64,000 bases of DNA from Eledone cirrhosa (lineage: Eukaryota), in contig OZ024740.1 of NCBI GenBank assembly GCA_964016885.1, forward strand, positions 80,042,001 to 80,106,000. Direction: 5' to 3'. Under the pieces are notes generated by a model. It worked only from the letters and a program-made list of their open reading frames with translations, searched no databases and was not told the DNA's origin. The position numbers were made by a program, and so were the translations under genes. Position 1 is the stretch's first letter. Each line of letters starts with the position of its first letter. Shown here piece by piece: positions 1 to 64,000 of the stretch.

Positions 1-1700
1 CAGACAGAGGGCTTAATCTTAGCTGTATAAGATCAAGCAATCAAATGAGATACATCAGAAAAAATATAAATAAGGAAGACATCTTGGTTGCATGTAGAGA
101 GATGATGGCACGTGTGGTTTCTGAATGCAAGATGATTACTTAGTAGGATTATATGAACATGGGGACATGACAAAATTCATACAATTTTACAATGGTGAAT
201 TTGTAAAAAGTTTCAATTTGAGTATGTGGAAATGTGGTCTGGTGTAACCATAAAACAGAACATGTCCTTGTAATATGCATGTAAAAGTACTTTGGAATAC
301 AAAGCTTCAAATGCATTCGTTAATGGAACATTCATGGCCAGATATTGTTATTCTCAATCATCATCATCATCATCACCGTTTTACGTCCGTTCTTCCATGC
401 TAGCATGGGTTAGACAGGTTGTCCTGTTGTGGGCAGTGTCTGGTCGGCTGACCATGCCTTGCTCATACAGGAACTGATCTGGCTTGATTTCTACAGCTGG
501 ATGCCCTTCCTAACACCAACCTCATTTACAGTGAGTGCTGGGTGCTTTTTTGTGGCGCCTACACGTCCACTTTACAGTGTGGGCTGGGTGCTTTTTTGCT
601 GTGGAACCTCCACGACCACCTTGCGGTGGGGGGAGTGGGGGCATATTGTTTATATGCTTCAGCATGTACCCATGGGAGGTCGGGTACCCTGTATTACTGC
701 GTGACGCCAGAAGTCACGGTCGTGTGTCATTGTCTTTGAGAGGTGTAGTTGGGTAAGGTCGGCTTTTATCACCTCATCCCAAGTCATCTTGGGTCTCCCC
801 ACTCCGCGGTTTCCATCAACTTCTAGTGCTCTGAACCTTTTTATGCAGCTGTCATCCTTCATACGCATCACATATCCATACCAGCGTAACCGCCTCTCCT
901 GCACGCAGCATTTGATTCCTCTTATGCTCAGTCTCTCTCTCAATTCCTTTATGCTTTGTCGTTCACGTATATTACTGTTACACATCCATCGGAGCATGCA
1001 GGCTTCGTTTCTCTCTAATCTACGTAAGTCTTCCACCTTCAGCGCCCAGGTCTCACTACCATGCAACATCGCTGTTCGGATACACGCATCATACAGTCTG
1101 CCTTTCATTCTGAGGGAGAAGCCTTTTGCAGCTAGCAGTGGTAGTAGTTCCCTAAACTTCTTCCATCCCGTTCTTACCCTAGTTATTGTACTTTCTGAGC
1201 ACCCACCTCCGTTGCTAATTCGGTCACCTAGGTAGCAGAAGCTGTCTACTGTTTCTACAGGGCCCTCCCAGAGATTGGTGGTACTTGTTTCCTGTGGCTG
1301 TTTGCTTGCTGTTTCAGCACAGCTGCTGCATGTGAATCCTACATTCTTAATTAAGCTTCCTGAGATCCCGCTACATCTCTTGTGTACCCATTGTTTGCAT
1401 TTGGGGCAGAGAATGGAGTTCCTACCTACACCTTTCCTACATACTGAGCAAGGCCATTTCCCTGAGGGGATCTGGGTTCTGTTTTCTCGTCTACTTACAA
1501 GGACCTTAGTCTTTGTCATGTTGACTTTGAGGCCCTTTCTCTCTAGTCCCTGCTTCCAGGTTTGGAATTTATTCTCTAGTTCTCAATAAAGAGGAAAAAG
1601 TGTGTTGGTTAATTCATATTGCTTATCTGTTTCATACTAGAGTGGTAGACAAAGAATGTGAGAAAATAGAATAATATCAAGACCTAAAATATGAAATGTG
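1..1700 (+). mobile_element. Decayed R4/Dong-type non-LTR retrotransposon C-terminus (zinc knuckle region + restriction-like endonuclease), split by an RTE insertion at ~359-1583
   Basis: Joining ~286-358 to 1588-1698 reads VLWNTKLQMHSLMEHSWPDIVILN-KEEKVCWLIHIA...KECEKIE*YQDLKYE, like the R4/Dong 'LWD..IQTD..I...RPDIV.....K.C..IDIA...KE.EKI.KYQDL' motif. Upstream remnants resemble TEGLI.A.QDQ and HVVSECK. Confidence 0.7.
359..1583 (-). mobile_element. RTE-clade LINE family A, 5'-truncated copy (PHD finger, RT C-terminus, 3' UTR, (GAT)n tail)
   Basis: ORF 659-1519 is near-identical to the C-terminal part of ORF 48946-51180. (CAT)n tail at 359-375. Direct repeat TTCTCAAT at 351-358 and 1580-1587 (TSD). 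Confidence 0.95.
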
Positions 1701-1955
1701 TAGGTAATTTCATATTGCTGTAAAGTTTATTATCCCAATAGGGCATGACTTCCTGCAATCTTTGTAGATAACATACATGTATACTGTATTAAAACAATAT
1801 AACATAATACACAAGCAATGTTAATATATAAGACAAATGTACACTAATAAAACTATATAATATCAAATACATGTAATATTAGTATATAACAGCACATGTC
1901 ATGCACACTATATTAAAATCATATAATACATATAATACACATGCAATATTCATAT

Positions 1956-2207
1956 GTGCCACGGCAAAAAAGCACCCAGCCCACACTGTAAAGTGGACGT
2001 GTAGGCGCCACGAAAAAGCACCCAGCACTCACTGTAAATGAGGTTGGTGTTAGGAAGGGCATCCAGCTGTAGAAATCAAGCCAGATCAGTTCCTGTATGA
2101 GCAAGGCATGGTCAGCCGACCAGACACTGCCCACAACAGGACAACCCGTCTAACCCATGCTAGCGTGGAAGAACGGACGTAAAACGGTGATGATGATGAT
2201 GATGATG
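1956..2207 (+). mobile_element. RTE family A 3' UTR-only copy with (GAT)n tail
   Basis: Near-identical to 51234-51486. Confidence 0.9.
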
Positions 2208-2264
2208 AACACACAACATGCATATTATATGAAAAAGAAAAAAATATTTGGAAGTAGAGAAGCA

Positions 2265-2540
2265 ATCATCATCATCTTCCATGCTAGCATGGGTTTAGAC
2301 GGGAATTGTCACACTTGAGGCAAGATTGGTCGGGAGACCGTGTCTCACTTATATAGGGTTGGATGCCCTTCCTAACACCAACCACGTTTACAGTGTGGAC
2401 TGGGAGGTTTTTACCGTGTTACCTACACTGCCACATTACAGCGTGGACTGTGTTTTTTTGTCGTGACACCTACACGACCTCATTTATTTTGGACTGGATG
2501 TTGTGGTACCAACATAACTTTACAGAGAGAGGGTGGAGTG
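2265..2540 (-). mobile_element. RTE family B 3' UTR-only copy
   Basis: Reverse complement of the 3' UTR at 28555-28850, with a (CAT)n end. Confidence 0.85.
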
Positions 2541-2821
2541 TCCATGACATTTCAAGCTCACACAGATTGGTGAAATCAGTAGGTTTGATATTCAACTTCA
2601 ATTTCTGTAGGTTGATGCCTGTAGAAAAATAAAGTTCTTTATGAGAGGAAAGTAATCCAGAGTACAATACTAAAACAGTAATGGTACAGTAATCATACTA
2701 ACTTTATTACATGATACACATATAGGTAGGTGTATGTGTGTGTGTATGTATGCGTTTGTATATATACATATATCATCATCGTTTAACGTCTATCTTCCAC
2801 ATATCAATGAGTTTTATATCG

Positions 2822-3015
2822 AATAATAATTGTGTCTACTTTTGGCACAAGGCCAGCAATTATCCAGTGTATTACTGGTGCTTTATTTTATCGACCCCGA
2901 AGGATGAAAGGTAAAGTTAACCTCGGCAGGATTTGAACTCAGAATGGCAAGGGTCATAACTCTATGCGTCAAAGCATGATGTCCGACCCTCTACCAATAT
3001 TGCCAATCCACTGCC
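2822..3015 (-). mobile_element. tRNA-derived SINE family 1 (long A-B box spacer, Nin/Deu-like core, ATT tail)
   Basis: Reverse complement of the element at 26772-26965. Confidence 0.85.
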
Positions 3016-3169
3016 TTTATATCGAATAGTGTACTGGGTACTTTTTGTTATGACACCTACATGACCACTTTTCAGTGTGGGCTGGGTGCTTTTTGTCATG
3101 ACACCTATATGACCACTTTACATGAAAATTAAATGGAAAACAACACAGCAAAATGATATAATATATTAT

Positions 3170-3718
3170 CATCATACTTGTTTTTACGTCCATTTTTCCA
3201 CACTTGAATGGTTTATACAGGTTCTTTTCTGTACAGCATCTCTCCACTTGTCGCGTTCCTTCGACATCTAATCTGTGAGTCTCAGTAATTTGAGATAAGC
3301 TCTTACCTTTGTCCAGGTCTTCCTTGATCAATCTCTACTGTGGCGTTTTTGCACTGGGATTTCCTGGCACTTCTTCACCTAGCAATCATTATCCATGTGC
3401 ATCACATGTCTGTACCAATACAGTCTTTTTTCTTGCACAACACTTCAGATTCCCCTTAAAGCTCAGTTCATCTAAGCTCTGCCTTTCCTTCACATTTACA
3501 TTGCACATCCTACGAAGCATGATTGCCTCATTTCTGTCCAACCTATGCATGTCCTGTGCAGTCACTGCCCATGTTTTACTATCATGCAACATCGCACAGG
3601 CATCATACAGTCATCCTTTTGTACATAGGGAGAAACCTTTTATTGCCAACAGTGAGAATAGCAGCTCTCTAAAGTTCTTCCATCCTATTCTTATTCTAGC
3701 TAATATGCTCTTCCATTG
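3170..3718 (-). mobile_element. Old degenerate RTE 3' fragment
   Basis: ORF 3389-3592 MLHDSKTWAVTAQDMHRLDRNEAIMLRRMCN is homologous to the RTE MLHGSETW...RNEA.MLRWMC motif. RTE-type 3' end at ~3170. Confidence 0.8.
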
Positions 3719-3910
3719 AGAGAACTTATCAGGCTAGTGTTTAACCTGGTTTCATTGGCTTTAAGTAACTGTGAGCACAAGAGTTTTCTCTGGGTAGGCT
3801 GGCTGCTAGTACCAATTATTTTCAGCTGAATGGACTGGGACAACATAAAATGAAGTGCCTTGCTCATGGGCACGACACTTCCTCTAGTCTGGGAATGAAA
3901 ACTATGGTCT

Positions 3911-5290
3911 TAATAATAATAATAATAATGAAATTATTGTGTAAAGTGCTCAGGTGCACTACAACTTGTCAAAGGTGTATGTATAGTACATAGAATAATA
4001 CACAAATGTCAGGGAAGTGAATAGTGTATGAGTCATGGTATACATGTGTGTATGTGTATGGAGGGGGAACATTAGGTGTAGTGTTGGCGGATCTCGGGAA
4101 GCATGGAGGCCTTAAAGGATGCAGTGTCTCGACAGCTAACAACTGATGCAGGTAGTTTGTTCCATGCTTCAGCAACTCTGAGCGTGAAAAAATGTTTCCG
4201 AAAGTCATGGGAACTGTGCTGTTTTCTGACTTTGTGGGCATGCCCACGTGTGTTAGACACATGGAAATCAAAAAGGTACTCAGGGTTGTTGTTGGCAAGA
4301 TGGTTAACAATTTTGTGGGTGTTTACCAAGTCAGTTGCCAGGTGTCGGAGCTTCAATGTATCCATGCCCAGAGAAGCAAAGCACTCAGAGTATGGTAGAT
4401 GCCTGATGGAGGGTATTCGCTTGGTTGCACGTCTCTGAACAGTTTCCAGGTGGTCAATGTTCTGAGCAAGATAGGGGTTCTAGACTGGTGATGCAAATTC
4501 TAAGTGTGGCTGCACCATAGCCATGTACAGCCTTAAATAGATATCTGGAGAGCGGCTGACAAAGGTCTTGCTGAGTGATGCTAAGACACCCTCCGCCCTC
4601 TTGACAATTTTAGAGACATGCTTCGTCCAACGCAAATCACTGCTGACCATAATGTCCAGGTCACGTTCACAAGAAGACTTCTTGATATTAGTGCTGTGGA
4701 GGGAGTATGTGGACGCTGGGTTTTTACTCCTAAAATACATGGTGGTGCACTTGTCCACAGCTAGCTTGAGTTACCAGTCTGAGATCCATTGTTGCATTGT
4801 GTCCAGGTCAGACTGCAAGCAAGATCTATAGTGTTCAGGATCTGTCCTTTTTATCTCAAGGTACAGCTTGATGTCATCTGCATAATTTAGTACCGTGGCA
4901 TTCTTTAAGTTGGCATCTATGTCATTAATATATGCCACAAACAAAAGGGGGCCAATAACAGATCCCTGTGGTACACCAGATGACATCTCATATGGTGAGG
5001 AATGCTGTCCCAGAACCGTGACTACCTCTCTTCGACTGAGAATGAAGGACTTCAACCAGTTAAAAAGATCATCCTTCACACCCATTACAGAGAGTTTTGC
5101 CATAAGCCTTTTGTGTGGCACAGAATTGAAGGCTTTCGCAAAGTCAAGGTAAACAACATCCACCCATGAGCCGCCATCAGTGATCCGGGTGATGTCCTCA
5201 AGAAACTCGATAAGTTGATCACAGCAGCTGGAGTTGGGGATAAATCCAAATTGCGAGGGCTGGATAAGACTGGTCTTATGGTGATGCAAT
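3911..5290 (-). mobile_element. CR1-clade LINE, 5'-truncated, disrupted RT
   Basis: YLDFAKAFNSVPH, SGVPQGSVIGPLLF, YADD, PHLEFASPV, TRGH..K and RKHFFTLRVAEAWNKLP motifs in ORFs 4771-5289, 4480-4758 and 4072-4365. (ATT)n tail at ~3911-3929. Confidence 0.92.
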
Positions 5291-5959
5291 CAACAATCTC
5301 ACCACACCTTCAACATTACACTTGAAATTGAGAATACCATGTCTAATTATTAAGGTTAATTTAGTTAACATAGTGTAATTAAATGTTAACATTGTCTAAT
5401 TATTCATTAATATAGTATAATTAAATACTGATATAATCTGATGAAGAATCTATTAATAAAAAGTGATAGCAAATTTAAAAATCAAATAATATTGTATGAG
5501 TTAATATCAAAATGCAATTAAATTAATTTCGACTTTCATTAGTTAATTGGGATTGTCTTTCTAATTATCATTAGTATTAGTAGTAAAGTGTTGACAGAGT
5601 TGATAAAATGTTAGAATGCTGTATTCCAACTCCCCGCATTCTGAGTTCAAATCCCAACAAGGTCAATAAAATAAAATAAAGTACCGGTCAAATACTGGAA
5701 TTGATATAATTTACTTTTCCTTCTCATCAAAACTGCTGGTCTTTTGCCAAAATTAGAAATCAAAATTCCTCCTTCTCCTCCTCCCTCTTTCTCATACTTT
5801 CTTACTTTTCTATGTTGTGTATTGTAACAGACTGACCAAGCAACTAACACAGATCATGTATTATATGAAAGAGATGTTGTGATTCTATATTCCAAAATTA
5901 TTTCTTCATGTAATATTGGGGTGACAGAAATTTCTTATGGGATAAAAAGCTTTCCAGTA

Positions 5960-6495
5960 TTTAGCTTGAGCATCTAGAAATAGAGGTAAACTCTCCTATG
6001 AATCACACCATACCATCTAAACAATGGATGGATACATATTATAAATACACTGTATTTGAATAAAAAAAAAAAAACTGGATGGTCATAATTGGCATAACTT
6101 GAGCATGTTTTTTTGGTCAGGGTTAATTTGGTGCTAAAAATGACAGGAAAGACATATTGGATAATGCGGTTGCAAGTGCACTGAGTCTAAGAAAGAAAGG
6201 GCAGGGTCATAGTTGGAGTGCCCTTGATCATAGGTCTACTCAATCAAGGATGATGTAAGGCTAAACTAAAACAACATATAAAGAACCTATGCATGAACCA
6301 GCAGGAACTTCTATGTTGTTGCTTGGTCTAATAGAAATTGCAACTAAATATCACTCAAATCACAGCCTTCCGTCTTAAACAAAGGACTTGTTGAACAATG
6401 TAGTTTCCTGATATATAAAAAGACAGGATAGTCATGTATTAAATGCCTTTCTTCATAGGACTGCTTTCTCAACTATGAACTAGGTTTTAACAAAG
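5960..6495 (+). repeat. About three adjacent degenerate copies of an unclassified ~180-bp interspersed repeat
   Basis: Recurring TAGAAAT(A/T)GCA.C.AAAT..C.CTCAAAT...GGATAATGTAG...GGATGGTCAT.G.TGGAATG..TTTGAT. Similar pieces at ~13690-13810, ~20945-21020, ~26165-26245 (-) and ~52930-53060 (-). Confidence 0.55.
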
Positions 6496-6700
6496 TATTT
6501 GTGCTAACTCTTAATGCTCTTTGTTCAACTCCTGCTGAGGTCAACTTTACCTTTCTTTCAAGATTGATGAAATTAAAGCACTAGTCCAGAGCAGTGGATT
6601 GGCAGAATTGATAGAGTATTGATTGAGATGTCTTGCAGTATATGTGCCAGCTCTTTGCATTCTGAGTCTAATTCTGCTGTAACCTATTTAGCTGGTTCAC

Positions 6701-8845
6701 TTAACCCTTTAACATTTACATTACTCTATATTTACTATTGTATTTTCACAGTAAAGGCTTTACCTTACGTTATTCTCACATAATATCAAATCTATGAGAT
6801 TTTGATATTATTTGAGAACAATACCTTAACATCAATATCAACGGCCAGTTATGGCCGATTGGAGCAGAAAGGGGTGAGAGAATTATGGTTGGATATGGCC
6901 AGTTTAAATGCTTGGCAGGCTTATCGGGAGCCCTCCTACCTCTCTTTCGGTGACCAGATCATCACCTCTGCCTCAGGAGTCCAACAGGGTGACCCACTCG
7001 GGCTCGCTCTGTTTGTACTGGGCATTGATGATTTACCAAGATGGGGGTTGAGTTGGACCTCAATGTCTGGTACCTCGACAATGCCTGTTTGGAGAGAACT
7101 CCGGATATGGTTCTCGCCACTGCCAACAAGATGGTGAAGGAGCTTGGCCGCCAGGGTCTCCAGATCAATAGCTCCAAATGTGAGCTCTAGATCCTCAACC
7201 ACCTGGCTTCTCAAAACCAACAGCTGATCGACCTGTTTGCAGAGTCCTTCCCTTCCATCACGGTCCCTCCCCCGTCGGCTTGGTGGTCCTTAGGAGCCCC
7301 AATCACAGACCCGGCCTTCGAGTAAACCTTCCAATCGAAGATGGTTGGCCTTGAGCAGCTGCTGAGGAATATTGAAGTTATCGAACCCCATCAAGGTTTC
7401 TTCATACTCGGGAACTACCTGTCTATTCCTAAGCTTCTGTATCTGCTCAGGGTCAGCCTCTCTCACATATTTCCGTCCTGCCTCCAACGCTTCGACGACC
7501 TAATCTTCGAGAGACTCGAGTGCCTGGTCAATGTTAGACTCTCTCCGGAGTCCCGCAATCCGGCTGCGTTTGCCCAAGCGATTTGGGGGTCTTGGTCTTC
7601 GTAAATGTTCGTCCCTCTCTCTCCCCTGCTTCCTTTCCTCCACCCACGCTTTCTCTACCCTGGTGAGCAACAGCCTCTCCTCTCCAACATCGACTAGTTC
7701 CAACAGGGAGTTGGGTGAAGCTCTCCAGCAATGGAGTGAGTTGGGCTTGTCTCTTCCTGAGAAGGTGGAGGATAGTCGAAGTCAGAGAACTTGGGACAGC
7801 ATAAGTTCGAAGGCCACCTTCGACTCCCTCTTTGTCCAGTCAGATCAGTTTGCAAGGTGTCGCTTACTATCTGCCAGCGCCAAATACTCAGGCGACTGGG
7901 TCGATGCCCTACCCGTGGCCAACGTTGGTGGCCTATTCAGCCTGGACGAACTTCGTGTCTCCATCGCCCTCAGAGTGGGAGCTGACATCTGCATGGGTTT
8001 GAGGTGCCGATGCGGCAAACTCCTCGACTGCACAGGCCTCCACGGTTTTCTTGCTGCCTGAATGCTGGCCGCTTCACGCGTCACACAGAGCTAAACCTCA
8101 TTCTGAAGAGAGCTTTAGACCGGGCGAATATCCCCTCAGTCTTGGAACCATCTGGGTTGTCCAGAAGTGACGGCAAAAGACCTGACGGTCTTACCCTGTG
8201 CCCCTGGTCGAGAGCAGGTGTCTTGTCTGGGACGTCACTGCTCTTTCCCACATTCTGGATGCTGCGGTTAGGACGAGAGCCACAGCTTCTGCAGCCGAGC
8301 GGAGTAAGACCCTCTGATCTGTCGGCCAGCTACATTTTTCAGCCTGTGGCTTTCGAGACGTTTGGGGGAGTCGGGCGAGGTTTTTCTCTTCACTGGCGGC
8401 TAGCCTAATAGAGGTAACTGGTGAATCTCGTGAGGGTGCTTGGCTGTTTCAGCGCATCAGACTCGCCATCACCCGAGGCAACACTGCAAGTGTGCTGGCT
8501 TGCCTAAAAAATCATTAGAGAGTTTGCCCAGTACTCGTGACGTTGCTGTCTTTTGCTCTGGTGTTGGCTCCGTTGTTCACCCCTTCCTTTACATTTTCTT
8601 TAATATTGTAACATTAAAATAATATATATCTTTCTGAAAGAACCGCGAGCTATTTATAATGTTGTCTAAGCATTTGTAATGTTATTTAAGTATATATTTA
8701 AAACATATTTGTTATGTTATTCTACTGTAAATTTATTTATATGCTCTGTTTATATTTTCATTCTGAAAAAAATTGCAAACGATTTGTAATGTATTTATGA
8801 AATAAAGTTTATGTAACTTTAAAAAAAAAATGCTAAAGGGGTTAA
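6701..8845. mobile_element. TTAA-flanked ~225-bp MITE (piggyBac-type termini), split in its right TIR by a CRE element
   Basis: TTAA-CCCTTTAACATTTA at 6701. The right end TAAATGCT-AAAGGGG-TTAA is split between 6905-6912 and 8828-8845. The body matches uninterrupted copies at 12918-13146 and 45902-46126. Confidence 0.85.
6913..8830 (+). mobile_element. CRE-clade non-LTR retrotransposon, 5'-truncated and frameshifted (RT, zinc knuckle, restriction-like endonuclease, poly(A))
   Basis: SASGVQQGDPLG..LF, LP..FGGLGLR, CRCG...D..GLH..SC, RH..LN and EP.GL.RSDGKRPDGLTL.PW motifs. AATAAA at 8801, A10 at 8821-8830, TSD AAATGCT. Confidence 0.85.
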
Positions 8846-9143
8846 TCCATTGTCTTGTTTAACACCATCTCCTGGCTCTTGGGTACCTTTGCTTGAGTCC
8901 AATCTGTTGTAAGCATTCACACTAGGTCTCTAGTTTGAAGTGGTCTTCATCTCACTAGACTCAGTTGCTGTTCCCTCTTTGACTAAACTGTAAAAAAAGT
9001 AGAAAAAAAAGGAAGAAACCTGTTTATTTGGGTGTTAATAACAAAAACAAACATCAGTTAAACTGATGTTGCTTCTACTATTGTTGATGATTAATAATTA
9101 TTTCCATTTTTATGGGTTTTTTTTTAAATTCTTATTTTCACAG

Positions 9144-9224
9144 TTGTCTCTTGATATGCATTACACAGAGGATAATATTTATGAACTATCCCTTGCCCGG
9201 GAGCCTCGATCATCATTGAGTGCA
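9144..9224 (+). CDS. RASGRP: RasGRP-family GEF, internal exon A (end of CDC25 GEF domain; LSLDMHYTEDNIYELSLAREPRSSLSA)
   Basis: ttttcacag acceptor, gtaagt donor, 81 nt, phase 0/0. The peptide resembles the RasGRP 'LSLD..TED.IY.LSL..EPR' segment. Upstream exons were not found in the window. Confidence 0.9.
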
Positions 9225-10163
9225 GTAAGTCAGTTTTACATAACCACTTTCTCACCCACCTTCTCACTCATTCATATCCTCTCCTTGTTTTCCTATATAT
9301 TTTGCTGCTTTTTTTACTCCCTCAGTTTAGATCTATTGAATACAGAATTGTCAGATTAATTTTTTAACTTTATAAAGAAAAGGGAGAAAAAAAAAGTAGT
9401 TGATTATCAGATCCATTAATATTTCAGTTGCTGATACTATCCATTAGTTACTTCTCATAAAAGTTGCATAAAACTTTCAAAAAATAGATTGTGTTAGAAA
9501 GTAACCTAAAATGAAAATTTTATTAATAAATTAAATTATATATATATTTAAGGATTGGCTATAGGCTGGTTCTAATTTACTTATCTGTTGTCATTTGGAA
9601 AATAATCAAGAATTAAGAGGGATATAACAAATTTTCTCATAATGAAGCTGGTGTTTGAAGCAGTACTGAACAAATGTTCTTACATAAAATTATGATTGTT
9701 TCATTTCTAGAATTCTGAAGGGAAATGATTTGCCATTTGAATTTAACTCTTAATATCCTCCTGCCACATGAAATTATATTAGCAATATATTCTTGAAAAA
9801 TACAAAACTGCATCATTCAAATTTAAAGTCTTTACTCTAATTGCAAATTTTCACAACAATTTTCTGTACAGTAGTGAAGATACTCTAAACATTTGAATTA
9901 ACAAAACCAATTTTAGACATTTTCTGTTAAATCATTGTAAGATATTGCATTGTAAGATATTGCAAGATGATGTTTGGAACATAGCTTAACAAATGTTTCT
10001 ACATGGAATTATAATGAAAGCTTTTGGAGTAAATATAAGCATTGTAAAATAAACAACCATGTATCATAGAACCAAGGGCAATTTCAGATAGTTTGGTTTC
10101 AAACTAAAATGCACATTTCTCAAATCTTCTATTTCAAGTTCATATTTTTTTTTGTTTTTGCAG

Positions 10164-10265
10164 CCAGTTACTCCTACAAAGCCTGTTGTGTTCGCTGACT
10201 GGGTTGCAGGAGTAAGTCCACCAGATGCAGAAACTATAAATAAACATGTGCATAATATGGTGGAG
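10164..10265 (+). CDS. RASGRP: RasGRP exon B ([34 protein letters not shown])
   Basis: tttttgcag / gtaagt, 102 nt, phase 0/0. Matches the RasGRP linker 'P.KP.V..W..GV..PD...INKH....VE'. Confidence 0.92.
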
Positions 10266-10834
10266 GTAAGTAACTAATCAACCCCTTGAAGCCTGACCTG
10301 CCACATGTACAGTCCCCAATTCTCAATGTCTACATGAAAATCATAAAAAAAAAAAAATAGTCATCAATTAAACCTGAATAAATGATGATAATAGTACAAA
10401 CATGTCAAAAGTCATAGCAATGTCTTACTGAAAAACTCAAACTAAAACAACAATGTAAAATGATAGCTGATTGGTGTAAATAATAATTTCTAAGTTAGGC
10501 ACAAGGCCAGCAAATTTTGAGGGAAAGGAAAGTTGATTAAATCAACTTCAGTACTTGACTGACACTTTATTTTATCAACCCTAGAAGGATGAAAAGTAAA
10601 GTTGATCTTGGGTGTATTTGAACTAATGTAATGAACCAGAACAAATAACACAAAGGCAGTTTATTCAACACTATTATCTAACACCGTTGATATTGTAATA
10701 CTGGACTGGTGGGTTCAAAGCATCGTAGTTTGCTACAGGGATTTATTCTTTATCTGTACTATGTATTGCAGCTTTACTTCCAAATTTTTGTGATCACAAA
10801 ATATGGAGAGATGACTTTTTAAAATTTGATTGGA

Positions 10835-11447
10835 AGCTTGCGCAGTGCACTCTACACTGATGCAGGTACAGAAGTTCAAGTATTTCGGGGCCATGTTCAC
10901 AAGTGATGGAAGCCAGGAGGCTGAATTAAATACAAGAATTGCAGGAGCTGGTGCAGTGATGCACTAGCTTCAGCATTCAGTAATCAGAAGGGAGGTAGGC
11001 ATAAAAGCCAAACTCGGTATCTTCAATTTGGTATTTATGTCAATCCTTACATATGGTCATGAATTTTGGATAATGACTGAAAGAATACAACCGCAAATAC
11101 AAGCAGCTGAACTGGGATTCCTCCAAAAGGTCTTTAGAGTAACATTGCTCGATAAAATGTGTAGCTAGGAGATCAGAAAGTCACTCCAGGTAGAGCTGTT
11201 ACTTCTCCGAATTGAGAAATCACAGATCCGATACTATGGGCATGTGGTTAGAATGTCTCAGGAAAGAATTGTTGGACAGATTTTATGGGCAAAACCAGCC
11301 AGCAGGAGACCCAGGGGTAGACTCTGAGCACGATGGTTGGATAACATCCTTGAGTTGGATATAGTTGCTTCTGACAGGACTCACTGGAAGGAGTGTTTGA
11401 GGACTCAGCTCCTATGACCCTCTCAGGAATATGTGGGAGAAGAAGAT
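10835..11447 (+). mobile_element. Old RTE (Rex3/Expander-like) 3' fragment, distinct from families A/B
   Basis: Manual translation: VQKFKYFG.MFTSDG...ILTYGHEFWIMTERI..QIQAAELGFL...LLRIEKSQIRYYGHVVRM...RRPRGR, with stops. Ends in GAAGAAGA. Confidence 0.8.
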
Positions 11448-11560
11448 TTGATTAAATCTTTAATATAAAATATAATTTAAAGATAAAATCAATAATCAAA
11501 TAATTCATTTATTTTCTGGCTAGTAACTTGATCTGAAACCATGTTGAAACTAAGACTAAG

Positions 11561-11839
11561 ACTATTACTGCATGAAAAAGTTGTTCTTGCTATTTGAAAA
11601 CACAAAAAAACTTAACTTTATATTTATCATTTATTTTGTGGTGTCAAGATTTTCATTACACTATCTGTGACCTGGTCACTGACACAGTTTGATTGCAAGA
11701 GTTGCAGTGAAACTCTCAGTGACCAGGTTGCAGATGACAGTGTAACCAACATTTTGGCACCAAGAAATAAATAATATATATGTAGTTAAGTTTTTTGTGT
11801 TTTTAAATGGCTAAAATGACTCTTCCATGCAGTAATTGT
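11561..11839. repeat. Imperfect ~280-bp palindrome (foldback/MITE-like)
   Basis: ATTACTGCATG.AA.AG...AAAACACAAAAAAACTTAACT...GACCTGGTCACTGA is mirrored by TCAGTGACCAGGTT...AGTTAAGTTTTTTGTGTTTT...CATGCAGTAAT. Confidence 0.8.
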
Positions 11840-12759
11840 TCATATATTTGTTTTTACATTAAATACTTAGATCATAAGGTTTGATTCTTTGACTGCGTGG
11901 TATGTTATATTCTTGAGCAAAATACTTTGTTCCATGTTGCTCGAGAATGAGTACCACTGGTAGTTGGAGTTTAAACCTATGGTAGACTGGCATACTTTCC
12001 AGGAGGAAGTCTTGTACACTCAGTACTTTAATGCCAATGAAACTGGGATAAGCATCAGACTCATGAGAAAATGGGCTTGGGACTGACTTTAACTTCTTAT
12101 ATTTGCTCGTGTATAAATCCTACCAGTAGATAAGTCACATCTTTATATTTCAAAAAGTATTTACTTTGTGCTATATATTTTGTATTGAAGCTTTGTAGGT
12201 CCAGCGGATATGTTGTTTGCTGAATTTTCGTGTCACACTTTCATGGTAAAAGGTGTGACTTATACATGAGTTTATATAGTAATTTACCCAGTCCCGAACC
12301 TCTGTAATAGATGGAGTGTTAGAGAGAGAGAGAGTAGGCTATATAGATATGGAGACAGAGTAAGTGATACAGAGAAAAGAAAATGATTTCAATGGTTAAC
12401 TCTCTTGTGGGTTTTTCTGTAAAATAGTTCTTGTTGACATGAAAAATAGGACAAATATCTTAAATTCCAGATGTAATAACAACAACAATAATAAGGATGA
12501 TAATAAAAATTATAAAAAAAATTATAACAATATTTGAAAATTGAATTAGAAGCTTTCACTGTATTTTAACTACAGAAAATAGTCTAATAACAGGGGCATA
12601 TAAACCTCCATCACAGAGAAAAATGGGCATCAGCATGGGATGCCCATATTTTCCATTATCAGTAACAGCAACATCAACAAGAACAAAAATAGTAATAACA
12701 ATATCAATCACAACAACAACCATAATATTAACAACAAAAATAAAAACACAAATAGTAAT

Positions 12760-13430
12760 TTACTGCAGTTTCCTTCTACTGGTATTTCTTGGCATTTCTT
12801 CACCCATTGATCATCACATGTCCATAGCAGTGTAATCTTTTCTCCTATACACTACATCTGATTTCTCTTATACCCAGTTTTCTCTCAGCTCATACATGCT
12901 TCATCAATTCATGCAGATTAACCCTTTAGCATTTAAACCTGCCATATTTGGCCAGAATTCTCTCACCTCTTTCTGTTGAAACTGGTCATAACCAGCTGCT
13001 CATACTTATGTAAAGTTATTCTTCTCAAAAGAAATAATGTAAACATCTCATAGATTCAATATTATGTGGGATAATTATGTGAGATAAAGTGTTTACTGTG
13101 AAAATACAATAGTAAATATAGATTAATGTAAATGCTAAAGGGTTAATGTAGTACATCCATCAGAGCATGCTTGCTTCATTTCTTTCCAATTTTTTAATAT
13201 CATCTATATTCAATGCCCATGTCTCACAACCATGTAACAGCAGACATTACACACTGGCATCATACAGCCAGCTTTTTTTTTTCATAGAGAGAAACCTTTG
13301 GTAGCTCCCTGGACCTATTCCAGCCTGTTCTTGTTCTAGCTACTATGTTCTCAAAGCAATCTCCTGCACTACTAATTAGATGACCTAGGTAGCAGAAGCT
13401 ATCAACTACTTCTTAGGGCCCTTCCAAGGA
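12760..13430 (-). mobile_element. Degenerate RTE fragment carrying a nested TTAA MITE
   Basis: Recognisable 'cctaggtagcagaagct' (SFCYLG) and 'catccatcagagcatgc' (MLRWM) segments on the minus strand. Confidence 0.7.
12918..13146. mobile_element. Intact TTAA MITE (piggyBac-type termini)
   Basis: TTAA-CCCTTTAGCATTTA ... TAAATGCTAAAGGG-TTAA: perfect 14-bp TIRs plus TTAA TSD. Confidence 0.9.
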
Positions 13431-13872
13431 TTGGAAAATGTTTATTTCATTGGGACAGAGGTAGTGAGAGCAGACCTCAGGATACTGAACCACATAAAGT
13501 AGATGTTAAAGGAATAAGACAAATGTAGGTATGCTGTACTGGAGAGGGCTTATCTCATTCCTGCAAGCCTGGAGAAACAGATATAAAAATGAAGATGATG
13601 ATGAATCTGCAGATAGTAATAAGTGTCTTTTATACGAGTATTTGAGAATAGCTCAGTTATTTTAAGTTAATGAAAGAATTTTTATGTGATCATTCACCCT
13701 CACAAAAAACAAAAAATAAAAATTGGATAATGTAGCCCTAGAAACCCTTAAAAGTATAGGATGGTCATGGTTGGAATGACTTTGATTATAAAGTTTGGGT
13801 TGATTGAGTAGATTTATGATTTATAATTAACTGGAGAACTATTGTAAATCTGTTTATATGAATATATACATG

Positions 13873-16800
13873 TCATCATCATCATCATCGTCACCGTTTT
13901 ACGTCCGTTCTTCCACGCTAGCATGGGTTAGACGGGTTGTCCTGTTGTGGGCAGTGTCTGGTTGGCTGACCATGCCTTGCTCATACAGGAACTGATCTGG
14001 CTTGATTTCTACAGCTGGATGCCCTTCCTAACACCAACCTCATTTACAGTGAGTGCTGGGTGCTTTTTCGTGGCGCCTACACGTCCACTTTACAGTGTGG
14101 GCTGGGTGCTTTTTTGCCGTGGCACCTCCACGACCACCTTGCGGTGGGGGCATATTGTCTATATGCTTCAGCTTGTACCCATGGGAGGTCGGGTACTCTG
14201 TATTACTGCGTGACGCCAGAAGTCACGGTCGTGTGTCATTGCCTTTGAGAGGTGTAATTGGGTAAGTTCGGCTTTTATCACCTCATCCCAGGTCATCTTG
14301 GGTCTCCCCACTCTGCGGTTTCCATCAACTTCTAGTGCTCTGCACCTTTTTATGCAGCTGTCATCCTTCATACGCATCACATGTCCATACCAGCGCAACC
14401 GCCTCTCCTGCACACAGCATTTGATTCCTCTTATGCTCAGTCTCTCTCTCAATTCATTTATGCTTTGTCGTTCACATATATTACTGTTACACATCCATCG
14501 GAGCATGCAGGCTTCGTTTCTCTCTAATCTACGTAAGTCTTCCACCTTCAGCGCCCAGGTCTCACTACCATGCAGCATTGCTGTTCGGATACACGCATCA
14601 TACAGTCTGCCTTTCATTCTGAGGGAGAAGCCTTTTGCAGCTAGCAGTGGTAGTAGTTCCCTAAACTTCTTCCATCCCGTTCTTACCCTAGTTATTGTAC
14701 TTTCTGAACACCCACCTCCGCTGCTAATTCAGTCACCTAGGTAGCAGAAGCTGTCTACTGTCTCTACAGAGCCCTCCCAGAGATTGGTGGTACTTGTTTC
14801 CTGTGGCTGTTTGCTGCTTGCTGTCTCAGCACAACTGCTGCATGTGAATCCTACATTCTTAATTAAGCTTCCTGAGATCCCGCTACATCTCTTGTGTACC
14901 CATTGTTTGCATTTGGGGCAGAGAATGGAGTTCCTACCTACACCTTTCCTACATACTGAGCAAGGCCATTTCCCTGAGGGGATCTGGGTTCTGTTTTCTC
15001 GTCTACTTACAAGGACCTTAGTCTTTGTCATGTTGACTTTGAGACCCTTTCTTTCTAGTCCCTGCTTCCAAGTTTGGAATTTCTTCTCTAGTTCTACCAT
15101 AGATTCAGCTATGAGTGCGAGGTCATCAGCATACAGGAGTTCTCATGGGCATCCGGTCTTAAACTCCTCCGTTATTGCCTGCAGGACTATGATGAACAGG
15201 ATGGGGCTAAGAACAGAGCCCTGGTGGACCCCAACCTGTACGCTAAATTCCTCGCTATACTCATTGCTAATCGTAACTTTGCTGACTGCCCCCCTATACA
15301 TGGCTTGTACCGCTTTCACAAGCCATTCATCTACTCCTAGTTTTCTAAGAGCCCACCAGATTACAGCACGTGGAACTCTGTCAAAGGCTTTCTCGAGGTC
15401 GACAAATGCCAAGTAGAGTGGCTTACTTTTAGCTAGGTACTTTTCCTGTAATTGCCTCACAAGGAAGAGGGCATCAGTGGTGCCTCTTCCTGGTACAAAC
15501 CCAAATTGCATCTCGTCTATTTTCACCCGGTCCCTAATCAACTGTGCTATAACTCTTTCTGTTACTTTCATGACCTGGTCCATCAACTTTATACCTCTAT
15601 AGTTTCCTCTATCTAGTGCATCGCCTTTACCTTTGTAGCAGTTGACAATGATGCTACTGCACCAATCTTTTGGTATGACACCTTCTAGTATTACCTGGTT
15701 AACAATACGTGTGGTTATAGTGTGACCTACAGACCCAGATGCCTTCAGCATATCGGCAGCTATACCCGATGGACCGGCTGCCTTCCCCATCTTCATATCT
15801 TTGATTGCCTTACTTACTACGCTGCTGCTGACTTGTACTGCTGGCCCCTCTATAGGGTCTACTTGGGGTAGGGTCTCTTCTTCCCATGCATTCTCCTCAT
15901 TTAGTAATCTATCATAATGACTCTTCCATGCATCTTTCTTCTCAGCACTTGTGAGGGCAAGCTCACCTTTATCATTCTGGATACACTTCTCTCCAATGAC
16001 ATCACAACTATCTCTGACACACTGCCTCGCAATCTTGAATACCTCATGTTTCTGGTCCTTGCGTTGCAAAACATGCTTGAATTTTCTATCCTCTGCTTCC
16101 CTCCTAGCTAAGTATACTTGTCGCCTAGCTTCCCTCTTGGACTCTATGTAATGTACCCTGCTCCCCCCGTTCTTCCATTCTTTCCATGCCTGTCTCTTGG
16201 CCTTAACTGCTTCATCTACCTTATTGTTCCACCACCAAGTCACTCTCCTCTTGCTTGAGGTCTTACTCCAGCCACAGACCTCATCCGTCGCCTCTAGTAA
16301 ATTATTTTTTAGGAACTCCCAGTTCTCTTCTACATTAAATGTCTCTATCTGTTCTTCTTTACTGTTGTAGGCTTTGAGTAAAATATCTTTAAATCTGTTA
16401 CTGGTTGAGGGGACTTTCAGCTTCCAGATCTTTCTTCTCCAGGTTGGCCTCTGTTTCCAGGTTCGTCTAGTTCTGACCGTGAGGTCGCTGACAACTAAGC
16501 TATGTTGGGATGTACATTCCTCACTAGGGAAAGCTTTTGTGTTTACGACCGTCCATCTGTCACGTCCTCTGATGAGGATAAAATCTATCTGACTAGAGTG
16601 CTCCCCTGATCTATAGGTGATCAGGTGGTTGTCAGGTTTTTTAAAGTTTGTGTTACATATTGACATGTCATTGGCGTCGCAGAATTCTAGAAGTCTGAAT
16701 CCTTCTTCATTCCTTGTGCCAACCCCATGGCCTCCATGTACTTTATTGAAGCCGTCGCAGTTTTTACCTACGTGTCCGTTAAAATATCCTGCGATGATTA

Positions 16801-17290
16801 GGAAGTCATTGTCGTCTGTTAGAGCAGTAGTGTGCATTAGGGACTCGTAAAACCTATCCTTAAGTTCGTCTGGCAGCCCCGATTGGGGTGTGTAAGCTGA
16901 TATTATTGTGGTAATTGTTTTATTCAGGACTAGTCTGAGTTTAATGATTCTTGCATTTACCCTGTACACTGAGATTACTTTATCTACCCACTTGTCAGCT
17001 AGTAGTATACCTACAGCACCCATCCCATCGTCATTTCCCACCCAGAAAAATTTGTAGCACCGACTTTTTCCTACCAGGACTCTGGCAGACTCTCCTCTCC
17101 ATCTAGTCTCTTGCACACAGCATACATCAATTTCCTTTCGCTCTAGCATTTCTACGATTTCTCCTGCTCTTCCTTTCATTGAGCCTACATTGATGGTACC
17201 AACTCGGAGTTTTGGGCATTTATCGACACTCGTAGGGAAGGGTCTCTGGATTGGCGCTTCACATGGGTGCTTGGTAGCTCGCAGATTCAT
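13873..17290 (-). mobile_element. RTE family A, near full-length copy (APE endonuclease + RT + PHD), two nonsense mutations
   Basis: ORFs 15143-17290, 14729-15100 and 14168-14617 are in one frame, separated by TGG>TGA and CGA>TGA stops relative to other copies. APE motifs (VQETRW, FNGHVG, IDFIL, SQH) and RT motifs (QFGF, DLEKAFD, VHQGSVLSP, YADD) are present. Confidence 0.96.
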
Positions 17291-17599
17291 ATTTCATCTA
17301 TTGATTCAGAGTTGTATATAAGTATTATTGTGTAGAAGTCATTTTAGCTATTTTAAGCACACAAAACCTGTTAATTTTATTTTATATACAGTGTCCCATA
17401 TTTATTAGATTGCTGTTTAAGTGTGTATACATGTTTTTGGGACATCCTGTATATATCATTTATTTCTTGCCATCATAGATTTCATCTCACTGTCACAGTT
17501 TCACTGCAGGATCGTAGCATGATGATAGTTACAGCTATGAGGAAGTTGGTGCTGCATGGTAGAGAGAGATGCATGAAAAATATATCTATATATATATAT

Positions 17600-18015
17600 G
17601 TGTCATCACCATCGTTTTTATACCCGCTTTTCCATGCTTGCATGGGTTGGACAAGTCCTTCTTAGCATGGCATCTCTCCACATGTTGCAATCCTTTGTTA
17701 TCCCCTCTGTGATTCTCAGTGATTTGAGGTCAGGTCTCACCACCTCTGCCCAGAGCTTTCTTGGTCTACCTCTACTGCAGCTTCTTTCCACTGGCATTTC
17801 CTGGCACTTCTTCACCAAATGATGACTTTGCATCACATGTCCAAACCAATGCAGTCTTCTCTTCTGCACACCACTTCAGATTCCTCTTAAAGTCAGCTTC
17901 TCCCTCAACTCGTCCAAGCTCTACTTTTCTCTCACATCCAACAAAGCATGGTTGCTTCATTTCTCTCGCCAGTGTATGCATGTCTTCTGCAGTTACTGCC
18001 CATGTTCACTATCGT
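17600..18015 (-). mobile_element. Degenerate RTE 3' fragment
   Basis: ORF 17618-17869 RRLHWFGHVM...RGRPRK.W. RTE-type terminal CCATGCAAGCATGG hairpin and GAT tail. Confidence 0.8.
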
Positions 18016-18262
18016 GCAGCATATACACACACACAGACATATATATAATATCAGATCTTCCTCGGTATGCATATTACTCTCAGTTTGTGATCAATTTTTC
18101 ATCAGTCATTTAATGTAATGTTCTATCTTTATTAAAAGAATTGAAACTTCCATATTTTATGTTAGCAATAATGAGATGTGTTCTGTTCTATACCTTTCTT
18201 ATTTCTAATCTTTTAGTATAACCATTCTTTAACTTTGATACATTTTCTGATGAAACTTTCAG

Positions 18263-18378
18263 GCTGTATTCAAGAATTATGATCATGACAAAGATGGCTT
18301 CATCTGTAATGCTGAGTTTGAAGCAATTGCTGGAAATTTTCCATTTATTGATTCCTTTTGTGTCCTTGATGCTGACAA
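18263..18378 (+). CDS. RASGRP: RasGRP exon C, EF hand 1 and start of EF hand 2 ([38 protein letters not shown])
   Basis: tttcag / gtaag, 116 nt, phase 0/2. Canonical EF loop [12 protein letters not shown] followed by the RasGRP NFPF..SFCVLD motif. Confidence 0.95.
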
Positions 18379-18669
18379 GTAAGAACATGTGCATTGCCAT
18401 TAGTTTGTAAAACAGTTTTATATTTTCAAAAACTATTTCTTTGAGATTATAATTTTGGGTTTTATAAACCCCATCTTAAGAATTATGTGTATACATATAT
18501 ATATAGTAATAATAATAGTAATAATAATAAATGTGAAGACTAAAATCCAAAGAGGGCTCAATAAGGATAAATATATATCAAATATATAAGAACCCTAGAG
18601 CAAATATTTATTAAAATAACAGATTAAAGTTTAAGCAAAGAATCGCTGCTTTCACCCATATATATATAT

Positions 18670-19600
18670 ATTTATTTTTATTTATTTATTTTAATTTATT
18701 TATATTAATTTATTTATTTATATTTATTTATTTATATTTATTTATTTATTAGTTTTAATTTATTTGTTTTAATTTTTTTGTTTTAATTTATTTATTCATT
18801 TATCATTTTAAATGTCCATATGGAGCTAGTAAGCCACGATAGACTAGGGGAAGTAATAAGTACTCCTTACAATTAAGGAACAAAAAGAAAAGAAGGACAG
18901 AGAGAAAAAAAAAGGTCAACGGGAGATAAAAGAAGCATAAATAAAATAAAAAAATGAATGAAAACCAAAGGCAGATATAAAGCAGCTAAAAGTTTTTGTT
19001 GAATCTTTGTAACCTCCATATACTGAAAGATCTTGTTTATAGATGGTAGATCTTTGACAATATCAGACCTGTCAACTCTCCTCATCCAACAGGGAGATCT
19101 CCCACCCACTTTCGGATATGTGAGAGATGTCTTCTCTTATGGGTATAGCTTTCATTATGTAAAATCTCCACATTTTGCTTCATTTCTCTCTGTTTTGGGA
19201 CACTTTTTTTCACGGTACTCCCCATTTGGGTTTTTAGAGTTTGGCAGGTCAGCAATATATTGTACCCCCAATCTTGGTGGATCTTTTTATTGATCAGCTT
19301 AAAGATGTCCTTTCTCTCACACTGGTAGTTGCTGCATTGAAACAAATAAGACCAAAGAGTTTCTGGGAAGTTCCCACATGAACATAGAAGTGGTTCTATA
19401 TGACCAATTCTTGATAAAATATACTTCAATGGTGTATGGCCCATTTGAAGCCAGCATAGTCTTTGTTTAACATTATTCACATCCTCACACCACATGTATA
19501 AGTGTAAGGAGGGGTACAAGGGAAAGGAAATGAGCCCAATCATCAGATTTGACCAAGGAATTTTTGATTCCATTCGTCTTTTCATTGCTGATATTATCTG
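18670..19600 (-). mobile_element. I-group (I/Nimb/Ingi-like) LINE 3' fragment with C-terminal zinc knuckle and (TAAA)n tail
   Basis: ORF 19082-19585 contains L.MGHTPL...L.RI....CSCG..PET...LFQC..Y..ER. The (TTTA)n tract at ~18670-18810 fits a minus-strand tail. Confidence 0.6.
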
Positions 19601-20717
19601 CCAATCTCAGCTTCGGGTTGAAGCACCATGACTTTTTGGATGGTATGAGGTGAATTTGAACTTAGAATGTATAAAGCTGGAATAGACATCCCAAAGTATC
19701 CCATCTAGTTTTATAACAATTTTATCAATCCACTACTACCTCTGGACTGGTAATTTGTTTATCAACCTTCGAAAGAATGAAAGGCAAGCAAAGTTGAGCT
19801 CAGTAAGATTTGTACTTGGAGCACAGAGAGCTAAGACACACACTGAGGCATTTAATCTGATCTAACAATTTTGCCAAAAACTGGCATAACACATAAAACC
19901 AGCTTACTTTCTATGGCGCTGTGTAAATATAAACTGTGACAAATGTTTAAGTTCTAATAAGTTAATATTTTTGAATATTATAATTGTATTAACTAACTGG
20001 TCTGAAATAGCTAGATATCGTACCAGGGCTATAAGAAGAGGATATAGTTGGTACATTAATTTAGGGTTTGGAGTCAAAAACAGAGCTGCATGAACACCCA
20101 CCTACCCATCCACCCTAAAAAAACAAAAAACAAAAACATGAACTTACTTATTCTGTTTTTGCAAAATTTCTTTCTGAGGCCCTGATTGTACATATGTGAA
20201 TGATTTAGTAGGTAACATTATTCACCTTTGTTTCAAAATAAAAGTTCCTAGTGCAAATTCAGTCTGGTACTATGCATGTATCTAGGAATAAGGTACCTTA
20301 TGGTGATTGAAGACCAAATTGATTGAAATACAGTAAGCATTTTAAGGCTCTTTTCGTGGGGTTAGTTTTGTGGGCCACATGCCATTATAGGGTCCTTTTT
20401 TTGAAGCAATATTTTATGACTGGGTGCTTTTCCTAGCACTATCCCTTTTAATCGCCTCGTATAACATACAGGGATATAGTGTACTTATTCTAAACTGGAT
20501 GGCAATGTAGTTTAGATATAAATATTTCTAAAAATATTAATCTCATTAAAAACAATTTATCTTAGACATATAGACATTTTTTTTTTTTTTTGTTTAATAT
20601 GTTTCTATTCTAACATATTTTTTAAAATTTAGCTATTTACATATTATTTAGGTGAAATTATTCGAGTGGCTCTCTCATTCTATTTATTTCTATGTCCCTC
20701 TCTTTTTTTCTCTCCAG

Positions 20718-20856
20718 GGATGGTATGATCAGCAAATCTGAAATGAAAACCTATTTTATACGTGCCAACTGCCATTCACTAAGAAGCAGCTTTAAACATG
20801 ATTTTCATGAGAAAACCTATTTTCAACCCACATTTTGTACCCACTGTACAGGGCTG
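20718..20856 (+). CDS. RASGRP: RasGRP exon D, EF hand 2 and N-half of C1 domain (KDGMISKSEMKTYFIRAN...HDFHEKTYFQPTFCTHCTGL)
   Basis: tctctccag / gtgagt, 139 nt, phase 2/0. Split codon AA+G = Lys keeps the frame. Confidence 0.95.
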
Positions 20857-21049
20857 GTGAGTTTCTTAAAGCTGATTATTGATTATAAAAATTTCAACCT
20901 TTTGTTTTTTGCTTTTATTGTACATACACATATTGCTTATGCTTGATTTGCTAGAAATAGCAGCCAAATTTCCCTCAAATTAGAAAAAGTACACATTGGG
21001 AAATGTAGTCCCTGATCATAAATTTACTTGTTTTAGTCTTCCCCTTCCC

Positions 21050-22640
21050 ACATAAATTTCTATCATTCCCTTCATGCATCCACCAAACCATTCTCATTTC
21101 TGTTCTTTCCAGCCTTATCTGCGGCTCCACATTCATCACCTCCATGTTTCACTCCCATAAATTATGGCATTCCTCACATATGCAACATACAATTTCAGTG
21201 ACACTACCCTTCTTATTAACACACCTCATAGTTCCTGGAACTTCTTCCATGCTCATTTTAAGATAGTGTTGCAGAGTTTGATCTTCCTTCTCCATTTAAC
21301 AAGTCTCTAAAGCAGCAAGATATTTTCATACCTTCCAAGATATCTTCACACCATTTCCAAGATCCAGCTCAACATATTCACCATCTCTAGTTCCCTCTAT
21401 AGACACTTTACAATTAAATGTAGCTGCCATATTATTTAATAATCTCCCTACATATATCATACATTCAATGGAGTTCACTCCAACACTCTTTCTATACACT
21501 GCACATGGCTAGCTTCCTGTTCTTTCCTTCTCACCAAATACTTTAACACTTGCCATCACCTTTATCTTTCCAATATTTATCTTCACTTCATACCTTTAAT
21601 CTTCATATATTTCTTCCACCCAGTGGCATGCAGAGGTTTAGTGATGCCCAGGGCCAACACCTTGATTGTATGTCCCTAGAACTCAAATATAGGTCTTAAT
21701 AAAGAGAAATATGAGGAAAGCACAGCACAATGTATGGACAGTTCAAACATAAAAATGACATTTTGTGCCATGCGTTACCTTGAACGATGTGCTGATCTAT
21801 AGGGCAGATGAACAAGCATATACATCATTGCCTAAGTTTGTCCAAACATAAGCTTTGCATTTCAAGTTACTATATTTCTCAGCTTTTTAATCTGGGTGGA
21901 AAACTGGCCACATATTTTGGATGGGTGCTTGAGAAATCTAAGTGGGTGTTGTACTCAGTAACCTTATTGAATGAAGAACTGTGCAGAACTCTTTGGTTGA
22001 AAGTCCCTTACCACCTGCCTTGATGTGGATGCCAAAGGCCATCACACAGCAACTTCCAAGGAAATCCCTCCTTTAAACTTCAAGCCAATATCTCCATCAC
22101 AACTACAAGTAAAGTAAGCTTAATACTGGTCCTTATTGCTCTCCAACCTTCTCTTCAAACATGTCACTGTTCCTCTCCTTCATGCTTATGACTGTATACA
22201 CTTTCTCATCACTACACTTACCAACCATTCCTTTGCTCATAATTCTCTCAGTGCGCATGTCACTACTTCACGTAAAATGCTATCGAAAGCTTTCTCCTAA
22301 CCAATAAACCCCCAAAACAGATTCTTCCTCTTGTTCCTCTACTTCTTCTGTAATCACCTCACAATAACATTTTTCATCAGTCATTTCTTTTCCCCACATA
22401 AATCCAAACTGCATTTAATCAATCTTTATTTTTTTTCCTTATTCTCATCTTTAACATCTTTCTAATAGCTTAATTGCTCCATATGAGCTACAGTCTACAT
22501 CATCTTTTTAGCTGTACTGAGGGATAAGATTACTCAATTCCCTGTCCATTGGAATACAGACGTCTTTCACCACCAACCTGCAGATCATAACCATTCTTTT
22601 TGCAGCCTGATTTCCTCTACCTTTATACTTTTCACCTGTC
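21050..22640 (-). mobile_element. Highly decayed RTE-like RT region interrupted by ~400 bp of unrelated sequence (~21620-22025)
   Basis: Minus-strand remnants of QFGF, VG..QG.VLS and E.RM.W motifs, with many stops. Confidence 0.45.
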
Positions 22641-22715
22641 CTTTCACTTTTCTTCTTTCTCATAGATAATTACTGTATAATATTACTTATTGCTGTATTT
22701 ATCTTCTTTTTCTAG

Positions 22716-22752
22716 CTTTGGGGCCTCATCAAACAAGGATGGAAATGTAAAG
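22716..22752 (+). CDS. RASGRP: RasGRP exon E, 37-nt micro-exon of the C1 domain (LWGLIKQGWKCK)
   Basis: tttttctag / gtaaat, phase 0/1. Supplies the C1 'LWGL.KQG..C' segment. Confidence 0.93.
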
Positions 22753-23625
22753 GTAAATATATATATTCATATATACTTTATTTTGTGTGTATGTACATGT
22801 GTGTGTGATACATGTGCATATGTGAACATGTGTATGTATGTATATATATATGATATTGATTTCTTATTTAGACACAAGGAGCCAGCAATTTTTGAAGGAT
22901 GGGAAATTTGATTAAATTGATTCCAGTAATTGATTGGTACTTTATTTTATCAACTCATCCAAATTGATCAGGGCACCAGATCAATGGGATATTACTAGAA
23001 TAGGTTACATAAACTGTGGGATTTCAAAAGGATTGGATAGTGATTGGAAAAAAATGACACGCGCACTCGAACAAATGAACGATGAAATAGTCCCCCTGTT
23101 ACGAGAGAACTTCCAAAAAGCTATGATTGAGAAACCCCATGGAACTATAGCCATCCTGACCACCAAGAGCAAGTACTCTCTCCAAGAAAAAAGAGCACCT
23201 TTTCACACCTAAAAACTCATGTTGAGAGTAGAATATTCATTCTTGCAATTTTGTCACATACCACCACTTTTTGAAGAAACCAGTGAAGGAAAATACTTCC
23301 CTCTCCACCTTCAGCCTCCTTTTGAGATGGGATTTGAAAAAAATCAATGTGATTTTGTTTAAAGATGTCTATCCTTAATCCTCTCAACCACATCCAACAT
23401 ATGTCCTTGTACTCTATAGCTCCTTGGCAGAGAAATACTGCCTGTTCTTCTCTTTTGAAGAAGGTGTGACAATCCTGATGGTTGACTCGGCTAATAGGTG
23501 GATTTATTTTTGCTGACTTTGGTTGCAAAAAATTGTTATGTTTGTGTCAATAAGATGATCATCTAACTGCTGGAAAAAACAAAATAATAGTAATAATAAT
23601 TTTAAATGTTTTTCCTTTTTATCAG

Positions 23626-23724
23626 ATTGCACTATCAATGTACATAAGCACTGTAAAGATATGGTTGTCATGGAATGTCGACCCAAATTAAACAGTCCAC
23701 GCAGACATGATTCTGTTTTTAATG
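23626..23724 (+). CDS. RASGRP: RasGRP exon F, C-half of C1 domain (DCTINVHKHCKDMVVMECRPKLNSPRRHDSVFN)
   Basis: tttttatcag / gtgagt, 99 nt, phase 1/1. Completes H-x12-C-x2-C-x13-C-x2-C-x4-H-x2-C-x7-C. Confidence 0.95.
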
Positions 23725-25441
23725 GTGAGTCTTCAGATGGAAATTATATTAACGTTTTTGATACCAGATTGCCTGAAACCAGGCCTGATTCTGAATTACA
23801 AAAATGTTTGTTTTAATTTCTTTTTTATCTAAAAATTCTTCATCATAATTCTATGTAAGAACTTGTATTAAGTTATGTTCCAAATACCAGTTTAATAATG
23901 GAAAAAATTATTTCATTAAATTCTTCAAAATTCTTGATTTTTTTCAAATTTATTTGAAAATCGTAAACTATCTTTCATTAGAAATATAGTAATGAAAGGG
24001 TTAATTGTAACTCCTCGTATTCTCTCTATAAGTATATATTCTTGCAAAATACTTATAATCCTGTCTTACTAAATTAGTGTGTTTCAAATTTTTTGCATTG
24101 ACATCACTCACCCTTTTCCACTCATTACTGCTCATCTTTAACTTGTTACTACAGAATATATTTATAGATTTTTAGTCGCTATGTATGTATAAATGGATGT
24201 AAACTCCTTTTCTTTCTGGACCAAAAATGAAAGATCAACTAATTCCAATCCTATGTTATGATTTCATCAGCAACTAAGTACCCTCTACTGTTTATAAATC
24301 TATGACTACTAAGGGCCTAAGTTTATCAAACACACCAATTTTCATATATACCTTATTTTTGGCAGTTAGTTCAATCAATAAATTACTGATGTATTAAGTA
24401 TTTTGTTTCAATGCTATATTATCTTACATAATATTATTTTTACCTAACAATAGGTATAGATAGATGAAAATATTGTCTTTATATATATCAGAAAAAGAGG
24501 TAACAACCAGATAAGGTTTAGTCCTTTTCTGGGGTATAGTCTATTGTAAAGTATAATATTGAAACAAACCACTGGAGTTTATTTATTAAACTAACTGCTA
24601 AGACTGCATTATATGTGCAAATCAGGTTATACAGTTTACTCAAGCTTTGAGTAATAGTAGCTTTATAAGTAGTGTCTTCATGGACAGACAGTATACATTG
24701 GTTGCTGATGAAATTCCAACACAGGATTAAAACAACTCCAGCCCATTTTGCTTTTTATGTCCATAAAGGTATTGTATTTAGTGCAAGGTGTTTATAACTT
24801 TCTGTATATATTGTGTTGATTAAAATATAGATAAGGAGGGCATCCGGTCATAGAAACCAAGCCAGAAACAGTTCTGTGTGAGCAAGACACGGTCACATGA
24901 CCCAACTTGCCTCAAATGGGACAGCCCGTCTAACCTATGCTAGCTTGGAAAAATGTATGTTAAACAATGATAACGATGATATATTCTATAGTACAATACA
25001 ACAGTATTTAGTTGAAGAAATATTGATAAAATTGAGACCTATAGATGGCTAACAGAATTATCAAAGCATTGATGATGGGCTTTTAAATAAATGAGGGACT
25101 TTTAACTAAATTTCAATGATAATTATAGGTTTGTTCACCAACTGCAATATAAAATAAATAAAAATTAGCAGACATCACAACTTTTTCTTTTGGACATCAT
25201 CATAAGTATATAGTGTCAATTATATAATCTTATTTATTTCGGTTTTAATGGTTTGATCTGGAGGAAAAGGTTGTGCCCATGACCTTACAGGATTTTCATC
25301 CTCTGAGACTTGGGTTAATTCAGTTAATTAAACAAGAATGTGTAGAACTTGTACAAAAGTTATAAATAATATTCCTAATTCTTTTTAAAAAAAACACTTT
25401 AGATGCATTTTATAACTTTAGATGCTACCTCTATTTCTCAG

Positions 25442-25632
25442 ATTCCGAATATGGTTGTTATAGCAGCAAACACCGACTGTTGCATGATTCAAAATCTCAT
25501 CGTAGTACACAGACTGACAGCGATCTCTTGATAACTACAAGCACAAAACCACTGAGTGAGGCACCTGTAAATGGTGAAGAATTCTATGAGGAACAATCTC
25601 TCCTTTATGACAGACTTTTGAAAGCTGAAGAG
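25442..25632 (+). CDS. RASGRP: RasGRP exon G, C-terminal tail with RSTQT motif and start of coiled coil (...SHRSTQTDSD...LYDRLLKAEE)
   Basis: tttctcag / gtaagt, 191 nt, phase 1/0, stop-free in the required frame. An alternative in-frame acceptor exists at 25403. Confidence 0.8.
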
Positions 25633-26771
25633 GTAAGTTTTCAGTGAATCATATACTTATGTTGTACTGGATGTTACCATACATTGGTGATACCACCCGC
25701 TGTTTATCTCTTTGTTTTATCTAATAACTGTACTGAGACTCTATCTGGTTTTCAAGACATACACTTAGTTGTGTGATTACTTTATCTAACCCAAAATCTA
25801 AATTTAGACAATGACATATCATCTGACTCCCTTTCTCTCTAGTCAACTATCTTTCTCCTTCTGTTCCCTCCATACCACCTTTCTGTTACCAACTTTCTTT
25901 TGTCTGTCACAGTTAACAGATCATATATTTCAGGAAAATAAACATTGTTTTTATGTGGCAGAAATTTCTATGCAATAAAATAAAATACCAGTAATGCACT
26001 GGGATAATTACTGACCTTGTGCCAAAAGTAGAAACAATTATATAATTGTTTCTCTTTACATTTTGAGTTCAAATCCTATGGAGACCAACTTTGCCTTTTG
26101 TCATTTTGGGGTTGATAACATGACTATTTTTTGCAAGCATTCTGTCCAAGGATATCTAAAACCACATTTATCTAAAATGTCCTTCCCTTATCTAAGATGG
26201 TCGTATGATTTGAGGCCTGATTTGGCTGCTATTACGAGCAGATAGAACGATTGTTTAGAAACTCCCTTGGTCGTCAGAAATAGAATGCTGAAGTAAATAT
26301 GTCTTTTGATATTTTATTACGTTCTTTCTTCCACCTTCTGATATTGAACAAATCAATTTTTGTCTTTCATTCTTCTCTGGTGGTTTCATTAAAATAAGTA
26401 TTAACCAAGAACTAGGAATTAAGGAAATCCTCTATACACTTCCCTTATAATTTTAGGGTTTCCTGTCGGTATAAGGAGATTATTGTATCATTTATTGTAA
26501 AGGAAAGACACTCATGTCTCTCTCTTTTCTCTCTTCTCTCTCCCACACACTCCTCAAACTTAATGTTAAGGTTATTGAGAGTTACTTCCCTTGAAACTTG
26601 TAAGTTCTTTTTCAGCCTTTCACTTACACACGCACGCGCGCACATATATTGACATAATTGTTTCTAATATAGACACAAGGCCAGAAATTTGAGGTAGAGG
26701 GAAATGCTGTAATATTATTATTATTCCCTAGTGGTCAATAAAGAAATCATTATTATTATTATACCTTGGAT

Positions 26772-26965
26772 ACGGTGGATTGGCAGTATCGGTAGAGGGT
26801 CGGACGCTATGCTTTGACGTATAGAGTTACGGCCCTTGCCATTCTGAGTTCAAATCCCGCCGAGGTTAACTTTGCTGTTCATCCTTACGGGGTCGATAAA
26901 ATAAAGTACCAGTAATGTACTGGGTAATTGCTGGCCTTGTGCCTAAAGTAGAAACAATTGTTATT
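26772..26965 (+). mobile_element. tRNA-derived SINE family 1, well-preserved copy
   Basis: A box TGGCAGTATCGG, B box GAGTTCAAATCC, core TTTCATCCTTACGGGGTCGATAAAATAAAGTACCAG, 3' end GGCCTTGTGCC.AAAGTAGAAACAATT. More than 12 further full or partial copies in the window. Confidence 0.88.
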
Positions 26966-27039
26966 ATTGTTAATAAATAAATAAATAAAGATAAATAAAG
27001 AAAGAAAGCATTATTATTATTATTATTAATATTAATAAT

Positions 27040-30000
27040 AATAATTGCTTTTATTTTCCTCAAGGTGATGGAATGGAAGAGACATTACAAAAAAAACATT
27101 GTGGTTTCATTAAAATAAGTCAAGTGAGAAAATAAGTAACATATACACAGTATACAAGTTAGGTATACATGGTATACAATTATATGAAATATTCAGTCCT
27201 CTTGGTACAGAGATTTGAATACCTAAGGCTAATTTAGGAACCCCACAGTTCCACAACCACTTTCATTACCAAGGGCAAGTACCCTCTCCCACCTGTTGTT
27301 TGATCTACAATCACAAGCTGAGAATAGTATCATTCACTTTTACCATTATTGCTAGTTTCACCCACTTTTTGGAATATGTGCTGGAGGAGAGAACCTCCCT
27401 CTCCTTTCTCATCTTTCTTTGCAAGTGGAACTTGAAAACGTCAATGAGAGCTTGACTTTCATTCTTGTCTTCCACACAACCTCTTATGCCATAGACACTA
27501 GACAGGAAAACTGCTTGCCCACCCCTGTTAAAGATGGCATGGTGATCTTCAGTTGATAGCTAGATCTGTCAAAGATGCAACATTTTTTCAACATAACTCC
27601 ACAAGTCAGCAATACATGGGCATCAGATGAGTGCATGCATCTTGGACATGTCTGTCTGACAGCCCTTCCATATGTGTAGAGTTTATCTTGAACCAGCAAT
27701 GCCCACTTATAGCACTGTCAGGCCAGAGATCTGGAAATTATCCATAGACCATATGCTGAAAGTCCTCTGGAACACACCAGCCAGTTCGTTCTCATAGATG
27801 TAATCATTCACCACCTCTACCCAATCTTTCAGGGATAGCTTTCTCTAGGACCTTTTTTGAATAAGACCCTGCCACCCTGCTTGTAACGTCACCCTAGTTT
27901 CTATCCACCAAGAAGCCCAGACCGAACCAGACCCAAAATAGTTTAATGAGTACAGTAGCTAGAGTCAGAACTGGATAGAAAAAGTTCAGAGAGCTTATAC
28001 CACTATTAGCCGCTAAAGGGTTCTCCCTAAAAATGAAAGGCAGGCTGTATGATGCCTGCATACGAACAGCAATGTTACATGGCACTGAGACCTGGGCATT
28101 GTGTGCAGAGGATATACGCAGACTGGAGAGGAACGAAGCTTGCATGCTCTGCTGGATATGTAATAGTAATATACGTGAACGGCAAAGCATAAACGAACTA
28201 AGGAAAAAATTAGAAATAAGAGGGATCAGATGTTGTTTACTCGAGAGAAGGCTACGTTGGTATGGTCACATGATGCGCATGAAAGACGACAGCTGTATAA
28301 AAAAGTGCAGGGCAATAAAGATAGACGGTAGCCACGGAGTAGGCAGACCCAGAAAAACCTGGGACGACTTGATAAATTCCGACCTCACACACTTACACCT
28401 CTCCAAGACAATGTCACTGGACCGAGATCTTTGGCGCTACACAGTAATAGAGAAGACCCGCCTTATCTAAGTACAAAGTGAAACCTACTACAGTCAGTAG
28501 GCACCTCTAACAAAATACACCCCCGTCCCACTACCCCCACCCCATCCACACCACCCCTTTCAATGTAAAGTTATGTTGGTACCACAACATCCAGCCTGAA
28601 ACAAATGAGGTCGTGTAGGTGTCACGACAAAAAAAAAACACAGTCCACGCTGTAATGTGGCCGTGTAGGTAACACGGTAAAAACCTCCCAGTCCCACACT
28701 GTAAACATGGTTGGTGTTAGGAAGGGCATCCAGCCGTAGAAAACCCGCCAGACAGTCCTATGCGAGCAAGACAATCACTCTTGCCTCAAGTGGGAAAACT
28801 CCCGTCCAAACCCATGCAAGCATGGAATATGGACGTTAAACGATAATGATAAGTCCATTGTTGTAGTGGCCCATGACACTGAAGGCATGGACTTGTCTCT
28901 GCTGGTTGCCGAGCTGCAAGCCCACCAACTTGCTTGGGCTGATTTTGGCTCCTGCAACCTCATATTTCTTTAGAGTGTTACTGACCACTTCCAATCCTAT
29001 GGTATCTGACACCATCATAGTGATATCATCTGTGTATGATGACACTGCCCTTCTATGTTCCCGTTTGAAAGGGATGCACCTCAACAGTTCTAGCTTCCCT
29101 ATCAGTGACCCGAGAGTCTGCACATACAGAAGAGATGAGAGAAGACATCCCTGATGAACTGAGCACTTGATATGTGATGACTCTGAGAGGTGGCTGTTTA
29201 CTTTTACCACCAAGCAGGTGCTGCTGCATGCACTGTCATGATCCATCTCCTTTAAGGACAGCTGCCAAGTACTGATGGTTAAGCCTATCAAAAGCTTTCG
29301 ATAGATCTAAGTTGATCAAAGATCCACGAAAGCTAGGTTTACTCCCTACCCTCTCTATGAGGTATTGTATAAAGTTGTGATTGTCATAGATATGTCTGTT
29401 TAGGATCACATGTGTTTGTGCTTTCCTGACCAAACGTTCAACAAATAACAACAACTTTGCTAACACCTTGCCCAAAATGTTTAACTCTCTTCAGTAAAGT
29501 TATGGGAGGGACATTTCCATTATCTCTTTTTTGGTTGTGTCTTTCTTGAGTAACACTATCATTCCTTTGAGTAGCACTATCACTCCTCAGCTCACTGAAA
29601 TGGGGATTCTTTCATTCTGCTGTTAATTGTGGTAGACATCTGCTTAGATGTTGCTAAAAAATTCTGGCATATACTAGTAAAACTTGTTGGGGAAAACCAT
29701 CCAAACTGGGTGTTCTGCATCCTGCGCAACTGCTTATTGCTTCCCATATCTCTGCTACAGTTGTCACACTATCACAGCATTTTGTATCTCTTACTGAGAG
29801 TTGTGGCAGTTGACGTAGGCATTAAAGTCTTGACCCATTACTTGTCCCGAACAGTTGGGCAAAATGCTGTTGGAAAGCTGTGAACATTTGCCTAGCTCTT
29901 TGAACATCTCCTGCTTATTAGGGTCAATCAAGACCAAATTGGGACATTATTGCCTTATTGTGCATCCACCACTTGGGCCCTTTGAATGACTTTCATTCTT

Positions 30001-31900
30001 TCATGGTTTAGGGTACGTGCTTTAGCTCTGACAATGCAGCCTTCGTGTTTTGCATTGAAGAAATGATTGAGGGTCATTATCACCACTAGCATGAATTGCT
30101 TCTTCTAATTTGCTAGATTTCCCTCTAGATTATTTTTCTTAATTGCTACTTTTTTGTTGAACTTTATCAATTCTACTCTTATGGCTCTCTTCAGAGCGCC
30201 TCACCATTGGCTATTGATAATTGCCCTCATCAACTGTCTCAACTAGTTTACTAATCTTGATTCCTGATTTCTGTAGTCTTTGCATGCTGGCAAAGATGCA
30301 TCCAGCTTCCAGTTACTGGGTCCCCTTCTGCGTCCTATCTTGGTGGACAGTGCAAATCACCAATTTGTGGTGTGTAGCCAACCAGTTGAAATTGTGGACA
30401 CCCTACATTTCTCTATCTCTTAATTTAATGAAAATTCTAAGTATGATCAGGATGACCCACTGTGGTTACTCCATGTTTACACTGGCACATTTGTGAAATC
30501 TATTCGGTGCCTGTCTGACAGTTAAAGATGTCTGAGTAGGTTTGTGAGGCTGTTCTCTACCTTCTTCAGTGGGCCAACCCCTCACAATCATAACATGCAT
30601 CTAAAATGCAATTCCAATGCCTCACTAGTACCAGAGAGCAAGACATTCCCAGGAAAGCTTCTAGACACTTGAAGAAGTCCAGTTGTCCTACCTTCAGTGG
30701 GGTATAGACAGCCACTAGTCTGAAGGCACTTCCTTCTCTGTTGTTCACATCCAGCACCACCGATTTAGCACCCAGAAAAGCACTGCTGTACTGTCAACCG
30801 ATTGTGATTGGCTGCAAGTTGAATACACCTCACAGTTGTCAAAAATGGGTTTGGAAGCACACATTCCTGAAATTCTTGTCTTACTGACAGCTACCACATC
30901 TGTGTCAAGTAATCTGAGATAATTGAGCAAGCATTACTGCTTCCAAGTTGATCCCAGACTGTGTCCATTTTTACTTACTACTCTAATTGTAGCCATGTTT
31001 GTTGCAAGAAAGGAAAAGAGAGACCTCATTAAACTTGGTCCCAGAGAGATCGGTCAATTTGGTCTTGTTTGTTGTGTCAGAGATTCCAAAAGGTTTTTGT
31101 AATGTTCTCTTTGTTAGGTTTAGGATGAAAGGTTCAATATTTCCAGGAAACTTTGTCTGTAGCATTTGGTCTGTGTCTGTATGTATGAGTAATCTGTCCT
31201 GAGGTGTTTTGTGCAGGAGTTTGTTCAATACATCTCCTTTTGTGTGTATATTATTGTTTGTCACTTCTTCCATCAGCTCAATGTTGTCTGGAAAAACAGT
31301 GAAGTTTATGTATGTAGGTTGTGCTGTGGGTTTGGCTGTTATTTTTGTATTGTTTTTTTTTTGTTTTTGTTCTTTCTTTTGTGATTGCGGTTTTTGCAAT
31401 TTTTGGTTATGCTGTTGTTGTTATGTTTGTTGCTGTGGTGTGTGGTTGGTTAAAGAAGCTTTTGCTGCCCTATGGAACCTTTCATTCTGGGGTAGTTATT
31501 CTGTTTTCCTCTTCTCTCTTGCACAAACATTCTGTGGTGGTTTTCTCTCCTAAACTTTGTCATATGACAATGCCTCATTTTCAGAGAGGTAGTATATGTG
31601 TGTATGTGTATCACTATTTGTGTTTGGCTATGAGAGAGGGCATTGTTGTGAAGCTTGCTTTTGGTAGGGCATCCTTCTGTTGTTTACTTGGGATTTTCTG
31701 TTGCTCTTGTTGGTGGTTTTGCTGTTACTCCAGTATCATTTGTGTTTGTTGCTGCAGCTAAATTGTGTTCTACACAAGTGAACTTGGCCATATTCAAATT
31801 TACAGAATTGATAATAAATTTTGATTTTGAACAAACTGAAATGCCTGTTCCAAGATGATTGCAGGGAAGGTACTTCTCTGGCGAATAGATTATCACAGTT
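27040..31900 (-). mobile_element. Degenerate L1/Tx1-clade LINE (possible ORF1 remnants, APE, RT, C-terminal Cys motif), interrupted by an RTE family B copy
   Basis: AFRLVAVYTP...WNCILD (APE), LINLDLSKAFDRLNHQYL, SVHQGCLLSSLLY, SYTDD, YE.AGAKI..SK and DKLY..G.....CPRC. The 5' boundary is uncertain. Confidence 0.8.
27950..28850 (+). mobile_element. RTE family B, 5'-truncated copy nested in the Tx1-like LINE
   Basis: ORF 28033-28470 is homologous to but diverged from the family A C-terminus, has its own 3' UTR, and ends GGACGTTAAACGATAATGAT. The Tx1 reading frame resumes on both sides. Confidence 0.9.
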
Positions 31901-33173
31901 ATAAAATGTTATCATTGGTTACATAATAAGAAAATGTTTACAATTATTTTCTTGAATGTATAGACTGTAGTATCTATACTGCTTTCTACAGATTGTCTCT
32001 TGGTAGAAGAGGTTTCACTGTATTGGTTTTATTCATTAATGTGTGTCTGTTGTGATTTAGATGATCAAAATCTGATAAAGAAGTAATAGACAAACAAGCA
32101 GAACAACACTAAAGAAATATTTGGATATAATGATTATGTATATAACAGACTATAATAAAATTTGGGAGCACTGGAGCATGAGAACCATTCTAGCTGGTTG
32201 ACATCTGTTTTATATGTTTGCTGAAGTAGAATTAACTAAGATTTTTTGAAATGACATTGGTGGCAACAGTAGACATAACCAGTTGCCCAGTTTAATACCA
32301 TTTTCCCTTGGATACTTTTAGTGGTGTTCACTTTGTTGCAGGCATTCAGGCCAGGTGCCAGGTCTGAGGATACCTTTCCTCTTTTTTCCCCACCAATATT
32401 ATAGGCCCCAAAACAGGTTAAAAGCACTGCCCTTCCCCTCATAGTTAAACAGAAAAATTAACAATATCAACAATACTATGAAGAATAAAATAATATTTGA
32501 ATTTGTAACTAGTTTTTGTTAAGATATTTAAACTAAATTCCACTGCAGTTGTGTTTAATTCTTCTAAATATTGTTCAAATATTTTTATTGTTCACTTGTA
32601 CACTAATAATAATTTTTGACTTTTTATCCCATTATCCAAGATATTTTCATGGGATAAATTTGAGCCCTGCTAGAGGAAATAAAGTAGTTAGGAAATTAAA
32701 GTGTGGCATACTATAGAACTTCTCCTCTCTGTAAGATGGGTGGAAATTTTGAGGTTAATTTTTACTTTTAAGGAGAACATATTTGGTTTATATAATATTA
32801 TTTTATCATTTAGGTATTTTTTTTATTAAATGTAATTAATATATTGACATCACTGCTACCTTGGTATCTTCATTCGATAAAGGTGCCTTTATGGAGTCGT
32901 TTGACCTACTAAGATATGTGTAAATGCTTAACATATATTAATTAAAATATATGTACTTAGCAATAATATTTAGATAATGTGAAATCAAAAGTCTGCTTTG
33001 TAAATTTAACTAATTAAATTACCCCACTTGAACCTCTGAAATAATAATCCAAAACACATAAATATTTGTTTATTTTTATACTAATATACTCTTCCCACAT
33101 ATAATTAAATATTATTGATTATTTAATAATTAGTATAGTAGATAGGACATTTCTGTAACAGCTGAAGCATTAA

Positions 33174-36100
33174 AAGCGCCAATCCAGAGAGAGGAAGCAC
33201 ACACACACCCCTGTAAAAATCGACCCTTCGCTACGAGTGTCGACAAATGCCCAAAACTCCGAGTTGGTACCATCAATGTAAGCACGGTGAAAGGAAGAGC
33301 AGGAGAAATCGTAGAGATGCTAGAGAAAAAGGAAATTGATGTATGCTGTGTGCAAGAGACTAGATGGAGAGGAGAGTCTGCTAGAGTTCTGGTAGGAAAA
33401 AGTCGGTGCTACAAATTTTTCTGGGTGGGAAATGACGATGGGATGGGTGGTGTAGGTATACTACTAGCTGACAAGTGGGTAGATAAAGTAATCTCAGTGT
33501 ACAGGATAAATGCAAGAATCATTAAACTCAGACTAGTCCTGAATAAAACAATTACCACAATAATATCAGCTTACACACCCCAATCGGGGTTGCCAGACGA
33601 ACTTAAGGATAGATTTTACGAGTCCCTAATGCATGCTACTGCTCTAACAAATGACAATGACTTCCTAATCATCGCAGGATATTTTAACGGACACGTAGGT
33701 AAACACTGTGACGGCTTCAATAGAATCCATGGAGACCATGGGGTTGGCACAAGAAATGAAGAAGGATTCAGACTTCTAGAATTCTGCGACGCCAATGACA
33801 TGTCGATATGTAACACAAACTTCAAAAAACCCGACAACCACCTGATCACCTATAGATCAGGGGAGCATTCTAGTCAGATAGATTTTATCCTCATCAGAGG
33901 ACGTGACAGAAGGACGGTCGTAAACACAAAAGCCTTCCCTAGTGAGGAATGTACCTCCCAACATAGCTTAGTTGTCAGCGACCTCACGGTCAGAACTAGA
34001 CGAACCTGGAAACAGAGGCCAACTGGGAGAAGAAAGATCTGGAAGCTGAAAGACCCCTCAGCCAGAACAGATTTAAAGATATTTTACTCAACACCTACGA
34101 CAGTAAAGAAGAACAGATAGAGACATTCAATGTAGAAGAGAACTGGGAGTTCCTAAAAAATAACTTACTAGAGGCGACAGATGAGGTCTGTGGCTGGAGT
34201 AAAACCACAAGCAGGAGGAGAGTGACTTGGTGGTGGAACAATAAGGTAGATGAGGCAGTTAAGGCCAAGAGACAGGCATGGAAAGTATGGGACAACGGGG
34301 GGAGCAGGGTACATTACATAGAGAACAAGAGGGAAGTTAGGCGACAAGTATACTTAGCTAGGAGGGAAGCAGAGGATAGAAAATTCAAGCATGTTTTGCA
34401 ACGTGAGGACCAGAAACAGGAGGTGTTCAAGATTACGAGGCAGTTTGTCAGAGAGAATTGTGATGTCATTGGAGAGAAGTGTATCCGGAATGATAAAGGT
34501 GAGCTTGCCTCACAAGTGCTGAGAAGAAAGATGCATGGAAGAGTCATTATGATAGATTACTAAATGAGGAGAATGCATGGGAAGAAGAGACCCTACCCCA
34601 AGTAGACCCTATAGAGGGGCCAGCAGTACAAGTCAGCAGCAACGTAGTAAGTAAGGCAATCAAAGATATTAAGATGGGGAAGGCAACCGGTTCATCGGGT
34701 ATAGCTGCCGATATGCTGAAGGCATCTAGGTCTGTAGGTCACACTATAACCACACGTATTGTTAACCAGGTAATACTAGAAGGTGTCATACCAAAAGATT
34801 GGTGCAGTAGCATCATTGTCAACTGCTACAAAGGTAAAGGTGATGCACTCAATAGAGGAAACTATGGAGGTATAAAGCTGATGGACCAGGTCATGAAAGT
34901 AACAGAAAGAGTTATAGCAAAGTTGATTAGGGACCGGGTGAAACTAGATGAGATGCAATTTGGGTTTGTACCAGGAAGAGGCACCACTGATGCCCTCTTC
35001 CTTGTGAGGCAGTTACAGGAAAAGTACCTAGCTAAAAGTAAGCCACTCTACCTGGCATTCATCGATCTCGAGAAAGCCTTTGACAGAGTTCCACGTGCTG
35101 TAATCTGGTGGGCTCTTAGAAAACTAGGAGTAGATGAATGGCTTGTGAAAGCTGTACAAGCCATGTATAGGGGAGCAGTCAGCAAAGTTAGAATTAGCAA
35201 TGAGTATAGCGAGGAATTTAGCGTACAGGTTGGGGTCCACCAGAGCTCTGTTCCTAGCCCTCTCCTGTTCATCATAGTCCTGCAGGCAATAATGGAGGAG
35301 TTTAAGACCGGATGCCCATGGGAACTCCTGTATGCAGATGACCTTGCACTTATAGCTGAATCTATGGTAGAACTAGAGAAGAAATTCCAAATTTGGAAGC
35401 AGGGACTAGAAAGAAAGGGTCTCAAAGTCAACATGACAAAGACTAAGGTCCTTGTAAGTAGACGAGAAAACAGAACCCAGATTCCCTCAGGGAAATGGCC
35501 TTGCTCAGTATGTAGGAAAGGTGTAGGTCGGAACTCCATTCTTTACCCCAAATGCAAACAATGGGTACACAAGAGATGTAGCGGGATCTCAGGAAGCTTA
35601 ATTAAGAAGAATGTAGGCTTCACATGCAGCAGATGTACTGGGACAGCAAGCAGCAAACAGCCACAGGAAACAAGTACCACTAATCTCTGGGAGGGCTCTG
35701 TAGAGACAGTAGACAGCTTCTGCTACCTAGGTGACCGAATTAGCAGCGGAGGTGGGTGTTCAGAAAGTACAATAACTAGGGTAAGAACAAGATGGAAGAA
35801 GTTCAGGGAACTACTACCACTGCTAGCTGCAAAAGGCTTCTCCCTCAAAATGAAAGGCAGACTGTATGATGCGTGTATCCGAACAGCAATGTTACATGGT
35901 AGTGAGACCTGGGTGCTGAAGGTGGAAGACTTACGTAGATTAGAGAGAAACGAAGCCTGCATGCTCCGATGGATGTGTAATAGTAATATACGCGAACGAC
36001 AAAGCATAAATGAATTGAGAGAGAGACTGAGCATAAGAGGAATCAAATGCTGTGTGCAGGAGAGGCGGATGCGTTGGTATGGACATGTGATGCGTATGAA

Positions 36101-36592
36101 GGATGACAGCTGCATAAAAAGGTGCAGAGCACTAGAAGTCGATGGAAACCGCGGAGTGGGGAGACCCAAGATGACCTGGGATGATGTGATAAAAGCCGAC
36201 CTTACCCAATTACACCTCTCAAAGGTGATGACACACGACCGTGACCTCTGGCGTCACGCAGTCATACAGAGTACCCGACCTCCCATGGGTACAAGCTGAA
36301 GCATATAGACAATATGCCCCCACTGCAAGGTGGTCGTGGAGGTGCCACGGCAAAAAAGCACCCAGCTGACACTGTAAAGTGGACGTGTAGGCGCCACGAA
36401 AAAAAAGCACCCAGCACTCACTGTAAATGAGGTTGGTGTTAGGAAGGGCATCCAGCTGTAGAAATCAAGCCAAATCAGTTCCTGTATGGGCAAGGCATGG
36501 TCAGCCGACCAGACACTGCCCACAACAGGACAACCCGTCTAACCCATGCTAGCGTGGAAGAACGGACGTAAAACGGTGATGATGATGATGAT
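33174..36592 (+). mobile_element. RTE family A, near full-length copy with two frameshifts
   Basis: ORFs 33287-34120 (APE), 34222-34563 and 34674-36299 (RT+PHD), full 3' UTR and (GAT)n tail. Confidence 0.96.
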
Positions 36593-36950
36593 ATATATAT
36601 TCACTGCATATAACTTCATGGCTCATAATATAACATTATGTCTGCAGTAAATATCTGTTAACCCTGTTGAAATCAATGGATTGCCCTTGCTATTTATGAA
36701 TATTGCTTTGTTAAAACTCTATAAACTCCAATTCATTTTAGGAAAACTACTATTGTTCCAAACAACTTTTAATACAAATGACACCATACTTTTTGAACTA
36801 TAACATTTTTAAAACTATAAATTCCAATTTATTCTAGAAAATACTACTTCCTTTTTTGGACTACAATATTCTTTGAACTACATTTGTAACTGATTTATTT
36901 TGATATTTTTATGTTTTTTGTTTTTTTCTTGAGTGATTTGTATTAGTATT

Positions 36951-37070
36951 TTAATTAAACTCTGATGACACCCATAGTCTATGCCCACTACTGGTAAATT
37001 GTTAAATAAAATAATTTGCTATCTGTGGTATAGGTATATTACTGTGGGAAGAAACAATTGTCAGTAATTA
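36951..37070 (+). ncRNA. Type I hammerhead ribozyme-like motif with extended stem II (Penelope/retrozyme type), possibly decayed
   Basis: CTGATGA (36962-68), long hairpin stem II, GAAA (37051-54), palindromic stem III ACAATTGT, GTC triplet, stem I TAATTaaACT/AGTAATTA. The first stem II positions are mismatched. Confidence 0.55.
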
Positions 37071-37110
37071 GATGCCTTGAACTTTGAATTTTTGGTTTGT
37101 AAGAAAATTG

Positions 37111-37163
<53 letters not shown>

Positions 37164-37755
37164 AATGTCTATAAATGTGTATGTTTGTGTTTTTTATTAT
37201 ATTTTAACTACTGTATATTGCTTGAAGTATTGAAGTTGTATTTTGAATTGGTATTATTTCGGAAACATTTTGTCCTCTTACAGCAGCACTATTTTAAGGT
37301 CTGTTTGATAGCTGACTTTCATTGAGATCAGGTAACATTAGGAGATAACCATATGGTTCTATTCTATAGAATATTATGTAATTACTAAAGTAGAAAGTTG
37401 ATCAAATGTACAGTAGCCTTCTCCGTTGTCTGTCTCACTTTTTCTCTGTCTCTTGCAAAGATGTAAAGTTTTCTCACATGTGAGATCTGTTAACTAACAT
37501 TCAAGTACATTGTACATCTCTTCTCATTTTTCATTTCCTTTTGTTTCTTTATGAAGGAGCAGTGTATTACGGAAGAAATCCAGTAAGTGACCTTTGTTAA
37601 TTGCTTGTTGTCAGGCTTCATATTATTGAAACCCAGCTACTCACCACTGTTTATGTGCATGGTCAGTCTGTAGTGTTAGATCTTGCATTTTTGTCTCACC
37701 CTCTATCTTTCTCTTTCTGTCTTTGTGTATATACTCGTATATATATATATATATA

Positions 37756-39051
37756 CAGGGTGCGGACGATATTTGTTTGCAAGATTACTGTCTATGAAAA
37801 AATAACACAGTAGTTTTATTTTTTAAGATATATTTATCAAATTTGGGTCAGTTTGTCTTCATGACTTGTTCTTTTGATCTTACTCGATAAACCCACCATT
37901 GGCTTTGATGATGGCCTCAAGGCGGCCTCGGAACCGGCTACAGGCCTTTGTCACTGTCCCCCGACTTAGGCCCCTAAAGGCAATTGTGATCCTGGCCTTC
38001 AGATCGTCTTTCGTATTGCAGCTAGATCTGTTGGTGTCTCATTCCACTGCGCCCCACACAAAGAAGTCGAGGGGGTTGCAGTCAGGCGAGCTAGGAGGCC
38101 AGATGTCAGGTGATGTGTGGTCAACGAAGTTCTCTGACAGCCAGGCTTGGGTTTTCGGCTGGTATGGCAGAGCGCTGAGTCTTGCTGCCATACATACGGC
38201 CTACCTGCAGCTACCTGGTCGATCCAGAGCTTTACTACCTCGCTCAGAACGTGGATGTAGCCATCGGTGTTCAGCTTGAGGCCCTCAGGGAAGAAGTGAG
38301 GTGCCATGACGTCACCTTGACTGCTGACTACACCTAAGACCAATGTTGTCGCGGCTAGAAACTTTGTCTGCATGACTCTGGATGAGACAGCGAGCCACCT
38401 GTTGTTCTGGGAGTTGATCTTCTGGTCTTGGCAGAAGTTTGTCTCGTCGGAGAAAAACCACAGCATGCCTGGCTCCAGTGGGTGTTTCAACTTGTTGATC
38501 AGCTTCTTTGCATGCTTCAGTCGCTTTTCTTACATCATCTTTGACAGAAATTGTCCTTTCCTCATCTTGTATGAAATGTAGCGAATGTCTTCATGTACCA
38601 CCAGCCTAATGAGCTTTTCATCCACGCCTTTCTCCTTGCAATGGCATGCATCGACTTGCTGGGTTCATTGTTGATGATATCCTGAACTTCAGCAACAAAC
38701 TCGGGCGTTCTGAAGGCGTCAGATCGTCGATCATGTGTTTTCCTCTCTGATGTTGCTTTGTAGTCGAATCCTGAATCTTCCAATTCCTTTCTGACCCTTT
38801 CCACCATTCTCCTGCTGACGCTGAGCAAGTCTGAAATTTCCTTATTTGTCCTCCCGGCGCGGATTCCAAGAAGAACTCCGTGTCTCTTCCACAAATTTGG
38901 AGGTTCAAAATTATTCATAATCAATTATTCTGAAAATAAATAATGGAAATATAATCACTGTTTTTATGAAGACAGGAGTGACAACGGAAGTAAAAAAAAT
39001 TGGCATAAAATTAGCAGTTGAAAATTGTGAACAAATATTGTCCACACCCTG
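37756..39051 (-). mobile_element. Tc1/mariner superfamily DNA transposon (maT/DD37D-like), full length, frameshifted transposase
   Basis: TIRs CAGGGTG(C/T)GGAC(G/A)ATATTTGTT, TA-flanked within (TA)n. Motifs WFFSDE, WQQDSA.CH and, after a frameshift, WPPSSPDCNPLDFFVWG. N-terminal HTH ORF 38562-38924. Confidence 0.92.
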
Positions 39052-39095
<44 letters not shown>

Positions 39096-39137
39096 TATTT
39101 GTGTATATGTATGTGTGCGTGTATATATATATATGTG

Positions 39138-39180
<43 letters not shown>

Positions 39181-39193
39181 GTATATATGTATG

Positions 39194-39239
<46 letters not shown>

Positions 39240-42200
39240 TATCTTACTCATATTCTTAGTAAAGCTTTTGTTACGACTACTCATTCCACATCTCTTTCCT
39301 GCTTGTTTCAGCTGAGCAGATGTATATATTATTTTTGATTAACCTGTCATTATACCTCTTTGATGTTCAGTGGTAGATATATGGTCACAACACTTTGTGT
39401 TCAGACACATTGTGTGACACTTTGAACAAGTGTCTTTTATCATAGCCTTTGCTTAACCCTAGTATTGTAAGTGAAGTTGCATAGACAAACATTGTACAGA
39501 AGCCTATTGGATTAACTATGCTTGTTCTAGGATGGCACACTCTATCGATTGCTGAGTTTAACACCACCATGTAGTCCTTGGATGCTTTTAGCATGTGTAA
39601 TGTGGCAAGAATACCCTATTGTGCTTGATATAATAATTTCATTATTATTATAATAATATTATAATAATAATATTATAATAATATTATAATAATATTATAA
39701 TAATTTCATTATTATTATTATATACAGAATTCACTTTGTTAAATCATTTGTTCTAGGCTACTAATCTCTGGTCTGAGTATAGATAATTCAAAATCTTTAT
39801 GAACTGCCTCCTTTGAGCAATTGCTTTTTCTTCTCTATTCTCCCACTAATTTCAGAGCTTCTCGGTAATGAAGCTATACACAAAGTATATCTATATTATA
39901 TGTATGTGATATCAATACTTTTTATGAGTATTTATATTCTTGCCTTAAAGACTTCATAACGTTAATATTAAATCAGTATCAAGTTAGATTTAGTTGGGTA
40001 ATAAGTTCTGTAGATAACATTTAATCCAAATTCTCTAATCCAGAATGTTTTCTTATTATCCAATGTTGTAATATATAATAGTATATTTTCATTAAATAGG
40101 GAACTAATCTAGAGTATGTTCCTGCATTGATATTTGATGTGTTGTCTTGTACCTTTTGCATTAATAGTAAATGTATTCTGAATGTGTTTAATGACTGAAT
40201 CTTTAATATATATATATAGTCTTGTCCCCTGTTGGCAACAAAATATGAAATGAAAATATTTTTTTTTTATCTACTCAGATAATACAAATCCACAATTTGA
40301 TAAGTTTAATCAGTATGGGCATAGTGATTACACTGAAGCAAATTCTGTGAGAATGTGGCCATACAAGACTACAATAATGATGGAGTAGTTAAATGTTTAA
40401 TTGTCAATCATGGGGTTACAGTTTTGATCCCACTGTATAGGATCATAGGCAAATCTCTGCTCAATTCAAGCCTGTTAATGAAATTGGGTAAATGGAAATT
40501 GTGTGGAAGCCCATTAGTTGGATTATACTTGACACATATTCTGTCTGTGATTCTATCAGAAATTTATTTTAAAGATATATATATAGTATTAAACCACTTT
40601 TCATGTTAAGTTAATGAATAGAACATATATTTGATTGAACAACTGAATGTTCATTGTCGAAACTGATGGAAGATCTCTCATTAGAATATGTATATGGTGT
40701 TTAGTCAGCTTGATAACTACATCATATATTTGCTAATACAAACAAATGTAAGCTTTTTACTTTAGCATCTTGTATCACATGAAAACATGGTAGCAAGACA
40801 TTCTCAAAAAGTACAAAACAGTAACAGACTCTCTAATGTGAAAGGGATAATTCCAATTATTATTTAATAAATTAACTAATTATATTGAACATTATTTTTA
40901 GCAAAATTGACTATCACATTAAATAGAAGCTCTGAAAGTTAATGAATCCAAATTGCTTATCCTCTAACAGTATGTTGATAGCATTTTGTTTGTAAACATT
41001 CAGTAGTCTGAGCTACTTTCCTTGACTGCCTATAACATTTATTTGATCCTTAGAAAGTCTTGAAATTGTGTTTTGTATTTTTGAGTCACTGTACAATGTA
41101 GGATTTCTAGAAATATGATTAAGAAGTATCTCATTTAGATGATGTCTATTTATTTAGGAAGAAGCAATGATTTTTGGAGTCTTACCTGTTTGACAAGTGA
41201 CTTGATTTGAGATTCTATTGAAATTAGAGTGTGGAAGAGTCATTTTAGTCATTAAAAAACACACACAAAAACCTTTTCATTTATTTTGCAGAGTCAACAT
41301 TTTTGTTGCACTCTCTGCCACCTTGTCACTAACACAGTTTTATTGCAATAACACCACAAAACAAATGGAAAGTGAATATAACAGTTTTTTGTGTTTTTAA
41401 TATAAATGACTGAAGGCAGCAAATTAGCAGAGTCATTATAATGTCAGATAGAATGCTTTGTGGTATCTATTCTGGATCTCTGCATTCTGAGTGCAAATCT
41501 TGCTGAAGTCAAGTTTACTTTTCGCCCTTCAAGGCTGATAAAAAAAACTACCAGTCCAGTACTGGGGTCGATTTTTATTCTATATCTCTTTCTCACTTCC
41601 TTTCTATAGCTCTCTCTCTCTCTTCTTCTCTGGAAGAAATGAGTTTTTTCTGACCTGGAGAGGAAATACGCTCAAGCATGTTTAACATGTCCAGGACATG
41701 CTATATGTCACTACGGTGCCCCTACAATTCTATCAGGAGTTATGGGTCTATACATACAATTTAAATGGCTAAAATGACTCATCCATGATGTAGTTGCATC
41801 AAATATTTAATTCTAGATTTTTTATCTGCTAAATGCAGTTTTGCTTTGCCTACTTTCATCACATTTAAAGCATTTCACTAATATTAACAAATAACCAACT
41901 GAAAATTCTCTGCTGATCGTTCCATTTGAAAAACTTTAATGTTACATCAATAATATGTCACATTTTCATCTTTTCTTTGTGTCATTGGTAACTTCTCCAA
42001 ACATTAACCAGTGGATATTCTCATGAAGTTTTGTATGAAAGCTTAAACTTTTTCTCAAGCAGAACTTAACTTCTATTAACTAATTTATCTCACATTAGCT
42101 TCTACTCTTCTAAATCTGCTCCATCATATCATTTATACCCAGGCTTACTTTCATTTAAACAGGTTAATATTTCATTTACTCTACACTATTTCTCTCTCTC

Positions 42201-44277
42201 TCTGTATGAAAGAGAGAAAGAGAGAGGGGGAGAAAGAGAAATCATAAAAGTAAATATTAAAGACAAGGTAAAAAGTATTACTAGGTTCACATTCAGAGAA
42301 ATAGAAATGTCTTTAATGTTTTGGATGTAGGTCTTTCATAAAAAAAAAAGAAAGAATGAGAGAAAAAAGAGAAACGGAATGGAAAGAAAAAAGAAAAGTT
42401 TTAAAATGCATGAATCACTTTAGAGCCATTTTGAAAATACCTGGTTGTAACAAGGAAAAAAAAAGTGCTTTCATGTGTAATAGAACAGGAGATAAGATGT
42501 TAGCATAGTGTGTGTGTTGCATATATGTGTATGTGAATCATGTGTATGGTTACAGTGTGTGTTTCTGTGTATGTCTGCAGCGTGTATGATTATAATGTAT
42601 GTGCATATCTGAATTGTGTGTGTATGTGTGAAAGTTGAATGTGTGTGCTTTTGGCATATGATTTGTCTTTTGGCTTGCAGAGTAAATGTGCTCACACCAT
42701 TTATTTTTGTGTGTTATTCTATTCATATGGGTAGGTGCATGTGTGTGTCCATGCACACTTATTTTATTTTGTATGTGTGCATGCATTTTATTTTGTATGT
42801 GTGTTAGATTTCATGTGTTGTGAGTGTTTTGCCTATGTTGCATCATGTATGTATGTGCTGCATGTATTTATGTATGTGTCTCTGTTGTGTGGTACACAGT
42901 TTTTCTCTTATGCCTAGTATCATTTAAAATCCTAAATCTGTTGAAATTTTCGATGGCCTGTGTGAAATTTTGAGGAATTTCATAGATTCAGTTGCTGTGA
43001 TGAAGGTAGCATGCAATATTTCAGAATTTCGTCCCCCTCCAATCTGAAAGTGAGAAAGGGAGATAACCATTTGTGTTACTTGGATTGTAGGCAAGTCAAT
43101 ATGTATATGACAGCCAGTTGGCAGAGTTGTTATGATGTTGGATAGAGATTTTCATATTCTTTTCATCTTTATATGTTCTGAGTTCAAATTTTGCCAACGT
43201 CAATTTTACTTTTCACCCCTTTTGGCTCGATAAATATAATAACAGCCTCTACTGGTGATGATTCTTCTACCCCTTTCTTTGTTTTGTTTTCTCTATAGAA
43301 GAAATCTGTTGTGGTGAGAACTGAATAGAGATTAATTCCACCAGATTAAAAATGCTCTAGCAACGTATATCACAACAGTATCCCTACAACTTGTAGTGCA
43401 CCTGAGCACTGTACACAATGATTTTCACCGAGGTTTCTAGGATGGAAGAATCTAAATATTTACATGTTTACTGCTCAAGCAATAGTATAATGTTTACTAT
43501 TTTCCTTATTCTCAGTTAAAAACCAGGAGCCTGGTGTTTTATATTCTTGACTCCTTGTTAATGAAACTTATTATTCTTGGTATAGCTATTTAAAAAAAAT
43601 GTTTAGTCAGAGAAGAAAGTGCAGTACCAATGAGCCTTTTAGGGGATTCTGAGACTGGTGGGAGGGGAGGATGGAGAAATGTATCCTTAAACTAGAGACC
43701 TGCTCCAAATGCTTGTAAGAGAGTGGACTCTGTTGAAAACACCCAAGGGTTAAGTGGCGGTGTTAAATTAGATAATGGATTAAGTCTGCAACTCAAAGCT
43801 TGTAATATTGTTGAAAAATAAATTCTGATGTCGCATGTCATTGCTGAAAATTTAGACTTTCAGTTGTAATGAGTATACTTCTTATATCAGAACTGAATTT
43901 GCTTAACAGCGTAATAGGAAAGAATAACAAACTCTAGTATCTTTCTCAGAAAGAAATGTACGCTCAAGTGAAAATTATGAAAATAGAATACGATAAATTT
44001 AAATAACTTAAAAATATCAAATAAATAAGCAAGCTCACGAATAAATAATCAAAATATTAAAATAATTAATTAAATATATTCAATTTTATTTCTGCTAATT
44101 TGATGCTGTTTACTTTTTTAGACTAGACTTTGAAGAGAAATAACTCCGTTATATATACCCACTAGTTATCTCCCCTGAGTAGTTTTTTTATCCACCTTGC
44201 TATTTTAATCGAAAGTTTCATTCCGTTGCCGTATTGTTTTGCAGACATTTGATGTGTCGAATGAACGGGATGATAGC

Positions 44278-45510
44278 ATTATTTTACTTAGATGTTCAAA
44301 TCCCGCCGAGGTTAACTTTGCCTTTCATCCTTACGGGGTCGATAAAATAAAGTACCAGTAATACACTGGATATTTGCTGGCCTTGTGCCAAAAGTAGAAA
44401 CAATTATTTTACTTAGATGTATTATGTAGAGGATAGCGTGAAATTTATTTAATTATGTGACACCTGGTTTTCTTAGTCCATTCTGCAAGTATAAACAACG
44501 AGAATACGAAAGGGTTTCACATATGTAATATAGTGAGTGTAGAAGTGTTAATCAACTCGGATTTTGGCAGTATCAGTAGAGGGTTGGACGCCATGCTTTG
44601 ACGCATAGAGTTACTGCCCTTGCCATTCTGAGTTCAAATCCCGCCGAGGTTAACTTTGCCTTTCATCCTTACGGGGTCGATAAAATAAAGTACCAGTAAT
44701 GTACTGGGTAATTGCTGGCCTTGTGCCAAAAGTAGAAACAATTATTTAAGTAGTTTGTACGCAAACTTTATTGCAAGCGGTGTTTACAATCTAAAATACA
44801 CAACAAATAAACAAATAATGACAGGGGAGATAACTCTAATAAGAGAACGTGTGATTGAAATTTTGTTGTTTCTACTTTAGCACAAGGCCAGCAAATAACC
44901 AGTACATTACTGGTACTTTATTTTATCGATCCCATAAGGATGAAAGGCAAAGTAAACATCGGCGGGATTTGAGCTCAGACCGTAAAGGGACGTAACTATG
45001 TGCTGGAAAGTATGGCGTCCGACTCTCTACCGATACTGCCAAATAATTGTTTCTACTTTTGGCACAAGGCCTGCAAAGTACCCAGTGCATTATTATAATA
45101 TAATGAAATTATTGTGTACAGTGCCCAGGTGCACTACAACTCATCAAAGGTGCATGTATAGTACATAGAATAATGTACAAATGTCAGGAAAATGAACAGT
45201 GTATGAGTCATGATATAATAATAATATGAAATATTGTGTACAGTGCCCAGGTGCACCACAACTCATCAAAAAGTGCATGTACAGTACATAGGGCAATGCA
45301 CAAACATCAGGAAAATGAACAGTGCATGAATCATGATACACACGTGTGCATGTGTATGGAAGGGGTACATCAGGTGTAGTTTTGGTGTATTGGTACTTTC
45401 AAATAATTGTTTCTACTTTAGGCACAAGGCCAGCAATTACCCAGTACATTACTGGTACTTTATTTTATCAACCCCGTAAGGATGAAAAGCAAAGTTAATC
45501 TCGGCGGTTT
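44278..45510. mobile_element. Cluster of SINE family 1 copies in both orientations plus tandem CR1 3' UTR fragments
   Basis: SINEs at ~44294-44405 (+), 44563-44746 (+), 44866-45042 (-), 45043-45093 (-) and 45402-45508 (-). CR1 3' ends at ~45098-45215 and ~45220-45385 match 3924-4085. Confidence 0.85.
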
Positions 45511-45901
45511 GGTTAGGCGTATCAATATTATGTTTGTTCAATTGACACTCCTCACGTGTAACATCCTCTTCATATTACTACCAATATCAAATATAAACAG
45601 CAATCAACGTCTCATCAGTTCTTCGAATTCATTTAAAAAATTAACTGCTCAAATTTGACGGGGGGAAAATGAATTTATATTATGATGATAAAATGATACA
45701 GTTAAAATCTGACAAGTCTATAGTAATTACTTTGAGAAGATGGAAATGCAGTGGTTCTGAAATTGTTAATGTAGAAGACAATTGAAGGATATGTAGTTTG
45801 AGTATCATCAGTTGGCTTGTTGCTTCTTTTCCTTTCTCATATTGGGGTACATAACATCTAAATCTTACCTGTTCATTCATAGTAGAAATACTTCATTTTC
45901 T

Positions 45902-46126
45902 CCCTATAGCATTTACATTACTTTATATTTGCTATTATATTTTCATGGTAAACACTTTATTTCACGCAATTATCTCACATAATATTGAATGTATGAGACT
46001 TTGATATTATTTATCTTGAGAACAATACCTTAACATTAGTATGAATGGCTGGTTACAGCTGGTTTAAACAGAAAGAGGTGAGAGAATTCTGGCTGGATAT
46101 GGCTGGTTTAAATGCTAAAGGGTTAA
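45902..46126. mobile_element. Third copy of the TTAA MITE
   Basis: CCCTATAGCATTTAC...TAAATGCTAAAGGG-TTAA. Colinear with 6705-6912. Confidence 0.85.
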
Positions 46127-46612
46127 TGAATAAAATAGAATATTTCCCAATTTCTTCTTTTTGTACATTGCTGAAACACATTCTTCAATGCACACTTATT
46201 CTTACCCTTCCACACAAAAACATCATCAATATGCAACTTTGACATTTCACAATAGACATATTGTTTCCATAAATAAAACCATCTAAACATCCTTCAATGA
46301 GGAGATAACTACCTAATTTCCATAGCAGAAAGATACAATTAATCCACCAGAGCGTTTCAAAATATTCATGTTTATAACACAATTAAATACCACAGCATAT
46401 GTCACTAGACATATCTATTTATATGTAGACTTTTCAGATGTCAAATATATTTCACAGCTAAATATTCATAAGAATTGATTACATTTGACTTAAACCTTTT
46501 GGTGTGTCATAAAATTATTATCAATGACACACTAAAGTGTCAATACAACCAAAGATTTTTTTTATTAGTGACATATATAAAGTGTTGTGACATGCAGTTT
46601 GAACATATGCAT

Positions 46613-46662
<50 letters not shown>

Positions 46663-46904
46663 GGAAACAGTCTTATAATGAAATTTGAAAATTGTGTACA
46701 GTGATCAGGTGCACTACAACTCATCAAAGTCTTGTATTATACCTTTCCCACAACTAAACAATATACAGCTAAAACTTTCAACAAACACTAGAAATGCTAG
46801 ACATCACCCTCTCTTATCAAATTTTGCCTTTCATCCTTTTGAAAGCAATAGAGAAAATATCAGTCCAGTTGGGGACTGAATAACCCCCCCCCCCCATCTC
46901 TCTC

Positions 46905-49900
46905 ACTCACAGAGCTGAAAGTGTTGGTTAAGGTGTTTGCCAAGGGTTACTTGTCATTTTGGTAGTGTAATTGGTGATGCACAAACTTGTGCGATCCCTG
47001 GCAGATCTATCCACAACAACCTCCACCTCATGAGATATATCATATAAGGGGTCAGAAGTAGACATGACTTTGGTGGAGTTCTGGTTAATTTAGATCAGTC
47101 CAAAGTATTTGACAGAGTAGACCATTGCTACCTAGTGGCTGTCCTAAGAACTGCTGGTTTGGGCCTCGTTTTCAGAAGCTGGATTGCTACATTTTATTGC
47201 AGCATCCATTTGGTGGTCAAACTAAATGGCCACTTATTGGACCCTTTCCATATCAAACTCTTGTTTTGCCAGAAATGCCTCCCCACCCCTATGTTGGCTT
47301 TGGAGTCTCTGTTGTGGAGAATAGAAATCTTGAGAGTAATTTCACTTGAACCTGGTCATAGTAGAGATGTGTCTGTGTCTGCAGATGATGTTACAGCCAT
47401 AGTGTTGGCCACTTCACATATAGAATCAGTTGGCCCCATTCTTGAAGAATACCAGCAGGTAACTGGTGCTTGCATTAACTGAGATAAGTCAGTATGTTTG
47501 AAACTCGGTCCATGGATAAGAAAGCCCATGTTGGAGAGTGGAAATATTTGCTGCTGTACCAATGCCCCAGTCAGAATGCTTAGGTCATGAATAAAGTAGC
47601 TTATCTCACTCAGAAATAAGCAAAGAGAAAACTGTTTATCAAAGGTCGCATGAAAGTGGCAAACATGTACAGCTTCGGTGGTATATTACCACCTGACAGT
47701 TGTACCACATTCCCCAAAACACCTAACCAAAAATGATCCGCTTTTTGTGGAAGGGCCAAGTCCAGCTAGTCAGAAAATCCATATACTACCAACATCCACG
47801 CCATGGTGGACTTGGGATGCTGTCACTATTGATGGGCTATGGCTATTGCACCTATGCAATTACCCCAGAACATAATGAAGACAATAACGAAAGCGAACCC
47901 CAACCAGTGTAGGTGCCTTTCGTGTAACATGTCTTTCCACAGCTTGTCTCCTTGACCGAGCTACTGTCCTGCTTTAAGCACAGACCAAGGTTGGCTAAAT
48001 GGCATCTATAATCCTGCCAGGCACACACAGCATTTTACCAACTGAATAACACTTGCATTCTATAGAGTGTTAGTGGAAGGTAATAGTCGTTTCTACTTTT
48101 GGCACAAGGCCAGCAATTACCCAGTACATTACTGGTACTTTATTTTATCGACCTCGTAAGGATGAAAGGCAAAGTTAACCTCGACAGGATTTGAACTCAG
48201 ACCGTAAAGGGATGTAACTATGCTGGAAAGCATGGCGTCCAACCCTCTACCGATACTGCCAATTCGGCTTGGGATTGGCTCTCTGTGTCAATCATGACAA
48301 TCTGAACAGGTTCTTCTGGAGGACCTTCAGTTTGGGGATTATGGGCAATTTCCAAAACTCCTTGGCATGGAAGTGCTACAGAAGGGCGCTACTAGTTCGA
48401 GAGAAGCTCTATAGGCATGGAAGTGCCAATAGCCAAACCTGTTTTGAGATGCATGTAGGGCACTGAAACTGTTTTGCATGCTATCATCCAGTGCCCATGC
48501 CTTGCAGGGTTGTGGGCTTGTTTCGAACAACTATTATGTATAGGATAGATCTAGCTATCAGCCAGGTCTATAGTAAAAATTCAACTGACACCTTTTAGAA
48601 AAGAGGTGCGGCAAATCTTCCTCTTCCCAGTAGCTATGGTGTATGAATCTGTATGATAGACACACCTAAAAGGATTGAGGTTAGGAATTGTCTGGCCAAC
48701 CCCTCTCAACTTCAAGTTCCACTTGAAGAGGAAGGTGAGGGTAAAGAGGGAAGTGCTAGCTTCTAGTATGTTTTATGAAAGATGGGTGAGAGTGATGAGG
48801 CTGAATGGGCCTATACTGACTATGCTTTTCTAAACAGGAGGAAGGAAACTGTGAGAGGGCTCTTTCAATGCCCTGTGAGGCAACCAAGTATGGAGTTCTC
48901 GCTGGAATTACCCTATGAAGGAACTGGTCTTGTTGACATTCGTTATTGTTTTCTAATGTTATGTATATTTTACTCAACGCCTACGACAGTAAAGAAGAAC
49001 AGATAGAGACATTTAACGTAGAAGAGAACTGGGAGTTCCTAAAAAATAACTTACTAGAGGCGACGGATGAGGTTTGTGGCTGGAGTAAGACCTCAAGCAG
49101 GAGGAGAGTGACTTGGTGGTGGAACAATAAGGTAGATGAAGCAGTCAAGGCCAAGAGACAGGCATGGAAAGAATGGAAGAACGGGGGGAGCAGGGTACAT
49201 TACATAGAGACCAAGAGGGAAGCTAGGCGACAAGTATACTTAGCTAGGAGGGAAGCAGAGGATAGAAAATTCAAGCATGTTTTACAACGTGAGGACCAGA
49301 AACAGGAGGTATTCAAGATTGCGAGGCAGTGTGTCAGAGATAGTTGTGATGTCATTGGAGAGAAGTGTATCCGGAATGATAAAGGTGAGCTTGCCCTCAC
49401 AAGTGCTGAGAAGAAAGATGCATGGAAGAGTCATTATGATAGATTACTAAATGAGGAGAATGCATGGGAAGAAGAGACCCTACCCCACGTAGACCCTATA
49501 GAGGGACCAGCAGTACAAGTCAGCGGCAGCGTAGTAAGTAAGGCAATCAGAGATATGAAGATAGGGAAGGCAACCGGTCCATCGGGTATAGCTGCCGAGA
49601 TGCTGAAGGCATCTGGGTCTGTAGGTCACACTATAACCACACGTATCGTTAACCAGGTAATACTAGAGGGGGCCATACCAAAAGATTGGTGCAGTAGCAT
49701 CATTGTCAACTGCTACAAAGGTAAAGGCGATGCACTAGATAGAGGAAACTATAGAGGTATAAAGTTGATGGACCAGGTCATGAAAGTAACAGAAAGAGTT
49801 ATAGCACAGCTGATTAGGGACCGGGTGAATATAGACGAGATGCAATTTGGGTTTGTTCCAGGGAAAGGCACCACTGATGCGCTCTTCCTTGTGAGGCAAT

Positions 49901-51640
49901 TACAGGAAAAGTACCTAGCTAAAAGTAAGCCACTCTACCTGGCATTTGTCGACCTTGAGAAAGCCTTTGACAGAGTTCCACGTGCAGTAATCTGGTGGGC
50001 TCTTAGAAAACTAGGAGTAGATGAATGGCTTGTGAAAGCGGTACAAGCCATGTATAGGGGAGCAGTCAGCAAAGTTAGGATTGGCAATGAGTATAGCGAG
50101 GAATTTAGCGTACAGGTTGGGGTCCACCAGGGCTCTGTTCTTAGCCCTCTCCTGTTCATCATAGTCCTGCAGGCAATAACGGAGGAGTTTAAGACCGGAT
50201 GCCCATGGGAACTCCTGTATGCTGATGACCTCGCACTCATAGCTGAATCTATGGTAGAACTAGAGAATAAATTCCAAACCTGGAAGCAGGGACTAGAGAG
50301 AAAGGGCCTCAAAGTCAACATGACAAAGACTAAGGTCCTTATAAGTAGACGAGAAAACAGAACCCAGATCCCCTCAGGGAAATGGCCTTGCTCAGTATGT
50401 AGGAAAGGTGTAGGTAGGAACTCCATTCTTTGCCCCAAATGCAAACAATGGGTACACAAGAGATGTAGCGGGATCTCAGGAAGCTTAATTAAGAATGTAG
50501 GATTCACATGCAGCAGCTGTGCTGAAACAGCAAGCAAACAGCCACAGGAAACAAGTACCACCAATCTCTGGGAGGGCCCTGTAGAAACAGTAGACAGCTT
50601 CTGCTACCTAGGTGACCGAATTAGCAACGGAGGTGGGTGCTCAGAAAGTACAATAACTAGGGTAAGAACGGGATGGAAGAAGTTTAGGGAACTACTACCA
50701 CTGCTAGCTGCAAAAGGCTTCTCCCTCAGAATGAAAGGCAGACTGTATGATGCGTGTATCCGAACAGCGATGTTGCATGGTAGTGAGACCTGGGCGCTGA
50801 AGGTGGAAGACTTACGTAGATTAGAGAGAAACGAAGCCTGCATGCTCCGATGGATGTGTAACAGTAATATACGTGAACGACAAAGCATAAATGAATTGAG
50901 AGAGAGACTGAGCATAAGAGGAATCAAATGCTGCGTGCAGGAGAGGCGGTTACGCTGGTATGGACATGTGATGCGTATGAAGGATGACAGCTGCATAAAA
51001 AGGTGCAGAGCACTAGAAGTTGATGGAAACCGCGGAGTGGGGAGACCCAAGATGACTTGGGATGAGGTGATAAAAGCCGACCTTACCCAACTACACCTCT
51101 CAAAGTCAATGACACACGACCGTGACTTCTGGCGTCACGCAGTAATACAGGGTACCCGACCTCCCATGGGTACATGCTGAAGCATATAAACAATATGCCC
51201 CCCCCCCCCCCCCACCGCAAGGTGGTCGTGGAGGTGCCACTGCAAAAAAGCACCCAGCCCACACTGTAAAGTGGACGTGTAGGCGCCACGAAAAAGCACC
51301 CAGCACTCACTGTAAATGAGGTTGGTGTTAGGAAGGGCATCCAGCTGTAGAAATCAAGCCAGATCAGTTCCTGTATGAGCAAGGCATGGTCAGCCGACCA
51401 GACACTGCCCACAACAGGACAACCCGTCTAACCCATGCTAGCGTGGAAGAACGGACGTAAAACGGTGATGATGATGATGATGATGATTTATTACAAATTC
51501 TTTCATTGTTATTCCCTATTGTTTTCTCTTTAGTAATGTTTCCTTTCCTTCATTCAGTGCAAAACCCCACCCTGTCATTTTATTTTGTCCATGTATTATC
51601 CCCAATGTCTTAGGTCCTTGTGGCAAATAATGATAATAAT
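46905..51640 (+). mobile_element. Second degenerate L1/Tx1-clade LINE (RT to 3' end) hosting a SINE (48088-48266, -) and an RTE (48965-51486)
   Basis: AQTCAIPGRSIHNNLHLMRYI, LDQSKVFDRVDH.YL, SADDVT, YQQVTGACIN and WKCYRRAL.VREKLY motifs. The T-rich 3' UTR appears to resume after 51486. Confidence 0.75.
48965..51486 (+). mobile_element. RTE family A, young 5'-truncated copy with uninterrupted ~740-codon RT/PHD frame (no endonuclease)
   Basis: ORF 48946-51180 is stop-free with YADD intact, followed by the full 3' UTR and (GAT)7. Confidence 0.96.
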
Positions 51641-51663
51641 ACTAATGATAATTATTATTATAA

Positions 51664-64000: not shown

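Follow-up and report, generated by a model that had tools for sequence, protein, structure and literature searches.

Hairpin units in the 3' UTR of an RTE-clade LINE of Eledone cirrhosa: possible derivation from an RTE 5'-UTR domain

Why does a LINE whose RNA ends in a short (GAT)n repeat carry an array of hairpins between its stop codon and that tail? The question was raised by a copy of an RTE-clade LINE, family A (RTE-A), in a 64,000-nt stretch of the genome of Eledone cirrhosa, hereafter the window. The first-pass annotation had described the RTE-A 3' UTR as built of repeated modules of about 50 nt. A check against the letters confirmed that the stop of the RT ORF is followed by two units of about 48 nt, a third hairpin and (GAT)n, and that the family B, SINE and relic sequences had been quoted accurately. 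The copy is composed as follows.

48965..51487 (+): RTE-clade LINE of family A, 5'-truncated copy; its open frame, 48937-51180, encodes RT and a Cys-rich domain of PHD-like type
51152..51199 (+): former 3' tail, now decayed, over the stop codon, then an AT-alternating remnant; probably the old element end, 30/50 identical to the RTE-D tail
51212..51225 (+): hairpin H1, CCACC-GCAA-GGTGG
51226..51257 (+): unit 1, with stem S1 and loop AGGTG, A6 linker, loop-complementary GCACC and CAG; one C.U mismatch in the window copy
51258..51274 (+): hairpin H2, CACT-GTAA-AGTG
51275..51303 (+): unit 2, degenerate, with a 4-bp stem, loop TAGGCGC and a C.A mismatch against GCACC
51306..51320 (+): hairpin H3, CTCA-CTGTAAA-TGAG (CACA/TGTG in family B)
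51320..51353 (+): conserved motif hairpin containing AGGAAGGGCATCC and leaving into A-rich sequence; in RTE-D and metagenome RTEs the motif belongs to the 5' UTR
51421..51487 (+): present 3' tail, with terminal hairpin CCATGC/GCGTGG, GGACGTAAAA and (GAT)n; common to family B, RTE-D and the SINE

A profile search identified the RT in frame 48937-51180 (PF00078, E 5e-32), and a PF03372 endonuclease and a PF00078 RT shared one frame at 15146-17293 (-), in a sister RTE-A copy. A PHD-like Cys-rich domain (PF00628) was located behind the RT core of RTE-A (window 50389-50520 (+), ORF residues 485-528). The (GAT)n end is a short tandem-repeat 3' terminus as in RTE-clade LINEs. The RTE-clade label is suggested by the architecture and by an RTE 5' word in D. 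The unit block sits 160-250 nt from the 3' end, and the present tail, with its terminal hairpin, is likely the RT recognition signal. In older RTE-A copies, longer (TA)-like runs were observed behind the stop codon. A 26-nt word of the third module had 86,132 exact matches in the 3.0-Gb genome, and its reversed control had 0.

The other copies observed in the window were the following.

33222..36600 (+): second RTE-A copy, same 3' UTR
13873..17293 (-): third RTE-A copy
357..1583 (-): truncated RTE-A copy
1956..2208 (+): RTE-A copy, 3' UTR alone
27949..28850 (+): family B copy, RT end and 3' UTR
62811..63151 (+): family B 3' UTR, unit 2 loop AGGCA
2273..2540 (-): family B 3' UTR fragment
59138..59480 (+): SINE with a tRNA-like head, a CORE-like segment, one unit, H3 and the motif hairpin, and the RTE-D tail
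3031..3125 (-): old two-unit relic, C type

The SINE corresponds to an A-type block joined to a D tail (tail identity 48/55); its CORE word matched WALLSI2 at 15/17 letters, compared by eye, and ARAGORN called no tRNA in it. The proposal that a duplicated, conserved, hairpin-forming cis-element is common to LINE families and a SINE was supported. A variant of family B repeats a 112-nt block, including the motif hairpin, two to four times (loci L036, 3734-4070 (-), and L080, 1503-1613).

The structure of the units was described from 423 unit matches parsed from about 1 Mb of sequence, a sample enriched by targeted searches. The pair closing the GCAA loop of H1 was C-G in 30 cases, U-A in 25, U-G in 12 and C.A in 1, the U forms being borne by older copies. 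Both sides of H3 had changed, with CTCA/TGAG in family A (76) versus CACA/TGTG in family B (29, five commonest spellings). Compensation in the hairpins is real, with fair support from these sequences. Stem S1 was paired in 86.8% of the cells of an alignment of 16 natural rows chosen by hand, and its closing pair exhibited three Watson-Crick types, as for a stem maintained by compensatory change, and was unpaired in 6 of the 16 rows. The S1 stem had been given as CGTG...CACG; the window copy reads CGTG...CACT (51227-51241), with a C.U mismatch. In the hairpin ahead of family B unit 2, the GTAA lacks a closing Watson-Crick pair. A very young A subfamily with a broken S1 pair was represented by 20 copies, in a sample enriched for that subfamily. 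The folding energy of eight stretches was no better than that of shuffles (z from -0.16 to -1.46; ViennaRNA, which cannot score pseudoknots).

Each unit had also been proposed to form an H-type pseudoknot, its loop pairing with the GCACC behind the A-rich linker. In families A to D, and likewise in the SINE, the lead unit is able to form 4-5 such loop-tail pairs; a loop partner equal to the 5-bp one of unit 1 is found in 1.4% of the element's 12-mers, and a 4-bp one in 12.6%. The complementarity held for the unit 1 loop, but GGCGC in unit 2 has a central C.A mismatch, in a haplotype of 31 copies. Family B was said to keep the geometry: its unit 2 does pair, but in a shifted register alone, and the loop AGGCA, one copy of which is at window 62949, breaks the pairing in 19 of the 35 copies of two main haplotypes. 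The compensatory pair of the relic is present, but with CpG on both arms, so that CpG decay can yield such a pair; this decay accounts for some of the apparent compensation. A loop partner of the third module, TTCCT/TCCTA, was found in A and B, but was absent from RTE-D (6/115 among the metagenome matches listed).

Over the 16 rows, 76.3% of the cells of the loop-tail stem (5 pairs) were paired and 24% unpaired. The covariation score was reached by 3 of 500 shuffles, within a range for which the tool warns that 5-25% of unconstrained alignments score alike; only two pairs had changed on both sides, as was matched in 135 of 500 shuffles. In the B2 lineage, counted genome-wide by eye, loop GGTG met a mismatching tail letter in 84 of the 87 matches, a set that probably includes many mutated B2 copies. 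Loop GGAG (114 matches, 100 of them listed, about 50 loci after collapsing arrays) met the matching tail letter at 24 loci and a mismatching A at 24. Loop-tail pairing thus covaries weakly and is broken in several master types. The two compensatory changes in this stem speak for the pseudoknot, but breaks were equally common and downstream units lose the pairing; it is conceivable, if somewhat short of an even chance, that the lead units fold as a compact H-type pseudoknot.

A sister family, RTE-D, carries the same block at its front. The units and the AGGAAGGGCATCC motif were located upstream of the endonuclease in 16 of the 16 loci fetched, a sample obtained with a D-leader query, which establishes that the arrangement exists and does not give its frequency. 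The leader comprises 1-7 tandem 89-nt units, each with the same loop, A-linker and GCACC, then the motif and then the endonuclease, the units being placed several hundred nt inside it. At the other side, a (GAT)n tail directly followed the ORF, with no 3' UTR, in all of the ends reached (11/11). RTE-D has near-identical young copies, and its homology to RTE-A continues beyond the motif into the D leader. The D leader also carries GGCAACC-GTCTAGGAG, which is part of the RTE 5' domain as published for OegopSINE. The block thus behaves as an RTE 5'-UTR domain: an autonomous RTE has it upstream of its coding region (16/16 RTE-D loci), and three metagenome RTEs have the motif there. The D units of 89 nt also include a long hairpin, TAGAGAGG...CCTCTCTA, that the 3' UTR units lack (locus L334, 822-950, and other RTE-D leaders).

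These observations bear on the role first assigned to the modules, that of a tandem pseudoknot array replacing poly(A), blocking nucleases or serving as a 3' RT signal. The pairs available to every lead unit and the covariation score are in line with such an array, and the pseudoknots of R2 3' UTRs offer a precedent. However, no modules precede the (GAT)n end of RTE-D, a family with young copies; the loop-tail stem is often broken, its score lies within the unconstrained range, and the units are distant from the 3' end, which bears a separate hairpin common to the families. Since D reaches the same (GAT)n terminus with no units at its 3' side, neither a poly(A)-substitute nor a terminal RT-signal role of the units is needed, and we consider such a role quite unlikely. 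The modules are real and partly as earlier described, but they are not an invention of the 3' end.

Tandem units in a leader recall the 5' UTR of mouse L1, which is made of tandem monomers. The block might thus consist of DNA-level promoter or enhancer monomers that were carried along to the 3' end. The number of tandem 89-nt units in the RTE-D 5' UTR fits this reading, as does the motif in metagenome copies, where 13 nt are invariant and the pairing partner strand varies freely; Kojima speculates that regulators bind RTE 5' sequences. On the other hand, the H1 pair passes through G-U and H3 shows a double change, compensations which are strand-specific, and the block is retained at 3' ends and in a Pol III-type SINE. 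Promoter monomers are therefore unlikely. A block that is kept in the 5' UTR of one family, at the 3' side of others and within this SINE, and that shows RNA-type compensation, is best fitted by a position-tolerant RNA signal that would be recognized by an RTE protein.

Outside this genome, the motif was found in at least 120 metagenome stretches. A twister-like word was present no more than 50 nt upstream of it in 76 of the 121 metagenome matches listed; among 81 listed matches, 3 were followed at a distance of about 300 nt by an RTE endonuclease. Rfam models placed a twister-P1 directly upstream of the motif in four of the seven metagenome loci scanned (E 7e-9 to 2e-3, below the gathering score), and a pseudoknot reading of these leaders was dropped. 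In the Eledone genome, other RTE families were found to begin precisely with Twister-P1 (nine loci, L277-L285, about 1500-1555; 40-50 bits, below the gathering score). It often comes immediately behind (TA)n and is followed by a different hairpin and CGTAAAA. A second metagenome repeat had the motif near its 5' end and no twister-like word (loci L219, L227, L234, L255 and L261). Contigs of four other organisms carry a D-like unit, hairpin and motif with 80-95% likeness, as judged from the contigs themselves; no variant was listed for the loop, over which there were few sequences. In viral contigs, the 26 matches to a 16-nt pattern were all in unrelated contexts. One pattern for an older unit type gave 0 matches.

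In other RTEs, the position immediately 5' of the motif belongs to the twister. The units stand in that position and have short words in common with the twister, such as TAAAGTGG, so that they could be derived from it by rearrangement or represent a novel ribozyme capable of self-cleavage. Their similarity to the 76 twister-bearing leaders was, however, no better than that of shuffles, 69-266 of 300 of which reached it. The units gave no Rfam ribozyme hit and did not match the conserved core of RF03160; the D units are far inside the leader, and cleavage within a 3' UTR would sever the ORF. Either reading is hardly credible. The Rfam search that had been recommended gave 0 hits in the window at the gathering score, the six hits of an E-value scan of 51100-51520 were all attributable to chance, and no ribozyme was found in 12 RTE-D leaders or 10 RTE-A leader loci. 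Weak hammerhead HH9 matches were observed outside the RTE-D leader (locus L321, 552-628 (-), 25 bits, and 879-955 (+), 21 bits).

Families A and B formed one clade (support 100/100, or 100/99 with distant RTEs as outgroup and the D rows outside), the A/B clades being assigned from the sequences themselves and most near-identical A rows having been thinned out; in the rooted tree, the D rows formed an unresolved comb and the bootstrap had not settled. Among 34 RTE-A-like ORF starts, many of them truncated, 33 had no motif within 700 nt upstream, the exception being a separate family B end. The RTE-A 5' end lies beyond the sequence shared to about 890 nt upstream, and may hold another copy of the block.

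When A and B were compared in one pair of window copies, the H3-motif core was identical at 43/50 positions, gap-free, the units at 68/86 and the tail at 36/43, versus 40/73 columns in an indel-rich spacer and 95/169 third codon positions. The core is thus kept above third codon positions in these sequences, although the copies number more than 86,000 and gene conversion between them could mimic conservation. The block might alternatively be a neutral hitchhiker, captured by accident, behaving as a minisatellite and homogenised by conversion. The 48-nt unit does expand into genomic arrays of 32 and 38 units, one unit type has 490 exact matches, many within arrays, broken pairs are frequent, and part of the compensation may be due to CpG decay. 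Set against this are a core conserved far beyond third codon positions and spacer, the stepwise compensation in H1 and the recurrence of the motif in other organisms, and we regard a hitchhiker as improbable.

The positions of the block in RTE-D and metagenome RTEs, the A/B clade and the old tail at the stop codon together indicate that the 3' UTR likely consists of a captured RTE 5' domain and a new tail, as in the known bipartite RTE SINEs. A copy composed of an RTE 5' part and a 3' tail would have inserted into a (TA)n run behind the master LINE; by read-through, the tail of the inserted copy would become the new element end, and the old tail would then decay at the stop codon. Additional units would have arisen by tandem slippage, followed by decay. 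Tail identity to the D tail was 48/55 for the SINE and 36/46 for A. Two D ends (loci L339 and L342) continue into a (TA) run and then into a truncated block that bears a tail of its own, and serve as a model of capture; a bipartite donor with exactly the A/B junction was not identified among the sequences examined. The favoured explanation, which we hold with about even confidence, is that the block is an RTE 5'-UTR domain, likely moved once to the 3' UTR of the A/B ancestor, where it has probably been retained because its folded RNA serves the RTE protein as a signal. The direction of this move, the binding of the protein and a benefit to retrotransposition are what we infer from the arrangement.

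Parts of this arrangement have precedents. Bipartite RTEs and the tRNA-CORE-RTE5'-RTE3' SINEs (WALLSI2 and the Ceph-SINEs) combine the middle part of an RTE 5' UTR with an RTE 3' tail (PMC5786205). The window SINE has the same build as the latter; in RTE-A and B, unlike in those elements, the 5' domain and tail form the 3' UTR of autonomous LINEs. The AGGAAGGGCATCC string is absent from the supplement text of PMC5786205, and no structure is proposed in the portions of that paper accessible to us. Twister variants are known at the 5' end of the RTE Perere-3 (PMC8501958), as in the twister-P1-started leaders of this genome's other RTE families and those preceding the metagenome motif; the present modules, in contrast, are not twisters, and the accessible text of PMC8501958 makes no mention of the hairpin behind the ribozyme. 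The 3' UTR of R2 elements of birds and turtles forms a pseudoknot-hinge-stem bound by the element's protein (PMC12180492), and by analogy the block may be a LINE 3' UTR fold for the element's protein. The R2 fold, however, occurs once, at the terminus, and has been demonstrated by structural work and rescue mutants, whereas the present units are tandem, subterminal, of probable 5' origin and predicted to fold. RTE-2_OV of Octopus vulgaris is an RTE with a zinc finger and a microsatellite end (PMC9115989); by its description, this microsatellite starts at the ORF end, as in RTE-D, and the text seen describes no 3' UTR of modules.

The motif had also been said to recall Meta/MESC, a short conserved stretch of metazoan retroposons that follows the tRNA head (PMC4824008, PMC4758252). 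This resemblance was not borne out: the printed Meta/MESC sequence, including that in the PMC4758252 supplement, is unlike the AGGAAGGGCATCC motif, which was not found in the searchable supplements. In the literature search, the motif string was found in three unrelated papers, and no report of the motif, the units or such a block as a LINE 3' UTR was found, including in the accessible parts of PMC13282606, PMC9115989 and 10.1101/2022.11.04.512097; Repbase, Dfam, SINEBase and Ohshima and Okada 1994 were outside this search and may have them catalogued. RTE 5' parts in SINEs are already known; the use of a 5'-domain block as a LINE 3' UTR was not found reported.

A broader and more tentative idea, which may well prove wrong, is that of a hitherto undescribed RNA signal shared across RTE lineages. 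The AGGAAGGGCATCC hairpin, whose usual place is next to the 5' twister on its downstream side, would load the RTE protein at any position; one lineage would have added pseudoknot-capable repeats and moved the block to its 3' UTR, where even truncated copies and SINEs keep it, driving more than 86,000 copies. Hardly any LINEs other than RTEs give rise to bipartite derivatives or supply SINEs with parts of their 5' UTR, a pattern that calls for an explanation. In this genome, the block is found at the front of one family, at the 3' side of its sisters and in the body of a SINE, with graded stem variants; this offers a natural experiment in which the role of the RTE 5' domain is directly testable. 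If true, an RNA loading signal that works regardless of position would be relevant to gene insertion methods based on retrotransposons.

Other repeats were observed alongside these elements. Minisatellite arrays of the 48-nt unit contained 15 to 38 or more copies, some of them extending over several kb (loci L360 and L366; G000 C3 near 130.79 Mb and at 226.02-226.04 Mb). Another abundant SINE-like family of about 185 nt, free of modules, was found at window positions 26780-26962, 44564-44746, 48082-48262 and 2825-3011. Finally, a 5.8-kb (TA)n tract at window 57036-62807 holds SINE and LINE insertions, and (TA)n flanks many copies of families A, B and D and of the SINE, which suggests a target preference.
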